Counted from the first letter of the stretch, positions 1 through 64,000 are shown. The stretch: 64,000 nt of DNA from Vulcanimicrobiota bacterium (GCA_963812155.1 CAWETW010000003.1:1184001-1248000); one strand, 5' to 3'. Numbers and translations are program-made. The notes: generated by a model not told the origin, from the letters alone.

Positions 1-1296
1 GACGACGTACGCGCGCGCGATGCAATCGGCCGTTTGCGCGCGTGCGGCCGCGTGCTCGAGCAGGGCCGGACGAACCTCACCGATACGGTTGCGGAGTTCG
101 CGCGCATCGCATCGGAAGACGTTCGCGACGGCGATTCGCTCTACACGACGGCGCTCGACGGAATCGCCGCAGGCGCGGGCTCGCAGCGGCGGACCGAATT
201 GCGTGCGGCCGAATCGTCGGCGCTGCAGGCGCTTCACGCTTACCGTGCTTGGCTCGACGCCCAGATGCCGCATTTTCACGCCGGCGGCTTTGCGGTGGGC
301 AAGAAGCAGTACGATTGGTATCTCCGCCGCGTATTGCTGCTGCCGTTCGATAGCGACGAAGTCGCAACGATCGGGCGCCTCGAGCTGGCTCGCGATCGTG
401 CGCTCGAGGCGTGGGAAGCCAATCGCGACGCGCACGCGCCGTCCGGGTCGCGGCAGCCGTCGTTCTCGACCAAGACCCAGTTCCTGCATTACTACGAGAC
501 GTCGCTGCAACGCCTGAAGTCGTTCATTGCGCAACGCGCCGTCGTGGACGTTCCTGCGTACGTCGGGCCGTTTCACATCGTCGAGGTTCCCAAAGCGCTG
601 GCCGCAACGTACCCGGGCGGCTTCATGAATCCGCCGGCGATGTTGTCGCACGATCCGCAGGGGTTCTACTTCGTTCCGGACTTTAGCGCCGGCAACACGA
701 GTTTCTTCGTCGCGCAAGCGCGGCAATCGGTGCTCCCGATTCTCGGGCACGAGGGCATTCCCGGCCACTTCCTGCAGTTCAGCTACGCCTATCACAATCC
801 TGATTTCATCCGGCACGTGCACGACGACGGCGTCTTCGCCGAGGGCTGGGCCTTCTACGGCGAGGAGATGCTGATGCGGCAAGGGTTGTACGACGGCGAT
901 CCGGGCGCGCGTCAGCAGGTGATCCACCTCATGCGCCATCGCGCGACCCGCATCGGGGTCGACGTCGGGCTGGCCACTGGGGCGATGACCCTCCCCGAGG
1001 CAATTGCCTATTTCCAAAAGAATGCGGGAATCGATGCGGACACCGCGCGCGGCGAGGCGACGCGCTTCGCGATGAATCCCGGACAAGCGATCGATTATCT
1101 CGTCGGAAAGACGCAGATCGAAACCCTAATCGGCCTGGTTCACGATGCCCAAGGCAAAACGTTCGCATTGCGGTCGTTCCACGACCGCTTGCTCTCCTAC
1201 GGAACGGTGCCGTTTTCGACCATACGGTACGAATGGCTCGGCGACGACGAATGGCTGCGCCCGGTGACCGATCCCATCGCGCCGGAGCAGTTCTAA
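1..1296 (+). CDS. DUF885 family protein (5' partial)
   Basis: Frame is open from base 1. HEGIPGHFLQ, FAEGWAFYGE, PGQAIDY and FHDRLL motifs are typical of DUF885. Confidence 0.85.
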   Translation, partial: DDVRARDAIGRLRACGRVLEQGRTNLTDTVAEFARIASEDVRDGDSLYTTALDGIAAGAGSQRRTELRAAESSALQALHAYRAWLDAQMPHFHAGGFAVGKKQYDWYLRRVLLLPFDSDEVATIGRLELARDRALEAWEANRDAHAPSGSRQPSFSTKTQFLHYYETSLQRLKSFIAQRAVVDVPAYVGPFHIVEVPKALAATYPGGFMNPPAMLSHDPQGFYFVPDFSAGNTSFFVAQARQSVLPILGHEGIPGHFLQFSYAYHNPDFIRHVHDDGVFAEGWAFYGEEMLMRQGLYDGDPGARQQVIHLMRHRATRIGVDVGLATGAMTLPEAIAYFQKNAGIDADTARGEATRFAMNPGQAIDYLVGKTQIETLIGLVHDAQGKTFALRSFHDRLLSYGTVPFSTIRYEWLGDDEWLRPVTDPIAPEQF

Positions 1297-1314
1297 TGAA
1301 GACGGGACGCTGAC

Positions 1315-1869
1315 GTGAGTCCCCGCATCTCCGGCGGATCCCTGAACAGCCGCAAACTGCGCTCGCCCAAGGGCACGAACGTGCGGCCGACGCCGGGCCG
1401 CGTCAAAGAGTCGCTTTTCGCGATTTTGGCGGACCGGCTAAAAGGCGCGCGCGTCCTCGATTTGTTTGCCGGCACCGGAGCAATCGGCTTCGAGGCAGCT
1501 TCGCGCGGCGCCGCACGCGTCGTTTCGGTGGAATCCCATCGCGAGACGGCCACGGCGATCGGCGAAGCGGCGCGCGATCTCGGCGTCGACGACGTCGTCA
1601 CGGTCTTTCCGGCGCCGGCCGAGCGCGCGCTGTACCGGCTGGAAGGCCCGTTCGACGTCGTCTATCTCGACCCGCCGTACGCACATCCTCTGCCGATGAA
1701 CGTCTTCGCGCTGCTTGCCGAGCGGGGCTTGCTCGCGCCGGACGCTCTCGTCGTCTACGAGCACGCGGCGCGCACAATCCTTCCGGAGATACCGGGGTAT
1801 CGCTCGGTCCGCGAAGAAGTCTACGGCGATGTCGCGTTGGCATTTCTCACATTGCAATCGCCGAGTTGA
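1315..1869 (+). CDS. rsmD: 16S rRNA m2G966 methyltransferase
   Basis: VRPTPGRVKESLF, VLDLFAGTGAIGFEAASRGA and DPPY motifs; directly upstream of coaD. Confidence 0.93.
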   Translation: MSPRISGGSLNSRKLRSPKGTNVRPTPGRVKESLFAILADRLKGARVLDLFAGTGAIGFEAASRGAARVVSVESHRETATAIGEAARDLGVDDVVTVFPAPAERALYRLEGPFDVVYLDPPYAHPLPMNVFALLAERGLLAPDALVVYEHAARTILPEIPGYRSVREEVYGDVALAFLTLQSPS

Positions 1870-2387
1870 CCAACGGTAAACCGTCGCGCAGCACCCGCGC
1901 GATCTATCCCGGTTCGTTCGATCCGCCGACCTGCGGACATCTCGATGTGGTCGAGCGGGCGGCGAAGTGTTTCGGCGAACTCGTCGTCGCGATCGTCGTC
2001 AATCCGCAGAAGCGGCAGCCGATGTTTTCGCTAGACGAACGGGTCGAGATGCTCAAGGCGTGCATCGCGCCGATCGGCAACGCTCGCGTCGAGCATTTTC
2101 GCGGTCTGCTCGCCGATTACGTCAAGGCGGCGCACGCCGACGTTATCGTCAAAGGCCTGCGAGTCGTTTCCGACTTCGAAAGCGAGATGTCCGCGGCGTT
2201 GATGAACCGCTCGCTCTCCGAAGTCGACACGTTCTTCCTCATGTCGGACCAGAAATATTCGTTCGTCAGCTCGAGCCTCGTCAAGGAGGTTTTCTTCCTG
2301 GGCGGCGACGTGGCGTCGCTCGTTCCCGAACCGGTTCTCCGGCTCATGACCGTCAAACGCGCCGGGTTACTCGAAGCTCGTTCTTAA
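1866..2387 (+). CDS. coaD: Pantetheine-phosphate adenylyltransferase
   Basis: AIYPGSFDPPTCGHLD, KGLRVVSDFE and SSSLVKE motifs. Confidence 0.96.
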   Translation: MTNGKPSRSTRAIYPGSFDPPTCGHLDVVERAAKCFGELVVAIVVNPQKRQPMFSLDERVEMLKACIAPIGNARVEHFRGLLADYVKAAHADVIVKGLRVVSDFESEMSAALMNRSLSEVDTFFLMSDQKYSFVSSSLVKEVFFLGGDVASLVPEPVLRLMTVKRAGLLEARS

Positions 2388-2399
2388 ACGGAGGTATCC

Positions 2400-2966
2400 A
2401 TGTCGGTCTATCGCGTGCTGGACAAACTCGAGGCCTACGTGCACGAAGGGACGTGGCTCCCGGCGGGTTACCGGGTGCTCTCGGAGGAGCGCCTCATCGA
2501 GCTGGTGGAGAAGATCCGCGCGTCGCTGCCGGTTGAAGTCGGGCGCGCGCAGATCATTGCCAAGGATCAAGATCGCGTGCTGCGCGCCGCCCAAGAAAAG
2601 GCCCAGGCGATCGTCGACGAGGCGGCGACCAAGCACGAAGAACTGGTGGATCAAAACGAGATCGTCCAGCGGGCGCGCACGACCGCCGAAGTCGTCCTGC
2701 GCGAAGCGGAAGCGGCCGCGCGCAAAGTCCGTGACGGCGCCGACCACTACGCCGCGCAAGTCCTCACGGAAATGGAAGGCCGTCTTTCGAGCGCGCTCGG
2801 TTCGGTGAGGAAAGGGCGCGACTCGCTGACTCGTTCGCCAGGGCCCGCGAGTACGGCATCGGGCTCGGAGCCGCTTGCCGACGCCGCCGCGAAAAGCAAG
2901 CGAGCAGCGTTCGATTCGCAGTCGGCGGGCGACGAGACGGCCGCCCTTGAATCGGTCGAAGCGTAA
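2400..2966 (+). CDS. Coiled-coil protein (DivIVA/ATP synthase b-like) commonly found after coaD
   Basis: GGAGG RBS. Heptad-rich AQEKAQAIVDEA and GADHYA segments match the conserved rsmD-coaD-X neighbour of Terrabacteria. Confidence 0.7.
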   Translation: MSVYRVLDKLEAYVHEGTWLPAGYRVLSEERLIELVEKIRASLPVEVGRAQIIAKDQDRVLRAAQEKAQAIVDEAATKHEELVDQNEIVQRARTTAEVVLREAEAAARKVRDGADHYAAQVLTEMEGRLSSALGSVRKGRDSLTRSPGPASTASGSEPLADAAAKSKRAAFDSQSAGDETAALESVEA

Positions 2967-2995
2967 GGAAGCCGACATATGGGTACATTCCAGGC

Positions 2996-3412
2996 ATGAA
3001 AATCTTGGGAGCCGCGCTCGCGCTTGCGAGCCTCATCGCAATCCCGGCCTTCGCCGACGGCACGAGCGGTGGAATTTCCGGTTATGTGGTGGACATCAAG
3101 ACCGGGCAGCCGGTCGACCGGGCCCAGATCCTGTATTATCGCGCGCCTTTCATTGAGAACGCGACGACCATTCGTAAGCTGGAAACCGATCGACACGGCT
3201 ACTTTCGAGATATCACGCTCGAACCGGGCCGCTATATCGTCATGGCTCAGTTTCCGGGAAGAGTCCTGGGCTGCGCCGTCGACGACGTGCAAAACGGTGA
3301 AATTTCCCGCATTCGCATCCAACTCGGCCGCGACGCGATCGTCTGTTCCGGACCGCGCGTTCATCCAACGCTCATCGATCCGAATGCCACCGCAGATGTG
3401 TATCGCATTTAA
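2996..3412 (+). CDS. Secreted carboxypeptidase-regulatory-like domain protein
   Basis: Signal peptide; GGISGYVVD..TGQPV, TDRHGYF and LEPGRY prealbumin-like fold motifs. Confidence 0.75.
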   Translation: MKILGAALALASLIAIPAFADGTSGGISGYVVDIKTGQPVDRAQILYYRAPFIENATTIRKLETDRHGYFRDITLEPGRYIVMAQFPGRVLGCAVDDVQNGEISRIRIQLGRDAIVCSGPRVHPTLIDPNATADVYRI

Positions 3413-3427
3413 CGGAAGAGAAACCTG

Positions 3428-3841
3428 ATGCGTTTCGAATTCAACGAAACGGGAAGCTTTCACCGGATGCTCACGGTCGCCGCGTTTCTAGCGGCGGCCG
3501 TTGCGCCGTTGACCGCAGCCGCGAATCCCTCGAACGGCGGATCCGCAAATCAGTCGAACGGCGGGTCGCGACCGGCAGGAGCGGGAACGCTCATGCACTC
3601 CGGCACTGCAATTTCGACAATGCATCAGTCGCAGTGGCTGACGGCGCCTGCGCAGTGGCCGGCGGCACCGGACCGTAAGATCCATCGCGAGCGCTTCGCG
3701 CGCAACTACGACTGGACGTGGTTCAAGTCTCAGCCGCAGTGCAACTCGGCGATGTGGATGCACCCCGAGCTCGCGACGAACGTCTACGGTACAACGACGG
3801 CGAGCTGCTGGTGGCAGAACACGCCGTTATGGGTCCCCTAA
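3428..3841 (+). CDS. Hypothetical secreted protein
   Basis: Signal-like N-terminus, low-complexity linker and Trp-rich C-terminus with 2 Cys. Confidence 0.55.
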   Translation: MRFEFNETGSFHRMLTVAAFLAAAVAPLTAAANPSNGGSANQSNGGSRPAGAGTLMHSGTAISTMHQSQWLTAPAQWPAAPDRKIHRERFARNYDWTWFKSQPQCNSAMWMHPELATNVYGTTTASCWWQNTPLWVP

Positions 3842-3859
3842 AAGCGCAGGGTTTCTTTT

Positions 3860-4807
3860 CTAGACCGGCGGGGCTTGGACGTTGTGCGCGAACGCTTCGA
3901 GCCGCGCACGATCGATCGCTTTGACCCGGCCGCGATCGAGTTCGACGGCGCCGGCATTCTTCAGGCGCAATAACGCGCGCGCCGCCATATCGCGTACCGT
4001 ACCGGCTGCGGCGGCGATCTGCGCTTGCGAGAGATGCTCCACGCCGGGAAGTCCGCGCGTCATGCCGACCGACGCGCGCGCGTATCCGAGCAGAAACTTT
4101 GCGACGCGCTGCAGCACGTGTGCGAACGCCAGATCGGCGATCGTGTCGATGGACCGGCGCCGTGCCTGCGACGACGCGATGAGAAATCCGAGCGCGAGTT
4201 CGGCATCGTTGCGCGCGGCGTGGATGACGGCTTCGCTCGGCAACGTGATCACCGTGGCGTCGGTCAGGGCCTCGGCGCGCGTCGTCGCGCCGCCGCCGTC
4301 GAACGTGCCGCTTTCGTTGAGCGTGTCGTGGGTCAAGCGCTCGCCGATCGTGTGGGTCTTTCCGTCGGGCGAGAGCAGCGTGTAGATCACTTTGCCGGTC
4401 TTGACGATGCCGAGGTACGGCCACATCTCGCCCTCGTCGAAGATCGTATCGCCCGATTTGTAGGCGCGCTCGCTCATCTGCGCCGCCAACTCCTTGACGG
4501 TGTTGCCCTTGGCGGCCGTGAACTGCGCCACGTGCTCGAGGAGGGTTTCGCCGTTGGCATTCTCGTCGATGCGTTCCAGACGAATCGTCCAGCGGTTGCT
4601 GCCCAAGTTGCGGGCATCCCAGGAAAACTGGCCGGGACGCATCTGCGTCATCTCGTTGCGCAGCGCACGCGGGTCGGTCTCCTCGTTGATCTCCACGGCC
4701 GTCCCGATCTGGAGTTTGTCGAAGGCTTCCAGAATTTGATCGGTCTTGGTTGCAGGGGAGAGCGAGCGGGCATCGAGATTGACCGCGGCGGGACGGTTGA
4801 TGGGCAT
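3860..4807 (-). CDS. DUF2249-fused Crp/Fnr family transcriptional regulator
   Basis: N-terminal LDAR...FDKLQIG...DPRAL...FSW...WTIRLER (DUF2249-like), then a cNMP-binding domain (IFDEGE, IVKTGKV) and an HTH (LSQAQIAAAAGTVR). Confidence 0.8.
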   Translation of the reverse strand: MPINRPAAVNLDARSLSPATKTDQILEAFDKLQIGTAVEINEETDPRALRNEMTQMRPGQFSWDARNLGSNRWTIRLERIDENANGETLLEHVAQFTAAKGNTVKELAAQMSERAYKSGDTIFDEGEMWPYLGIVKTGKVIYTLLSPDGKTHTIGERLTHDTLNESGTFDGGGATTRAEALTDATVITLPSEAVIHAARNDAELALGFLIASSQARRRSIDTIADLAFAHVLQRVAKFLLGYARASVGMTRGLPGVEHLSQAQIAAAAGTVRDMAARALLRLKNAGAVELDRGRVKAIDRARLEAFAHNVQAPPV

Positions 4808-4859
4808 AGGCGGGCCGTTTTAGGGATGGCCTCCACAGGCGCCTGCCGAAGCCGCGCGC

Positions 4860-6070
4860 ATGAGCACGCCCCTCCACGATAGCGACGTCGTCATCGTCGC
4901 CGGCGCCCGTACCCCCTTCGGCAATCTCGGCGGGGCGCTCGCGGACCTCACCGCAACCGACTTGGCGGTCGGGCCGCTCGCAAGCCGCAATCGAGCGCAG
5001 CGGCGTTCCGAAGGAGCGCATCGACGACGTCGTCTTCGGCAACGTCATGCAGACGAGCGCCGACGCGATCTACCTCGCGCGCCACGTCGGATTGCGCGTC
5101 GGGCTGCCGATCGGCGTTCCCGCGCTGACGCTCAACCGGCTGTGCGGATCGGGTCTCCAGGCGATTCTCTCCGCAGCGCAGTCGCTCGCGCTCGGCAAGT
5201 CCACCTACGCGCTGGCCGGTGGCACTGAGAATATGAGCCAGTCGCCGCACGTCGTTCGCGGTGCGCGGCGCGGCTTTCACTTCGGCCAGAACGTTGCGTT
5301 CGAAGATTCGCTGTGGACCGCGCTGACCGATTCCTACGGCAACACGCCGATGGCCATCACCGCCGAGAATCTCGCGAAGAAATACGGCGTTACGCGCGAC
5401 GAATGCGACGCGTTCGCACTCGAGAGCCAGGAACGCGCGCTCGAGGCGCAGTCGAGCGGCTATTTCGCCGAGGAAATCGTGCCGGTCGAGGTTCCCGGTC
5501 CGAAAGGCACGACCGTGACGGTCGACAAGGACGAAGGTCCGCGGGCCGGACTCTCGATGGAAAAGCTCGGCAAACTTACCGGCACGTTTCGTCAAAGACG
5601 GCGTCGTGACGCCGGGCAACGCCAGCGGCATCACCGACGGCGCCGCCGCCGTCGTGCTGACGACGGTGAAGCAGGCCAGGGCCGACGGGGTCGCATGGAT
5701 CGGCCGGCTCTCCGGCAGCGTCGTCGGCGTCGATCCCAGCATCATGGGCATCGGTCCGGCGTTCTCGATTCCGAAAGCATTGGCACGCGCGGGCATCGCC
5801 GAAAAAGACCTCGCGGTGATGGAGATCAACGAAGCGTTCGCACCGCAAGTGCTCGCGTGTCTGCGCGAGATGGATACGCAGCCCGGCAACGGCGTGCAAT
5901 TCAATCCGCACGGCGGCGCGATTTCGCTCGGACATCCATTGGGAGCTTCGGGCGCGCGTCTGGCGATCACGACGCTGCACGATCTACGCGAGCGCGGCGG
6001 CGGTTATGGGGTGGCGTCGGCCTGCATCGGCGGCGGTCAGGGGATTGCAGCAGTCTTCATCGTCGAGTAA
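4860..6070 (+). CDS. Acetyl-CoA C-acyltransferase (thiolase), two frameshifts at about 4975 and 5580
   Basis: ARTPFG, NRLCGSG, TPGNASGITDGAA, EINEAFA, GHPLGASGAR and CIGGGQG are spread over three frames. Confidence 0.9.
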
Positions 6071-6617
6071 CGCTTCCGAAACGAAGCCGCGACGCTTTCG
6101 CTGGTCTGCGCTGTGGGACGTCGCCGCCGTTATCGTTTTGGGGTTCGCGCTTTGGAAAATCTTCATCGCGCCACGGGCGTTCGGGCCGGCCTCAAGCGCG
6201 CCGCCCGCGCCGCACGCAGTTTTTACGCGCCTCGACGGCGGTGTGTTCCGCGTCACCGACGCCCGTAATCGCCTGCTATTCCTGGACTTTTACGCGACGT
6301 GGTGCACCCCGTGCAAAGTCGAGATGCCGCTGGTGGAGGCGTGGGCGAAGGCGCATCCGCATGCGCTCGTCATTCCGGTCGACGTTTCGGAGCCGCGTGC
6401 CGCCGTTGCGACCTATGCCGCCGCGCACGGCTTGCGCGACGTCGCGATGGATCCGCAGGGCGTCTCGCAAGGCATTTTCGGCATCGACGGCTTTCCGACG
6501 GTCGTGGTCGTCGATCCGCAAGGACGCATCCGCGCGAAATGGGCCGGCCTCAATCCCGCTATCTCGCTCGCCATGACCAACGCCGAAAAATCGCTCGCGT
6601 TGCGGGCGTCGCCGTGA
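6045..6617 (+). CDS. TlpA/ResA-like membrane-anchored thiol-disulfide oxidoreductase
   Basis: TM anchor, FYATWCTPC and GFPTVVVVDPQGRIR; start uncertain (TTG 6045). Confidence 0.85.
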   Translation: MQQSSSSSNASETKPRRFRWSALWDVAAVIVLGFALWKIFIAPRAFGPASSAPPAPHAVFTRLDGGVFRVTDARNRLLFLDFYATWCTPCKVEMPLVEAWAKAHPHALVIPVDVSEPRAAVATYAAAHGLRDVAMDPQGVSQGIFGIDGFPTVVVVDPQGRIRAKWAGLNPAISLAMTNAEKSLALRASP

Positions 6618-6675
6618 GCTTAGGGCGCATCCGCGGGTTTCGACGACTTTTCAATCAAGGGTGCACGCGCGTCTC

Positions 6676-6707
6676 TTGACCACATCGGCGTCTTACTATA
6701 AAGTAAG
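6676..6707 (+). promoter_or_regulatory. Putative sigma70 promoter and operator of the abrB-vapC module
   Basis: TTGACC at 6676, 17 nt, then TAAAGT. A perfect inverted repeat CTTACT-ataa-AGTAAG (6692-6707) overlaps the -10. Confidence 0.6.
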
Positions 6708-6717
6708 GAATACATTT

Positions 6718-6972
6718 ATGGCAAGGAAAAGGGACGGCGACTCTGCCACCGTGACGAGCAAGGGGCAGATGACGTTGCCGAAGCGGGTGCGCGACCATCT
6801 TGGGATCGTGACCGGCGATCGTCTCGACGTTGCAGTTGAGGGCGAGCGAATCGTGCTGATTCCGAAGACGCTGCACCTCAGCGACATCTGTTCGATTCTG
6901 CCGGCGCCGAAGAGTGCGGCGTCGATCGACGATATGGATGAGGCAATTGCGCGGGGCGCCATCGGCGAGTGA
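6718..6972 (+). CDS. AbrB/MazE/SpoVT family antitoxin
   Basis: ATVTSKGQMTLPKRVRDHLGIVTGD motif; GTGA overlap with the PIN toxin gene. Confidence 0.9.
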   Translation: MARKRDGDSATVTSKGQMTLPKRVRDHLGIVTGDRLDVAVEGERIVLIPKTLHLSDICSILPAPKSAASIDDMDEAIARGAIGE

Positions 6973-7367
6973 TCGGAGTCGACACGAACGTCCTAATCAG
7001 ATTGCTGATCGGCGATGACGAACGTCAGCAACGGCAAGCGCACACGTATTTGCTTCGGCACAGCTCGGCGGACGATCCAGCCTGGGTCAATCGCATCGTT
7101 GCGGTTGAAACCGTGTGGGTACTCGAGCGCCGGTACGGATATGCGCGCAAACAGATAGCAGACGTTCTCGAGCGGCTGCTCAACACCGCAGAGCTCTCGT
7201 TTGAAAATCACGATCTCGTGCGCGATGCGATCGGCGCCTATCGCGAAGGTGCTGGTTTCTCCGACGCACTCATAGCGGCCGGCAATGCCGCGGCGGATTG
7301 TTCGACGACCGTTACATTCGACGCTCGTGCGGCGAAGCAAGTGCGCCGTTTTACGCTGCTGAAATAA
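6969..7367 (+). CDS. vapC: VapC/PIN domain toxin
   Basis: IGVDTNVLIR, ETVWVL, FSDALI and TFD acidic PIN motifs. Confidence 0.9.
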   Translation: MIGVDTNVLIRLLIGDDERQQRQAHTYLLRHSSADDPAWVNRIVAVETVWVLERRYGYARKQIADVLERLLNTAELSFENHDLVRDAIGAYREGAGFSDALIAAGNAAADCSTTVTFDARAAKQVRRFTLLK

Positions 7368-7380
7368 GCGCCGTTCGTCG

Positions 7381-8172
7381 TCAACGGCCTTTCCATTCGG
7401 GTTTGCGCTTTTCGAGGAAGGCGCCGGTGCCTTCTTTGATGTCCTCGGTGTCGACCAGCGTGCCGAACTCCAAGGCTTCGAGTTCGAGCGCGTCGTCGAG
7501 CGAAAGGTGCGCGCCGTTGTTGATGGCGCGTTTGCACGCCGCGATTGCAAGCGGGGCCTTCGACGCGATGGTCGCGGCAATGCGCTTGGCTTCATCCATC
7601 AGCTCCGCGAGCGGGACGACTTTCTGCACGAGGCCGATTCGCAACGCCTCTTGCGCGCCAATGACCTCGCCGGTCAAACAGAGATACATCGCCATGCCTT
7701 TGCCGACGAGCCGCGTCATGCGCTGGGAGCCGCCGTAACCCGGAATCAAGCCGAGGTTGACCTCCGGCTGCCCGAACTTCGCGTTCTCGGATGCGATGAG
7801 AATGTCGCCGGCCATCGCGATCTCGCAGCCGCCACCCAGCGCGAATCCGTTGACGGCCATGATGACCGGCTTGCGAAGGCGCTCGATCTTGCGCGTCAAC
7901 GCTTGACCGAAGCGCGCTTGATCGGCGCCGTGCCCCGCACTCGGCAGCGCGTTGAGTTCGCCGATGTCGGCACCCGCGGCGAACGCCTTCTCGCCCGCGC
8001 CGGTGATGACGATCGCTCGGACGTCGGGGTCGCCGTCGAGCTCGGTCAGCGCGCGCGAGACCTCGCTCAGCAGGTTCGAGCGCAGGGCGTTGAGCACGTT
8101 CGGGCGATTGAACGTGATGATGCCGGCCGGCGCCTCAACCGTCACCACGATGTCTTGATACGCCTCAGGCAT
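7381..8172 (-). CDS. Enoyl-CoA hydratase (crotonase)
   Basis: AFAAGADI, NGFALGGGCE and FGQPEVNLGLIPGYGGSQR motifs. Confidence 0.93.
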   Translation of the reverse strand: MPEAYQDIVVTVEAPAGIITFNRPNVLNALRSNLLSEVSRALTELDGDPDVRAIVITGAGEKAFAAGADIGELNALPSAGHGADQARFGQALTRKIERLRKPVIMAVNGFALGGGCEIAMAGDILIASENAKFGQPEVNLGLIPGYGGSQRMTRLVGKGMAMYLCLTGEVIGAQEALRIGLVQKVVPLAELMDEAKRIAATIASKAPLAIAACKRAINNGAHLSLDDALELEALEFGTLVDTEDIKEGTGAFLEKRKPEWKGR

Positions 8173-9018
8173 AGTCGTAGAATCCCTTTCCGCTCTTGCG
8201 GCCTAGCGTCCGGCCAGCACCATGCGCTTGAGCAGCGGCGGTGCGGCCATCATCGGATCCTTGAACTCGTCGAACATGATCTCGGCGATGTAATACGTCG
8301 TATCGAGACCGACGAAGTCGAGCAGTTCGAACGGACCCATCGGGTAGCCGCAGCCAAGTTTCATGCCCTTGTCGATGTCCTCTTTGCTCGCGAGTCCTTC
8401 TTCGAGCAAGCGAATCGCGTAGAGCAGGTACGGAATGAGCAGACGGTTGACGATGAATCCGGGCGTGTCTTGTGCCAGGACCGGTTCCTTGCCGAGTTTC
8501 TTGGCGAAAGCGAAGAGCGCGTCCACGGTCTCTTGCGACGTCGCGATCGTCTTCACGACTTCGACGAGTTTCATGATCGGCACGGGGTTGAAGAAGTGCA
8601 GGCCGGCGATCTGGTTCGGCCGTTTGGTCTTCGCGGCCAGCTCGATGACGCAGAGGCTCGACGTGTTCGTGCAGATGATCGCGTGCGGCGCGAGCATGTC
8701 GTCGAGTCGCGCGAAGAGCTCCGTCTTGACGTCGACGTTTTCGACGATCGCCTCGATGACGAGGTCGCAGTCTTTGAGTCCGGCGACGTCGGTCGTCGCG
8801 GCGATTCGCGCAAACGTCGCGTCGCGATCGGCGGGCGTCAGCTTGCCTTTTTCGACGAATTTGTCGAGCGAGGCGCGGATCGATCTCATGCCGCGATCGA
8901 GCGGCTCCTGCGCTACCTCGAGCACTATGACGTCGAATCCCGCAGTCGCGCAGGTCTGTGCGATGCCGTTTCCCATCAAGCCGGCGCCGCAGACGCCGAC
9001 GCTGCGGATGTCAGCCAC
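8165..9018 (-). CDS. hbd: 3-hydroxybutyryl-CoA dehydrogenase (1-nt frameshift near 8207)
   Basis: GAGLMGNGIA, EAIVEN, HFFNPVP, GFIVNR and PMGP motifs. The shifted frame restores the canonical end LGRKSGKGFYDYA* at 8165. GGAGG RBS before GTG 9018. Confidence 0.9.
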
Positions 9019-9173
9019 GAACGTTCCTCCTAGCTTCAAGAGAAGTCGATTCCGGTTACCTTATGGTTAGGTAAAGAGCGCAGGTCCATTCGTTGCGTTG
9101 CGGTGAAGGGACCTTTGCCCTATACTAGGACATTGTTCCGGGGGGCGCAGCGTTTGGAGGAATAGGACAGGAA

Positions 9174-9809
9174 TTGCGGATCGCATATCACGAGGCACTC
9201 GAAAGCACGCGGCTCGACGTCGTTCGACTCGGCGCGCTCGTCGGCGACGCGATTCGCGTCGCGGTCGACGCGCTCAACGGACGCGACGCCGCGGCCGGCG
9301 CTCGCGTCGTCGCCGGCGACGATGCGATCGACGATCTGCGCCGGCGCATCGAAGCGCACTGTATCGAACTGATCTGGCGTCAGCAGCCGGTGGCGGGCGA
9401 GTTGCGCGAAATCGCGGCGATGCTCGAAATAGCGACCGACCTGGAACGCATCGGCGACTATGCGGTCGACATCTCCAAGAACGCGATCAAACTCTCCGAT
9501 CAGGCAATGCGCCCGCAAAAGGTCGAAATCGATCGCATCGCCTCGGTCGCCCACGCAATGCTCCTCGATGCGATGCGCGCCTACACCGAGCGCAATGCCG
9601 CGCTGGCAAGCGACGTGATCGACCGCGACGATCAGGTCGACAAACTCTATAAGCGCAGCATCAAGCTGCTGCAGGAGGAGATGCGCGGCGATCCGGACAT
9701 CGTGCGCCCCGGAACGCGCTACCTCTTCGTGCTCGCGTCGATCGAGCGCGTCGGCGACCGCGCGGGCAACATCGCGTGGCACACGAAGGACATGATCGGC
9801 ACCGAGTGA
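9174..9809 (+). CDS. phoU: Phosphate signalling protein PhoU
   Basis: QQPVAGELR, DLERIGDYAVDI, DDQVD and IERVGDRAGNIA motifs. Confidence 0.93.
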   Translation: MRIAYHEALESTRLDVVRLGALVGDAIRVAVDALNGRDAAAGARVVAGDDAIDDLRRRIEAHCIELIWRQQPVAGELREIAAMLEIATDLERIGDYAVDISKNAIKLSDQAMRPQKVEIDRIASVAHAMLLDAMRAYTERNAALASDVIDRDDQVDKLYKRSIKLLQEEMRGDPDIVRPGTRYLFVLASIERVGDRAGNIAWHTKDMIGTE

Positions 9810-10951
9810 GCGCCCCGCTCCCGCGCGAGGAGTTTGCGGTCACCGAGCGCCTCACGTATCTGAACCACGCAGCGGTCGGCATCTTGCCGCGATCCTCCGT
9901 CGAGGCGATCGACGAACTGCTGCACGCGCACGCGCGAGGCGGCGTGCTGGGAACCTGGCCCTACGACGAGCGCATGCCGGAGTCGCGCGAGCGTATCGCA
10001 CGCTTCATCGGCGCAAAAGGGTCCGAGATCGCGACGATTCCGAGTACGAGCATCGGCGCGAGCATCGTCGCGCAAGGGATCGACTGGCGCGAAGGCGACG
10101 AGGTGCTCCTTTGCGACAACGAGTTTCCGGCTAACGCCGTACCGTGGTACGCGCTACGGAATCGCGGCGTCGACGTGCGGCTGCTCTCGACGCGCGAAGA
10201 ACGCCTCACGCCCGATCGTCTGCGGCGGGAAGTGACGGCGCGTACGCGAGCCGTCACCGTATCGTGGGTATCGTACGCCGATGGATACCGGCACGACGTC
10301 GCGGGTTTGAGCGAGGTGGCGCACGCGTCGGGTGCGCTGCTCTGCGTCGATGCGATCCAAGGTCTCGGTGCGCTGCGTTTCAACGTGCGCGACGCCGGGA
10401 TCGACACGCTTTACGCGGGGGCCGGCAAATGGATGCTCGGCCTCCACGGCATCGGATTGCTCTACGTACGCGAAGCGCTGATCGAACGGATTGCGTTAAC
10501 GATGCCGGGCTGGCGTTCGCTCTACGACATGTGGGATTTCCACGCCTACGAGCAACCCTACGCGCCCGAGGCGATGCGCTTCGAGGGCGGCACGCCGAAC
10601 ATCGCCGGCACGCTGTCGCTGGTGAAGTCCATCGAATTATTCGAACGGTATGGACCCGAGGCGATCGAGCGCCACGTCTTGCAGCTCACCGATTATCTCT
10701 GCGATGGGCTGACGCGCGCCGGTGCCGACGTCGTCTCGCCGCGGGGCAGCAGCATCTCCTCGGGGATCGTGACCTTTCGCATGCCGGAGCGCGACAGCGT
10801 CGAATTCGGGCGCGCGCTGCAGCGCGCAGGAATCGTCACGACGTACCGCGCGACCGGCGTGCGCGTGGCCCCGCACGGTTACAATACGACCGAGGACATC
10901 GATCGTTTGGTCGACGCGGCGCGCGCGGTTGCCGCCGCCGAAACTATCTAG
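9806..10951 (+). CDS. PLP-dependent class V aminotransferase family protein
   Basis: YLNHAA, EFPAN, VDAIQGLG, GKW, RFEGGT and RVAPHGYN; no obvious desulfurase Cys loop. Confidence 0.88.
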   Translation: MSAPLPREEFAVTERLTYLNHAAVGILPRSSVEAIDELLHAHARGGVLGTWPYDERMPESRERIARFIGAKGSEIATIPSTSIGASIVAQGIDWREGDEVLLCDNEFPANAVPWYALRNRGVDVRLLSTREERLTPDRLRREVTARTRAVTVSWVSYADGYRHDVAGLSEVAHASGALLCVDAIQGLGALRFNVRDAGIDTLYAGAGKWMLGLHGIGLLYVREALIERIALTMPGWRSLYDMWDFHAYEQPYAPEAMRFEGGTPNIAGTLSLVKSIELFERYGPEAIERHVLQLTDYLCDGLTRAGADVVSPRGSSISSGIVTFRMPERDSVEFGRALQRAGIVTTYRATGVRVAPHGYNTTEDIDRLVDAARAVAAAETI

Positions 10952-12360
10952 GCCGGTTCGGGCGCGCGCACGGCGCACGACGTCATGACCGCGTCGGTCA
11001 TGCCGTGGATCAGCCGTTTATCGGCGGGGGCGACCGTCGCAAGGATGCCGCCGAGCGTCACCTCGTCGTCGCCGGTCGCAAAGTAGTACGGGCAGAGCCG
11101 CGCGCGCCCGTCGAAGGTGCGAATCTCGTCGCTCTCGCGATCGAAATAGCTCTGACGCAGCCGTTTGGCTTTGTGAAAGCTCTGCAGCACGTAGGGCGTC
11201 GCGTCGAACGACGCGAGTGCGGTGTCGATCGTTGCGGCCCACTCCTCTTTGGTGAGGTCGTTGGCAATCTTGACGCCGCGCGATCCCCACGCCAGTTCGG
11301 AAAATCCCGACGGTTTGACGACGTAGTCGCGTTCGCTCTTTCCAAGATCGATCAGGCGGCGAAAATCCGCAACCGGCGCTCCGGCGGCTTCGAGGCCGGC
11401 GATCACGCCTTGCGGCGGAAGCGGACGCGGATCCATCACCCACGTCTTCGGAAAAATCGCGTGCAGGCGCTCGAAGCGTTCCTTTCCGAGCTCGCCGATC
11501 CACAACGGCGCCAGCGCGTAGTGATGGAAAAGCGCGAACGAAAGTTTCTCTTCGAGGTTGGCTTTCGGCGGCGGCGTCATCTTCACGCGGTTGTGGCGCG
11601 CGGCGTAGAGCATGAGTTCTTGCTTGGGCACGTTGAACAGATCGAACATTTCGAAGTTGCGATAGATCGCATCTAAACGCTCCTCGCGTCCGTCTTCGTG
11701 CCGGATAAAGAGTCCCGCCTCGGTGAAATAGATCTCGCCCGGTTCGCGCAGCCACGCATCGGCGACGCCGAGACGCCGCAATGCGTCGGCCAGCCAGCCC
11801 ATCTCGCTTCGGTAGTCGGCCGATTCGTCCGAAACGACGATTGCGACGACTGGGCGCTCGACGTGCGTCAGGTGGCGCAGCATCGCGGCGAAGCCTTTGG
11901 GAATGCCGTCGGCTCCGCCGGCGCTCTCGATGCCGAGGTGGCAGTACGCCTCCGTCGTCGCACCGACGAATCCCATGCCGCCCGGCACGCTGTCGAGTTC
12001 GGTTGCGACGAATCCGTCGCCGGTCATCATCAAGTCCGGACGAATGATCGCCGGAATTTCCTGCTTGAAGCGGTTTTGCCGCGCAAGTTTGACGATACGT
12101 TCAGGCTTACCGCGATCGAGGTATTCCGCGATGAACGCCGGAGCGGTTCCGCGCGCGCTGCGATTGTACAGGTTGTTGAGGGCTCGATAAAACGCGAGCA
12201 GATCGTGGCCGAGGCGTTCGATTTCCGCAAACTGCTCGGCCGATAATGCAAACGGCTCGGGGCTGATGCGCCATGCGACCCGATCTTGCTCGTCGGCGAC
12301 CCGGAAGAGCCCGGGCTGTATCGCTTCGTAAAGGTGGCGCGCTTGCTCCCGAACCGTCAT
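10948..12360 (-). CDS. Uncharacterised ATP-grasp-like (glutathionylspermidine synthase/circularly permuted type) amide ligase
   Basis: IRPDL..ATELDSVPGG, VVKPSG..AWGSRGV and YVLQSF motifs; start uncertain. Confidence 0.6.
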   Translation of the reverse strand: MTVREQARHLYEAIQPGLFRVADEQDRVAWRISPEPFALSAEQFAEIERLGHDLLAFYRALNNLYNRSARGTAPAFIAEYLDRGKPERIVKLARQNRFKQEIPAIIRPDLMMTGDGFVATELDSVPGGMGFVGATTEAYCHLGIESAGGADGIPKGFAAMLRHLTHVERPVVAIVVSDESADYRSEMGWLADALRRLGVADAWLREPGEIYFTEAGLFIRHEDGREERLDAIYRNFEMFDLFNVPKQELMLYAARHNRVKMTPPPKANLEEKLSFALFHHYALAPLWIGELGKERFERLHAIFPKTWVMDPRPLPPQGVIAGLEAAGAPVADFRRLIDLGKSERDYVVKPSGFSELAWGSRGVKIANDLTKEEWAATIDTALASFDATPYVLQSFHKAKRLRQSYFDRESDEIRTFDGRARLCPYYFATGDDEVTLGGILATVAPADKRLIHGMTDAVMTSCAVRAPEPA

Positions 12361-12522
12361 GTCGGGGTGAATAGCCGTGCACGGCATGAAGACCTTATGC
12401 CCTCCGTCGACAGCCGTCGGGGACTTTGGCGTTGCGCAAGGCGATGTAGAGTCGGCGCATAGATATCTCGGGCTTATAAAATGCCCATCCGGCCCGAGGG
12501 GTTGCAACCGCCGGCTGCCGGG

Positions 12523-12921
12523 CTATTTGATGGTGATGGCTCCGGGGGTCAGGAGCGCCCCTTCGACGCGCACCTCACCGTAGGCGAAAACGAGCGTGAG
12601 ATGGAGCACGCCGGGCATGCCGAGGCGGCCGAGCTGGACGTTTTCGAGGACCCTCGAGACGCCCTCGCCGCCGACGAAACGCAGCTCGCGCCGGCGGCCG
12701 AACGAGCCGCCCGGTGCTGCGTAGGATGACGTGACCGGGACGATGAGCTCGTCGCCTTCATAGCGCGGCGGCGCGGCCACGCAGTAGACGACGGTCACGG
12801 GAGTGCCCGCAACGGGCAGCGTTTCTTGCGTGCAGCCGGGAGGCGCCGCGGCACCGCGAACCGGCCAGCCCGCAGCGAGGGCGAGCAGCACGGCGATCGA
12901 GCGAGCGATCCTTCCGGCCAT
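12523..12921 (-). CDS. Hypothetical secreted protein
   Basis: Signal peptide MAGRIARSIAVLLALAAG, a Cys pair and a beta-rich body. Confidence 0.65.
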   Translation of the reverse strand: MAGRIARSIAVLLALAAGWPVRGAAAPPGCTQETLPVAGTPVTVVYCVAAPPRYEGDELIVPVTSSYAAPGGSFGRRRELRFVGGEGVSRVLENVQLGRLGMPGVLHLTLVFAYGEVRVEGALLTPGAITIK

Positions 12922-12979
12922 CTTCGTTTCGGGATTCGGCTCGAAGAAAGCCCGGACCCGCCGGAGTATAGGGTGCGTC

Positions 12980-13771
12980 GTGCCGCTGCCGATCGACCTC
13001 ATCGCCCTCGACCTCGACGGGACGCTCCTCGACGAACGCGACGGCATCTCGCCGGAAAACCGGCGGGCGGTTCGCAGAGCGCTCGATGCGGGCGTGCGCG
13101 TCGTCCTCGTCACGGGACGCGGCGCCGATGCCGCCGCGCGTGTCGTGCACGAACTCAATCTCAACCTTCCGGCTATCTGCGCGCATGGCGCGCTCACCAA
13201 GGATTTTCTTTCGGGACGCACGCTCGGCCACATCCCCGTTCCGCTCGCGCACGCGCTGCCGATGGTGCGCTACGCCGAGGATCACCACTTAGACGTCGTG
13301 GTCTATCTCGAGGAACGCTTCTTGCGCCTGAAGGGGACGACGCTGTACATGGAAGACATGTGCGGCCCGCATTGGCGCGAAGTTCGTTCGCTCAGCGAAG
13401 CGCTCACCTTCGCGCCGACGCTCGTGCGTTTCATGGGACGGCGCGCGGCCCAACAGATGCGCGAAGTCTTCGCGCATCTTCCGCTCCACTTTAAGAACGA
13501 AATCTGGGGCGATTTCGAAGAGTGTGCGGTGACGAGTCCCGAGGCAACGAAGGAAAACGCGCTCGCGCGCCTGTGTGGAGACTTGGAAATTCCCGCGGCG
13601 CGCGTGCTCGCCATCGGGGACTCGCCAAACGACGTGCCGATGCTGCGTTGGGCGGGGATCGGCGTCGCCATGGGAAACGCGCCGGCCGGCGTCCGCGAAA
13701 CCGTCGGCCGCGTGACGGCGGCCTGCGAATGCGACGGCGTCGCACGTGCGATCGAGCGGTACCTGCGATGA
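12980..13771 (+). CDS. Cof-type HAD-IIB hydrolase
   Basis: DLDGTL, VTGR, K and GDSPNDVPML..GVAMGNA motifs. Confidence 0.92.
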   Translation: MPLPIDLIALDLDGTLLDERDGISPENRRAVRRALDAGVRVVLVTGRGADAAARVVHELNLNLPAICAHGALTKDFLSGRTLGHIPVPLAHALPMVRYAEDHHLDVVVYLEERFLRLKGTTLYMEDMCGPHWREVRSLSEALTFAPTLVRFMGRRAAQQMREVFAHLPLHFKNEIWGDFEECAVTSPEATKENALARLCGDLEIPAARVLAIGDSPNDVPMLRWAGIGVAMGNAPAGVRETVGRVTAACECDGVARAIERYLR

Positions 13772-14013
13772 CGGTGCGCGTGCTGGCGTTCGCGCGTGCG
13801 CGAGAGGTGCTGCCCCCCGGCGACTTCACGTTGGAACTTCCCGAGGGCGTGCGCGTCGCCGACGCCTGGACGGCGCTGCTGCGCGACGTGCCCGCGCTGC
13901 GCGATTTCGCCGCAACGATTCGCATCGCGCGCAACGGCCGCATCGCCGAGCCGCACGAGCCGCTGGAATCCGGCGACGAACTCGCGCTGCTGCCGCCGGT
14001 CGGGGGCGGTTGA
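13768..14013 (+). CDS. moaD: Molybdopterin synthase sulfur carrier
   Basis: MTVRVLAFARARE...GDELALLPPVGGG with C-terminal GG. Confidence 0.9.
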   Translation: MTVRVLAFARAREVLPPGDFTLELPEGVRVADAWTALLRDVPALRDFAATIRIARNGRIAEPHEPLESGDELALLPPVGGG

Positions 14014-14016
14014 CGC

Positions 14017-14433
14017 GTGCTCGCCATCGCTGCCGGCCCTATCGACCCGCTCGCCTTCGTCGCGGCATTCGGCGGCGACGGTGGAGGCGTCGTAACGTTT
14101 TTCGGGGCGGTGCGCGCGCGTGCCGGCGACGGCCGGCAAGTGGAAGGCCTGACCTACGAAGCGTACGAACCGATGGCGCTGCGCGAGTTCGAGGCAATCG
14201 CCGGCGAAGCACGCGAGCGTTTCGGCGCGCTGCGCATCGCTATCGTTCATCGCACCGGCGATGCGTATCCCGGCGAGGTGACGATCGCCGTGGCGGCGGC
14301 CGCCGCACATCGCGATGCCGCGTTTGCGGCCTGCCGGTTTACCGTCGACGAAGTCAAACGGCGCGCACCCATTTGGAAAAAAGAGCGGTACGCCGGCGGC
14401 GGCGCCGAGTGGAAAGAGAATCGCGTTGGCTAA
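14017..14433 (+). CDS. moaE: Molybdopterin synthase catalytic subunit
   Basis: TFFGAVR, LTYEAYEPMA, HRTG and APIWKKE motifs. Confidence 0.93.
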   Translation: MLAIAAGPIDPLAFVAAFGGDGGGVVTFFGAVRARAGDGRQVEGLTYEAYEPMALREFEAIAGEARERFGALRIAIVHRTGDAYPGEVTIAVAAAAAHRDAAFAACRFTVDEVKRRAPIWKKERYAGGGAEWKENRVG

Positions 14434-15151
14434 CGTCGAGCTCTTCAACGTTGCGGGCGAGCGCAACCGCGTCGCGGTGTTGTGGTACGCGCCGCGCAGG
14501 CCGCGCGGCGTCGCGATCGTTGCCGGCCACGGCTATTCCTCGAGCAAACACAATCTCGATTTCTTGTGTTCGTTTCTCGCGGCGCACGGATTCGGCGTCT
14601 ACAACCTCGACTTTCCGGGACACAAACTGGGCGCGAGCGGCGGCGCGCTGCGCGGCGTCGACGACTGTATCGATGCGATGTCGTCAACGGTGCGTTTCGC
14701 GCGCGAACGCGGCGATACCGGCGTCTACGCGCTCGGCCATAGCATGGGCGGAATGACGGCGGTGTTTACCGCGGCGCTCGACCCCGCGATTGCCGGAACG
14801 ATCGCGATTGCGACCGGCTACGGGCGGCCGACGTCGCTGACGACCTTGCGCCAGGCGGGTGCGACGGACTTCCGTTCGTCGTACGTCAACGGCGTGAGCT
14901 TGCCCGAACTCGTCGAAGGCGCCGACGAACGCTACGCCGCCATGTTGCCGCGGCTGGCCGGCAGACCCGCGCTCTACGTCGCGGCATCGCACGACGCCAT
15001 GGTGAACGAATCGAGCGTGCGCGAACTCTACGACCGTGCGCCCGATCCCAAAACATTTGCACTCATCGACAGCGACCACACCTACGCCGGCGAACGCGCT
15101 CGGGCGACGGTGCTCGAGTGGCTGAACGCTCTGCATCCGCGCGAAGCGTGA
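14426..15151 (+). CDS. Alpha/beta hydrolase
   Basis: HGY, GHSMGG nucleophile elbow, and D/H triad candidates (HDAMV, DH). Confidence 0.85.
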   Translation: MANVELFNVAGERNRVAVLWYAPRRPRGVAIVAGHGYSSSKHNLDFLCSFLAAHGFGVYNLDFPGHKLGASGGALRGVDDCIDAMSSTVRFARERGDTGVYALGHSMGGMTAVFTAALDPAIAGTIAIATGYGRPTSLTTLRQAGATDFRSSYVNGVSLPELVEGADERYAAMLPRLAGRPALYVAASHDAMVNESSVRELYDRAPDPKTFALIDSDHTYAGERARATVLEWLNALHPREA

Positions 15152-16260
15152 CGCCGCTCGACTCGCGCGCGCTGCGCCGCTATAGCCGTCACCTGTTGGT
15201 GCCGGAGATTGGTCTGCGCGGACAGGAACGGCTCGCGGCGGGACGCGTGCTCGTGGTCGGCGCCGGCGGCCTAGGCTCGCCTGCGCTGCAATACCTCGCG
15301 GCCGCCGGCGTCGGACGAATCGGCATCGCCGACGGCGACCGTGTCGACGAAACCAATCTGCAGCGCCAAACCATCTTCGCGACGTCCGACGTCGGCCGCA
15401 ATAAGGCGCAGGCCGCCGCCGAACGCGTGCGCGCGCTCAATCCCCTCGTCGCGGTTGATGAAATCGCGATCGACGTCGACCAGCATAACGTGCAGGATCT
15501 GGTGCGCCTCTACGACGCCGTCCTGGATTGCACGGATCGCTTCGAAACGCGTTACCTGCTCAACGACGCGTGCGTGCTCGAACGAAAGCCCGACGTCTAC
15601 GGATCGATTTTTCGTTTCGACGGGCAGGTCAGCGTCTTCGCCTTTGCCGGAGGTCCGTGCTACCGGTGTCTCTATCCCGAAGCGCCCGAGCCCGGAAGCG
15701 TGCCGAGTTGCGCGGAAGGCGGCGTGATGGGCGCGCTGGCGGGCATCGTTGGCGCGTGGCAGGCGAGCGAGACGCTTAAAGTGCTCCTCGGCATCGGCGA
15801 ACCGCTCGCCGGCCGCCTGATGCTCGTCGAAACGCTCGCCGCCCGAACGCGCGAAGTGCGGTTCGAGCGCGATCGCAGCTGTGCGGTCTGCGGCGAGCGT
15901 CCTACGATTACACGCGCCGAAACCATTGCGTTTGCGGACGACTCCGGTGCCGGCATCGAAGAGGTCGAGCCGGAGTCGCTCGAGCGTGCGTTGGACGGCG
16001 CGCTGCTGCTCGACGTGCGAGAACCGCACGAAGCCGTGCTGGGCACGCTCGGGGGCGCGGTCGAAATTCCGGCAAGCCAACTCGAGGCGCGCATGCACGA
16101 ACTCGATACGGCCAAGCGCTACATCGTGGCATGCCGCGTCGGCGTGAAGTCGCGTTGGGCCGTACGGCGCCTGCGTGAGGCGGGCTTTGGAAGGTTGTCG
16201 CATCTGCGCGGAGGCCTCCTGGCCTACGCCGCGCAACGTCCCGACTTCGAATTCTACTGA
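15148..16260 (+). CDS. moeB: MoeB/ThiF adenylyltransferase with C-terminal rhodanese domain
   Basis: RYSRHL, GAGGLG, NLQRQ, CYRC, PSCAEGG, CAVC; rhodanese CRVGVKS. Confidence 0.93.
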   Translation: MTPLDSRALRRYSRHLLVPEIGLRGQERLAAGRVLVVGAGGLGSPALQYLAAAGVGRIGIADGDRVDETNLQRQTIFATSDVGRNKAQAAAERVRALNPLVAVDEIAIDVDQHNVQDLVRLYDAVLDCTDRFETRYLLNDACVLERKPDVYGSIFRFDGQVSVFAFAGGPCYRCLYPEAPEPGSVPSCAEGGVMGALAGIVGAWQASETLKVLLGIGEPLAGRLMLVETLAARTREVRFERDRSCAVCGERPTITRAETIAFADDSGAGIEEVEPESLERALDGALLLDVREPHEAVLGTLGGAVEIPASQLEARMHELDTAKRYIVACRVGVKSRWAVRRLREAGFGRLSHLRGGLLAYAAQRPDFEFY

Positions 16261-16275
16261 TTTCGAAGACTGAAG

Positions 16276-17127
16276 ATGAAGAGAAGAGCGTTCGGCGCAA
16301 CGGGCGTCCAGGTAGCGGTCGTCGGACAGGGCACGTGGGACGTTCCCGAACGCGGCGCGCGCGCCGAAGAGGCGCGGCACGCGCTGCGGCTGGGCATCGA
16401 ACTCGGCATGACGCACGTCGATACGGCAGAGATGTACGGATCGGGACGCGTCGAGGAACTCGTGCGCGAAGCCATTGCCGGCGTGCCGCGCGAGTCGCTC
16501 TTCATCGCGACCAAAGTGCTTCCCGGCAACGCACACTTTCGAGGAACGCTCGCCGCGGCCGAACGCAGCCTCGCGCGCCTGGGACTCGACTACGTCGATC
16601 TCTACATGCTGCATTGGCAAGGGGAACATCCGCTCGAAGAAACGATGCGCGCCCTCGAGCGGCTGGTGCACGACGGCAAGACGCGATTCGTCGGCGTGAG
16701 CAACTTCGATGTAGACGAGATGCTCGAGGCCGCGTCGTATCTGGGTTCGATTCCGCTCGCCTGCAATCAGGTGCTCTACCACGTGAACGAACGCGGCGCC
16801 GAGCATCGCGTGATCCCGGCCGCACGCGAACGTGGAATTGCGATCGTCGCGTACACGCCCTTCGGACGCGGAGGATTTCCCCGTGCGCAAGCGGCGGCCG
16901 GAGGTGTGCTCGACGGCGTCGCGCGCAAACACGGCGCGACGCCGCGCCAGGTGATTCTCGCGTTTCTCACGCGCGAACCTCACGTCTTTACGATACCGAA
17001 GGCGTCGCGCCTCGAGCACGTGCGCGAAAACGCGGGGGCGGGAGATCTGACGCTCGACGATGCCGACGTCGCAGCGATCGATGCAGCGTTTCCGTTGGGC
17101 GCGCCCGCGCCGCTGGCCTCGTTATAA
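16276..17127 (+). CDS. Aldo/keto reductase
   Basis: GQGTW, DTAEMYG, ATKV, LHW, GVSNF and IPKAS motifs. Confidence 0.93.
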   Translation: MKRRAFGATGVQVAVVGQGTWDVPERGARAEEARHALRLGIELGMTHVDTAEMYGSGRVEELVREAIAGVPRESLFIATKVLPGNAHFRGTLAAAERSLARLGLDYVDLYMLHWQGEHPLEETMRALERLVHDGKTRFVGVSNFDVDEMLEAASYLGSIPLACNQVLYHVNERGAEHRVIPAARERGIAIVAYTPFGRGGFPRAQAAAGGVLDGVARKHGATPRQVILAFLTREPHVFTIPKASRLEHVRENAGAGDLTLDDADVAAIDAAFPLGAPAPLASL

Positions 17128-17144
17128 GAGAAACGACGGCGCGG

Positions 17145-18284
17145 ATGAATCCGGTGGAATTGAAATCCTTGGCGATTGCGACGGCGCAATCGCTGGGAGC
17201 CGCTGAGGTGCGCGTCACCGAGGCCGCTGCCGACGGCGAGTCGCGCCGGCGCATGCGAGCGTCGTTTGAACGCGGCGACCTCGCGACGTGGCCCTACGAC
17301 GGCGCCTACGCCGATCGCGCGAACGATCCGCGCGCGCTGCTCGACGGCGCGCGCAGCGTCGTCTGCTTAGCGTTCGCCTACGCGACCCCACCGCCGCGGC
17401 AGCGTCCGTTACGCGGCCGCGTCTCCAACTACGCGTGGTCGCGCGACTATCACCGGCGCGTGCGCGCGGCGCTCGACGGCGTAGCCCAAGCGCTCGACGC
17501 GGCTGCGGGGGAGCGCGTAACGGCGGTCGCGTGCGACACCCGTCCGCTCGCCGAACGCGCGCTTGCCGCTCGCGCGGGAGTCGGCTGGATCGGCAAACAC
17601 ACGAACCTCATCTCGCCGTCACGTGGATCGTTCGTTTTTCTCGGCGAGGTGGTCACGACGCTCGCGCTGCCGCCCGACGCGCCGCTGCGCAAAAGCTGCG
17701 GCGCCTGCGCGCGTTGCGTCGACGTGTGCCCGACGCAGGCGCTGCGGGGCGACTACACGATTGATGCGACCCGCTGCATCGCCGACCTGACGCAGCGCAC
17801 CGACGGAATTCCTCGCCGGCTGCGTCCGCTCGTCGGCGACTGGGTGTGGGGCTGCGACCTTTGCCAACTCGCATGTCCGCCGACACAGGCTGCAGGCAAC
17901 GCCGGCGACGCGAGCGCCGACGCGCCGCTGGACGACGAGACCGCGCGGCCGTCGCTGACGGCACTCCTGCGTCTGCGCAGCGGCGACTTCAAACGGCGTT
18001 TCGCGCGAACGGCAATGGGATGGCGTGGCGGCGCCGTGTTGCGGCGCAACGCCGCGGTCGCACTGGGGAACGCGCTCGACCGTTCCGCGGTTCCCGCGCT
18101 CGCGTTAGCGCTGCATGAAGATTCTCATCCGATGGTGCGCGGCCACGCAGCCTGGGCGCTCGGCCGCATCGGCGCTCCCAGCGCGCTCACAGCCCTGCGG
18201 CAACGATATGCGGTAGAGAAGGACGCCGGCGTGCTCGAAGAGATCCACACGGCACTCGAACCCTTCCAGCCGGGAGATGCATGA
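17145..18284 (+). CDS. queG: Epoxyqueuosine reductase
   Basis: YAWSRDYH, GWIGKHT, CGACARCVDVCPT, WGCDLCQLACP, RRNAAVALGN and a HEAT-like tail. Confidence 0.93.
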   Translation: MNPVELKSLAIATAQSLGAAEVRVTEAAADGESRRRMRASFERGDLATWPYDGAYADRANDPRALLDGARSVVCLAFAYATPPPRQRPLRGRVSNYAWSRDYHRRVRAALDGVAQALDAAAGERVTAVACDTRPLAERALAARAGVGWIGKHTNLISPSRGSFVFLGEVVTTLALPPDAPLRKSCGACARCVDVCPTQALRGDYTIDATRCIADLTQRTDGIPRRLRPLVGDWVWGCDLCQLACPPTQAAGNAGDASADAPLDDETARPSLTALLRLRSGDFKRRFARTAMGWRGGAVLRRNAAVALGNALDRSAVPALALALHEDSHPMVRGHAAWALGRIGAPSALTALRQRYAVEKDAGVLEEIHTALEPFQPGDA

Positions 18285-18901
18285 AACGAATTCTTGCCGC
18301 GATCGCGGTCCTCGCCCTGAACGCCGGCGCGCTGCGCGCAGCGGCCGCCTCGGATTTGCTCGACCGCATGGCCGCGGCCAATCCGGGGCTGCGCACGTTC
18401 ACGGCGACGATGCACGCAAACGTAACCCTGAAGACCTTTCCGTTCCTCAGCGTGCAGCTGGTCGGAACGTACTATCACAAGGAGCCCGATCAGAATAAAG
18501 TGGTCTTCACCAGCGGCGTGCCCGCAGTCGCCGAGCAGTTCGACAAACTCTACGCGCACGTCGAGCCTCCGTCGCGCTGGCGCGACCTCTATCAGGTGAC
18601 GGTGGTTTCGGACGACGGAACGACCACGACGTACCGGCTGGTCCCACGCAAGCCCGGAAACGTCGATCACGTCGAAGCGCGCGCCGACGACAAGAGCGCG
18701 ACCGTTTCGTCGATGCGGTGGTATTACGGCAACGGCGGCTACGCCGAAATGAACGATCGCTACGGCAAGGCCGGCGATGCCGTCGTGGTGACCTCGCAAA
18801 CCGGCCACGTTCAAGAACCCGGGTATACCGCCGACATCACGTCGACGATCGACGGATATAAGATCAACGCCGACATTCCGGATTCGGTGTTCACGCAATA
18901 A
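18281..18901 (+). CDS. Secreted protein, possibly LolA/outer-membrane sorting-like fold
   Basis: Signal peptide, beta-rich body, ending in INADIPDSVF. Confidence 0.6.
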   Translation: MKRILAAIAVLALNAGALRAAAASDLLDRMAAANPGLRTFTATMHANVTLKTFPFLSVQLVGTYYHKEPDQNKVVFTSGVPAVAEQFDKLYAHVEPPSRWRDLYQVTVVSDDGTTTTYRLVPRKPGNVDHVEARADDKSATVSSMRWYYGNGGYAEMNDRYGKAGDAVVVTSQTGHVQEPGYTADITSTIDGYKINADIPDSVFTQ

Positions 18902-19909
18902 TGCTGGTCGACCTGACGCGCGCGCCGTTGAGCGACACCTTTAACCGGGCGATTACATACCTGCGCGTCTCGGTCACCGACAAGTGCAACTTGCGCTGCG
19001 TCTACTGCATGCCGGAAGGCGGATTGCCGTGGCTGCAGCGCGGCGATATGCTGACCGACGACGAGATCGTCGAAATCGTGCGGGCGGCGGCGGCGGCCGG
19101 CGTGCGCGCGATCCGCCTGACGGGCGGCGAGCCGCTGCTGCGCCCCGGCCTGCACCGGCTGGTCGCGAGCATCGCGCAAACTCCGGGCATCGACGACGTC
19201 GCGCTTTCGACCAACGGGCTGCTGCTCGAAGAACAGCTGCCGGCGCTGCGTGCGGCCGGCCTCTCGCGGGTGAACGTCTCGCTCGACACGCTGCGTGAGG
19301 ACCGTTTCGCGGCCATCGCGCGCCGGCCGGGGCTCGACCGCGTGCTGCGCGGCATCGATGCGGCCATCGCCGCCGGCGCGACGCCGGTGAAAGTGAACTG
19401 CGTCGTCATGCGCGGGGTCAACGACGATGAGATCGCGGCGTTCGCCGAACTTACGCGCGAGCGGAACGCGTTCGTGCGATTCATCGAAGTCATGCCGGTG
19501 CGCGAGAACCTCGAGCTGCAGTCCGAAGCCTACGTATCGAGCGACGAAATCCTGCAGCGGGTCGCGGAAATCGGCGCGCTTCATCCCGTCGCCGGACCGG
19601 CCGGAAACGGCCCAGCGCGTTACTTTGCGTTCGAAGACGGACGTGGTGCGGTCGGCGTGATCAGCCCCCTTTCGCACGACTATTGCGACCGCTGCAACCG
19701 CGTGCGTCTGACCGCGGACGGCCGGCTGCGGCTCTGCCTCTTCGGCGATCAGGCGATCGACCTGCGCGGCCCGCTGCGAGCCGGCGCGGCACCGCGACGA
19801 GCTGGCGGCGCTCCTTCGCTCGGCGATGCTGATCAAACCGGAGCGACACCACCTGCGCCTCGGCGAGGCGGCCTCCCGGATGCGCGCCTTCTCGGAGATC
19901 GGCGGCTAG
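18901..19909 (+). CDS. moaA: GTP 3',8-cyclase MoaA (frameshift near 19790)
   Basis: CNLRCVYC, LTGGEP and CDRCNRVRLTADG..C. The shifted frame gives the canonical end RAFSEIGG* at 19909. Confidence 0.93.
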
Positions 19910-19979
19910 CGCTCGCTCCGGCGCCCCGCAGCGTCACGGAGACGCGGCGCCGAACGTTGCCAGACGGAAGGGGAACCGG

Positions 19980-20510
19980 ATGGACGAGGTCTACCTGCAG
20001 GCGGACCGAGCCGATGCCGCTCAGGCGCGCGTCGAAACGATGGTGCGCGAGTATCAGACCAAGCTCGCGCGGTATCTTCGGCGGATGGTCGGCGACGCCG
20101 AAGTGGCGCTCGACCTCACCCAGGACGTGTTCTTGGCGGCCTACCGTATCCTGAAGTCGGACCCGCAGCGCGAACTCACCGCCGGATGGCTCTATCGCGC
20201 GGCGACCAACGGCGCAATCTCGTTCATGCGCCGCCGCAAGATCGTGCGGATGCTTCCGCTCGATCGCGAGCTCGATCGCGAGCAATGGCGGATCGACGAG
20301 CGAAGCGCCGCATCCGTCGATCTGCAGGCGGCGCTGCGCCGGCTTCCGCTCGAGCAGTCGTCCGCGGTGCTGCTGACGAGTTACGCGGGCTACTCCTCGC
20401 AAGAGGCGGCGGCAATGCTCGGCACGACCTCGGATGCAATCCGGCAACGGGTCTGCCGCGCGATGCGGATGCTGCGAACGATTATGACTGAGAGGGAAAC
20501 GCATACATGA
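19980..20510 (+). CDS. ECF RNA polymerase sigma factor
   Basis: DLTQDVFL, WLYRAATN and region 4 GYSSQEAAAMLG. Confidence 0.9.
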   Translation: MDEVYLQADRADAAQARVETMVREYQTKLARYLRRMVGDAEVALDLTQDVFLAAYRILKSDPQRELTAGWLYRAATNGAISFMRRRKIVRMLPLDRELDREQWRIDERSAASVDLQAALRRLPLEQSSAVLLTSYAGYSSQEAAAMLGTTSDAIRQRVCRAMRMLRTIMTERETHT

Positions 20511-21493
20511 GGCACGACGATTGCGGGCGCGCGGAATCGAACGCGGGTGCGGTGGCACTCGGCGAAGCGTCCGACGCACAACGCGAAGAGTATCGCGCGC
20601 ACGTCGCGCGATGCGCGCCGTGTTTGGACGCGCTCGGCGGCGAGCGCGACATCGAACGGACCATGCAGCTCGTAGCGCGGGCGCGCGACGAGGAGATCTG
20701 GGAGCCGCACGTGCGTCTCGATTTCAAGGAGCGCGCCGGCTTCGCGCGCCGCGCGTGGCAGTACGGCTTGGCGGCTGCGGCCGTTGCCGTGCTGGCGTTG
20801 GGAGCGCGTACGCTCGTGCCGAACGGCAGCGCTCCGGCGCCGCAACGCGTCGCGATCGTCACGACGCACCGCGTCGCCGCTCCGGCCGTGCAGGCGCTGG
20901 CCTCGGGCCACGATCTCGTGGTGGTTCACAGCGTCGCGACGCTGCGGCGTCCCGCGCTCCTTGCAGCGGCGCCGGCCCGGACACAGCCCAAAACCGTTAT
21001 CGCGGCGCACCGCACCGAATCCGCTCCGGCCACAGCGTCGCACGTTCCGGGCGCGCACGCGAGTCCGGCGCCGGCGATCGTGGCGCTGGCCGATCCGTCG
21101 CAGCGCGAGGAACGTTCGGTTTCGGCGCTGCGCACCGTCGGCACGTCGCCGCCCGTTCCGCAACGCGCCGAATCGATCGCGATGCAGCCGTCCGGCATCA
21201 CGCGCGATGCGGCCCCGCTCGGCGGCGAGAACGCGATCGTTCCGCATCCGACCGCGATTGCGTATTACGAAAACGCCGAGGGGACGACCGCGTTCGAGGT
21301 CAGCGTCGACGAGCGAGGCGCGCCGGTAAAATGCGCGATCGTCAAATCGTCGGGGTTCGTAGTGCTCGACGAGGCGGTCTGCCGCGCCGCAATGCGCGTG
21401 CGCTACGCGCCGCGCGAAGTCAACGGCCGTGCCGTTCCCGGCGTCTATCGCGACGCCCTGACGTTTCAAGCGGGCGACGGACTAGCGCACTAA
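20507..21493 (+). CDS. zf-HC2 anti-sigma factor with C-terminal TonB_C domain
   Basis: HVARCAPC, one TM, a Pro/Ala linker, then EGTTAFEVSVDERG..SSGFVVLDEAVC..YAP..NGRAV. Confidence 0.82.
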   Translation: MRHDDCGRAESNAGAVALGEASDAQREEYRAHVARCAPCLDALGGERDIERTMQLVARARDEEIWEPHVRLDFKERAGFARRAWQYGLAAAAVAVLALGARTLVPNGSAPAPQRVAIVTTHRVAAPAVQALASGHDLVVVHSVATLRRPALLAAAPARTQPKTVIAAHRTESAPATASHVPGAHASPAPAIVALADPSQREERSVSALRTVGTSPPVPQRAESIAMQPSGITRDAAPLGGENAIVPHPTAIAYYENAEGTTAFEVSVDERGAPVKCAIVKSSGFVVLDEAVCRAAMRVRYAPREVNGRAVPGVYRDALTFQAGDGLAH

Positions 21494-21503
21494 ACGCCGC
21501 TTA

Positions 21504-21523
21504 GGGGACGCGCTGGCGTCCCC
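21504..21523. terminator. GC-rich hairpin, possible terminator
   Basis: GGGGACGC-gctg-GCGTCCCC after the anti-sigma stop; no U tract. Confidence 0.4.
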
Positions 21524-21539
21524 GCGAAACGCGCGTGGC

Positions 21540-22976
21540 ATGGCCGAGAGCCGGTTCGTCTATCGGTTTGAGTCCGATTTGCGCCTCGACGACCATGCCG
21601 GTCTGCGTGCCGCGGCGTCCCGAGGCGCGGTCGTGCCGGTGGTCGTCGTCGATCCGTCGCTGACGTCGCGGCTGCGTCGATCGCCGCGCCGCGCCGCATT
21701 TTTCTGCGCCGCCATTGCCGCGCTCGATAACGAACTGCGCGATCGCGGCAGCCGGCTCATCGTTCGTCGCGGGCCGGCGGGCGCGGTGCTGAAAACCGTT
21801 GCCGCCGAGTCGGGCGCGACCGGCGTCGCGTGGAGCGTTAGGTACGGCGCGGAAGCCGTCGCAACCGCAGAGCGGCTCCAGTCCGAACTCGAGGAATCCG
21901 GCTACGCAGTTACCGCCGTGCACGACGCGCCCGCAATTCCACCGGAAGAAACCGCCGCGGCGCATTCCGGCGCGGGTGAAGGCTATCGCGCCTTCGCTCC
22001 ATATTTCGAGGTGTGGCGCGAACTGCCCGTGCTTTCACACGAGCACCCGCTGCTGTTGCGTTTTGTCGGCGACGAGCTTGCGAGCGAGGCGCTGCCGTCA
22101 CCCGGCGAGTTCGGCGCCGAAATCGAAACGGTGAAGGCGGGCTCCGCCGCGGCGCGCGACGCATTCGATCGCTTCCTGCGCGACGATGCCGCGCACTATG
22201 CGGAAGCGGCGCTGCTGCCGGCCGAAGACGGAACGTCGCGGATGTCGGCGGATCTTTCGTTTGGAACGATCTCGTCGCGGTCGATGATGGCTGCAATTCG
22301 CGAACGGCTGCGCGACGCGCTGCGCCCGGCGCACGAACGCGCGTCGCTGCGCGCCTTTCTGCGCTCGCTGGCGCGACGCGATTTTTTGCTGCAACTCGCA
22401 TGGTTCCATCCGCGCACGTTCGACGAGCCGCTGCAGGAGAAGATGCGCGGGTTTTCGTTCGCGCAATCGCATTCGGCGCTCGAGGCGTGGCGCCGCGGCG
22501 CGACCGGCTTTCCGCTGGTCGATGCCGGCATTCGCCAACTGCGCGAGACGGGCTGGATGCATCCGCACGTGCGTGCCGTCGCCGCATCATTTCTGTGTTT
22601 CGATTTGGGCGTCGACTGGCGCATCGGTCGCGATGAGTGGGACGCGCTGCTCGTGGAAGACGACGACGCGCTGGCGACGGGCGACTGGCAATGGATTGCC
22701 GGCGTGGGCGCCGATATGGCGCAGTATCCGCGCATCTATAACCCCGAACGGCAGCGCCGCCGCATCGATGCCGACGGCCGCTACGTGCGCCGCTGGATTC
22801 CCGAACTCGAACGCGTGCCGGTCGCGTATTGGAACGATCGCGCGTCGCGTTCGCCGCAACTCGCGTTGGAACTCTCCGTACCGGGTGCGTATCCCCAAGC
22901 CGTCATCGATCATGGCGAAGCCGCGCGCGCCTTCTTGGCGCGCTACCGCGCCTTCCTCACGAAAGGGTCTCTATGA
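21540..22976 (+). CDS. Photolyase/cryptochrome family flavoprotein (divergent)
   Basis: DLRLDDH, TSRMS..LSFGTIS, TGFPLVDAGIRQLRETGWMH, WQW, YNP and YVRRWIPEL motifs. Confidence 0.9.
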   Translation: MAESRFVYRFESDLRLDDHAGLRAAASRGAVVPVVVVDPSLTSRLRRSPRRAAFFCAAIAALDNELRDRGSRLIVRRGPAGAVLKTVAAESGATGVAWSVRYGAEAVATAERLQSELEESGYAVTAVHDAPAIPPEETAAAHSGAGEGYRAFAPYFEVWRELPVLSHEHPLLLRFVGDELASEALPSPGEFGAEIETVKAGSAAARDAFDRFLRDDAAHYAEAALLPAEDGTSRMSADLSFGTISSRSMMAAIRERLRDALRPAHERASLRAFLRSLARRDFLLQLAWFHPRTFDEPLQEKMRGFSFAQSHSALEAWRRGATGFPLVDAGIRQLRETGWMHPHVRAVAASFLCFDLGVDWRIGRDEWDALLVEDDDALATGDWQWIAGVGADMAQYPRIYNPERQRRRIDADGRYVRRWIPELERVPVAYWNDRASRSPQLALELSVPGAYPQAVIDHGEAARAFLARYRAFLTKGSL

Positions 22977-24001
22977 AACGCGTTTCGATTCTGCTCTTCG
23001 GCGGCGTGCTCGTTTCGTGTGCCGGCTCCGGTCCGTCGTTAGCACCCCACGACTTCGCCGGCACTCGGCCGTACGCGTCTACGCAGGGAACGCAAACGTT
23101 TCACTACACCGGCGCAAAGCAGAATTTTACCGTGCCCGAAAGCGTGTCGAGCTTGATGGTTACGGTGCGCGGCGCAGGCAGCGGGACGAAGCGCGGCGGA
23201 CTCGTCGACGCGACGATTCCGGTTTCGCCCGGCGAAGTGTTGGCGGTTTTCGTTGGCGGCGCGCCGCAAGGTTTGAGTGGCGGATTTAACGGCGGCGGCA
23301 ACTCACCCGTCTCCGGTTCCCTCGACGGCCGAGGTGGCGGCGGCGCGTCGGACGTGCGTCAGGGTGGGAACGGTTTGATGGATCGTGTGATCGTAGCCGG
23401 CGGGGCGGGCGGCCGCGGAAATAGCGGATACAACGACAGCGGGAAAAGCGGCGCCGGAAGCTTCGGCGGCGGCTTACGAGGAGGCCGCGGAGGAGCGGGC
23501 GGGTTCTCGAGCGGCGCGGGCGGCGCCGGATTCGGCGGCGGCGGTGGTCTCCCGGGTACACAGAACGCTAGCGGCAAAGGCGGTGGCGCCGGCGGCGTGG
23601 AGGGTGGGAGCGGGTGGGTCGGTTGCCACGGCTTGCGCGGTAAGCTTGGGCAAGGCGGTTTCGGAGGCGTCGGCGGCGGAACGATCGGCGGCGGCGGGGG
23701 TGGCGGCGGCGGTGGTTACTACGGCGGGGGCGGTGGTGGCGGTGGCGGCGGAAGCGATCTCAAAGACGGGAACGGAGGCGGAGGCGGCGGTGGCGGGGGT
23801 TCGGCGTTTGCCGAGCCAAGTGCGACCAACGTAACGTTTACTTCCGCTGGCGGCACGACCGGAAATGGTCAAGTCACCATCTCTTGGGGCTCTTCGGTAT
23901 TGAAATCAGCCGCTTTGCACGGCGCTGCACTTTTCGTTGCGGAATTGAGTCGGCAGAGCACACAGCCGCTGCCGCTACATTCCAATTGTACGGGGTCGTG
24001 A
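22973..24001 (+). CDS. Glycine-rich lipoprotein (ALK/LTK-like Gly-rich domain)
   Basis: Lipobox VSC, FHYTGAKQNFTVP, GGGGGASDVR, IVAGGAGG, poly-Gly and GNGQVTISW. Confidence 0.75.
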   Translation: MKRVSILLFGGVLVSCAGSGPSLAPHDFAGTRPYASTQGTQTFHYTGAKQNFTVPESVSSLMVTVRGAGSGTKRGGLVDATIPVSPGEVLAVFVGGAPQGLSGGFNGGGNSPVSGSLDGRGGGGASDVRQGGNGLMDRVIVAGGAGGRGNSGYNDSGKSGAGSFGGGLRGGRGGAGGFSSGAGGAGFGGGGGLPGTQNASGKGGGAGGVEGGSGWVGCHGLRGKLGQGGFGGVGGGTIGGGGGGGGGGYYGGGGGGGGGGSDLKDGNGGGGGGGGGSAFAEPSATNVTFTSAGGTTGNGQVTISWGSSVLKSAALHGAALFVAELSRQSTQPLPLHSNCTGS

Positions 24002-24014
24002 CGGTCGCGATCGG

Positions 24015-24587
24015 CTAGCTTACGCGTTTCTCGCTCGGAAAGTGATCTTCGATCCAACCGCTGATGATCGGGACGCGGACGTCGTCGCCGTTCCAGGTTT
24101 TGATGCCGAAGTAGACGCTCGCGACTAAGAAGAGCGGGATCAGGAACGGGATGAGCACCCCAGCCGAAAAGCCGAGGAACGGCACGTTGCTGAGCACCGA
24201 GAGCAGACCCCAAAAACCGAACATGCCGAGGTTGAAGCCGAGCGCCTGAATCGCTTGCATGCGCAAATAGCGCGACTGCTTGCGATCGAAGAGCGAGAGC
24301 AGCGCCAGCGGCCAGAGCGGATAGCCGAGCGCGACGAGCGCGCGCGACTCGAGCGGATCCGACGGCACCGCGATCTCCGCTTTCGTAACGACTGCCGGGC
24401 GTGCACTCGGACGCGGGGGAACCCGTCCGCCGATCTGCTGCCGGGTTGCGGTGGCCGCTTCGACCTTTGCAGCGAGACGGCAGCTCGGGCACGATCCGTT
24501 GTCGTCGCGACACGTCGCGCAGACCGGTTTGTTGCAGTCCGCGCAGGGCGCGACCGACGGAACGTTCGAGTGAAAGTAGCAGTCCAT
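24015..24587 (-). CDS. B-box-like Zn-finger plus DUF4870-like membrane protein
   Basis: CYFH..CADC..CATC..CPSC, then three TMs ending in GDDVRVPIIS. Confidence 0.7.
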   Translation of the reverse strand: MDCYFHSNVPSVAPCADCNKPVCATCRDDNGSCPSCRLAAKVEAATATRQQIGGRVPPRPSARPAVVTKAEIAVPSDPLESRALVALGYPLWPLALLSLFDRKQSRYLRMQAIQALGFNLGMFGFWGLLSVLSNVPFLGFSAGVLIPFLIPLFLVASVYFGIKTWNGDDVRVPIISGWIEDHFPSEKRVS

Positions 24588-24608
24588 GATTCCCCTTTCG
24601 TCCTTCGT

Positions 24609-24672
24609 CCTTCGACTGCGGCGCTTCGCGCCTTCGCTCAGGATGACACTGTGCCTTCGCTCAGGGTGACAC
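24609..24672. repeat. REP-like intergenic element with tandem units
   Basis: CCTTCGACTGCGGCGC followed by GCCTTCGCTCAGGATGACAC (24630-24649) and GCCTTCGCTCAGGGTGACAC (24653-24672). Confidence 0.75.
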
Positions 24673-24742
24673 AGTCTAATCGCAATACCGGCACCGGGCA
24701 GGGCAGGTTTCACGGCGGCGCGGCCGCAAGACGAACGCGCCG

Positions 24743-26494
24743 ATGAGCCGCCGCTCGATTCTCCATCGCCTGGCGCGGGAGGCACGACCCTACTACCCGC
24801 GCATCGCGGTGGCTACGGTCCTCGGAGCGCTGGCCGGCGTGCTGACGCTGGTCCCGCCGGCCGCCTTTCGCATCATCATCAACCGGGTGCTTGCGCCGCC
24901 CGGCGGCCATCCGCCGGATCTGCGCGCTCTCTACGTCACGTTGGGAGTCACGTCGGCAGCGCTCGTGCTGGCAAACGTCGCGATCTACTATCAGACGTAC
25001 CTGACGGCGTGGAGCGGCCAGCATCTCATTGCCCGCTTGCGCATTCGCCTCTTCGAGCGGCTCCTCAACCTGCCGCTGGAGACCTTCGACCGCTGGCGGC
25101 CCGGGGAACTCATCGCCCGCTTCAGCACCGATTTGCAACTGATGACCGATGCGGTCAGCGTGTCGCTGCCGCAGCTGGTCGTCGCGCTCGTTACCTTTAT
25201 TTCGTCGTTCGTCACGATGATCTATCTCGACTGGCTGCTGACGCTCTCGCTGATCGTCGTCGCGCCGGTCGTGACGTTGGCCGTATCGCGTTTCCAAGGG
25301 CTGATCGGCGCCAGCACCCATCGCGCGCAGGAACGTATCGCGGATCTCTCCGCGAATCTAACCGAAGTGCTGCAGGGTCAGCGCGTGGTTAAGGCGTTCG
25401 GACGCGAAGAACACGAAGTCGCGCGCTTTTCGACCCGCAACGACGATTTCTTCGGCGCGTACATGAAACTCACGCAGTTCATTCAGACGCAGCCGGTCGT
25501 CATTTCGACGATCATGGTCGCCGCCGTCGTGTTCATCATGTGGCTCTCCGTGCGCGAGGTGCTGCACGGCCGGCTCGACACCGGAACCGTGTTCATGTAC
25601 TGGGCGCTGCTCGTTAATCTGATGAATCCGATGAACCGCGTAGCCGCGTTTTTCGGCGACATCAGCAAAGCGATCGTCGGTGCCGGCCGCGTCTTCGAAG
25701 TGCTCGATCTTGCGGCCGAGACGCGTGACGAGGACAACGCGGCGCCGCTTCCGGCCGTGCGCGGGCGCATCGCATTCGAAGACGTGTCGTTTTCGTATGC
25801 GGGAGAAGAGTCGCCGGCGCTGCGGCACGTGGATGCGACGATCGAAGCCGGCGAAATCGTCGCGCTGGTCGGGCCGTCGGGCGCGGGCAAGACGACGATC
25901 GTTAATCTCGTTCCGCGGTTCTACGCGCCGCAGGAGGGCGCCGTCCGAGTAGACGGCGTCGACATCGCGACCGTTCGGCTGGCAGACTTACGCCGTGCGA
26001 TTGCGATCGTTCCACAGGACCCGCAGCTGTTTCGAGCGTCGATTTTAGAGAATATTCGCTACGGGCGGCTCGATGCAACCGACGACGAAGTCCGCGCCGC
26101 CGCCCGCGAGGCCAACGTCGACGATTTCGTACGCGCGTTTTCGAGCGGTTACGAGACGGAAGTGGGCGAGCGCGGCGTCCGTCTTTCCGGCGGCGAGCGT
26201 CAGCGCATCGCGATCGCGCGCGCGATCCTGCGCGATCCGCGGATTCTGATCCTCGACGAAGCGACCAGCGCGCTCGACAGCCATTCGGAGGCGATGATCG
26301 AACAAGCGTTGGATCGTCTGCTGCCTGGGCGCACGACGCTGATCATCGCGCACCGGCTTTCGACGATCCGGCGCGCGCATAAGGTGCTGTTCATCGAGGC
26401 GGGACGCGTCCTGGAAATCGGCACGCACGAAGAACTGCTGGCGCGTGGCGGCGCCTACGCGCGCTTGCATGCCGCGCAGTTTACCGTAAAGTAG
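24743..26494 (+). CDS. MsbA-like ABC exporter (TMD+NBD)
   Basis: Six TMs, [30 protein letters not shown] and IAHRLST. Confidence 0.93.
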
Positions 26495-26648
26495 GCGGCT
26501 CCGAGGTCTCTTTCACTCGGCGAATTGCGCGATCGGGAGGGGCGACGATGCCGATCTTCACCTTGTCGCCGTCAATGCCGACGACCACGATGCGCACGTC
26601 GTCTCCGATGACGATCGACTGATTGACCTTACGAGTCAGTACGAGCAC
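26481..26648 (-). CDS. csrA: Carbon storage regulator CsrA/RsmA (55 aa, absent from the ORF track)
   Basis: Hand translation from GTG 26648: [55 protein letters not shown]. Confidence 0.9.
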
Positions 26649-26837
26649 TGCCGTTGCTCAATGCGACGTCACGGCGCGCTCCGCCTCGCCACCTCGCTGT
26701 GGTGGGGAGGAAATTGGCCGGCTCGGGTCGATACATCGTAACTGAACGCCCAAAAAACGGCCAATTCCGATCTCGACTCGCTCGAGTTCGTCCAAACTTT
26801 GCCTTAAAGAACCTTAACCTCGTAGAAAGGATTCCAC

Positions 26838-27392
26838 TTGAACAAGGGATTCACCGTATGGCTTACGGGTCTCTCCGGAGCGGGGAAAAGCACCATTGCC
26901 GAACGGCTCGGACCCGAGCTGACCGCCCGTGGTCGCAACGTCGAGGTGCTCGACGGCGACGAGGTCCGCACCCATCTCTCTAAGGGGTTGGGGTTCAGTC
27001 GCGAAGATCGCGACATCAACATCGGACGCATTTCGTTCGTAGCATCGCTGCTCGCCAAGCACGGCGCCGCCGTGATCACGGCCGCGATCTCGCCGTACGC
27101 CCAAGCGCGAGACGAAGCGCGCCGGCGGATCGGCCCCGATCAATTCGTCGAAGTGTACGTGCGCTGCTCGATTCCGGAACTGACGCGCCGCGACGTCAAA
27201 GGGCTCTACGCCAAAGCGATCGCCGGCGAAATCAAGCACTTCACGGGCGTTTCGGATCCGTACGAAGCACCCGAACACCCCGACGTCACGGTCGACAGCG
27301 AAAAAGAAACGGTCGAAGAGAGCGTCGGAATGATTCTTGCGGAGCTGGAGAAGCGCGGCTTCGTGCGCGCAGGCGAAAAGGCGGGCGTATGA
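26838..27392 (+). CDS. cysC: Adenylyl-sulfate kinase
   Basis: [26 protein letters not shown] and [11 protein letters not shown] motifs. Confidence 0.96.
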
Positions 27393-28534
27393 GCACTCCG
27401 CATGGCGGCAAACTGATCGATCGAACCGTTGCGTCGCCCGAAGCCGAACGCGAACTGCGTGAAGAGGCAAAGGGTCTTCGCAAACTGACGCTTACCGGGC
27501 GGGAACTCAACGATCTGGCGCTGATCGCCATCGGCGCCATCAGCCCGCTGACCGGCTTCATGACGCGTGCCGATTACGAAAGCGTCGTTCCCACGATGCG
27601 TCTCGCGAACGGATTGCCGTTGAGCATTCCGGTCGTGCTTGCCGTCGATCGGGAAGAAGCGCCGACGCCGGGATCGCGCGCGGCGCTCTACGACGGCGAG
27701 GGCGCGCTGCGCGGCGTGATCGAGGTTCAAGACGTTTTCGAATACGACAAAAAGCGCGAAGCCGAGAACGTGTATCGCACCGACGACGAGAAGCACCCCG
27801 GCGTTGCCGCGCTGTACGAGCGCAAAGACGTACTCATCGGCGGCCCGGTATGGGTGCTCCCGCGCGAACGCGACCCCGAGAACCTCACGCCGGCCCAGAC
27901 GCGTGCCGAGTTCGAACGCCGCGGCTGGAAGACGATCGTCGGTTTCCAGACGCGTAATCCGGTGCATCGGGCCCACGAGTACATCCAGAAGTGCGCGCTC
28001 GAGATGGTCGACGGATTGCTGCTGCATCCGCTCGTCGGCGAAACCAAAGGCGACGACATTCCGGCAGACGTGCGCATGCGCTGCTATCGCGCGCTGCTCG
28101 ACAACTACTATCCCGCCGACCGCGTGCTGTTGAGCACGCTTCCGGCGGCGATGCGGTACGCCGGTCCGCGCGAAGCGATCTTTCACGCGATGATGCGCAA
28201 GAACTACGGCTGCACGCACTTCATCGTCGGACGCGACCACGCGGGCGTCGGCAGCTACTACGGGACGTACGACGCGCAGAAGCTCTTCGACGAGTTCAGT
28301 ATCGACGAGCTGGGCATCACGCCGCTGAAGTTCGAAAACAGCTTCTACTGCCGCCGCTGTCAATCGATGGGCTCGAAGAAGACGTGTCCCCACGATCCGG
28401 AGAACCACGTGTCCCTCAGCGGAACGGCGGTGCGCGCGATGCTGCGCGCCGGCGAACTGCCGCCGCCGGAGTTCTCCCGGCCTGAGGTGGCGCAGATTCT
28501 GATCGAAGCCTCGCGCGAGGCGGCCTCAGCCTAA
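27389..28534 (+). CDS. sat: Sulfate adenylyltransferase
   Basis: [27 protein letters not shown] and VGRDHAG motifs. Confidence 0.96.
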
Positions 28535-28542
28535 GCGGAACC

Positions 28543-28569
28543 CCGGGAGCCGGCTCGGCCGGTTCCCGG
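28543..28569. terminator. Strong hairpin after sat
   Basis: CCGGGAGCCGGC-tcg-GCCGGTTCCCGG, 12 bp including one G-U pair. Confidence 0.5.
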
Positions 28570-28606
28570 AGGCTTCCAACCGCTCGTAGACCACGGCCGG
28601 GGGCCG

Positions 28607-28746
28607 TGATATACTTTGCGCGGCCGCCCGGCAACCCGGACGGCTCAGCACTACGCCCGGCATGGAGGCTGGGCGCCGATGGTTCCGCGACGCGACCGCA
28701 GCGCCGGGATGGCCCGCGGCCGGGAGCCAGAAAGGTTTATTTCACC
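28607..28746 (+). promoter_or_regulatory. Extended -10 promoter (TG-a-TATACT) and structured rpsB leader
   Basis: TG at 28607-08 and TATACT at 28610-15, followed by a GC-rich leader of about 125 nt with hairpins. Confidence 0.55.
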
Positions 28747-29535
28747 ATGTCCGTCGTCACCATGCGGGAACTCCTCGAAGCGGGCGTCCACTTCGGCCAC
28801 CAAACGCGCCGTTGGAACCCCAAGATGAAGCCCTTCATCTTTCAGGAACGCAATGGAATTTACATCATCGATCTCGCGCTGACCGTTCAGAAGCTGCGAG
28901 AGACCGTCGAAGCCGTCAAGCAGCTCTCGCGCGAAGGGCGCGTGATTCTCTTCGTCGGCACGAAGAAGCAGGCGCAAGACGCCGTACGCGAAGAGGCCGA
29001 ACGCGCCGGCACGTTTTACGTGAACCAGCGCTGGCTCGGCGGAACGCTGACCAACTTCGCGACGATTCAGAAGCGCATCGCGCGCCTGCGCGAGCTCGAG
29101 AACATGAAGGTTCAGGGCGACTTCGACCGGCTTCCTAAAAAAGAAGTCGCGAGGCTGCAGGACGAGATGAACAAGCTCGAGCGTTTCTTGGGCGGCATCA
29201 AAGACATGCATCGTCTGCCCGACGCGATTTTCATCGTCGATCCGAAGAAAGAACGCATCGCCGTGCTCGAGGCGCGCAAGCTCGGCATTCCGATCATCGC
29301 TGTGATCGATACCAACTGCGATCCCGATGAAATCGACTATCCGATTCCCGGCAACGACGACGCGATTCGCGCCGTGAAGCTGCTCGTCGGAAAGATCGCC
29401 GACGCGATCGTCGAGGGCCGCACCGAAAGCGAAAGTGCCTACGACGAATCGGCGTACGGCGGCGCTCCGCAGGACGAGTACGTCGAGGAAGCACCGACGA
29501 CGCTGGCCGAGGCCGAGGCCGCCGCCGCCGTCTAA
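28747..29535 (+). CDS. rpsB: 30S ribosomal protein S2
   Basis: [19 protein letters not shown] and PGNDDAIR motifs. Confidence 0.98.
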
Positions 29536-29559
29536 CAGACAGAGAGAGGAAAGGGACCC

Positions 29560-30168
29560 GTGTCGACCGCGATGTCGTATCAACCCAAAGCCGACGAAAT
29601 CAAGGCGCTGCGCGAAGAAACCAGCGCGCCGATGATGGACTGCCGCAAGGCGCTCGTGGAGGCGGCGGGTGACGTCGCCAAAGCAAAAACGCTTTTGCTG
29701 GAGCGCGGCGCGGCGCAGGCCGCAAAAAAGGCCGAGCGCACTGCCAACGAGGGCATCGTGACCAGCTACGTTCACGCCGGCGGAAAGATCGGCGTGCTCG
29801 TCGAGGTCAACAGCGAGACCGACTTCGTAGCGCGCAATCCGAAGTTCGCAGAGTTGTCGCGCGACATCGCCATGCACATCGCGGCCATGTCGCCGCAGTA
29901 CCTCGACCGCGAGAGCGTGCCCGCCGAAACCGTCGACCAGGCGCGCGCCGAGTTCCGCGCGGCGGTGCCTCCCGGCAAGCCTCCGGAGGTCGCCGAACGC
30001 ATCGTCGAAGGCAAGCTGAACAAATGGTTCGAGGAGCATTGCCTGCTCGACCAAGCATTCGTCAAGGACGACGCCCTCAGCGTCGGCGATTTGCTCAACG
30101 CCGCCATCGGTTCGCTGGGCGAGAAAATCCGCGTGCGGCGCTTCGTGAAATACGCGCTCGGCGAATAA
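29560..30168 (+). CDS. tsf: Elongation factor Ts (short form)
   Basis: [16 protein letters not shown] and [10 protein letters not shown] motifs. Confidence 0.97.
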
Positions 30169-30178
30169 GGAAAGCTCG

Positions 30179-30922
30179 TTGACGCTCGATCGCCCGCGAT
30201 TCTCGCGCGTTCTGCTGAAAATCTCCGGCGAAGCCTTCGCCGGCGACGACACCGGCGTCGACGTCAACACGACGCGCGCGATGGCCGAGCAAATCGGCGA
30301 AGTCAGCCGGGCCGGCGTGTCGATCGCAGTCGTCGTGGGCGGTGGAAACATCTGGCGCGGCAAGGTGCACGAAGAGGCCGGGATGGAGCGCGCCACGGCG
30401 GATTACATGGGCATGCTCGCGACGGTCATCAACGCGCTGGCGCTGCAGGACGCGCTCGAGCGCATGGGCGTTCCTTCGCGCGTGCAGACGGCAATCGCGA
30501 TGCACCAGATTGCCGAACCCTACATCCGCCGCCGTGCGATCCGCCATCTCGAGAAGGGGCGCGTCGTGATTTTTGCCGCCGGAACGGGTAATCCGTACTT
30601 CACCACCGATACCACGGCCGCGCTGCGCGCGGTCGAAGTGAACGCCGAAGCGATCCTCAAGGCGACGAAGGTCGACGGCATTTACTCCGCCGATCCGAAG
30701 AAACACCCGAATGCCACGCGTTTCGAACGCCTGGAGTACATGGAGGTACTGCAACGCGGCCTCGAAGTGATGGATTCGACGGCAATGGCGCTGTGCATGG
30801 ATAACGCGCTGCCGGTGATCGTCTTCGACATGGCGGTGCCCGACAACATCCGGCGCGTCATTTGGGGCGAGGCGATCGGCACGTACGTCGGACGGCTCCA
30901 GCCCGAACCCGCGGGAGCGTAA
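30179..30922 (+). CDS. pyrH: UMP kinase
   Basis: [16 protein letters not shown] and [10 protein letters not shown] motifs. Confidence 0.97.
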
Positions 30923-30926
30923 GCGC

Positions 30927-31487
30927 ATGAATAACGATCCGTATTTCAAAGAGATCGAGTCGCGCATGACCAAGTGCGTGGAAGCGACGCGCTCGGAGTT
31001 TGCGTCGATCCGCACCGGGCGCGCGACGCCCGCCCTTCTCGACCGGCTGCACGTCGACGCGTACGGGCAAGCGGTGCCCCTCAAACAGGTTGCCGGCGTT
31101 TCGGTGCCCGATACGCGCACGCTGGTGATCGCGGCGTGGGACAAAAGCGTCGTTCCCGAGATAAAAAAGGCGATCGAGAAGAGCGACCTCGGACTCACGC
31201 CCAACATCGACGGCACGTCGATTCGCCTGACGATTCCGCCGCTCAATGAAGAGCGCCGCAAAGACCTGGCCAAAATCGTGAAGAAGAAGGGCGAGGACGG
31301 GAAGATCGCGGTGCGCAACGTCCGGCACAAGGCGCACGACGAGATCAAAGGCCGGCTCAAGCAGCACGAGATTACCGAGGACGACAACAAGCGCATGCAG
31401 GACGCCTTGCAAAAGCTGACCGACCGGTACATCAAGGAGATCGACGCGCTGGTCGCTGCCAAAGAGCACGAGATCATGGAAGTGTGA
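30927..31487 (+). CDS. frr: Ribosome recycling factor
   Basis: IRTGRA and PPLNEERRKDL motifs. Confidence 0.97.
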   Translation: MNNDPYFKEIESRMTKCVEATRSEFASIRTGRATPALLDRLHVDAYGQAVPLKQVAGVSVPDTRTLVIAAWDKSVVPEIKKAIEKSDLGLTPNIDGTSIRLTIPPLNEERRKDLAKIVKKKGEDGKIAVRNVRHKAHDEIKGRLKQHEITEDDNKRMQDALQKLTDRYIKEIDALVAAKEHEIMEV

Positions 31488-31714
31488 ACGACCTAGCGCT
31501 GGTCTGCGAGGTCGATGCGCGGCGCGCGCTGCGAGAGCATCGCTTGCGCCTGTGTGTGCTCGTTCCGTTCGGCGGTTGGATCGGCTGCGGCAAACTTCGG
31601 GTGTTGCGGCTGCAAGTTCACGACGACGAGAGCGCGACGCTGACGGCGGGATACGAGTCGTATCGCCGAGCGCTTCCGCAACGCCGCCCGTCCCGCGACG
31701 GACGCGCCGCATGA
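31484..31714 (+). CDS. Small hypothetical protein
   Basis: Fills the frr-uppS gap exactly, with 4-nt GTGA and ATGA overlaps. Confidence 0.65.
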   Translation: MNDLALVCEVDARRALREHRLRLCVLVPFGGWIGCGKLRVLRLQVHDDESATLTAGYESYRRALPQRRPSRDGRAA

Positions 31715-32448
31715 TTCACCCGGCACGCCGGCCGGCTGTCGTCGAGCCCTCGATCGTTCCGCGGCACGTCGCCATCATCATGGACGGCAACCGCCGCTGG
31801 GCAAAGCGGCGCGGTTTACCCGCCATCGAAGGGCATCGTCGCGGCATCGTCTCGCTGCGGCGCGTCACGCAGGCGGCGAGCGACCTTGGAATTAACGTGC
31901 TCACGGTCTACGGATTTTCGACCGAAAACTGGAATCGCGACGCGCGCGAAATCTCGCTGCTCTTCGATCTGTGCGTCTATTTCGCGCGTAACGAGCTCGC
32001 CGAACTCGTGCGCAACGACGTGCGGGTGCGCGTCATCGGCGATTGGGAATCGCTGCCGCCGGCACCGCGCCGTGCGCTGGCCGATCTACAGCACGGAACC
32101 GCGGCCAACGGGGGATTGCTGCTCAACCTCGCGGTCAACTACAGCTCGCATGCCGAACTGGCCCGCGCCGTACGCGCGATTGCCGCCGACGTGGCCGCCG
32201 GTACGCTGCGTCCCGACGACGTCGACGAAGCCCTGATTGGGCGCTATCTCTACACCGCCGACCTTCCCGAACTCGATCTGCTCGTCCGTCCGGGCGGCGA
32301 ACACCGGCTCTCGAACTTTTTGCTCTATCAGGCCGCCTATGCGGAACTCGTGCTCAGCGAGGTGCTCTGGCCGGACTTTACTGCCGACGATTTAACGCGC
32401 GCGCTCGTGGAGTACGCGCAGCGCGAACGGCGCTTCGGAGGAGCGTGA
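31711..32448 (+). CDS. uppS: Undecaprenyl diphosphate synthase
   Basis: HVAIIMDGNRRWA, FSTENW, RLSNFLLYQ and RRFGG motifs. Confidence 0.96.
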   Translation: MIHPARRPAVVEPSIVPRHVAIIMDGNRRWAKRRGLPAIEGHRRGIVSLRRVTQAASDLGINVLTVYGFSTENWNRDAREISLLFDLCVYFARNELAELVRNDVRVRVIGDWESLPPAPRRALADLQHGTAANGGLLLNLAVNYSSHAELARAVRAIAADVAAGTLRPDDVDEALIGRYLYTADLPELDLLVRPGGEHRLSNFLLYQAAYAELVLSEVLWPDFTADDLTRALVEYAQRERRFGGA

Positions 32449-33296
32449 GCGCTCGCGACGCGATCGCTACGAGCGGCGCCCGCACCAACCCGATCACCCT
32501 GCGCCGCGTTGTCGTCGGCATCATCGTGGCGGCGATCGGCCTGGGCTGCGTTGCCGTTCCGTGGGCGTTCTATCTTCTGATCCTGGCGATCAGCCTGGCC
32601 GCCATCTACGAACTCAACGCCCTGTGCGAGAAGAAGGGCCAGCCGCTGGAGTATCCCGTCGCCGTTGCCGGCGTCTGCGGCTACGTCTTGATGGCAGCAT
32701 TCGGCACGCTGCACAAGTGGGAAGGCGTGCTGCTCGCGGGAATCGTTATCGCGGCCTTTTGGATCGGCATGTACGGCGAGCAAAAGGGCTACTTCGCGCG
32801 CACGGCTTACACGCTGCTGGCGGCGCTGTACATCGGCAAGTTGCTGACGTACTTCGTATTCGTGCGGCAGATCCCGATCGACGGCATGTGGCTGACGTTC
32901 TACGTCATTCTGATGGTCGCGTTGACCGACATCTTCGGTATGGTCGTCGGAACGTTCGTCGGCCGCCATCAATTGACGAAGGTCTCGCCGCGAAAAACGG
33001 TTGAAGGTTCGTTCGGTTCGCTGGTCGTCGTCACGGCGTTTGCCATCGCTGCGACGAGTTTCCCGCCGCTGCATCTGCTGTGGTGGCAGGGTGCGGTGCT
33101 CGGCCTGTTGACGAGCGTGGCCGCGCAGGCCGGCGACTTGGTCGAGTCCGCGCTCAAACGCGATGCCGGCGTGAAAGACGCAGGCGACATGATCGCGGGG
33201 CACGGCGGCGTGCTCGACCGCTTCGATTCGTATCTCTTCGGCGGCGTCGCGTTTTTCGCGACGCTCCACCTGCTCGGCGTGCTGCAGATGCAATGA
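32445..33296 (+). CDS. cdsA: Phosphatidate cytidylyltransferase
   Basis: [18 protein letters not shown] and [11 protein letters not shown] motifs. Confidence 0.95.
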
Positions 33297-34448
33297 AGCG
33301 CAGACGGATCGCCATTCTCGGCAGCACCGGTTCGATCGGCACGCAAGCGCTCGACGTCGTCGCGCGCCATCCCGATCGCTTCGAGGTCGTAGGATTGGCC
33401 GCCGGCCGCAACGCCGACGCTGCTCGCGGAGCAATCCCAGCGTTTCGATTGCGCGCTGGCGACGACGGCTGCCGACGGGCCGCAGTCCCTGATCCGCGTT
33501 GCCGTCGAGAGCGAACCCGACGTCGTGCTCGCCGCAACCGACGGCGCGGTAGCGTTCGACGCGGTGTTTGCGGCGGTCGAACGCGGCACGACGATCGCCG
33601 TTGCCAATAAGGAACTCATCGTTGCCGCCGGCGAGTTGCTGGTCGCGGCGGCGGCGCGCAGCGGCGCGCGACTGCTTCCGGTCGATAGCGAGCACAGCGC
33701 GATCTTTCAATGTCTGATCGGCGAAGACGTCGCCGAAGCGTCGCGGCGATCGTGCTTACCGCGTCGGGCGGTCCGTTTTGGCGGTCGTCGCGCGAAGAAA
33801 TGGCCAACGCCGGCATCGCGCAAGCGCTCGCACATCCGACGTGGCGCATGGGTACGAAGAACACGATCGACTCCGCCACCATGATGAACAAGGGGCTGGA
33901 AGTCATCGAAGCCAGCCGGCTGTTCGGCATTCCGGCAGAACGCGTGCGCATCGTCGTTCATCCGCAGTCGATTGCACACGGTTTCGTCGTCTTCACCGAC
34001 GGCAGCGTCAAAGCGCAGCTCGCCGCGCCCGATATGCGACTGCCGATCGGCTACGCGCTGGCTTACCCAGAGCGTCTTTCGAACGGCGCGCCGAAGGGCG
34101 AGGGCGACAGCCTGCGGGCGCTCGGGGCGAAACCCGACCAAGCGCAACTCCGTTACGATTTCGAGCCACCCGATTTCGAACGGTTCCCATGCGTCGCGGC
34201 TGGCATACCGGGCGCTCGCCGAGGGCGGGGCCCTCCCGGCGGTGCTGTCGGCTGCAAACGAGGTCGCCGTCGAAGCGTTTGTCGAAGGGAGGATCGCCTT
34301 CGGAGAGATCGCCGGGATCATCGAGTCAACGATGGACTCGGTCGAAAGCGTGGAACCGACGCTGGCCGGCATCCGCGCGGCGGACGCCGGAGCTCGTCAA
34401 ACCGCAAAGGCACTCGTCGAACGAATCGAAAGGGCGTCGTGTCGCTAA
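33293..34448 (+). CDS. dxr: 1-deoxy-D-xylulose-5-phosphate reductoisomerase (3 frameshifts)
   Basis: [44 protein letters not shown] and ANEVAV across frames; shifts at about 33420, 33735 and 34195. Confidence 0.92.
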
Positions 34449-35589
34449 CCGTCTCCACCCTCGTCGGAATCGAAAAGATCGTCACCTTCCTGCTCATGCT
34501 GTCGGTGCTGGTGGTGCTCCACGAGCTCGGCCACTTCGTGCTCGCGCGCCGAAACGGCGTGCGCGTCAACGAGTTCGCCATCGGGATGGGCCCCAAGCTC
34601 TTCGGCTGGAAGTCGCCGCGCAGCGGCACGCTGTACTCGCTTCGCGCGCTGCCGATCGGCGGCTACTGCGCGATGCAAGGCGAGGACGGGAAGACCTCCG
34701 AGGCCGAGCAGCAGCGCGAGTTTCGCGGTCGGAGGCGCTCGACGACGACAACTTTCAAGCGAAATCCGCGTGGCGGCGACTCGCCATCGTGCTTGCCGGA
34801 CCGGTAGCGAACTTCATTCTCTGCTACGCGATCCTGCTGATCGGTGCCCTGTCGTTCGGCGTCATCGGTGCCGGATCGCACGGCGTCGTTCAGCCGGTCG
34901 TGGGCATCGTCGTGCCGGGCTCACCGGCGGCGGTGGCCGGCCTGAAGATCGGCGACCGGATCGTCGAACTCGACGGTGTCGCCGTGACCAGCGGCGAAAA
35001 GCTCATCGACGTATTCACGGTTCGCTCGGCAAACGGCTCGATCTCGTATACTTGCGCAACGGCGCGCGCAACGAAGTGTACGTAACCTCCGAATCGTGCG
35101 CCCACCTCGGGAACGCGGGCGCAAAGAAGCTGGGTTGCATCGGGTTTACCCCGGTGCCGCAGTTCGAACGCGTCGGATTTCCCGAAGCGGTGCGCCAAAG
35201 CGGCATTGAGTTCGCCGGCATTGCCGATCAGACGGTCGGCAGCATCGTTCTGCTCGTCACGCACTTCACGAAGTACGCGCCGCAGATTTCCGGCGTCATC
35301 GGCATGGGTCAGGTCGCGACGACGATCCAGGATTGGGGATGGGGCCCGTACCTCTGGCTGGCCGCGACGATCTCGTTCGCGCTCGGACTCTTCAACTTGC
35401 TGCCGATTCCCGGCGCTCGACGGCGGACGCGCCGCGTTCATCATCGCCGAGCTCCTGCGCGGCAAGCCGGTCGATCCCGAAAAGGAAGCGATGGTGCACA
35501 TCGCCGGCTTCGCCGCGCTGATGGCGCTGATGCTGCTGATCGCGTTTCACGACATCGCGCGCATCGCCAGCGGCAACGGGGTCATGTAG
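34439..35589 (+). CDS. rseP: RIP metalloprotease RseP (3 frameshifts)
   Basis: HELGH, LPIGGY, AGPVAN, a PDZ domain and NLLPIP-ALDGG; shifts at about 34730, 35010 and 35410. Confidence 0.9.
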
Positions 35590-35590
35590 C

Positions 35591-36736
35591 GTGATTCGCT
35601 TGCGCCGCCAAAGCAAGCCGATCTTCCTGCAGAACAAGACCGGCAAGTCCGACGCGAAGAGCGTGTGGATCGGCGGCGACCATCCGATCGTCGTGCAGTC
35701 GATGACGACGACCGATACCGCCGACGCCGACAAGACGCTCGAACAGATTTACGGCTTGACGATGGAAGGCTGCGAAGTCGTCCGCGTGACGGTCAAGGAT
35801 CCGCCCGACGCCGCGGGTCTGCCGGCCATCGTGCACCGCTCGCCGGTTCCGATCGTCGCGGACATTCACTTCGATCACAAGATGGCGCTCGCGGCCATCG
35901 AAGCCGGCGTCGCGAAGCTGCGTTTGAATCCCGGCAACATTCGCGACCCGAAGAAGGTCTCGGAAGTCGTGACCGCCGCGAAAGCACGCGGCATTCCGAT
36001 TCGCGTCGGCGTCAACATGGGTTCGCTCGCGCCGGATCTGGAGAAGACGCTCGGGCATACGGCCGAAGCGATGGTCGAATCGGCGCTGCGTCACGTCGAG
36101 ATGCTCGAAGAGCACGGTCACACCGACATCGCGATCTCGCTCAAGGCGCACGACGTGCTGACGACCGTCGCCGCCTACCGCCTGATGGACAAGCGCTTGC
36201 GCGAGCGCGACAACGCCCTACGCGCTGCATCTCGGCATCACCGAGGCGGGATTGCTGCGCGACGGCACGATCAAGTCGTCGATCGGTCTCGGCATTCTGC
36301 TGTTCGAAGGCATCGGCGATACGATTGCGCGTTTCGCTCGCGGCACGATCCGGTCGAAGAAGTGCCGGTCTGCTGGGACATTCTCAAGTCGCTCGGCCTG
36401 CGCGAAAAAGGCTTCGAAATCACCGCGTGTCCGTCGTGCGGCCGCGCCGAGATTTCGGTGCTCGAACTCGGCCGCGCGGTCGAAGCGATCGCAAAATCGT
36501 ACAACGCGCCGGTCAAGGTCGCCGTGATGGGCTGCGTCGTCAACGGACCGGGCGAATCGAAGATGGCCGACGTCGGCGTCGCCGGCGGAAAAGGCAAAGG
36601 CGCGATTTATCGCGCCGGCGAGTTGGTCGGCACGTATCCGGAAAGCGAACTGCTCGGCATGCTCCGTCTCGAGATCGAAAAGGTCATCGTGGAGAAATAT
36701 CCGGAGTACGTCCACGAGATCGGCGCCCAAACGTGA
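35591..36736 (+). CDS. ispG: HMBPP synthase IspG (3 compensating +1 shifts)
   Basis: VQSMT, ADIHF, RLNPGN, CPSCGR and [24 protein letters not shown] and RVSL lie in alternate frames at about 36216-36346. Confidence 0.94.
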
Positions 36737-36779
36737 CGTACCGAGCGCCGGGCAACGCGTCACGCTCGGCTCGGTCGCG

Positions 36780-37206
36780 GTGCTCGCGCTCCTCGCTTCC
36801 GCGCTGCTGGCGTTTTCGCGGCCGGTGGAGATGATGGTCGACGGCGAGCGCGTCGAAAGTGACGTGCCGCCCGTGACGACCGCCGACGACCGCGTCTTCG
36901 TCCCGATTCGCAGCTTTGCTCGCGCTCTCGGCGCCCAGACGTCCGGCGAAGACGGCCACATCGACGTCGTGCGTGGAAGTCAATCGCTGCGCGTGAAGGC
37001 CGGCGACGTGCGCGCCACGGTCAACGGCAAGCCGATGACCTTGACGCACGCGCCATTTCTCGTGCGCGGCCGCGTCATGGTGGAACTCGACACGCTTGCC
37101 GGCGCCTTCAACGTACGCGCGCGTTACGACGCGCGCACCGCGCGCATCGAGCGTGTTGACGCCCGGTACCGGACAAGCTCCGGCGTCCCCAGTAAGCACG
37201 CAATAA
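36780..37206 (+). CDS. Copper amine oxidase N-terminal (stalk) domain secreted protein
   Basis: DVPP..RVFVPIR, ATVNGKPMTL..APF..GRVMV. A probable +1 shift near 37152 gives the end VLTPGTGQAPASPVSTQ*. Confidence 0.75.
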
Positions 37207-37218
37207 GGGGGCCGCACG

Positions 37219-38157
37219 ATGCGCTCGTATGCCGTCGCCCTCTCGGTGCTCTGCGCCACGCTGCTTGCGGCATGCGGCGAACGTGGACCCGAAGCGTTCA
37301 ACGCGGTTCCCGCAGCTGCAGCCTTCGGTGGAGGTATGCAGGGCGCGTGGATGTCGCCGGCGGCCAAGAATCCCGACCTGCTCTATATCGCTACCGGCGA
37401 CGACGCCTACATCGTGACCTATCCGGGCGGGAAACTCGTGGGTGCCTTGGGCCTCAACTTCGCGTCGTCGCTGTGCACGGACCGTGCCGGGAATGTCTTC
37501 TTTCCAGTGGGAAAAGTCGTGGAGTATCAGCACGGGAGCCTGCGCCCGTCGCGCGTGCTGGATACCGACAATCTCATTGCGGTAAGCTGTGCGGTCGATA
37601 GGACGACGAACGATCTCGCCGTCATGTGCTGGTCCTCGGGGGCCAGTGCCGTCTTAGTCTATCCAAACGAGCAGATGACGCCCGTGTTCTACGGCACCGG
37701 ATTCGACGCCATCGGTCAGGGCGGCTATGACGACAAAGGCGACCTTTTCGTGGATGGAAACAATAGCCTGGCCGAACTTCGAAAGGGCAGCTCAGAGTTT
37801 GCGTATTATTCGCTCGACTACCGCTTCGATCCGTACGGCGCCATCCAGTGGGACGGTACGCACATGACCATCTCGCGTCCGTCCCATCACGAGATCTATC
37901 GCATCGAGACGGCGGGGTCTTCGCTGAAGATCATCGGAACGACGCACCTTCACGATTGGCACAATCCCTATAACGGAAATTATCCGTTCGTGCAGACGTG
38001 GATTCAAGGCGGCACGTTTATCGCTCAAGACGGTATTGGGGGCGACATTGGTTTATGGCCGTATCCCGAAGGTCACGAACACACGAAGACGATTCGCGGC
38101 TTTCGCAGCGGCCAGGTCAATATTTACGGCGTCGCGGTCAGCCTCGCAAAACGCTGA
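37219..38157 (+). CDS. Hypothetical lipoprotein, beta-propeller-like repeats
   Basis: Lipobox LAAC; repeats LCTDRAGNVF, CAVDRTTNDLAV, GYDDKGDLFVD and IQWDG. Confidence 0.75.
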   Translation: MRSYAVALSVLCATLLAACGERGPEAFNAVPAAAAFGGGMQGAWMSPAAKNPDLLYIATGDDAYIVTYPGGKLVGALGLNFASSLCTDRAGNVFFPVGKVVEYQHGSLRPSRVLDTDNLIAVSCAVDRTTNDLAVMCWSSGASAVLVYPNEQMTPVFYGTGFDAIGQGGYDDKGDLFVDGNNSLAELRKGSSEFAYYSLDYRFDPYGAIQWDGTHMTISRPSHHEIYRIETAGSSLKIIGTTHLHDWHNPYNGNYPFVQTWIQGGTFIAQDGIGGDIGLWPYPEGHEHTKTIRGFRSGQVNIYGVAVSLAKR

Positions 38158-38164
38158 CGCTCCG

Positions 38165-39691
38165 CTAGACCGATTCGGCTAAGCCTTCGGGTTCCACGAC
38201 GGGAACGACGTTTGCGGGATCCGATTTGCGGAATCCGTACGCGAAGAAGAATATCAGCCCCGCAACGAGCGCGATGACGAACCACGTCCACGTCGCGCGA
38301 GAGAGGCCGAAGACCGCGAGGAAAAGCGAGCAAACGATTCCGAGGATCGGAAAGAGTGGAACGAACGGCACGCGGAAACTGCGCGGCATATCCGGTTTGC
38401 GCTTGCGCAGATAGAGAACGCCGGCACAGACGACCGTAAACGCGATTAGCGTTCCGATGTTCACGAGGTTGAGCAGATTGTTCAGGGGCACGATGAGCGC
38501 GAGCACCGCAACGACGACGCCGGTGATGAGCGTCGTACGCAGCGGCGTCTTGAAGCGCGGATGCACGACGGCGACGGCCGGCGGCAGCATGCCGTCGCGC
38601 GCCATAACGTAAAAGATGCGCGACTGGCCGAGCAGCGAGGCGAGCGCGACGCTCGTCGTGCCGGCCAATACGCCGATGGTAATGACCCAATTGAGTGCCG
38701 GCATGTGCAGCGGTGCGAGCGCGTAGACCAGTGGATTCTTGATCGGCACCTGATTCCAAGGTACCGCGCCGACCAATACGATCGCAGTTGCGCAGTAGAT
38801 CAGCGTTCCGATCGCGAGGGCGCCGATCACGCCGACCGGTACGTCGAACTGCGGATTCTTGCACTCCTCGGCGGTCGTCGTCGCGGTATCGAACCCGATG
38901 TAACTGAAAAAGACGTACGCACCGATCGCGATGATACCGTAGGGCTGCGCCGACGACGAGTAGTCGGCCATTCCGCCGAACGGCTTGAGCGTTCCCCAGC
39001 CGATGGGGTTGAAATTGTGCAAATTGACCGCATGAAAGAGCAGCAAGCCGGCCGCGACGAAAACGACGAGGGCCGAAATTTTCAGCACGACGAAGATGTT
39101 GTTCGCCGTCGCGGATTCTCGGATGCCGACCGAAAGCAGAAGGCTCAATCCGATGACGAAGAGCGCGCCGACGACGTCGCACTGCGAGTGGGCGAGGTCC
39201 CAGCTCGACGGATTCCACCACGGTCCGTTGAAGATCAAGTTCGATTGTTGCGCCCACGCCGGCAGTGCCAAGCCCACGGTCTTGAACACGTCTTGGATCG
39301 ACGCCGAGAACTGCTGCGCGACGGGCGCTGCGCTGATGCCGTATTCGAAGATCAACGCGAAACCGATGATCCAGGCGAAGAGTTTCCCGAGCGTCGCGTA
39401 GGCGTAGGTGTACGCGCTCCCCGCGACCGGCACCATCGCGCCGAGTTCCGCGTAGCACAGTGCGGCAAAAAACGACGTAAGTCCGGCCAGCAGATAGGAG
39501 ATGATGACCGCCGGGCCGGCACCTTTGACGCCGGTACCGATGGTCGTGAAGATTCCGCCGCCGATCATCGTTCCAAGACCGATCGCGACGAGATCCTTCG
39601 CCGTTAGCGCGCGGCGAAGGATCTTGCTCTTGCTCATCTCGCGGAGCTTGTCGACGTTGGTCGTCGCGAAGAGTTCCGAGACGAATGACAT
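38165..39691 (-). CDS. APC family amino acid permease (CAT-like)
   Basis: GTMIGGGIF, GSAYTY, FFSYIGFD and AEECKNP motifs; 12 or more TMs. Confidence 0.94.
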   Translation of the reverse strand: MSFVSELFATTNVDKLREMSKSKILRRALTAKDLVAIGLGTMIGGGIFTTIGTGVKGAGPAVIISYLLAGLTSFFAALCYAELGAMVPVAGSAYTYAYATLGKLFAWIIGFALIFEYGISAAPVAQQFSASIQDVFKTVGLALPAWAQQSNLIFNGPWWNPSSWDLAHSQCDVVGALFVIGLSLLLSVGIRESATANNIFVVLKISALVVFVAAGLLLFHAVNLHNFNPIGWGTLKPFGGMADYSSSAQPYGIIAIGAYVFFSYIGFDTATTTAEECKNPQFDVPVGVIGALAIGTLIYCATAIVLVGAVPWNQVPIKNPLVYALAPLHMPALNWVITIGVLAGTTSVALASLLGQSRIFYVMARDGMLPPAVAVVHPRFKTPLRTTLITGVVVAVLALIVPLNNLLNLVNIGTLIAFTVVCAGVLYLRKRKPDMPRSFRVPFVPLFPILGIVCSLFLAVFGLSRATWTWFVIALVAGLIFFFAYGFRKSDPANVVPVVEPEGLAESV

Positions 39692-39748
39692 GCGGGCCGG
39701 GGTTCGCAAGCCAGGAGACCCGCTCCCCTGCGCCCAAAGCCGCCACCG

Positions 39749-40399
39749 ATGCGTTCGACTCAGTTGGCGCTCCGCGTCTGCTTAGTCGCAGTCGCCGCCG
39801 CCTTGGCCGCCGCGGCGGCGCACGTCCTGACCGACGTCGCCGGCGACTATCTCCTGTCACACGACGCCTATGACGGCGTCGCGCATCACTCCCGGCCCGT
39901 GCTGCTTGCCTTGGCCGGCCTCGTGCTGCTCGTCGCGGCATTGCGCATCATTTGCGACCTGCTCGATCGCCGCTGCAGTTCGAAGACCTCGATGCTCGCC
40001 GCGGTGCGTGCCGCGCTCGGACATCCTGCGGTGTTTGCCGTCGCGTCGGGCGCCGCAGCAATCGCCGCGCTGGCCGGGATGGAGTTTTTCGACTGTTCGC
40101 TGGCCGGAAGAATCGCCGGCATTGACGACCTCTTCGGCGGATCGGTTGCTCTAGGCGGCGGCACCGCGCTGTTCCTCGGCGCGGCTTGCGGATGGATAAT
40201 CCACCGCTGCGTCCGGCTCGTCGCAAAATACGAAGCGCCGATTGCCGCCTTGATCGGATCGGTTCTAAAGCTCGCGACGGGCATTCCGGTCGCGGTCACA
40301 TCGCAATGCCGCGCCGCGACGGTGCCGTGCATCGCATACGCGTTGATCCTCACGCGGCAGGGCCGCAAGCGCGGACCGCCGCGCCCCGTTTTCGGCTAA
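39749..40399 (+). CDS. His-rich membrane leader protein with C-terminal RGPP arrest-like motif
   Basis: About four hydrophobic segments, H25/H38/H46/H47 with Asp residues, ending KRGPPRPVFG*; 41 nt upstream of the TonB-dependent receptor. Confidence 0.75.
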   Translation: MRSTQLALRVCLVAVAAALAAAAAHVLTDVAGDYLLSHDAYDGVAHHSRPVLLALAGLVLLVAALRIICDLLDRRCSSKTSMLAAVRAALGHPAVFAVASGAAAIAALAGMEFFDCSLAGRIAGIDDLFGGSVALGGGTALFLGAACGWIIHRCVRLVAKYEAPIAALIGSVLKLATGIPVAVTSQCRAATVPCIAYALILTRQGRKRGPPRPVFG

Positions 40400-40433
40400 T
40401 CCTCTCACACTCGTACACGCCGTAAACGGAAGG
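40386..40433 (+). promoter_or_regulatory. Shine-Dalgarno-sequestering stem-loop
   Basis: CCGTTTTCGGC (40386-96) pairs 10/11 with GCCGTAAACGG (40419-29), overlapping SD GGAAGG (40428-33). Confidence 0.65.
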
Positions 40434-40440
40434 TTTTCCC

Positions 40441-42969
40441 ATGAGGAAACTCATTATGCGCGCACGCGCCTGCTGCGCGCTGCTCGCGCTCTCCGGCATC
40501 CTGGTCCCCTGCGCCGCACTCGCGGCCGCAGCGGTCGACGTCACCGGCACGGTCACCGCGCCCGACGGCACCCCGGTCGCGGGCGCTTTGGTGACGCTCT
40601 CCGCGCCCGGTCGCATGAAGTCCGCAACGACCGACGCGCGCGGCTCGTTCGCGATCTCCGGCGTCACGTTCGGCACCTATGCGGTGCACGCCGCCGCTCC
40701 CGGTTTTGCAACGATCTCGGAGCAGACCGTCACGATCGACGAGCGGAGTTCGACGATCTCGGTGGTGCTCGAACGCGCGACCACCAACTCGCTCACGGTG
40801 ATCGGCCACGTGCGCGCGTCGGCGGGCGAAACCGTCTCGACCGCATCGGCGCCCAGCGTGACCCTCAGCGCGCAGGATGCGGCAGCGGCGGGCGTGACGG
40901 CGGTTTCTTCGATGGTATGGAATCAGTTGAATACGACGCCGGTCATTCCGCTGGGCGGAGGCAGTAACGCAACTGCAGCCTTCGCGCTGCGCGGGCCGGA
41001 CCCGACCGAAACGCTGGTCGATATCGACGGACACGCGATGAATAACGGAAACACGGGCGACTACGATCTCTCGCTGCTCGATCCGGCCGCACTGCAAAAC
41101 GTACAGCTGGTCTATGGAATCGCACCGTCGTCACTGGTCGGCCCCGACACGCTCGGCGGCGCAATCAACGTGCAGACGCTGCAGCCGACGCTCGCGCCGC
41201 ACGCGCTGGTACGCCTCTTCGGCGGCTCCTACGGAAGCTTCGGTGAGACCGCGCAGGCCACCGGTTCCGATCAGCTCTTCGGGTACGCGCTCTCGTTTCA
41301 CGGCGCGTCGTCGAACGGATCGATCAATCAAACCGTTCTAGCGCCTCCCGACGCCGGCGCGCCGCCGGCGCGGCACGAGACGCTGCAATCCGTCGGCAGC
41401 GACTCATACGGAACGTCGTTCATATCGAAGCTGCGCTATCAACTCGGCGGCGACCAAGGCTACGGGTATCTGCAGCTCAATTTTCGCAATCAAGCGATTT
41501 CCAAGGACGACTCCGCGCTGCTGACGACGTATACGCCGCCGGGCTTTGAAGGCGGCGGCGGCGACGACGCCGTCCCCGGCAAAGCCAACCCCAACGACTT
41601 ACCGCTCCTCGGCGGTTACCAAAGTTTCGCCGGCACGAACCTCACGGCGCACCAATCGAACTACGGATTCGACGCGCAGGTTCCATTGGGCAACGAAAAA
41701 CTCGACGGCGCGCCCGCGACGATGCTGCTGTTGAGCCATCTCACGTCGGTGAACTCGCAATCGGTCGACGGTCCCGGCGAAGGCGCGCAGCCCTACCTTT
41801 ATAACCAGCACGACTCATTGGGCGACGACTGGCTCGAGATCGACCATCGCTTTCCCTCGGGCTTGCTCTCATTCAAGTACGATTTAGGGACGGAGTCGCT
41901 CACGACGAACTACGTGCAAAGCCAAATCACCGCCGAGCTGGTGCACGCTCCCGTTCGCGCCAATGCATTTTCGCCGAACGACGAAGGGCCGCCAGTCAAC
42001 AACCTGGGGCTATCGCAGACCACGCGCTCGATGGTGCTACGGTACAACGGCGACCCGACCAGCCAGATTCACTATTCGCTGGCTGCGTATTACAGCAACT
42101 ACAGCACGTTCGGGACGAGCTTCGACCCGCGCGGCAGCGTCGTGTGGACGCCGACGGGCAGCACCTCGCTGCGCGCGTCGATCGGTTCGACGTTCCAGAC
42201 GCCGCAACTTTCCGAGCTGGTCGTGCTCCCGCCGGCCGACCGGGTTCCCGTCGGCGGCATCATCTTCATCGGAAACGCGAATCTCAAACCCGATTTCGCC
42301 ACCGAATACGATTTCGGCGGCGAACAGATCTTCGGCCGCCTGGGGCATCAGCTGCACCTCTCCGCGGACATCTACCAAACGAACTTGCGCGGACCGGCCA
42401 ATCAGCTCGAGGTCGACCCCGTCCCGGGCTGTCAAAGCGACCGGCATCCCAACCGCATCTGTCCGCTGAGTTACCCGGTCAACGCGGGCAACGGTACCTA
42501 CCGCGGGATCGATCTCACTGCGGAGCAGCAACTCGGTCCCTCGTTCCGGCTGCGCGCCGGTTGGGACGTCGACAGTTCCTTCATCACGGCCGTTCCGGAG
42601 AATATTCAAGACGGAACGCTCGTCATCGGCGAACAGACGCTCGGACAACCGTTGCACAAGGCGTACTTCGGCGTGGATCGACAGGTGCCGCAAGGTCTCG
42701 TCTACGGCGCGCAGCTCAACTACGAGGGTTGGTACAACGAACTCAACCGCACGCCGTACGCTACCCTCGACGCGCACGTCGCCTACCGTCACGGTGGCTA
42801 CGAGTTCGGCGTCTACGGAACCAATCTGACCAACGTCTACGCGACGCCGTTCACCATCGTCGGCGGCGGCGTACTCTACGGCACGGTGCCGGGCAATCCG
42901 ATGATCACACCCAACGCCTTCAATCTCGAGGGAGCGAAGCTCGTTTTCGTAATCACGCGCTCAATTTAA
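40441..42969 (+). CDS. TonB-dependent receptor with N-terminal carboxypeptidase-regulatory-like domain
   Basis: Signal peptide, plug (LRG..TLVDIDG..LGGAIN), GNANLKPD and NLTN barrel motifs. Confidence 0.88.
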   Translation: MRKLIMRARACCALLALSGILVPCAALAAAAVDVTGTVTAPDGTPVAGALVTLSAPGRMKSATTDARGSFAISGVTFGTYAVHAAAPGFATISEQTVTIDERSSTISVVLERATTNSLTVIGHVRASAGETVSTASAPSVTLSAQDAAAAGVTAVSSMVWNQLNTTPVIPLGGGSNATAAFALRGPDPTETLVDIDGHAMNNGNTGDYDLSLLDPAALQNVQLVYGIAPSSLVGPDTLGGAINVQTLQPTLAPHALVRLFGGSYGSFGETAQATGSDQLFGYALSFHGASSNGSINQTVLAPPDAGAPPARHETLQSVGSDSYGTSFISKLRYQLGGDQGYGYLQLNFRNQAISKDDSALLTTYTPPGFEGGGGDDAVPGKANPNDLPLLGGYQSFAGTNLTAHQSNYGFDAQVPLGNEKLDGAPATMLLLSHLTSVNSQSVDGPGEGAQPYLYNQHDSLGDDWLEIDHRFPSGLLSFKYDLGTESLTTNYVQSQITAELVHAPVRANAFSPNDEGPPVNNLGLSQTTRSMVLRYNGDPTSQIHYSLAAYYSNYSTFGTSFDPRGSVVWTPTGSTSLRASIGSTFQTPQLSELVVLPPADRVPVGGIIFIGNANLKPDFATEYDFGGEQIFGRLGHQLHLSADIYQTNLRGPANQLEVDPVPGCQSDRHPNRICPLSYPVNAGNGTYRGIDLTAEQQLGPSFRLRAGWDVDSSFITAVPENIQDGTLVIGEQTLGQPLHKAYFGVDRQVPQGLVYGAQLNYEGWYNELNRTPYATLDAHVAYRHGGYEFGVYGTNLTNVYATPFTIVGGGVLYGTVPGNPMITPNAFNLEGAKLVFVITRSI

Positions 42970-42970
42970 A

Positions 42971-42998
42971 CCTTCGACTGCGGCGCTCAGGGTGACAC
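42971..42998. repeat. Second, internally deleted copy of the REP-like element
   Basis: CCTTCGACTGCGGCGC+TCAGGGTGACAC is identical to 24609-24624 plus 24661-24672. Confidence 0.7.
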
Positions 42999-43595
42999 GG
43001 GAGGCGGGGGCGACGAGTTCGGATTCCAGCGGTATTCCGGCTCGTTGCGGTCGTGGTTGATCCAACGAGACCAGACGAAGAGCGCGTCGGAGAGACGATT
43101 GAGAAAGCGCGCGGCTTCGACCGGTACCGCTTCGGTTTCGGCCAGTGCGACGAGACGGCGTTCGGCGCGGCGGCAGGTCGTGCGCGCGACGTGCAGTTGC
43201 GCGCCCGGGAGCGATCCGCTCGGGAGAATGAAGGCGTTGAGCGGCGCGAGATCCGCTTCAGCCTCGTCGATCCCGCGCTCGAGCGCGGCAACTCCGGCGT
43301 CGCCGGCGCCGGGCCCGCCGTCGCCGAGATCCTCCGGCGGAGTCGCCAAGCGGCTTCCGAGGTTGAATAGCACGTCTTGCGTCCATGCCAGCCATGCGTC
43401 GAGCCGCGCGGCTCGAGGCGACTGGTTGCAGAACGCGCGCAACTCGGCCCGAGCAACGCCGATCGCGCTCGATAGTTCGTCGACGGTTCCGTAGGCGTCG
43501 ATGCGCGGCGCGTTCTTCTTGATGCGCGCGCCGCCCACGAGTCCGGTCGTTCCCGCATCGCCGGTGCGGGTGTAGATGCGCGTATGCTTCGGCAT
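42987..43595 (-). CDS. PduO-type ATP:cob(I)alamin adenosyltransferase
   Basis: IYTRTGDAG, AYGTVDEL, FILP, CRRAERR and LNRLSDALF motifs. Confidence 0.93.
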   Translation of the reverse strand: MPKHTRIYTRTGDAGTTGLVGGARIKKNAPRIDAYGTVDELSSAIGVARAELRAFCNQSPRAARLDAWLAWTQDVLFNLGSRLATPPEDLGDGGPGAGDAGVAALERGIDEAEADLAPLNAFILPSGSLPGAQLHVARTTCRRAERRLVALAETEAVPVEAARFLNRLSDALFVWSRWINHDRNEPEYRWNPNSSPPPPVSP

Positions 43596-43687
43596 CCGGC
43601 GAGGCTTCGCCGAACGCGCGTCCATCCCCGGAACGTTCGCTCGTGAGGGAAGGCGGCCCGCCGCACGCGCGCGAAGCGGGGCCGGTC

Positions 43688-45151
43688 ATGTCGCAAGCCC
43701 CAGGATCGGCCGTCCTCAGGGAGATTCCTTCGAAAGCGGCCGACCTCTCCGCATGGTACACCGCCGTCTGTTTGCGTGCCGAGCTCGTCTCGTACTCGCC
43801 GGTCCGCGGTTGCATCGTGCTGCGCCCCTACGGATACGGCCTGTGGGAGAATTTGCAGAAAGATCTCGACGCGCGCTTCAAAGCGACCGGACACGAAAAC
43901 GCCTACTTTCCGCTCTTCATTCCCGAGAGTCTGCTCGCAAAGGAAGCCGAGCACGTCGAAGGCTTCGCCCCGGAGGTCGCCTGGGTAACGCGCGGCGGCA
44001 GCGAAGAGCTGACCGAGCCGCTGGCAATCCGGCCGACGTCGGAAGTCGTGATCGGCACGATGTACGCGCAATGGATCGAGTCGTACCGCGATCTGCCGAT
44101 CCTCATCAATCAGTGGGCGAACGTCGTGCGGTGGGAAAAGGCTACGCGGCCGTTTCTGCGCACGATGGAGTTTTTGTGGCAGGAGGGTCACACCGCGCAC
44201 GCCTCTGCAGAAGAAGCGCGCGCCGAAACGCTGCAAATGCTCGACGTCTATCGCGACTTCGCCGAAAACGTCGCGGCGGTACCGGTATACGCCGGCATCA
44301 AAAGCGAGAGCGAGCGGTTTCCCGGCGCGGTCGAAACGTATTCGATCGAAGCGCTCATGCCCGACGGGCGCGCGCTGCAGTCGGCAACTTCGCACGATCT
44401 GGGGCAGAACTTCGCGAAAGCCTACGACATTACGTTTGCCGACGCGAGCCAGCAGATCAAGCACGCGTACACGACCTCGTGGGGGATGTCGTGGCGCATG
44501 CTCGGCGCCCTCATCATGACGCACGGCGACGACCGCGGTTTGCGCATCCCGCCGAAGATGGCGCCGCTCGAAGCGGTGTTCGTTCCGATCGTACGCTCGC
44601 AGGACGACCGGGCCATTTCGGTCTGCCGCGAGGCTTGCGAAGAACTGCGCAAGGCCGGCTTTCGCGTGCGCGTCGACGAGCGCGATCAGCAACCCGGCTG
44701 GAAGTACAGCGAGTGGGACGTGCGCGGCGTCCCGGTGCGAATCGAGGTGGGTCCGCGCGACGTGGATGCGGGAACGGTGGTTGTCGTCCGGCGCGATCGC
44801 GACAAAGGACATCCCGAGCAGCGGACCACGGTCGCGCTCGAAGCGCTCGCGCGAACCCTGCCGGAGATACTCGACGCCGTGCAGGCGTCGCTCTATGCAG
44901 ACGCCGCCGCCTTTCTCCGCAATCACACGCCGCCGGCGCACGACCGGGACGCGTTTCTTTCGATGTGCCGCGAACGCGCCGGGATGATCGACATTCCGTG
45001 GTGCGGACGGCCGTCGTGCGAGGCCCACGTGAAGGCAGAAACGGGAGCGACGACACGAAACCTCCGGCCGCTCGCCGAAGGGGCCGGAAGCCGCTGCGTC
45101 GCGTGCGGCGAACCTGCGAAAGTGAGCGCATATTTTGCTCAGTCGTATTAA
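43688..45151 (+). CDS. proS: Proline-tRNA ligase, archaeal/eukaryotic-type
   Basis: RPTSE, QWANVVRWE, EFLWQEGHT, TSWG and C-terminal FAQSY; no INS editing domain. Confidence 0.96.
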   Translation: MSQAPGSAVLREIPSKAADLSAWYTAVCLRAELVSYSPVRGCIVLRPYGYGLWENLQKDLDARFKATGHENAYFPLFIPESLLAKEAEHVEGFAPEVAWVTRGGSEELTEPLAIRPTSEVVIGTMYAQWIESYRDLPILINQWANVVRWEKATRPFLRTMEFLWQEGHTAHASAEEARAETLQMLDVYRDFAENVAAVPVYAGIKSESERFPGAVETYSIEALMPDGRALQSATSHDLGQNFAKAYDITFADASQQIKHAYTTSWGMSWRMLGALIMTHGDDRGLRIPPKMAPLEAVFVPIVRSQDDRAISVCREACEELRKAGFRVRVDERDQQPGWKYSEWDVRGVPVRIEVGPRDVDAGTVVVVRRDRDKGHPEQRTTVALEALARTLPEILDAVQASLYADAAAFLRNHTPPAHDRDAFLSMCRERAGMIDIPWCGRPSCEAHVKAETGATTRNLRPLAEGAGSRCVACGEPAKVSAYFAQSY

Positions 45152-45701
45152 GGCAGTGCCGTTGGCCGCGATGCTGGCGGCCGTCACGGCGTTCGCGTCG
45201 CCTTCGGCGCGAGCGGCCGTCCCGTCGCTGGCCGACGTGGACGCGACGGCTCGCGCGTCGGGCAATCGGATCGACGTCGCCACCCGCATCGGCGAGAGCA
45301 TCTTCGCGACTTCCTGGCCGGCGCAAGTCAGCCAAGTTTCCGCCAATCAAATGGATCGGCACTTAATCGTCGGCATACGCCTCTGGGGCGTGAAGTTTCA
45401 CGACGAAATGACGCGGCGGGAGTTCGTCACCGAGGTCACCGACCTCATCGCCCGAGCGTACGCGGCGGCACCTGCGGTCGAAGAGGTCGACGTCTGGGCG
45501 AGCGTGCCGATCGAAGTCGCTAGAGGCGAAATCGTCAGCGGCGACCTAGCGGTTCCCACGTCGCGAACCGTCTTCAGCATCACCTCGCGTCGCGGCGAGG
45601 CGGCCGCCGAGATCGAAACGCGCGCGAGCGGCCAGCGCGAAGGCGTGTTCTGGGACGAAGAATGGGCGCGCACTGCGTTTGCGAAACAGGAGGCACTCTA
45701 G
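45135..45701 (+). CDS. Hypothetical secreted protein
   Basis: Signal-like N-terminus; fills the gap in the operon. Confidence 0.6.
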   Translation: MLSRIKAVPLAAMLAAVTAFASPSARAAVPSLADVDATARASGNRIDVATRIGESIFATSWPAQVSQVSANQMDRHLIVGIRLWGVKFHDEMTRREFVTEVTDLIARAYAAAPAVEEVDVWASVPIEVARGEIVSGDLAVPTSRTVFSITSRRGEAAAEIETRASGQREGVFWDEEWARTAFAKQEAL

Positions 45702-45709
45702 CCAAACCG

Positions 45710-46966
45710 ATGTATCGCAAAACGACGTTTCCCAGTGGATTGCGCGTGCTGACCGAAGCCATGCCTTCGGTGCGCTCGGTTTCGATCGGCATTTGGGCGG
45801 ACGTCGGCTCGGCGGCTGAAACCCACGACCGGCGCGGCATCTCGCATCTCGTCGAGCACATGCTGTTCAAGGGCACGCAGCGCCGCAGCGCGCGTGCGAT
45901 TGCCGAGACCATGGACGGCGTCGGCGGGAATCTCAACGCCTTCACCGACAAAGAATCGACCTGCTACTACGCCAAAGTCATAGACCGCCACGCACCGCTG
46001 GCGCTGGACGTGCTCGCCGACATGTTTCTCAACTCGGTCTTCGACTCGGCCGAACTCGGCAAAGAGCAAAAGGTCGTGCTCGAAGAGATCAAGATGTACG
46101 AGGACTCGCCCGACGAACTGATCCACGACCTCTTTCTGCAAACGATGTGGAGCGGCGCGAATCTGGGCGAGCCGACGATTGGATTCACCGACACCGTCGT
46201 GCGGTTTACCCCCGACGATTTGCGCGCCCACATGAAACGGCACTACGCGCCCAACGCCGTCGTCGTCGCGGCGGCCGGAAACCTCGAGCACGAGCACTTC
46301 GCGGAAATGGTGGAACGGGAGTTCGCCGCCTTCGGGGGCGCGTGCGTCCAGCCGCGACCCGAAGCGCCCCAAACGACCCCGAACCGTTTGATCCGCCACA
46401 AGGACTCGGAACAGGCTTACGTGGTGGTGGGCACGCGAGGTCTTTCGGTGCGCGACGAACGGCGCTACTCGCTGTCGTTGCTCGATACGCTGCTCGGCGG
46501 CGGCATGTCGAGCCGTCTCTTTCAAGAGATTCGCGAAAAGCGTGGCCTGGTCTACACGGTCTATTCCTTCCAAGCCGCATACCGCGGCGCCGGACTCTTC
46601 GGGGTTTACGCCGGCACGTCGCCCGAAAACGTGCAGTCGTATCTCGATCTGGTGTCCGAGCAGTTTACGAAGGTGCGTAATCTGCGGGTGGATTCCGGCG
46701 AACTGCGCCTCGCCAAGGAGCACGTCAAAGGAAACCTCACGCTCTCGCTCGAGTCGACCTCGAGCCGCATGATTCGTTTGGGCCGCAACGAGTTCGCGCT
46801 GGGGCGGCACGTTACGCCGGAAGAAATCGAACAGCGTATTGACGCGGTCACCGCCGGCGAGGTGCAAGAGCTGGCGAACGAATTGCTCGCGGAAAAGAAT
46901 CTGGGACTATGCGTCATCGGCCCGGTCGACGAGTCGGCGATCGCGTGGAACCGTGACGCCGCTTAG
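45710..46966 (+). CDS. M16 family zinc peptidase
   Basis: HLVEHMLFKGT, NAFT and SSRLFQEIREKRGLVY motifs. Confidence 0.94.
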   Translation: MYRKTTFPSGLRVLTEAMPSVRSVSIGIWADVGSAAETHDRRGISHLVEHMLFKGTQRRSARAIAETMDGVGGNLNAFTDKESTCYYAKVIDRHAPLALDVLADMFLNSVFDSAELGKEQKVVLEEIKMYEDSPDELIHDLFLQTMWSGANLGEPTIGFTDTVVRFTPDDLRAHMKRHYAPNAVVVAAAGNLEHEHFAEMVEREFAAFGGACVQPRPEAPQTTPNRLIRHKDSEQAYVVVGTRGLSVRDERRYSLSLLDTLLGGGMSSRLFQEIREKRGLVYTVYSFQAAYRGAGLFGVYAGTSPENVQSYLDLVSEQFTKVRNLRVDSGELRLAKEHVKGNLTLSLESTSSRMIRLGRNEFALGRHVTPEEIEQRIDAVTAGEVQELANELLAEKNLGLCVIGPVDESAIAWNRDAA

Positions 46967-47876
46967 GATCGTCAGCGAGACGCACGCCGGTTTTCCTTTT
47001 TGGACCTGGCAGCTCGTCGTTGCCCTGATCGTCAACGCGATCGTTCAGGCAATACAGATCGGCGCCTATGCGGCGCGGCTGGCGGGCGTTCGCACCGGTC
47101 GCATCGCCACCTCGATCTCGCTCTTCAACCTCTTCGTCACGGCCAGCCGCCTTGCGACGCTCGTGTATACGTTGATGCTCGGTCCGCTTGCCGACGCCGC
47201 CGGCAATACGGTCAAGGCGCTTCTGCCGCGCGTACCCGCTGCGGCGATTGCACCGCTGCGAGCGGACGCCATCGCGGGCGTGCAGCACACGTTCGAGTGG
47301 CAGCTGCGAGCGATTATCATTGCAGGTACGATCGGAACCGTCATCGGCAGCCTGCTGCTGCCGGCATTCACCTACACGTACGTGCGCGGCGTGCGCTCCT
47401 TCGAGCGCACGAAATCGGTCCCGCATTCGCTCGTGCGGCTCTTCAACGTGCGGGTGATCGGCGCAATCTTCCAACGAATTCGCGTGCCGCACTATCGCGA
47501 GATTTTTGCGTTCTCGACGACCGGCATCCCGCGCCGCCTGCTGATATTCAACGTCGTGGTCACCGGCGTCTACGCGATCGGCGTGGTAGCTGCATACTAT
47601 GCCAGCGTCTTGGACGTCAACGTCGCGCGTACCGCGATCGGCATTTCGGGCATCGTCAACGGCATCGGGACGGTTGCGTTTACCCTCTTCGTCGATCCCA
47701 CGTCGTCGATCATCGTCGACGAAGCCGTTAAGGGCGAACGCCCGCACGGCGAAGTGAAATCCATGGTCTTCTACCTGGCGGCATCGGCGATCGTCGGCTG
47801 GCTGCTTTCGCAGCTCATCCTGTGGCCGGCGGCGGAAATAATCAAGGTAGTGGCGCATTTGGTGAACCGTGGATGA
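46953..47876 (+). CDS. amj: Amj-family (DUF2837) lipid II flippase
   Basis: RLAGVRTGRIATSISLFN, SGIVNG and FVDP motifs. Confidence 0.82.
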   Translation: MTPLRIVSETHAGFPFWTWQLVVALIVNAIVQAIQIGAYAARLAGVRTGRIATSISLFNLFVTASRLATLVYTLMLGPLADAAGNTVKALLPRVPAAAIAPLRADAIAGVQHTFEWQLRAIIIAGTIGTVIGSLLLPAFTYTYVRGVRSFERTKSVPHSLVRLFNVRVIGAIFQRIRVPHYREIFAFSTTGIPRRLLIFNVVVTGVYAIGVVAAYYASVLDVNVARTAIGISGIVNGIGTVAFTLFVDPTSSIIVDEAVKGERPHGEVKSMVFYLAASAIVGWLLSQLILWPAAEIIKVVAHLVNRG

Positions 47877-48532
47877 GCGGGGTACCGATGCATAGGTGGG
47901 TCGCCGCATTGGCGCTGGCATTTGGAGTGACGGGATGCGCGGCCTCGATTCAGGAGTGGATCGTGAACGAGCGCGTGCACCAAGGCCAGATCGCGCTCGA
48001 GCGCGGCGACGTGCGGGATGCCGAGCTCGCGTACAGCTTGGCGCTGCGCGTCGATCCCCAGGATCCACGGGCGCAAGCTGGTTACGTGCGCGCGGCGGCT
48101 GGTTTCGCGCAGGCGCAGTACGCCAAAGGAAACTTCGAGGATGCGCTGGCAACGATCCGCGACGGTCTTGCGATCGATCCGCAGAGCGTGCACTTAGCCG
48201 CGCTCAGGCGGACGATCGAAGCGGCCCGTCTCGAGCGCGAGATCGTCGTGTCGAACTATCCCAGTTATCGAGAGGCCGGTTCGGCGTTGGCGCGCTCGTA
48301 CGAACAGCTGCAGGTGACGAACAAGCAGTTGATACGCAGTCTGAAGCGCTTCGCCAACACGTTCGACGATGCGGATCTCGTCAGCGCGATCAAGCGAAGC
48401 TACGAGCTGCAGCTCGACGTGGCCAAGAACGCGAACCGTCTGATTGCCTACCGCCAGCTCGTAACGTCGGGCGTGCCGGCGAATGCCTCCGAGGCGGCGC
48501 CGTCGACGACGTCGCTGCTTCCGCTGCCCTAG
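47873..48532 (+). CDS. TPR-like lipoprotein
   Basis: Lipobox VTGC; TPR-like ALRVDP and GLAIDP helices. Confidence 0.7.
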   Translation: MSGVPMHRWVAALALAFGVTGCAASIQEWIVNERVHQGQIALERGDVRDAELAYSLALRVDPQDPRAQAGYVRAAAGFAQAQYAKGNFEDALATIRDGLAIDPQSVHLAALRRTIEAARLEREIVVSNYPSYREAGSALARSYEQLQVTNKQLIRSLKRFANTFDDADLVSAIKRSYELQLDVAKNANRLIAYRQLVTSGVPANASEAAPSTTSLLPLP

Positions 48533-48544
48533 GAGCCCGCTCTT

Positions 48545-49327
48545 ATGGTCGAATGGCTCGACACCGTACCAGCCTTCGTTTCCGGAACGGTTATCGTGGC
48601 GGGATTCGTTGCGGTCTCGCTGCTCATCGCCTACGTCGTCGACAAGGCAACGCCGCGAGAACTCCGCATCGAGCACAACGATTTGGCCGGATTCATCCTG
48701 GCGGTCATCGGGGTCATCTATGCGGTGCTGATCGCCTTCGTAACGATCGGCGTGTGGGATCGCTTCGAGGTCGCCGAATCGCGCAGTTACGAGGAGGCGG
48801 CGGCACTCACGTCAATCTATCGCGACGCATCCTCGTTCGAACAGAGCCGCGAACTGCGCGCGGCGGTCCGCAGCTACGTCGACGAGTTGCTGGCCGACGA
48901 GTGGCCGCGGATGGCGCGCGGAGAAGAATCTCCGCGCGTCGACACAAAAATGGAACGGATCGATGCGATGGTGCGCGGCCTGAAAGTCGACTCACAGTCG
49001 CGCCAGGACGTGCACGACCAGATGCTGGCAGAACTCAACGTGGCGCTCGGCGACCGCGACGCGCGCCTGGCCGAAGATGCCACCGGCCTCAACGGCGTTA
49101 TGTGGTTCGTTCTCCTGCTCGGGGCGTTCGTCACCATCGGATTTACGAGTCTGTTCGGATTCCGGCACGACGCCATGCAATACGTCATGATCGGGACGCT
49201 CGCGCTGCTCATTGGGCTCGTGCTCTTTCTGGCGATCGCGCTCAACTATCCGTATCGCGGCGCGGTCACCGTCGATCCAAAAGCATTTCACACGGCTTTG
49301 CGCACCTTCGACGCCCTCGGGCCCTAG
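48545..49327 (+). CDS. DUF4239 (bestrophin-like) membrane protein
   Basis: GVIYAVLIAF, EEAAAL, YVD..DEW and LNYPYRG motifs. Confidence 0.8.
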   Translation: MVEWLDTVPAFVSGTVIVAGFVAVSLLIAYVVDKATPRELRIEHNDLAGFILAVIGVIYAVLIAFVTIGVWDRFEVAESRSYEEAAALTSIYRDASSFEQSRELRAAVRSYVDELLADEWPRMARGEESPRVDTKMERIDAMVRGLKVDSQSRQDVHDQMLAELNVALGDRDARLAEDATGLNGVMWFVLLLGAFVTIGFTSLFGFRHDAMQYVMIGTLALLIGLVLFLAIALNYPYRGAVTVDPKAFHTALRTFDALGP

Positions 49328-49416
49328 GAAGGTCCGATTAGTCCCGACTCGTCGTCAGCTCGGGGGCTCATTTGCCATAGCAAACTTCACCCCTCGCTTC
49401 CTAGATTCGGAACAAA

Positions 49417-51084
49417 TCAGACCTTCCTTACATTTGTAGTGCATAATGGGGCGTGCGCGTCGAGAAACGCTCGTCCCGCTCCCTTGCGTTCGGCAGAACG
49501 AAACGCGCGCCAGAAGGTTTGCGCGTTCGGAAGTTCCTTCGCGGGATCCGTTTCGTAGACGATCCATTGCGCGCGAGGGTCGAGCACGGGATAGCGTTGG
49601 AGGAACGCGCAGAGTTCGACGTTGCGGCGCAGACGGTTGTCTTCGATGGAAATGAAGTACCGTGCACCCTTGCGAATCGCGCTTTCTTCGTCGAAGGGCG
49701 TCCATAGCAGCGGGTCTTCCTCCCAGCCGAAGCGGTCGATGTAGTACTGGACGTCCGGGCCGTAGTGCCCGATGACGACCAGAGCATTGCGATCGAGGGT
49801 CGCATCGAGAAATGTTGCGTGGCGATACGCGATGCGGTTGTAGCCGTAGTAGGCTGCCACGGCCGCGCGCCCTTGCAGCAGCACGCCGATGGCCAGCAGC
49901 GGCACGACGGCAAACAGCGCCCAACGCGCGGCGGCGGAGGCATCGGCATCGAGCGCGCCACGGGCTAAGCCCGCAGCAGCGCCGCCCAGCACCAGCGCGC
50001 ATAACGGAACGAGCGGCAGCATGTAGTAGTCGACGCGTTCCACCGTCACGACGACGAAGACGTAGAGGAGCCCCGCCCCGAGCCACGCCCAGAGCAGCGG
50101 CGCGCTGCGCACGCGCAAAAACGGCAGCGCAATCAGCGAGAGGATCGTCGCGAGGAACGCGGCGTTGCCGAGGATGCGCTGGCGAAAGAGTCCCAAGACC
50201 GCGAAAAATGCGCTTAGCTTCGCGCCGAATGCGGAGAAGCCGGAGAAACTGGCGCGCAGCGCGGGCAGGACGTGCAAGGTCGTGATGCCGCTGGCCCAAT
50301 GCCACTCGGCGTACGACGCCACGCGCCGGTCGTAGAGCCAGAGAATGACCAACGGCACGATCACCAGCACTGCCGCAGCGGTGGGACGCGTCGGCATGCC
50401 CGCGCGTGCGCGCTGCCACACCATCGCGAGCACCGGCACGACGGCGAGCACCGCAACCGGCTTTGCCAAATACGCGAACGTGAGGAGCGCCGTCGTGCGC
50501 GCGAGCGCGCGCGGCCCGATCGATTCGTCCTCGAGCAGCAGCCGAAGCGCCGAGTAGAGCGCCGCGGTGAGAAAAAAGACCATCGCCGCGTCGGGCATGA
50601 AGGTGCGCCCGTAGTAGACGCTCCCGGGAAGAACTGCGAAAAAAAAGCTCGCGGCCAGTCCGGCCGCGCGGCTGGCAAAGAGCCAGCGGCCGAAGTAGGC
50701 GACGACGACGACGGTTGCAAGGCTGAAGACAATCGAGACGAGACGTCCGATGACGACCTGGATGCCGAACACCTTATAGAGCGTTGCGGCGAGGAACGGA
50801 ACGATCTGCAGTTCGAGTTCTACGTAGTTCGGAGGGGCGCCGTTGTAGATGGTCTGAGGATGCATGAGATCGTATTGCAGGCGCACGAAGTTTCGCGCGA
50901 TGCTCGCCGTGTCGCCCTGCCGCCATCCAGGATGATCGAGGATCGGGTTGTGAATCCCGTGCAGACGCAACACCAGCCCGAGCCCGACGACCAGAAGCAC
51001 GCCGAGCGTCCACCAGGTCTGCAGCCCGGATACAGCGATACCGACGCGCGCGTTCGCGCCCTCTAGCGTGGCTTGAACGTCCAA
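49417..51084 (-). CDS. GT-C glycosyltransferase (ArnT/PMT_2-like)
   Basis: WRQGDTASIARNF, YGRTFMPD, AKP and many TMs; start approximate. Confidence 0.8.
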   Translation of the reverse strand: MDVQATLEGANARVGIAVSGLQTWWTLGVLLVVGLGLVLRLHGIHNPILDHPGWRQGDTASIARNFVRLQYDLMHPQTIYNGAPPNYVELELQIVPFLAATLYKVFGIQVVIGRLVSIVFSLATVVVVAYFGRWLFASRAAGLAASFFFAVLPGSVYYGRTFMPDAAMVFFLTAALYSALRLLLEDESIGPRALARTTALLTFAYLAKPVAVLAVVPVLAMVWQRARAGMPTRPTAAAVLVIVPLVILWLYDRRVASYAEWHWASGITTLHVLPALRASFSGFSAFGAKLSAFFAVLGLFRQRILGNAAFLATILSLIALPFLRVRSAPLLWAWLGAGLLYVFVVVTVERVDYYMLPLVPLCALVLGGAAAGLARGALDADASAAARWALFAVVPLLAIGVLLQGRAAVAAYYGYNRIAYRHATFLDATLDRNALVVIGHYGPDVQYYIDRFGWEEDPLLWTPFDEESAIRKGARYFISIEDNRLRRNVELCAFLQRYPVLDPRAQWIVYETDPAKELPNAQTFWRAFRSAERKGAGRAFLDAHAPLCTTNVRKV

Positions 51085-51503
51085 TACTTGTTCAGGAAGA
51101 AATTGATGAAGATGCCGCTCAGGTTCGCGACGAACCACGTCTTATGGCCGTGTCCGAGCCACGGGCTCACGGCTGCCGAGACGATCAGTCCGGCGGCCAA
51201 CGCGATCACCGAGACGCTCAGGAACTGCGCGCCCTCGCGCACCGCGTGGCCGGTCGAACGAAACGTCCATATGCGGTTGAGATAGAAGTTCGACACGCCG
51301 CCGGCCAAGAATGCGGCCGAGTAGATCAAGTCGTACTGCAGCGGCTTGGTGTGATCCGGGACGATCCGCTGCAAGAGCGTGAAGGCGACCAGATTGACGA
51401 GAAATCCCGACGCGCCCACGATTCCGAACTTGACGAACTGACGCACCCCGCGCCGCTGCGCGATCGAATGCAGCGCGTTAGGCAACCCAATACCAGTCCG
51501 CAA
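51063..51503 (-). CDS. GtrA family flippase-like protein
   Basis: QFVKFGIVG, NFYLNRIWTF and NFFLNKYWTF motifs. Confidence 0.9.
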   Translation of the reverse strand: MRTGIGLPNALHSIAQRRGVRQFVKFGIVGASGFLVNLVAFTLLQRIVPDHTKPLQYDLIYSAAFLAGGVSNFYLNRIWTFRSTGHAVREGAQFLSVSVIALAAGLIVSAAVSPWLGHGHKTWFVANLSGIFINFFLNKYWTFKPR

Positions 51504-52998
51504 ATAGCACCGTGAAGAGGCCGAGCAGCGGCAGTGAGAAGGCTAGGATGAGGTTGTTGACCCAGGGACGCTCGCCCCAGCGAGCCAGAATGGCGAACAT
51601 CGGAAAGAGCACGAGCGCAAACCGCGGCATCGACATCAGGCTCGACGTCGACATCGGAATGAGGATCGAAAGCGCGAGGTAGGCGATGTACGAGGGCCGC
51701 AACTGTTTCCAACCGCCGGCGAGGACCGCAATCATCAGGACCGTGAAGGCGACCTCGAGCGACTCGTTGGCGAGAATCTGCCCGTTGGGTGCGTGCGCGA
51801 TCTTGTGAATCGAGTTGAACACGCTCACCCACGGCAGCGCGAGATGCCGGTTCCAGTGAATCTGTACGTGTGAGAAGTAGAGCGGATCGGCTCGCAGTAC
51901 CCAGAGGTACGCCATATAGACGGAGAGACCCAGCGGAACGAGGATTCCGGCGAGCAAATTCCACAGCCCGCGCAGCGGATCGCTGCGATACTGCGCGTAC
52001 CATTCGATGACGAACGGAACCACCAGGAGGACGCCTTCGACGCGCGTCAACGCGGCAAAGAAGCCGATGGCGCCGGCAAGCCACCAGCGATGCGCCCGCA
52101 TGTAGTAAAACGACGCGACCGTCAGCATGAAGAAGAGCGATTCGGTGTAGACCGCCGAGAAGAACACGGCCGACGGAAAGATCGAAACGTAAAAAATCGC
52201 GCGCCGCGCGACGCCGCGGTCGTATTCGTGCTCGAGCAATTTATAGAGAAAGAGTAACCCGAAAAAGAAGGACGCGTTCGAAACGAGCAGTCCGGCGACG
52301 AGATGATTGCCGGCGAGTGCGCCGACGACGCGAATCAGGAACGGATAGAGCGGAAAGAACGCCAGGTCCGTTCCGTGATAGCCCTTGCTGGCGACGTCGA
52401 TGTAGTGCACGGCGTCCCAGCGTCCCCACACGGCGAGCAACACGTGACTGGACTCCTGAACGTGCGTGCCGGCACGCTGGCCGATGATCGAAGCGGCGAG
52501 TTCCGCAATGACGATGATCGCCACTCGCGTGGCGACGAAGTCCAGCAGCACCTCGCGGACGGTTTGATTGAAGCGTGCGGCGATGAGCACCTTGACGACG
52601 CAGAACATCGTCGCGGCAACCAAAAACAGGCGCGCGCCGTGCGTGATCTGCGGCTGCAGCACGAAGGTGAGCCATAACAGAAGAAACGGCAGCCACGAAA
52701 GGGCGTCGTAGCGCAGCGAACGCGCGAGCGTCGTTCCGGAGCGGCGAGAAAAGTAGCGAGCGTAGCCCAGCCACACAGCCAGGGCCGCTGCGGCAAATCC
52801 GGGTACCGCGACGAGCAGGCCGAACTGAGCGAGAAATGCGTCGTGGCGCGGTACGATCACGGCGTACCATGCAAAGAACCCGAGCGTGAGGCCGCCTAGA
52901 GCGACGGCCGCGAGCGGGAGCCAACCCGAAACGAGCAGTTCGTCGAGGCGAGCCCAGCGCAAACGCAACGTTTGAGACGGGTGCGAAAAGGTGGACAC
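51478..52998 (-). CDS. PIG-V-like mannosyltransferase family (GT-C)
   Basis: WDAVHY, AFFPLYP, YTESLF, TR..G and SMPRF motifs; AAGGAG RBS before GTG 52998. Confidence 0.85.
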   Translation of the reverse strand: MSTFSHPSQTLRLRWARLDELLVSGWLPLAAVALGGLTLGFFAWYAVIVPRHDAFLAQFGLLVAVPGFAAAALAVWLGYARYFSRRSGTTLARSLRYDALSWLPFLLLWLTFVLQPQITHGARLFLVAATMFCVVKVLIAARFNQTVREVLLDFVATRVAIIVIAELAASIIGQRAGTHVQESSHVLLAVWGRWDAVHYIDVASKGYHGTDLAFFPLYPFLIRVVGALAGNHLVAGLLVSNASFFFGLLFLYKLLEHEYDRGVARRAIFYVSIFPSAVFFSAVYTESLFFMLTVASFYYMRAHRWWLAGAIGFFAALTRVEGVLLVVPFVIEWYAQYRSDPLRGLWNLLAGILVPLGLSVYMAYLWVLRADPLYFSHVQIHWNRHLALPWVSVFNSIHKIAHAPNGQILANESLEVAFTVLMIAVLAGGWKQLRPSYIAYLALSILIPMSTSSLMSMPRFALVLFPMFAILARWGERPWVNNLILAFSLPLLGLFTVLFADWYWVA

Positions 52999-53052
52999 GG
53001 CGAAACTCCTTTTTAAGAGGATAACCGGCGCTTCCTTTTGTAGCCTGAGCGC

Positions 53053-54036
53053 ATGGCACGCTCGGTCGCGCACACGGTTTTCAACCATCCGGTCCATTCG
53101 CTCGATTTCGTCAAGGTCACCGAAAGCGCGGCGCTGGCTGCGTCGCGCTGGATGGGCCGCGGCGAGCGCGACGCTGCCGACGGTGCCGCAGTCGAAAAAA
53201 TGCGCGAGGCATTGGGCGAGATGGAGATCACCGGACGCATCGTTATCGGCGAAGGCGAGCGCGACGAGGCGCCGATGCTCTTCATCGGCGAGGAAGTCGG
53301 CTGCGGCGGCGAAGAAGTCGATATTGCCGTCGATCCGGTCGAAGGCACGAATCTGGTTGCAAACGGGCTTCCGAACTCGATTGCCGTGATGGCGATATCC
53401 GAACGCGGCGGCTTGCTGCACGCGCCCGATTCGTACATGAAAAAACTCGCGGTTGGTCCGAAAGCCGCTCCCTTCGTGCACATCGACGCGCCGGTGGCCG
53501 AGAATCTCGAGGCCGTCGCCAACGCACTCGAGAAACCGATCAACGACGTCTGCGTCGTAATTCTCGATCGTCCGCGGCACGCGGCATTGATCCACGAAGT
53601 CCGGACGGCGGGCGCGCGCATTCGGCTCATTTCCGACGGTGACGTGGATGCGTGCATCGCTACGGCGATCGATTCCACCGGCATTCACGTCGCGATGGGC
53701 ACCGGAGGAGCGCCCGAAGGCGTGCTCGCCGCGGCCGCCATCAAATGCTTGGGCGGCAACTTCATGGGCCGGCTGGAGCCGCGCAATCAAGAGGAAGCCG
53801 ATCGAGCGATTGCAATGGGTTTCGGGGAACTGGATCGCGTCCTACAGATCGACGATCTGGTCAAGAGCGACAACGTTATCTTCTGCGCGACCGGCATTAC
53901 CGACGGGGATTTAGTACGGGGCGTGCGCTTTTACGGCAACCAGGCGCGAACCCACTCGATCCACGTGCATTCGGTCGGTACGGTGCGTTTCATCGAATCG
54001 ATCCACCGGCTCGGCGCCCGCCCGCACGGACGATAG
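53053..54036 (+). CDS. glpX: Class II fructose-1,6-bisphosphatase
   Basis: IGEGERDEAPML, DPVEGT, DGDV and GGAPEGV motifs. Confidence 0.95.
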   Translation: MARSVAHTVFNHPVHSLDFVKVTESAALAASRWMGRGERDAADGAAVEKMREALGEMEITGRIVIGEGERDEAPMLFIGEEVGCGGEEVDIAVDPVEGTNLVANGLPNSIAVMAISERGGLLHAPDSYMKKLAVGPKAAPFVHIDAPVAENLEAVANALEKPINDVCVVILDRPRHAALIHEVRTAGARIRLISDGDVDACIATAIDSTGIHVAMGTGGAPEGVLAAAAIKCLGGNFMGRLEPRNQEEADRAIAMGFGELDRVLQIDDLVKSDNVIFCATGITDGDLVRGVRFYGNQARTHSIHVHSVGTVRFIESIHRLGARPHGR

Positions 54037-54049
54037 GTTCCGAACGGAA

Positions 54050-55486
54050 ATGATCCGCCACGCGCACGAAGTCGTGGTCGTCGGCGCGGGTTCGGGCGGG
54101 TACGCGGCGGCCCGTACGGCACGCGATTTCGGCTGCGACGTTGCACTGGTCGACGCAGGACCGCTCGGGGGTCTTTGCATTTTGCGCGGATGCATGCCGA
54201 GCAAGGCGCTGTTGGCGTCGAGCGACGCGCTGCAGGACGCGCGCGACGCGGGTGCGCTCGGAATTCGCATTCCATCGGCGACCGTCGACATGCCGTTCGT
54301 CGCCGCCCGCAAACGCGCGCTCGTGAAGGATTTCGCCGATTACCGCATTGACGGCATCCACGAGTTTCCGCTGTATCTTGGAGCCGCGCGCTTTCTATCG
54401 CCGGTTGAGTTGGCGGTCGGCGACGGCGTGGTGCTCGAGTCGGAGCGATTCATCATCGCGACCGGAAGCACCGTCGCGCCAAGCCTGTTGCCCGGTTTAG
54501 CGGAAACCGGATTCGTCGACAGCGACGGCGTGCTCGAGTTCGAGCGCGCTCCCGAGTCGGCAATCGTGCTCGGCGGCGGGTACACGGCCTGCGAACTCGG
54601 CCAGTTTTTGGCGCGCGTGGGGACGAAGACGACAATGCTGATTCGCAGCGGCCACCTGCTGACCGAGACCGACGACGACGTCGGCGACGCGCTGACCGGA
54701 TATCTTCGCGAAGAAGGCATCGACGTCGAGACGCGCACGACGTTGATTGCGGCGGAGCGGCGCGACGCGCAGAAGGCCGTGCGATTCCTGCACGACGGGA
54801 CGGAACGCGAGGTTGCGGCCGAGGAGATTTTCTACGCGCTAGGGCGCACGCCGAACGTGGCGGGGCTCGGGCTCGAACGCGCGGGCGTCGCCCTTGGCCC
54901 GGGCGGCGGCATCGCCGTCGACGCGACGCTGCGCACCAGCAATCCGCAGATCTTCGCCGCCGGCGACGTCACCGGCGAGTACATGCTGGTCCACGTCGCC
55001 ATCTATCAAGGTGAAATTGCGTCGCGCAACTCGTGCTTGCAGGGAAGCGAACGCGCCGACTACCGGCTCGTGTCGGCGCATACGGTCTTCACCGATCCGC
55101 AGATTGCGGCCGTCGGGGCGAGCGAGAAGGATCTGCGCGCGGCGGGAACGCGTTACGTCGTCGGCCGATACGACTTCGCCGACCACGGCAAAGCGCAGTG
55201 TCTCGCAAAGACGAAGGGTTTCGTGAAGATGATGGCCGATCCCGAGAGCGGCCGCATCCTCGGGGCGGCGGTCATCGGCCCTCAAGGCTCGGAGTTGATT
55301 CACGAAGTCATCGTCGCGATGAACTACGACGCAACCGTCGTCGACTTCATGCGCATTCCGCATCTGCATCCGACGCTTGCCGAGATCTGGACGTATCCAG
55401 CCGAGATGTGTGCGGCGCAGCTGGGGATGCGAATCCCCGGCGACGAGCAAATGGAGGTTGCAACGAGCGTCGATGGCCGCCGTTGA
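54050..55486 (+). CDS. Class I pyridine nucleotide-disulfide oxidoreductase (Lpd/MerA-like)
   Basis: GAGSGG, GGLCILRGCMPSK and HPTLAE; no MerA C-terminal CC. Confidence 0.88.
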   Translation: MIRHAHEVVVVGAGSGGYAAARTARDFGCDVALVDAGPLGGLCILRGCMPSKALLASSDALQDARDAGALGIRIPSATVDMPFVAARKRALVKDFADYRIDGIHEFPLYLGAARFLSPVELAVGDGVVLESERFIIATGSTVAPSLLPGLAETGFVDSDGVLEFERAPESAIVLGGGYTACELGQFLARVGTKTTMLIRSGHLLTETDDDVGDALTGYLREEGIDVETRTTLIAAERRDAQKAVRFLHDGTEREVAAEEIFYALGRTPNVAGLGLERAGVALGPGGGIAVDATLRTSNPQIFAAGDVTGEYMLVHVAIYQGEIASRNSCLQGSERADYRLVSAHTVFTDPQIAAVGASEKDLRAAGTRYVVGRYDFADHGKAQCLAKTKGFVKMMADPESGRILGAAVIGPQGSELIHEVIVAMNYDATVVDFMRIPHLHPTLAEIWTYPAEMCAAQLGMRIPGDEQMEVATSVDGRR

Positions 55487-56387
55487 GGCGGAGGGCCGGC
55501 GGTCGCGCGTCGCCGTCGCGATCGTGCAGACCAAGCCGGCCAAAGGACGCTACGAGGAGAACCTGCGCAACGCAGGCGAGGCGTTCGCCGCGCTCGGCCG
55601 GCGCACCGAACTCGTCGTCTTTCCCGAAGCGGCGTTTACCGGATACTTTCTCGAAGGCGCCGTCTACGATTTGGCGTTGAGCGCGCCGCGCTTTGCCAGC
55701 GATCTCGCGCGAACCTGGCGCAGCGCGCGCGGCGGCGACGAGGTCGACATCGTTGCGGGTTTCTACGAGAACGACGGCGGCACGTATTACAACTCGGCGC
55801 TGTATTTGCACGTGGCGCACGACGCGGAGCGCATCCTGCACGTCCACCGCAAGCTGTTCCTACCAACCTACGGCGTTTTCGACGAGGAGCGCTTCCTCTC
55901 ACGCGGGCGAAAAGTCGGAACCTTCGAAACGCGCTTCGGCCGAATGGCGATGCTCGTCTGCGAAGATGCATGGCACGCGATCGTGCCGACGATTGCCGCC
56001 GTGAAGGGCGCGCGCATTCTCTTGGTCCCGGCTGCGTCGCCCGGCCGCGGTATCGACGGCCACGGAGAACTCGCAAGCGTCACGCGCTGGCGCCAGATTC
56101 TGAGCGCAACCGCGGTCGAGCACGGCATCTTCGTTCTCTACGCGGGCTTGACCGGATTCGAAGGCGGCAAGGGCTTGAGCGGGACGTCGTGTGCGATCGA
56201 TCCCCGCGGCAACGTGTTGGTGGAGGCTCCGTCGACCCAAGCATGCATCCTCCGCGCCGAGCTCGATCTGCGCGAGATCGATCTCGCGCGCGCAAGCCTG
56301 CCGCTGCTCGGCGATTTGGAGGCCGTATTGCCGGACCTCATTCTCGACGAGGAGCTGCCCGTTTCGCGTGGTTTAGGAACGCCGTAA
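55473..56387 (+). CDS. Nitrilase-family protein, probable glutaminase partner of NadE
   Basis: FPE, HRKLFLPTYGVFDEERF and CEDAW (E-K-C triad); adjacent to nadE. Confidence 0.85.
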   Translation: MAAVEAEGRRSRVAVAIVQTKPAKGRYEENLRNAGEAFAALGRRTELVVFPEAAFTGYFLEGAVYDLALSAPRFASDLARTWRSARGGDEVDIVAGFYENDGGTYYNSALYLHVAHDAERILHVHRKLFLPTYGVFDEERFLSRGRKVGTFETRFGRMAMLVCEDAWHAIVPTIAAVKGARILLVPAASPGRGIDGHGELASVTRWRQILSATAVEHGIFVLYAGLTGFEGGKGLSGTSCAIDPRGNVLVEAPSTQACILRAELDLREIDLARASLPLLGDLEAVLPDLILDEELPVSRGLGTP

Positions 56388-56388
56388 G

Positions 56389-57240
56389 GTGACGTTCTCG
56401 ATCGTCGACGCGCCGTCGCCGTCGCCGCGCCCGCCGGCCATCGACTGCGCGGTGACCGCGGAGTGGCTTACGGCGTTTCTGCGAGACGAACTGCGATTTC
56501 GTCGCAACATCGAGCGGGCGGTCGTAGGATTGTCGGGCGGCGTCGATTCGGCCGTCACCGCCTATTTGTGCGCGCGAGCCCTGGGTCCCGAAAACGTCTA
56601 TGCCATCCGGCTGCCGTACGCAACGTCGAGCCCTGCAAGTCTCGCCGACGCGCAACTCGTCGTCGACGACCTCCGCATTCACTGTCGCACGATCGACATC
56701 AGCGCCGCGGTCGACGGCTATCTGCAGTACGAGCCGGATGCCGGAGCGCGCCGGCGCGGAAACGTCATGGCGCGGACGCGCATGGTCGTGCTCTTCGATC
56801 AGTCGGCAAAACTCGACGCGTTGCCCGTCGGAACCGGCAACAAGACGGAGCGGCTGCTGGGCTATTTCACGTGGCACGCCGACGATACGCCGCCGGTCAA
56901 TCCCATCGGCGACCTCTTCAAGACGCAAGTATGGGCGCTGGCGCGCTACCTGGGCGTTCCGCAAACGCTCGTCGACAAAGCGCCGAGCGCCGATCTCGAA
57001 GCGGGCCAAACCGACGAGGCCGACCTCGGCATCACCTACGCGCGCGCCGACGCGCTGCTCTCGGAACTGCTGCTGGGTTACAGCGACGCGCAGCTCGCCG
57101 AACGCGGCTTCTCCGCCGATGAAGTCGCGCTCGTGCGCCGCCGCGTCGACGCGACCCACTGGAAGCGGCATCTGCCGACGACCGCGATGCTCACGAATAC
57201 TGCCATCAACGAATTTTACTTACGTCCCGTCGATTACTAA
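56389..57240 (+). CDS. nadE: NAD+ synthetase (synthetase subunit)
   Basis: GLSGGVDS, GNVMARTRM, TGNKTE and KAPSADL..GQTDE motifs. Confidence 0.95.
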   Translation: MTFSIVDAPSPSPRPPAIDCAVTAEWLTAFLRDELRFRRNIERAVVGLSGGVDSAVTAYLCARALGPENVYAIRLPYATSSPASLADAQLVVDDLRIHCRTIDISAAVDGYLQYEPDAGARRRGNVMARTRMVVLFDQSAKLDALPVGTGNKTERLLGYFTWHADDTPPVNPIGDLFKTQVWALARYLGVPQTLVDKAPSADLEAGQTDEADLGITYARADALLSELLLGYSDAQLAERGFSADEVALVRRRVDATHWKRHLPTTAMLTNTAINEFYLRPVDY

Positions 57241-57249
57241 GGCAAGAAC

Positions 57250-57828
57250 GTGCGCAAGCCTTTTTTCCCGGTAAGTTTGAATCTCGACGGGCGATTGTGC
57301 GTGGTCGTAGGAGAAGCGTCCGATCGCGAAGCGGTGGAGAAGGCTGCGGCGCTCGAAGAAGCGGGGGCCGCCGTGCGGCGCATCACCGATCTACGGAACG
57401 TGCGCGACGAAGACGTGGCCGATGCGTTCTTCGTCATCTCGACGCCGCAGGACGAGGCGCTTTCGGCCCGGATGCGCGCGCTCGCCGACCGGCACGGATT
57501 CTTACTGTGCTGCATCGACCAGCCGGCGCACGGGTTCGTCGCAATGGCTGCGATCGCGAAGGCCGGCCCGGTGCGCGTCGCGATCTCCACGACCGGATTG
57601 GCGCCGCGCGTCGGAAAAATACTGAAGCAGGCGCTGCAGAAGGCGTTGGACGCCCGCTTCGCGCGGTTCGTGGAACGCTTGGCCCGGATGCGCGAGACGG
57701 AACGCGAACGGCATCCGCGACCGGAAGAGGCGCCCCTGCGCCGGCGCGCGATGATCGAAGCCGCCGACGGGTTTTCCGCGGACGTGCGCTTTGCATACCC
57801 CGAATGGTTCGACGATGGCGAGCGTTGA
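57250..57828 (+). CDS. Precorrin-2 dehydrogenase/siroheme synthase N-terminal-like protein
   Basis: FPVSLNLDGRLCVVVG and VAISTTGLAP motifs. Confidence 0.75.
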   Translation: MRKPFFPVSLNLDGRLCVVVGEASDREAVEKAAALEEAGAAVRRITDLRNVRDEDVADAFFVISTPQDEALSARMRALADRHGFLLCCIDQPAHGFVAMAAIAKAGPVRVAISTTGLAPRVGKILKQALQKALDARFARFVERLARMRETERERHPRPEEAPLRRRAMIEAADGFSADVRFAYPEWFDDGER

Positions 57829-59077
57829 ACTCGTTGCGGTCGGGACCGAACTGCTGTTGGGTCAGTTGACCGATACGAACACGCCGCATATCGAACGGCG
57901 GCTCGCGGAGATCGGCGTCGACGTTCGGGGAACGCATGCGGTCGGCGATAATCGCGAACGCATCGCGGAGACGATCCGCAGCGTGCTCGATCGCCGCGAC
58001 GGTGCGATCGTCACCGGCGGACTCGGGCCGACCGTCGACGACCTCACGAAGGAGGCCGTGTGCGACGCGCTCGGTACCGGGACGGAACTCTACGAGCCGG
58101 CGCTGCGGCAGATGGAGGCGTTCTTTGCGCAGATCGGTCGCGAGATGCGGCCGAACAACCGCAAACAGGCCGAACTCCCGCGCGGGAGCTTGCCGTTGGA
58201 GAATCCCTTCGGCACCGCTCCGGGCTTTGTCGCGTTTTCCGCCGGAGGGGGATTCGTGGCGTGCATGCCGGGCGTTCCTCACGAGATGAAACCGATGCTC
58301 GCGAACGCGCTGGTGCCGTTCTTGGTGCAACGCTTCGGGCTGCGCGACGGCATCTACACGCGCGTGCTGCACACGATCGGCATCGGGGAGTCGGAGATCG
58401 ACCATCGCATTGACGACCTGTTTCGCGCGTCTGAAAATCCGAAGCTCGCGGTGCTCGCGCACGGCTCGCGCGCCGACGTCAAGATCATGGCGAAGAGTGC
58501 GAGCGCCGCGCAAGCGCGAGCAATGATCGCGCCGCTGGAGACCGAAATCGAGCGCCGGTTGGAAGGATACGTTTACGGCGCCGACGAGGCGACGATCGAG
58601 TCGGCCGTGCTTGCGTTGTTGCGCGAGCGCGCGTGGACGGCCGCGACGGCGGAGTCGTGTACCGGGGGGCGCATCGCAGCGGCGCTCACGCGGGTGGCGG
58701 GAGCGTCGCAGAGTTTTGCCGGAGGAATCGTCGCTTACGACGACGCGGTCAAGATATCGTCGCTCGGCGTCGACGCACCGTTAATCGCGCACGACGGCGC
58801 GGTGAGCGAAAACGTGGCGCTGGCAATGGCACGCGGAGCGCGCGCGCGGCTGAAGGCCGACGTCGCGCTGTCCACGACCGGCATCGCCGGGCCGAGCGGC
58901 GGATCGGCAGAAAAACCGGTCGGGCTCGTCTACGTTGCCATCGACGACGCAAACGGAAACTCGCGCGCGTGGCACGTGCAGCTGCGTGGAGACCGCGAGA
59001 CGATCCAGTCACGCGCGACTACCTACGCGCTCGGATTGCTCTGGCGCCGGCTTCGCAGCGTTACCGAAGCGTTATGA
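57815..59077 (+). CDS. cinA: CinA (MocF domain + NMN deamidase PncC)
   Basis: GTELLLG..DTN, GGLGPT.DD, AESCTGG, GAVS and TGIAGP motifs. Confidence 0.95.
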   Translation: MASVELVAVGTELLLGQLTDTNTPHIERRLAEIGVDVRGTHAVGDNRERIAETIRSVLDRRDGAIVTGGLGPTVDDLTKEAVCDALGTGTELYEPALRQMEAFFAQIGREMRPNNRKQAELPRGSLPLENPFGTAPGFVAFSAGGGFVACMPGVPHEMKPMLANALVPFLVQRFGLRDGIYTRVLHTIGIGESEIDHRIDDLFRASENPKLAVLAHGSRADVKIMAKSASAAQARAMIAPLETEIERRLEGYVYGADEATIESAVLALLRERAWTAATAESCTGGRIAAALTRVAGASQSFAGGIVAYDDAVKISSLGVDAPLIAHDGAVSENVALAMARGARARLKADVALSTTGIAGPSGGSAEKPVGLVYVAIDDANGNSRAWHVQLRGDRETIQSRATTYALGLLWRRLRSVTEAL

Positions 59078-59614
59078 GAACTCCAAGCGACGAGGAAGCA
59101 GCGCCGCTGCTTCCGCAACGGCTGGGTGGCGAACGGAAAGCGTTTCCGGCGTTCCTTTAAGCTGTAGACCCTTCTTGTTCCATAAACCGATGCTTTGCCA
59201 TCGCGACTCATAGCGTGACCACCAGGCGATGCCGATCCATCGGCGCGTTTGGTAGATTCGTTCCGACCACGTTTGCGAGATGCTGCGATCCCGCGTTACG
59301 ACCGCCGAGGGAGCCAGGTCGTAGGTCAGAAGCGCAGCGGCGCAGTCGAGATCGCAAATCGAACTTCGATCCGAGAAGGTAAATGCTGCCAGAGCGTATG
59401 GCCGGTCGCGACCTGCAAAAAGCGCCGGCCGCCAGGTGTCGAGCCGGCCGAAAGCCTCGCTTATGGCTCCCGCGGCGGTCGTGCTGAGATAAAGCTCGTG
59501 ATAGATGTCCGGGTTTCCGATGCGACCGAGACCGGATCGCGGTGCGAACATAGGGCCGCCCGGTTCGGACGTCCGCGCGCTGGAGTCATACGGAAATACT
59601 CGGTAAAGCGTCAT
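59072..59614 (-). CDS. RES domain toxin
   Basis: LYRV, GR, LYLS, AISE and WWSR (R-E-S) motifs. Confidence 0.82.
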   Translation of the reverse strand: MTLYRVFPYDSSARTSEPGGPMFAPRSGLGRIGNPDIYHELYLSTTAAGAISEAFGRLDTWRPALFAGRDRPYALAAFTFSDRSSICDLDCAAALLTYDLAPSAVVTRDRSISQTWSERIYQTRRWIGIAWWSRYESRWQSIGLWNKKGLQLKGTPETLSVRHPAVAEAAALLPRRLEFS

Positions 59615-59997
59615 GCATAAGCACCCGCTTCGATCGCGTCAAGGGCCTCGATCAACGGCGCCGAGCCGCGTTGCGCGAGGACGTCGATCGGTCGCGCCTG
59701 GTTGAGAAACGGCTCGTGTCCGACAAGCCAATCCGTTACGACTTCGGCCGGAAAGACGAGCAGAGCCCGCGCCAGGACGCCGTGCAGATCGAGAATGCGG
59801 CGCGTCATCTTCGCGCTGATCTTCCCGCCGCGCTTCCACCGCGTGACCATCGCAGCATCAACGTCGAGTAGGCGCGCGACGGGATTGTGACCGTATGCTG
59901 CGATCATTTGCAGCAAAAGCGGATGAAGGTCCGTGAGTGCCTGCGGATTATTTGGCGCAACAAAGGGATCGATCGTAGGACTCCAGCGCGCATCCAT
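59611..59997 (-). CDS. Xre/MbcA/ParS-type antitoxin
   Basis: HTH VARLLDV..VTRWKRG, WLVGHEPFLNQARPIDVL and C-terminal GAYA. Confidence 0.85.
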   Translation of the reverse strand: MDARWSPTIDPFVAPNNPQALTDLHPLLLQMIAAYGHNPVARLLDVDAAMVTRWKRGGKISAKMTRRILDLHGVLARALLVFPAEVVTDWLVGHEPFLNQARPIDVLAQRGSAPLIEALDAIEAGAYA

Positions 59998-60003
59998 ACG
60001 CTA

Positions 60004-60047
60004 AGCATAAATCGCCCGCGCCGGCGACGTCAACGGTTTTTGTTGAC
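60004..60047 (-). promoter_or_regulatory. Sigma70 promoter (probably leaderless) and operator of xre-RES
   Basis: Minus strand reads TTGACG-18nt-TATGCT-6nt-ATG. Inverted repeat GTCAAC-N7-GTTGAC (60029-60047) covers the -35. Confidence 0.6.
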
Positions 60048-60049
60048 TA

Positions 60050-61096
60050 CTAAGTCTTCGGAAGCGTCGGGGTAGCGTAGCCGATCGCTTCCAGCACGCG
60101 TTGCGTTGCGAGCGCCTCTTCAAACGTAGGAAGCGCGTTAGGCCGTCCTTCGATGGCGTCAACGAATTCGTCGTACAACTCCATCAGGAGCGGCACGTTT
60201 CCGTTGATCGAGCCGAAGCGCGCGTACGGCGAGGGCTTGCATTCCAGTTCGCTCGTCTCTTCCGGGTCGATCGAGAAGAGGGTCAACTCCACGATATTGG
60301 GTCCGCTGGCGACGGCAGTACGGTCTTCGCCGTGCACTGCACATGTGTACCCTTCCGCTGACGTTGTACCGTCGACGGTCAACCGGCCGACGAACCCGTC
60401 GCCGTATTCGAGCAACGCGAATGCGCCGTCGTCCACCGTGGAAACGAACTCGCCGGCGTCGTCGCGGCGCCGGTGGTTGGCGGCGCGCGTGAATCCGACT
60501 GCGCGTTGCGGGGCACGGCCGGCGAGCCAATCGGCGTGATCGACGATGTGCGACATCATCGCGCCGGCCAAGCCGCCTCCGCGCTCGCGCTCGAACCACC
60601 AACCCCGGCGGCGCGTCTCGTGGCGGTGAAGCATGCGCCGCAAAAGGCTAATCTCGATGTTCCGGAGCGGATCGAGATGATGGTTGTCGACGAGTTCCTT
60701 GAGCGCGCGCGCCTGCGGGGTGAATCGAAACTCGTGCACGATCCCGCAGGCCGTTCCCGCGTGGGCCGCGGCCTCGACCATGCGCTCCGCCGACTCGACG
60801 TTGAGGGCGAAGGGTTTTTCGCAGAGGACGTGTTTTTCGCGTTCGAGCGATGCGAGGACGTCGTGCACGTGCGAGAACGGCGGCGATGCCACCAGGACGG
60901 CGTCGAGCTCGCAGCCGGCGAGCATTTCGTCGCACGAACGAAATGCGTGCGGAATCGTCCCCTCGGCGGCGTGCCGCGCGGCGCTCGACGGCGATGCCAG
61001 CGCGACGACGTCGAAGCGCGGATGGGCCCGCAGCGCCGGCAGATGCGAACTGACGCCGAACCCTGCGCCGACGATACCCACGCGAATCGGATCCAT
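60050..61096 (-). CDS. Gfo/Idh/MocA oxidoreductase
   Basis: VGIVGAGFG, HVLCEKP, HEFRF and GGG..SHIVD motifs. Confidence 0.9.
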   Translation of the reverse strand: MDPIRVGIVGAGFGVSSHLPALRAHPRFDVVALASPSSAARHAAEGTIPHAFRSCDEMLAGCELDAVLVASPPFSHVHDVLASLEREKHVLCEKPFALNVESAERMVEAAAHAGTACGIVHEFRFTPQARALKELVDNHHLDPLRNIEISLLRRMLHRHETRRRGWWFERERGGGLAGAMMSHIVDHADWLAGRAPQRAVGFTRAANHRRRDDAGEFVSTVDDGAFALLEYGDGFVGRLTVDGTTSAEGYTCAVHGEDRTAVASGPNIVELTLFSIDPEETSELECKPSPYARFGSINGNVPLLMELYDEFVDAIEGRPNALPTFEEALATQRVLEAIGYATPTLPKT

Positions 61097-61105
61097 CGTC
61101 CGCTC

Positions 61106-62404
61106 CTACTCGGCCGCGCCGGCCGCGGCCTCCAGGAGATCCAGTCCGCGCGACAGCTGCGTTTGCGTGATGACGAGCGGAGGCGAGATCGAAATGGCGT
61201 CCCCGCGCGTGCCCGATTGCAACAGAATGAGACCGCGCTGCAACGCGCCTCTGACCACGCCTTGCGCGGTTGCAGCGTCGCGAAACTGCACGGCCCATAG
61301 GAGCCCGCGCCCGCGCACTTCGCGGACGAGGCGCCGCGAACGAACGTCTTCCAGGCGCGTGCGAAGGTACGGCTCGAAGGCGGCGGCTCGCGCGACGAGA
61401 TCGAGCCGCTCGATCTCCTCGATGGTCGCGAGCGCGGCTGCGCAGCCCATCGGGTTGCCGAGATACGTCGACGTATGCAGGGCTTCGCCGCGCGATACGG
61501 GCCACGCATCCATGATCGTTGCGCGCGCTATCGTCGCGCTGATCGGGAAGCCGGATCCCATGGCTTTTCCGATGCAGAGAATATCCGGCATTACCGCCTC
61601 GCGCTGCACGGCAAACCACGTGCCGGTCCGGCCGAAGCCGGTGAAGATTTCGTCGGCGATCAGCAGCGCGCCGATCTCGTCGCACAGCGCGCGCAGCGCG
61701 CGCAGGTATCCGTCGGGGGGGACGACGGCGCCGCCGCGCCCTTGAATCGGCTCGACGATGACGGCGGCGACGTCCCCAGCCGCGTGCAGCGAGGCGCGCG
61801 TATCCGCGATCGCCTCGCCGGCCGTGATGCCGCTTGCCGCATCCGGATAGTTTAACGGCACTGCCTCGGGGCCGAGCGCCCGAGCGAACGGACCCCGGAA
61901 CGTCTCGATTCCGCACAGCGGCAGCGTGCCGAGCGAAAGTCCGTGATACGCGCCGCGATACGCGGCAAAGCGCGCGCGGCCCGTCGCGAGCATCGCGGTC
62001 TTGAGGGCCGCTTCGACGGCTTCGGACCCCGTGGTAGCGAGAAATATTTTCCACGCAGCGCCGGGAAGCAACGCCGCAAGCCGTTCGAGCAGGCGCGCGC
62101 GCATTGCGGTTGGATGCACGTCGCCCATGCCGTGCGTCAGGCGTGCGGCTTGTTCGGCGATGGCCGCGGCAACGCGGCGATTCGCATGCCCCGCGTTGGC
62201 GACGCCAAACGCCGCGGTAAAATCGAGATACCGGTTTCCATCCACGTCGGTGACCGTCGCGCCCTCGGCGCAGTCCCAGAAAACCGGAAAGTCGTCGAAG
62301 AACGCGGTAACGTTCTGCGATTCGAATTGCCGCAGCAGGGCTCGATAGCGGTGCGATGCCGGACCGGGAACGGCGCCCGTCATGCAATCGAGATCGTCGC
62401 TCAC
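61106..62404 (-). CDS. Class III PLP aminotransferase
   Basis: DVDGNRYLD, GSEAVE, YHG, EPIQGRGG, DEIFTGFGRTG, GKAMG and STYLGNP; GTG overlaps the upstream TGA. Confidence 0.92.
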   Translation of the reverse strand: MSDDLDCMTGAVPGPASHRYRALLRQFESQNVTAFFDDFPVFWDCAEGATVTDVDGNRYLDFTAAFGVANAGHANRRVAAAIAEQAARLTHGMGDVHPTAMRARLLERLAALLPGAAWKIFLATTGSEAVEAALKTAMLATGRARFAAYRGAYHGLSLGTLPLCGIETFRGPFARALGPEAVPLNYPDAASGITAGEAIADTRASLHAAGDVAAVIVEPIQGRGGAVVPPDGYLRALRALCDEIGALLIADEIFTGFGRTGTWFAVQREAVMPDILCIGKAMGSGFPISATIARATIMDAWPVSRGEALHTSTYLGNPMGCAAALATIEEIERLDLVARAAAFEPYLRTRLEDVRSRRLVREVRGRGLLWAVQFRDAATAQGVVRGALQRGLILLQSGTRGDAISISPPLVITQTQLSRGLDLLEAAAGAAE

Positions 62405-63651
62405 GTTTCGTCGCCGATCCAACGCACGAACTCGGCGATGCGCGGCCGCCCCCCGTGATATCCACGCAGCGGCGGCGATTGCAGCGCGCCGAACGCGGCG
62501 ATGCGCAACGCACCCAACGCGCGTGCGGTCGCCGCGGCGCCATCCTGGAGACCGGCGGCGGCGAGCGCTTCGATCGGAATGCGATGCCGCGCGACGTAGT
62601 GCGCAGCATCGGCGGGTGCGTCCACGCTGAAAACCGCGAGTGCCCGTGGCAGAAACGGCGGCGAATCGTCGCGCGGCTGGTCGAGCACGATGAGATGCGC
62701 CGCGTCCGGTCGGGAAAAGACCGCTCCGCACGCACCGCTTGCGCGGAACGCCGCGGCATCGCGCGCGGCGGCTACCGGCGCCAAGCGCCCTGCATCGAAT
62801 GCGCCCGGCGGAAACTCCACGCTCGCGTGCTCGGTTGCATGTGCGAGCATCCTGCAGAACTCTTCCGGCGACACGCCGCCGCCTCGTTCGACGAAGAGCA
62901 CGCGCAGCGAAAGGCAGCCTTCGGTGTCGTAGAGCACGAGGTCGCGCGCGGCGCCTTCGGCGATGCGCGCGGCGTTCGCGGCAGTGTCGAGTGCGTCGCG
63001 TCCGACGTAGCCGCAGCTCGCCTTCGAACCGTAGCCGATCCAGCGCGCCGCAGCAGCCAGATCCGCGCGAATACGCTGCAGCGTTGCGTCGTCGCCGAAC
63101 GCTACGACCGCGGCGAACTCGTCGAGACGGCGGCGGTCGCGTTCTCCGTCCCACGTCAACGTCGCGGCCGCCGTTGCAAACTCCTCGAGTTCCTCGGTCA
63201 GCGTTTTGAAGAATGCTGCAACCAGCGCGTCGTCGCGGTCCTTGACGAGCACGTCGCATTTCGCGCACAGTGCGAAGATCGCCGGGACGATGGCGACGCC
63301 GACTGTCGTGCGGCTCGACAGGATGCAGACGCGCCCGACCGGCAGCGCGCGCGAACGCAGTCGTCCGGGCGCGTCGACGAAACCGTCGAGCGCCTCGAGC
63401 GATCCCAATTCGTTTCGAATGACGTCTTCGATTGCATCGCGCGTCACTGCGGAAAAGAGACGATCGAGGGCATACTCGACGACGGGCGTGGAATAGCCGG
63501 TGCGCTCGCACGCTGCGGCGATGACGCGAACGCGCGGCGGGAAGTCGGCGTCGATCCAGCGTTCGGCGGCGTCGCCGATGGCGCGGACGATCGAACGAAC
63601 CGGGCGCTCGATGAGTGAGCCTGCGAAGAAATCCATGTAGCGGTCGTGCAT
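62401..63651 (-). CDS. LuxC-like acyl-CoA/acyl-protein reductase
   Basis: PVGRVCIL, VLVK, VVAFGDDATL, YGSKAS and YDTEGCLS (catalytic Cys). Confidence 0.78.
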   Translation of the reverse strand: MHDRYMDFFAGSLIERPVRSIVRAIGDAAERWIDADFPPRVRVIAAACERTGYSTPVVEYALDRLFSAVTRDAIEDVIRNELGSLEALDGFVDAPGRLRSRALPVGRVCILSSRTTVGVAIVPAIFALCAKCDVLVKDRDDALVAAFFKTLTEELEEFATAAATLTWDGERDRRRLDEFAAVVAFGDDATLQRIRADLAAAARWIGYGSKASCGYVGRDALDTAANAARIAEGAARDLVLYDTEGCLSLRVLFVERGGGVSPEEFCRMLAHATEHASVEFPPGAFDAGRLAPVAAARDAAAFRASGACGAVFSRPDAAHLIVLDQPRDDSPPFLPRALAVFSVDAPADAAHYVARHRIPIEALAAAGLQDGAAATARALGALRIAAFGALQSPPLRGYHGGRPRIAEFVRWIGDET

Positions 63652-63712
63652 CTTCGAGCGGGAAGCGCGAAACTCCCGAGGTCCTCGAGCCGCGAGCGGC
63701 TAAAGGCGCGGC

Positions 63713-64000
63713 ATGCCCTGGTTGCCTCGCGCATTTTTTCTGCTCGTCGCGACGGTCGCGATCGCCGGCGCCGGCTGCACGAGATACGGCAAGCCGACGC
63801 CGGTGCCACCGACGATTCCACCCCTCACGGTGCTTATCGTTAATCCCGTCAGCGGGAGCGACACGACCGGTAACGGCACGAGCGAGAAGCCATACAAGAC
63901 GCTGACGAAAGCGCTCGCCGTCGTGAAAAACTCGACGACGCCGGGACTGACGATTCAACTCGCCGCGGGACAGTACTCGGCGGCGAGCGGGGAAACGTTC
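63713..64000 (+). CDS. DUF1565-like lipoprotein (3' partial, absent from the ORF track)
   Basis: MPWLPRAFFLLVATVAIAGAGC..VNPVSGSDTTGNGTSEKPYKTLTKAL..IQLAAGQYSAASGETF. Confidence 0.72.
   Translation, partial: MPWLPRAFFLLVATVAIAGAGCTRYGKPTPVPPTIPPLTVLIVNPVSGSDTTGNGTSEKPYKTLTKALAVVKNSTTPGLTIQLAAGQYSAASGETF

Follow-up and report, generated by a model that had tools for sequence, protein, structure and literature searches.

We find that a 64,000-nucleotide stretch of DNA from a Vulcanimicrobiota bacterium (hereafter, the window) carries a membrane-protein gene that ends in an R-G-P-P motif shortly upstream of a TonB-dependent receptor gene. This conserved four-helix leader, which comes from an unnamed protein family of soil Eremiobacterota, most likely operates as a stall-driven switch, and switches of this kind were described only recently. 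Specifically, we estimate a probability of about 0.65 that the leader is a nascent-chain arrest switch that senses a periplasmic ligand via an Asp/His/Met site and unmasks the receptor's ribosome-binding site while the ribosome is stalled. The ligand is probably a metal cation. The motif, its fixed spacing from the membrane domain, the synteny with the receptor, and the RNA complementarity are all observed. The features of the locus, in window coordinates, are the following:

39749..40399, + strand: leader/sensor gene, encoding a predicted 216-aa polytopic inner-membrane protein of an unnamed Eremiobacterota family (homologs and AlphaFold2 model)
39821..39895, + strand: end of helix 1 and first predicted outward loop, codons H25-R49, with the signature H-x3-D-x2-G-D...D-x-Y-D-x3-H-x-S-R (131-sequence conservation)
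40079..40144, + strand: end of helix 3 and second predicted outward loop, codons M111-S132, M-E-x2-D ... G-G-S (131-sequence conservation)
40370..40381, + strand: R208-G209-P210-P211, codons CGC GGA CCG CCG, the proposed arrest site (motif conservation)
40383..40396, + strand: 5' arm of the stem, GCCCCGTTTTCGGC, within the last codons of the leader (minimum-energy folds)
40397..40399, + strand: leader stop codon TAA, at the top of the 5' arm
40400..40418, + strand: loop or spacer, C-rich, G-poor, and variable among relatives (clade alignment)
40419..40433, + strand: 3' arm, GCCGTAAACGG, continuing into the receptor Shine-Dalgarno (SD) sequence GGAAGG (clade conservation and opening energy)
40441..42969, + strand: TonB-dependent outer-membrane receptor, 842 aa, with signal peptide, CarboxypepD_reg, Plug, and barrel (Pfam)

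The leader family, its membrane domain, and its terminal motif

The gene at 39749-40399 is genuine and belongs to a large family that has no name. Recomputation upheld every coordinate given in an earlier note on this DNA, together with the 216-aa open reading frame (ORF), the position of RGPP, and the 41-nt gap. There are 31 homologs of the leader, 19 of which are exactly 216 aa long, and the wider family comprises 387 cluster representatives (50% identity clusters, E ≤ 1e-3). Among the matches found, its range covers only two families of Eremiobacterota. The earlier note suggested an undescribed family. This is true of the protein, which matches no family in Pfam (E ≤ 0.01) or NCBIfam, but leaders of this kind have already been published (PMC12992588; CutF, below). 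Loci L025/L054 (the same locus, fetched twice) and L055 carry the N-terminal signature alone, without RxPP, and were excluded from full-length homolog counts. L017 (genome G035), a weak match with stops and no tblastn match, was also excluded, and G035 is counted solely in a 17/61 tally. The loci are related to one another, and counts therefore overstate their independence.

Searches for more distant kin returned little. A Foldseek search of the leader model against the PDB yielded nothing at E ≤ 0.001 (top match, E 0.46). The sole match in a profile search of PDB sequences, EmrB (E 0.017), was taken as a chance resemblance between membrane helices. A profile search for kin in Actinomycetota gave 35 matches, all to the Eremiobacterota-type family, and the two with an organism name were both Eremiobacterota. 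The Atlas feature score of the leader against Actinomycetota clusters was 0.96 for the whole protein and 0.87 for residues 1-165; kinship with Streptomyces four-helix proteins is only a lead.

The AlphaFold2 model of the leader (mean pLDDT 86.5) has long helices at residues 2-35, 48-73, 93-118, and 133-160, which bears out the earlier description of about four hydrophobic segments. Its basic residues, read from the sequence, obey a positive-inside pattern, and the H25-R49 loop would lie on the periplasmic side. In this loop, D29, D39, D42, and R49 are invariant among 131 leader sequences, and 90% or more retain H25, G32, D33, L36, Y41, H46, and S48. In the second loop, D115 is invariant, and M111, G130, G131, and S132 are again kept in at least 90% of the same sequences. 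All eight residues of the His/Asp cluster described earlier are present; H25, D29, D33, D39, D42, and H46 are conserved across the family, whereas H38 and H47 are not. Cys is absent from the invariant and ≥90% columns of the 131-sequence alignment, and there is thus no conserved CXXC or CxxxC. The PF11162 (DUF2946) model does not match the leader (Pfam, E ≤ 0.01), nor was it found in a search of the source genome (84% complete). The leader is not a DUF2946 protein, and the earlier view that it is multi-pass, has no CxxC, and differs from CruR holds. A leader of 216 aa whose charged core is invariant could also perform some lasting function in its own right.

The RGPP motif lies five codons before the stop and is followed by RPVFG, then TAA. 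R208, P210, and P211 never vary, and position 209 is always G or A, in the 31 orthologs, in a 22-sequence alignment that takes in paralogs of 25-30% identity, and in 131 representatives. More broadly, R-[G/A]-P-P is present in 146 of the best 150 of the 387 cluster representatives (78 RGPP and 68 RAPP). The four without it are two fragments, one match over the N-terminal two-thirds, and one sequence with RFAPP instead. Third codon positions within the motif vary (CGC, CGG, CGT, CGA, or AGG for Arg, and all four Pro codons), and the motif is selected as a peptide, a point in favor of arrest. By analogy with the CruR toeprint, we propose that Pro210 would occupy the P site and Pro211 the A site at arrest. 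Arg-dependent elongation arrest at the leader RGPP is likewise suggested by its counterparts in CruR and Streptomyces proteins.

The distance from the membrane domain to the motif is fixed. D29 lies 179-188 residues from the motif end in 134 of the 138 representatives with both placeable, and GGS lies 76-79 residues from the Arg of RxPP in 132 of 142. Between helix 4 and the motif, sequence is variable and length is fixed, which is consistent with a spacer rather than an interaction surface. Beyond the motif, the tail spans 0-123 codons across the family, with 14 residues or fewer in 130 of 146 motif-bearing representatives. At one extreme, the stop directly follows RGPP (L071, L072, and L077); at the other, the leader frame continues across the receptor start, which is in another frame (L011, L018, L020, L022, L023, and L049). 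Rough gene calls for the source genome give 5 RGPP observed vs 20 expected, 12 RAPP vs 30, and 50 AAPP vs 46. By the same calls, the leader's RGPP is the only one located 10 residues or fewer from a C-terminus.

Of 39 non-redundant loci, 38 have a CarboxypepD_reg/Plug TonB-dependent receptor as the next gene; the earlier note had proposed conservation of this receptor in homologs as a check. In the window, the Pfam matches of the receptor are PF13620 (1.3e-16, N-terminal), PF07715 (7.4e-8, Plug), and PF00593 (6.1e-23, barrel), as expected of TonB-dependent receptors, which pair a Plug domain with a 22-strand barrel; no NCBIfam equivalog reaches its cut-off. The receptor ATG at 40441, 41 nt past the leader stop, is preserved as the start of MRKLI.RAR in relatives. 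Across the family, 49-103 nt separate the motif from the receptor start.

Pairing between the proposed stall site and the receptor's ribosome-binding site

The last codons of the leader are complementary to the receptor SD region. Positions 40386-40396 (CCGTTTTCGGC) pair at 10 of 11 positions with 40419-40429 (GCCGTAAACGG). In the minimum-energy fold, C40384/C40385 also pair with G40432/G40433 across an AA bulge, leaving all four G of GGAAGG paired. Both the 10/11 pairing and its extension by a 2-nt bulge, proposed in the earlier note, are thus confirmed by this fold.

Opening energy sets the window's own locus apart from shuffled sequences, and overall folding does not. The 91-nt fold is at chance level (z -0.89; 42 of 200 shuffles fold equally well), and this locus (L001) is no better than controls in two of three RNA tests (0.33 for SD pairing probability and 0.153 for duplex energy). 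Opening the binding window (-16 to +3) costs 14.9 kcal/mol vs 9.4 ± 1.3 kcal/mol for shuffled sequences, none of 100 being as high, and leaving out the 22 nt that begin with the Arg codon lowers this cost to 7.8 kcal/mol. Within the window's own clade of nine members, 87.6% of stem cells are paired vs 12-45% with the register slid. The 3' arm is conserved in non-coding DNA, the loop between the arms is variable, and the 5' arm is also under coding constraint. Only one compensatory pair occurs in the nine sequences, and 55 of 500 shuffles score equally high. The own-clade stem shows conservation but barely covariation, and is weaker evidence than the family-wide pairing.

Rfam returned a single hit within 39400-40700, isrG, whose 17 bits fall well short of the gathering score of 100 and reflect chance. 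A role for the stem as an intrinsic terminator was ruled out, with no terminator-like + strand site between leader and receptor in the scan; the scan contained no promoter-like + strand site either. Rho is encoded in the source genome, and control at the level of transcription could occur.

Across lineages, the receptor SD pairs with the stall codons or with the codons immediately behind them, above the levels of shuffles and of windows from the same ORF. With the motif and the following 12 nt, SD pairing probability in 39 loci averages 0.63 vs 0.14 in dinucleotide shuffles, and 5% of shuffles or fewer match the real value in 23 of them. The mean opening energy of the binding site in these 39 loci is 12.3 kcal/mol free and 8.7 kcal/mol with the ribosome footprint removed, vs 9.9 kcal/mol in shuffles, and 14 loci are within the 5% level. 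Duplex energy between the stall-site window and the binding site averages -13.4, vs -9.6 for 176 windows of the same ORF. In 65 loci, its rank is in the best 5% in 29 (best 1% in 21), between 0.05 and 0.5 in 32, and above 0.5 in four (L019, L068, L076, and L092). The SD stays largely paired in silico after footprint removal (mean 0.66 vs 0.79 free). Since pairing probability hardly drops, opening energy was used, and only the energy measure shows opening.

The complementary element differs in sequence between lineages and shifts by one base in register, which makes column-wise covariation a poor tool. In one paralog group, the RGPP codons themselves (CGN GGA CCU CCG) pair with GGAG and the start region, and the inner hairpin that this pairing encloses covaries. 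The compensatory stem changes proposed in the earlier note as a check amount to a single pair in the window's own clade. CCT, a rare codon, encodes Pro3 at 21 of 65 loci vs a 6% background, creating CCUCC. The earlier note had also staked its reading on conservation of both RGPP and the stem: RxPP is retained in homologs to ~25% identity, and a stem between stall site and receptor site recurs with different sequences. Overall, these comparisons support the interpretation of the locus as a candidate SD switch. Any ribosome that reaches the leader stop would melt the stem, and plain translational coupling would give the same RNA picture.

Proposed mechanism and alternatives

We infer arrest, topology, ligand, and direction of control as follows. 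The four helices would insert in the inner membrane with the N-terminus inside, which would put H25, D29, D33, D39, Y41, D42, H46, M111, and D115 at the periplasmic face. The ribosome would halt at R208-G209-P210-P211, with the whole sensor bundle outside the ribosome and tethered by the fixed-length spacer. It would then cover approximately 40364-40391, including 5'-arm bases that otherwise pair with AAACGG-AA-GG of the receptor SD region. For as long as the stall continues, the receptor binding site would be open and the receptor translated. Upon release, five more codons and termination would follow, the stem would re-form, and initiation would fall. As to the signal, occupancy of the periplasmic site by the imported substrate, or by a cation related to it, would most likely alter stall duration. 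Negative feedback, with ligand shortening the stall, is the likelier direction for an uptake receptor, and both polarities of ligand control are known (CruR, PMC9426467, vs CutF, PMC9973294).

One alternative is a real stall that acts on transcription or mRNA fate, as in CruR: the stalled ribosome would keep Rho off the C-rich, G-poor spacer, release would lead to Rho termination before the receptor, and the stem would be secondary. CruR governs a TonB-dependent transporter via Rho-dependent termination relieved by RAPP arrest (PMC9426467), the source genome has a rho gene, and the spacers of 65 loci contain 40% C and 23% G. However, the gap is short: the receptor start lies 41 nt after the stop here and 49-103 nt after the motif across the family, vs a gap of 162 nt in cruR-bfrG (PMC9973294). 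A pure Rho model also leaves the enriched SD/anti-SD pairing at the stall site without a function. We consider this explanation unlikely; Rho termination and an SD-masking stem could also operate together. Somewhat less probable again is that there is no regulatory arrest, and that the leader is a stable inner-membrane partner of the receptor (e.g., a periplasm-facing metal handler) kept at a fixed ratio by translational coupling, with RxPP as a structural or interaction motif or a slow spot. Consistent with such a partner are the long, strongly conserved, and confidently modeled membrane domain with its invariant charged residues, a stem that a terminating ribosome opens regardless, and an own-clade stem conserved without real covariation. 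Yet R[GA]PP is depleted in the source proteome and in bacteria generally, and arrests in many sequence contexts (PMC12992588). Moreover, neither the length nor the sequence of the tail is constrained: some leaders have no tail, and others run on into the receptor gene. Model confidence is lowest over the C-terminal 35 residues (pLDDT 58-69), and the segment between helix 4 and the motif is spacer-like.

The polytopic nature of the leader would also suit an arrest that gauges the capacity for membrane insertion or export and is relieved when inserting helices pull on the nascent chain; such force-dependent release is established for SecM, MifM, and VemP (PMC12992588). We regard this as improbable. 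The regulated gene encodes an outer-membrane receptor and no Sec or YidC component, helix 4 (133-160) at the stall would be ~50 residues from the peptidyl-transferase center and already outside the tunnel, and the invariant acidic, His, and Met side chains at the outward face are not insertion signals.

The ligand-sensing arrest switch remains our preferred reading. A broader version of it is tentative, and we think it possible rather than probable: the family would be a new type of trans-membrane sensor, in which a complete four-helix bundle captures a cation from the periplasm at a Cys-free Asp/His/Met site (the ion may be a hard one, e.g., Fe, Mn, Zn, or a lanthanide, instead of copper) and signals via helix 4 and the fixed spacer to the peptidyl-transferase center. 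The stall codons (GGA-CCU-CCG) or the next bases would serve as the anti-SD. Sensor, brake, and RNA switch would then be one element, present in up to five copies per genome, each receptor being set separately.

Even if the preferred reading is true, it would introduce no new principle. It would show that metal sensing by nascent chains is not confined to small exported peptides that use Cys (CruR and CutF) but includes a polytopic, Cys-free sensor, and would provide a first handle on the control of outer-membrane uptake in uncultured soil Eremiobacterota. The family is a large and clean test case, with 387 clusters, one fixed target type, a short gap, and complementary stall and ribosome-binding sites.

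Comparison with known systems

In SecM-secA and MifM-yidC2, a ribosome stalled near the end of the upstream ORF opens a stem that masks the SD of the next gene. SecM and MifM both act on the export machinery itself, the force of export or insertion frees them from arrest, and both have long, specific arrest sequences. The mechanism proposed for the leader is alike in that a stall in an upstream ORF would open the SD stem of the next gene. It differs in its target: for SecM, MifM, VemP, ApdA, and ApdP, the downstream gene is a component of the localization machinery, whereas here it is a TonB-dependent nutrient receptor.

The closest published class is that of Fujiwara et al. (EMBO J 2025; PMC12992588). 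RGPP and RAPP are arrest motifs that resist EF-P, and arrest was demonstrated for seven Streptomyces proteins and CruR (PMC12992588). RAPP/RGPP leaders before TonB-dependent receptors were reported there in bulk, these receptors being the top enriched downstream group (5450 RAPP vs 722 AAPP uORFs; PMC12992588 supplement file 8). The class is defined by a length below 300 aa, a localization signal, a motif near the C-terminus, and a same-strand downstream gene (PMC12992588). The leader shares all of these, with transmembrane helices and a same-strand gene 41 nt on, and SLIV_18480 of Streptomyces lividans also has four helices, with a predicted His3/Met site (PMC12992588). In contrast to the polytopic leader, almost all leaders of TonB receptors in the survey carry signal peptides (PMC12992588). 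Whether arrest truly regulates downstream genes, and how, was left open by the survey. The words "hairpin" and "Shine-Dalgarno" are absent from its text, which gives no RNA mechanism, and Eremiobacterota are not named in that text or in the supplement text searched, which included part of file 8.

CruR (Bp2923, DUF2946/PF11162) of Bordetella pertussis lies upstream of the TonB-dependent transporter BfrG and has a conserved sensor-to-RAPP spacing (PMC9426467). It resembles the leader as an exported or membrane protein with a periplasmic metal motif (putative in the leader), a C-terminal RxPP a few residues before the stop, a fixed sensor-motif spacing (analogous, with no evidence of homology), a TonB-dependent receptor next, and an uptake-feedback logic. 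The two have no sequence relation: CruR is ~145 aa, with one export signal and CXXC, whereas the leader is 216 aa, with four helices and a putative Asp/His/Met site, and lacks a conserved Cys pair. CruR works via Rho, over a gap of 162 nt; the leader has a 41-nt gap and a proposed stall site that pairs with the SD.

For the RNA, the nearest relative is CutF-cutO of Rhodobacter capsulatus (DUF2946), where an SD-shielding stem-loop opened by a stalled, metal-sensing, exported leader is experimentally supported (PMC9973294; bioRxiv 10.1101/2025.02.05.636593). The corresponding feature, an anti-SD stem-loop that shields the downstream site within reach of the stalled ribosome, is present in silico at the leader loci. 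CutF, a small CxxxC protein exported by Sec, has a PPP-type motif, whereas the leader is polytopic with R[G/A]PP. The target of CutF is a copper-induced multicopper oxidase, and its ligand prolongs the stall; the target of the leader is an uptake receptor. Unlike CutF, many of the leader loci have their anti-SD within the stall codons or right behind them.

A two-gene leader-receptor unit

On re-checking the sequence, we find all coordinates of the earlier note to be correct. The features under discussion are as follows:

39749-40399, + strand: leader open reading frame (ORF), 216 aa
40370-40381, + strand: RGPP codons, followed by RPVFG and TAA
40441 (start), + strand: receptor gene, beginning 41 nt past the leader stop

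The receptor has an N-terminal CarboxypepD_reg domain, a Plug domain, and a barrel (Pfam), and no NCBIfam equivalog came close to its cut-off. The upstream neighbor is a divergent amino-acid permease gene and the downstream neighbor a convergent cobalamin adenosyltransferase gene; thus, leader and receptor form a two-gene unit. The permease gene lies <60 nt from the leader, whose ATG (39749) has no adjoining Shine-Dalgarno (SD) site. A hairpin-like element, GGAG-n5-CTCC, occupies positions 39714-39727 (22-35 nt 5′ of this ATG) and is conserved in the window's own clade. A separate 312-aa ORF (37219-38157, + strand) has a lipoprotein-like N-terminus and matches no Pfam family.

The 216-aa ORF is a genuine gene and belongs to a large family without a name. 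Word-indexed searching returned 31 homologues, of which 19 have a length of exactly 216 aa; the few named ones belong to Eremiobacterota or Candidatus Tumulicola. When 1.84 billion cluster representatives were searched with a profile, 387 matched at E ≤ 0.001 (161 at E ≤ 1e-30). The leader has no Pfam or NCBIfam model and no PDB relative, by fold or by sequence. Among species representatives, contigs with the leader are Eremiobacterota/Vulcanimicrobiota metagenome-assembled genomes, plus a few oddly labeled bins. Within the phylum, 32 of 121 sampled genomes carry it: 27/44 in the window's own family, 4/6 in a second family, and 0/70 across 19 others. Genomes hold up to five copies; the window's own has one.

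The arrangement with the receptor is retained across the family. At 38 of the 39 non-redundant loci where a downstream start could be called, the next gene encodes a CarboxypepD_reg + Plug receptor, with the barrel visible wherever the locus is long enough, and the receptor starts 49-103 nt past the motif. Only L024, the homologue that diverges most, departs from this pattern: it is followed by a DJ-1/PfpI gene, keeps RAPP four codons from its stop, and has no H-x3-D-x2-G-D signature. We also viewed the first ~45 residues of the receptors at four loci of one RAPP/RGPP sub-clade (L038, L039, L041, and L042), where a His/Asp-rich stretch follows the signal peptide (e.g., AAAHHHDDRAHD and ADEHHDADHDKHHDVHG). 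Such a stretch is suggestive of a metal substrate in that sub-clade; the window's own receptor has no such stretch after its signal peptide.

A conserved charged core and a terminal RxPP motif

An AlphaFold2 model of the leader, built from 131 sequences, has a mean pLDDT of 86.5, with helices at residues 2-35, 48-73, 82-90, 93-118, 133-160, 162-177, and 183-203; confidence is lowest in the last 35 residues (pLDDT 58-69). The N-terminus, the stretch between helices 2 and 3, and the segment after helix 4 carry the basic residues, so the positive-inside rule would put loops 29-49 and 111-132 on the periplasmic side. Across the 131 sequences, D29, D39, D42, R49, D115, R208, P210, and P211 are invariant, while H25, G32, D33, L36, Y41, H46, S48, M111, G130, G131, S132, and L135 are kept in at least 90%; no Cys is conserved. 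Of the His/Asp cluster proposed earlier, H25, D29, D33, D39, D42, and H46 are thus retained, while H38 and H47 are not conserved family-wide.

The C-terminal motif R-[G/A]-P-P (RxPP) is as conserved as this charged core, while the ~40 residues preceding it are among the most variable of the leader. Among the best 150 of the 387 representatives, 146 have RxPP (78 RGPP and 68 RAPP); of the four that do not, two are fragments, one matches over the N-terminal two-thirds only, and one carries RFAPP instead. In a metagenome set, RxPP is found in 35 of 40 sequences, and the remaining five end at a contig edge before the site. It is likewise present in 51 of the 54 fetched loci with a tblastn hit. The three loci lacking it (L025 and L054, a single locus fetched twice, and L055) match only in an N-terminal signature of ~40-50 residues, H-x-x-I-D-x-x-G-D...Y-D...H-x-S-R. 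They may represent a related or truncated family.

Synonymous positions of the RxPP codons vary, and selection therefore acts on the peptide. The motif is held at a fixed distance from the membrane domain, with 179-188 residues between D29 and the motif end in 134 of the 138 representatives in which both could be placed, and 76-79 residues between GGS and the Arg in 132 of 142. The tail beyond it is free, ranging from 0 to 123 codons. The stop directly follows RGPP at three loci (L071, L072, and L077), while at six others (L011, L018, L020, L022, L023, and L049) the frame stays open past the receptor SD and start; there it runs 46-123 codons beyond RGPP, crossing the receptor start in another frame. 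RGPP (5 observed versus 20 expected) and RAPP (12 versus 30) are depleted in rough gene calls of the window's own genome, while AAPP is not (50 versus 46), and no ORF other than the leader has RGPP within 10 residues of its end. Judged from these sequence comparisons, RxPP behaves like an arrest site rather than a fold component. The same calls contain, outside the window, a 447-aa ORF with RAPP eight residues before its C-terminus (contig C4:180954-182297, + strand), which could be a further arrest-type gene.

Predicted pairing between the proposed stall codons and the receptor Shine-Dalgarno site

At the window's locus, we recover the pairing claimed in the earlier note: 40386-40396 pairs with 40419-40429 at 10 of 11 positions. 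The proposed coverage of the whole SD (GGAAGG) also holds, as the minimum-energy fold adds C40384/C40385-G40432/G40433 across an AA bulge, so that all four G of GGAAGG lie within the stem. A ribosome with Pro210 in its P site would reach ~40391, far enough to cover the pairing partners of AAACGG-AA-GG. The opening energy here is 14.9 kcal/mol, versus 9.4 ± 1.3 for shuffles (0/100 as high), and drops to 7.8 once the ribosome footprint is removed. Taken by itself, the 91-nt fold does not stand out (z = -0.89; 42/200 shuffles fold equally well), and on the other measures this locus is no better than controls (0.33 for SD pairing probability and 0.153 for duplex energy).

In the window's own clade (nine sequences), the 3′ arm spans -22 to -12 and reaches into the SD. 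This non-coding arm is conserved, unlike the loop, and 87.6% of stem cells are paired, versus 12-45% in slid registers. The compensatory changes sought in the stem amount to a single pair in this clade, matched by 55/500 shuffles. In one paralogue group, the RGPP codons themselves (CGN GGA CCT CCG) pair with GGAG and TCCGCG at the GTG start, and the arms of the hairpin enclosed by this pairing covary (GTTGCC/GGCAAC, AATATAGCC/GGCTATATT, and ATGTTGA/TCAACAT).

The RNA picture is clearer when the whole family is viewed than in the window's own clade. Many lineages have a CUCC-containing stretch, inside the Pro codons or within the first ~15 nt after them, that pairs with the receptor GGAG and its flanks. 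The pairing sequences vary by lineage (e.g., CTCCCGA/TCGGGAG, TCTCCGG/CCGGAGA, ACTCCCGC/GCGGGAGT, and GCGAC-C-TCCGG/CCGGAGTCGC), and the register shifts by one base against the reading frame between lineages; conservation of the tail amino acids therefore cannot explain the pairing. The rare codon CCT encodes the first Pro at 21 of 65 loci, against background frequencies of 6.1% genome-wide and 6.6% in the rest of these ORFs.

The probability that the SD pairs with the motif plus 12 nt is 0.63 for native sequences versus 0.14 for dinucleotide shuffles, and at 23 of 39 loci the native value is reached by ≤5% of shuffles. Opening positions -16 to +3 costs 12.3 kcal/mol in free RNA, 8.7 without the first 22 nt, and 9.9 in shuffles, ranking within 5% of shuffles at 14/39 loci. 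Duplex energy between the 30-nt stall window and the binding site is -13.4, versus -9.6 for 176 windows of the same ORF; it falls in the best 5% at 29 of 65 loci (best 1% at 21) and is worse than the median window at four. Two points weigh against unmasking of the SD by a stalled ribosome: the SD pairing probability is still high after footprint removal (0.66 versus 0.79), and the loci are related, so that all such counts overstate independence.

The spacers between leader stop and 3′ arm (40400-40418 in the window) are 40% C and 23% G across 65 loci, in genomes of ~64% G+C. This composition is compatible with an unstructured linker as well as with a Rho loading site.

Relation to known arrest leaders

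The reading of the earlier note, an arrest leader whose stalled ribosome unmasks the receptor SD, is supported by each comparative test that it proposed (RxPP in homologues, the downstream receptor, and the stem). Arrest, ligand, and direction of control at this unit are inferred. We found no account of the leader family, or of Eremiobacterota leaders, in the open-access papers searched on such leaders.

One study describes RAPP/RGPP as causing robust arrest that is not relieved by EF-P, and as excluded from proteomes; the motifs cluster toward the C-terminal ends of small proteins of the secretory and membrane type and are enriched ahead of various genes, including those for TonB-dependent receptors (PMC12992588). 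It reports in vitro arrest for CruR, where Pro3 occupies the P site and Pro4 the A site, and for seven Streptomyces lividans proteins, some of them four-helix proteins with predicted His/Met sites (PMC12992588). CruR is described as a DUF2946 protein with a CXXC motif that controls a TonB-dependent transporter via Rho-dependent termination; control requires RAPP, and the CXXC-RAPP spacing is conserved (PMC9426467). CutF, also a DUF2946 protein, is reported to sense periplasmic copper, and experiments support a stem-loop in cutF-cutO that masks the SD until stalling opens it (PMC9973294; bioRxiv 10.1101/2025.02.05.636593).

The leader resembles CruR in target and logic, and CutF in the RNA part of the switch. 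The earlier suggestion of an undescribed family stands for the protein, which has no Pfam or NCBIfam model and is not a member of DUF2946; it does not stand for the class, since the leader belongs to the RAPP/RGPP leaders already published. What is new here is the lineage carrying such a leader, a putative sensor that is polytopic, Cys-free, and apparently Asp/His/Met based, and a predicted anti-SD built into, or placed beside, the stall codons.
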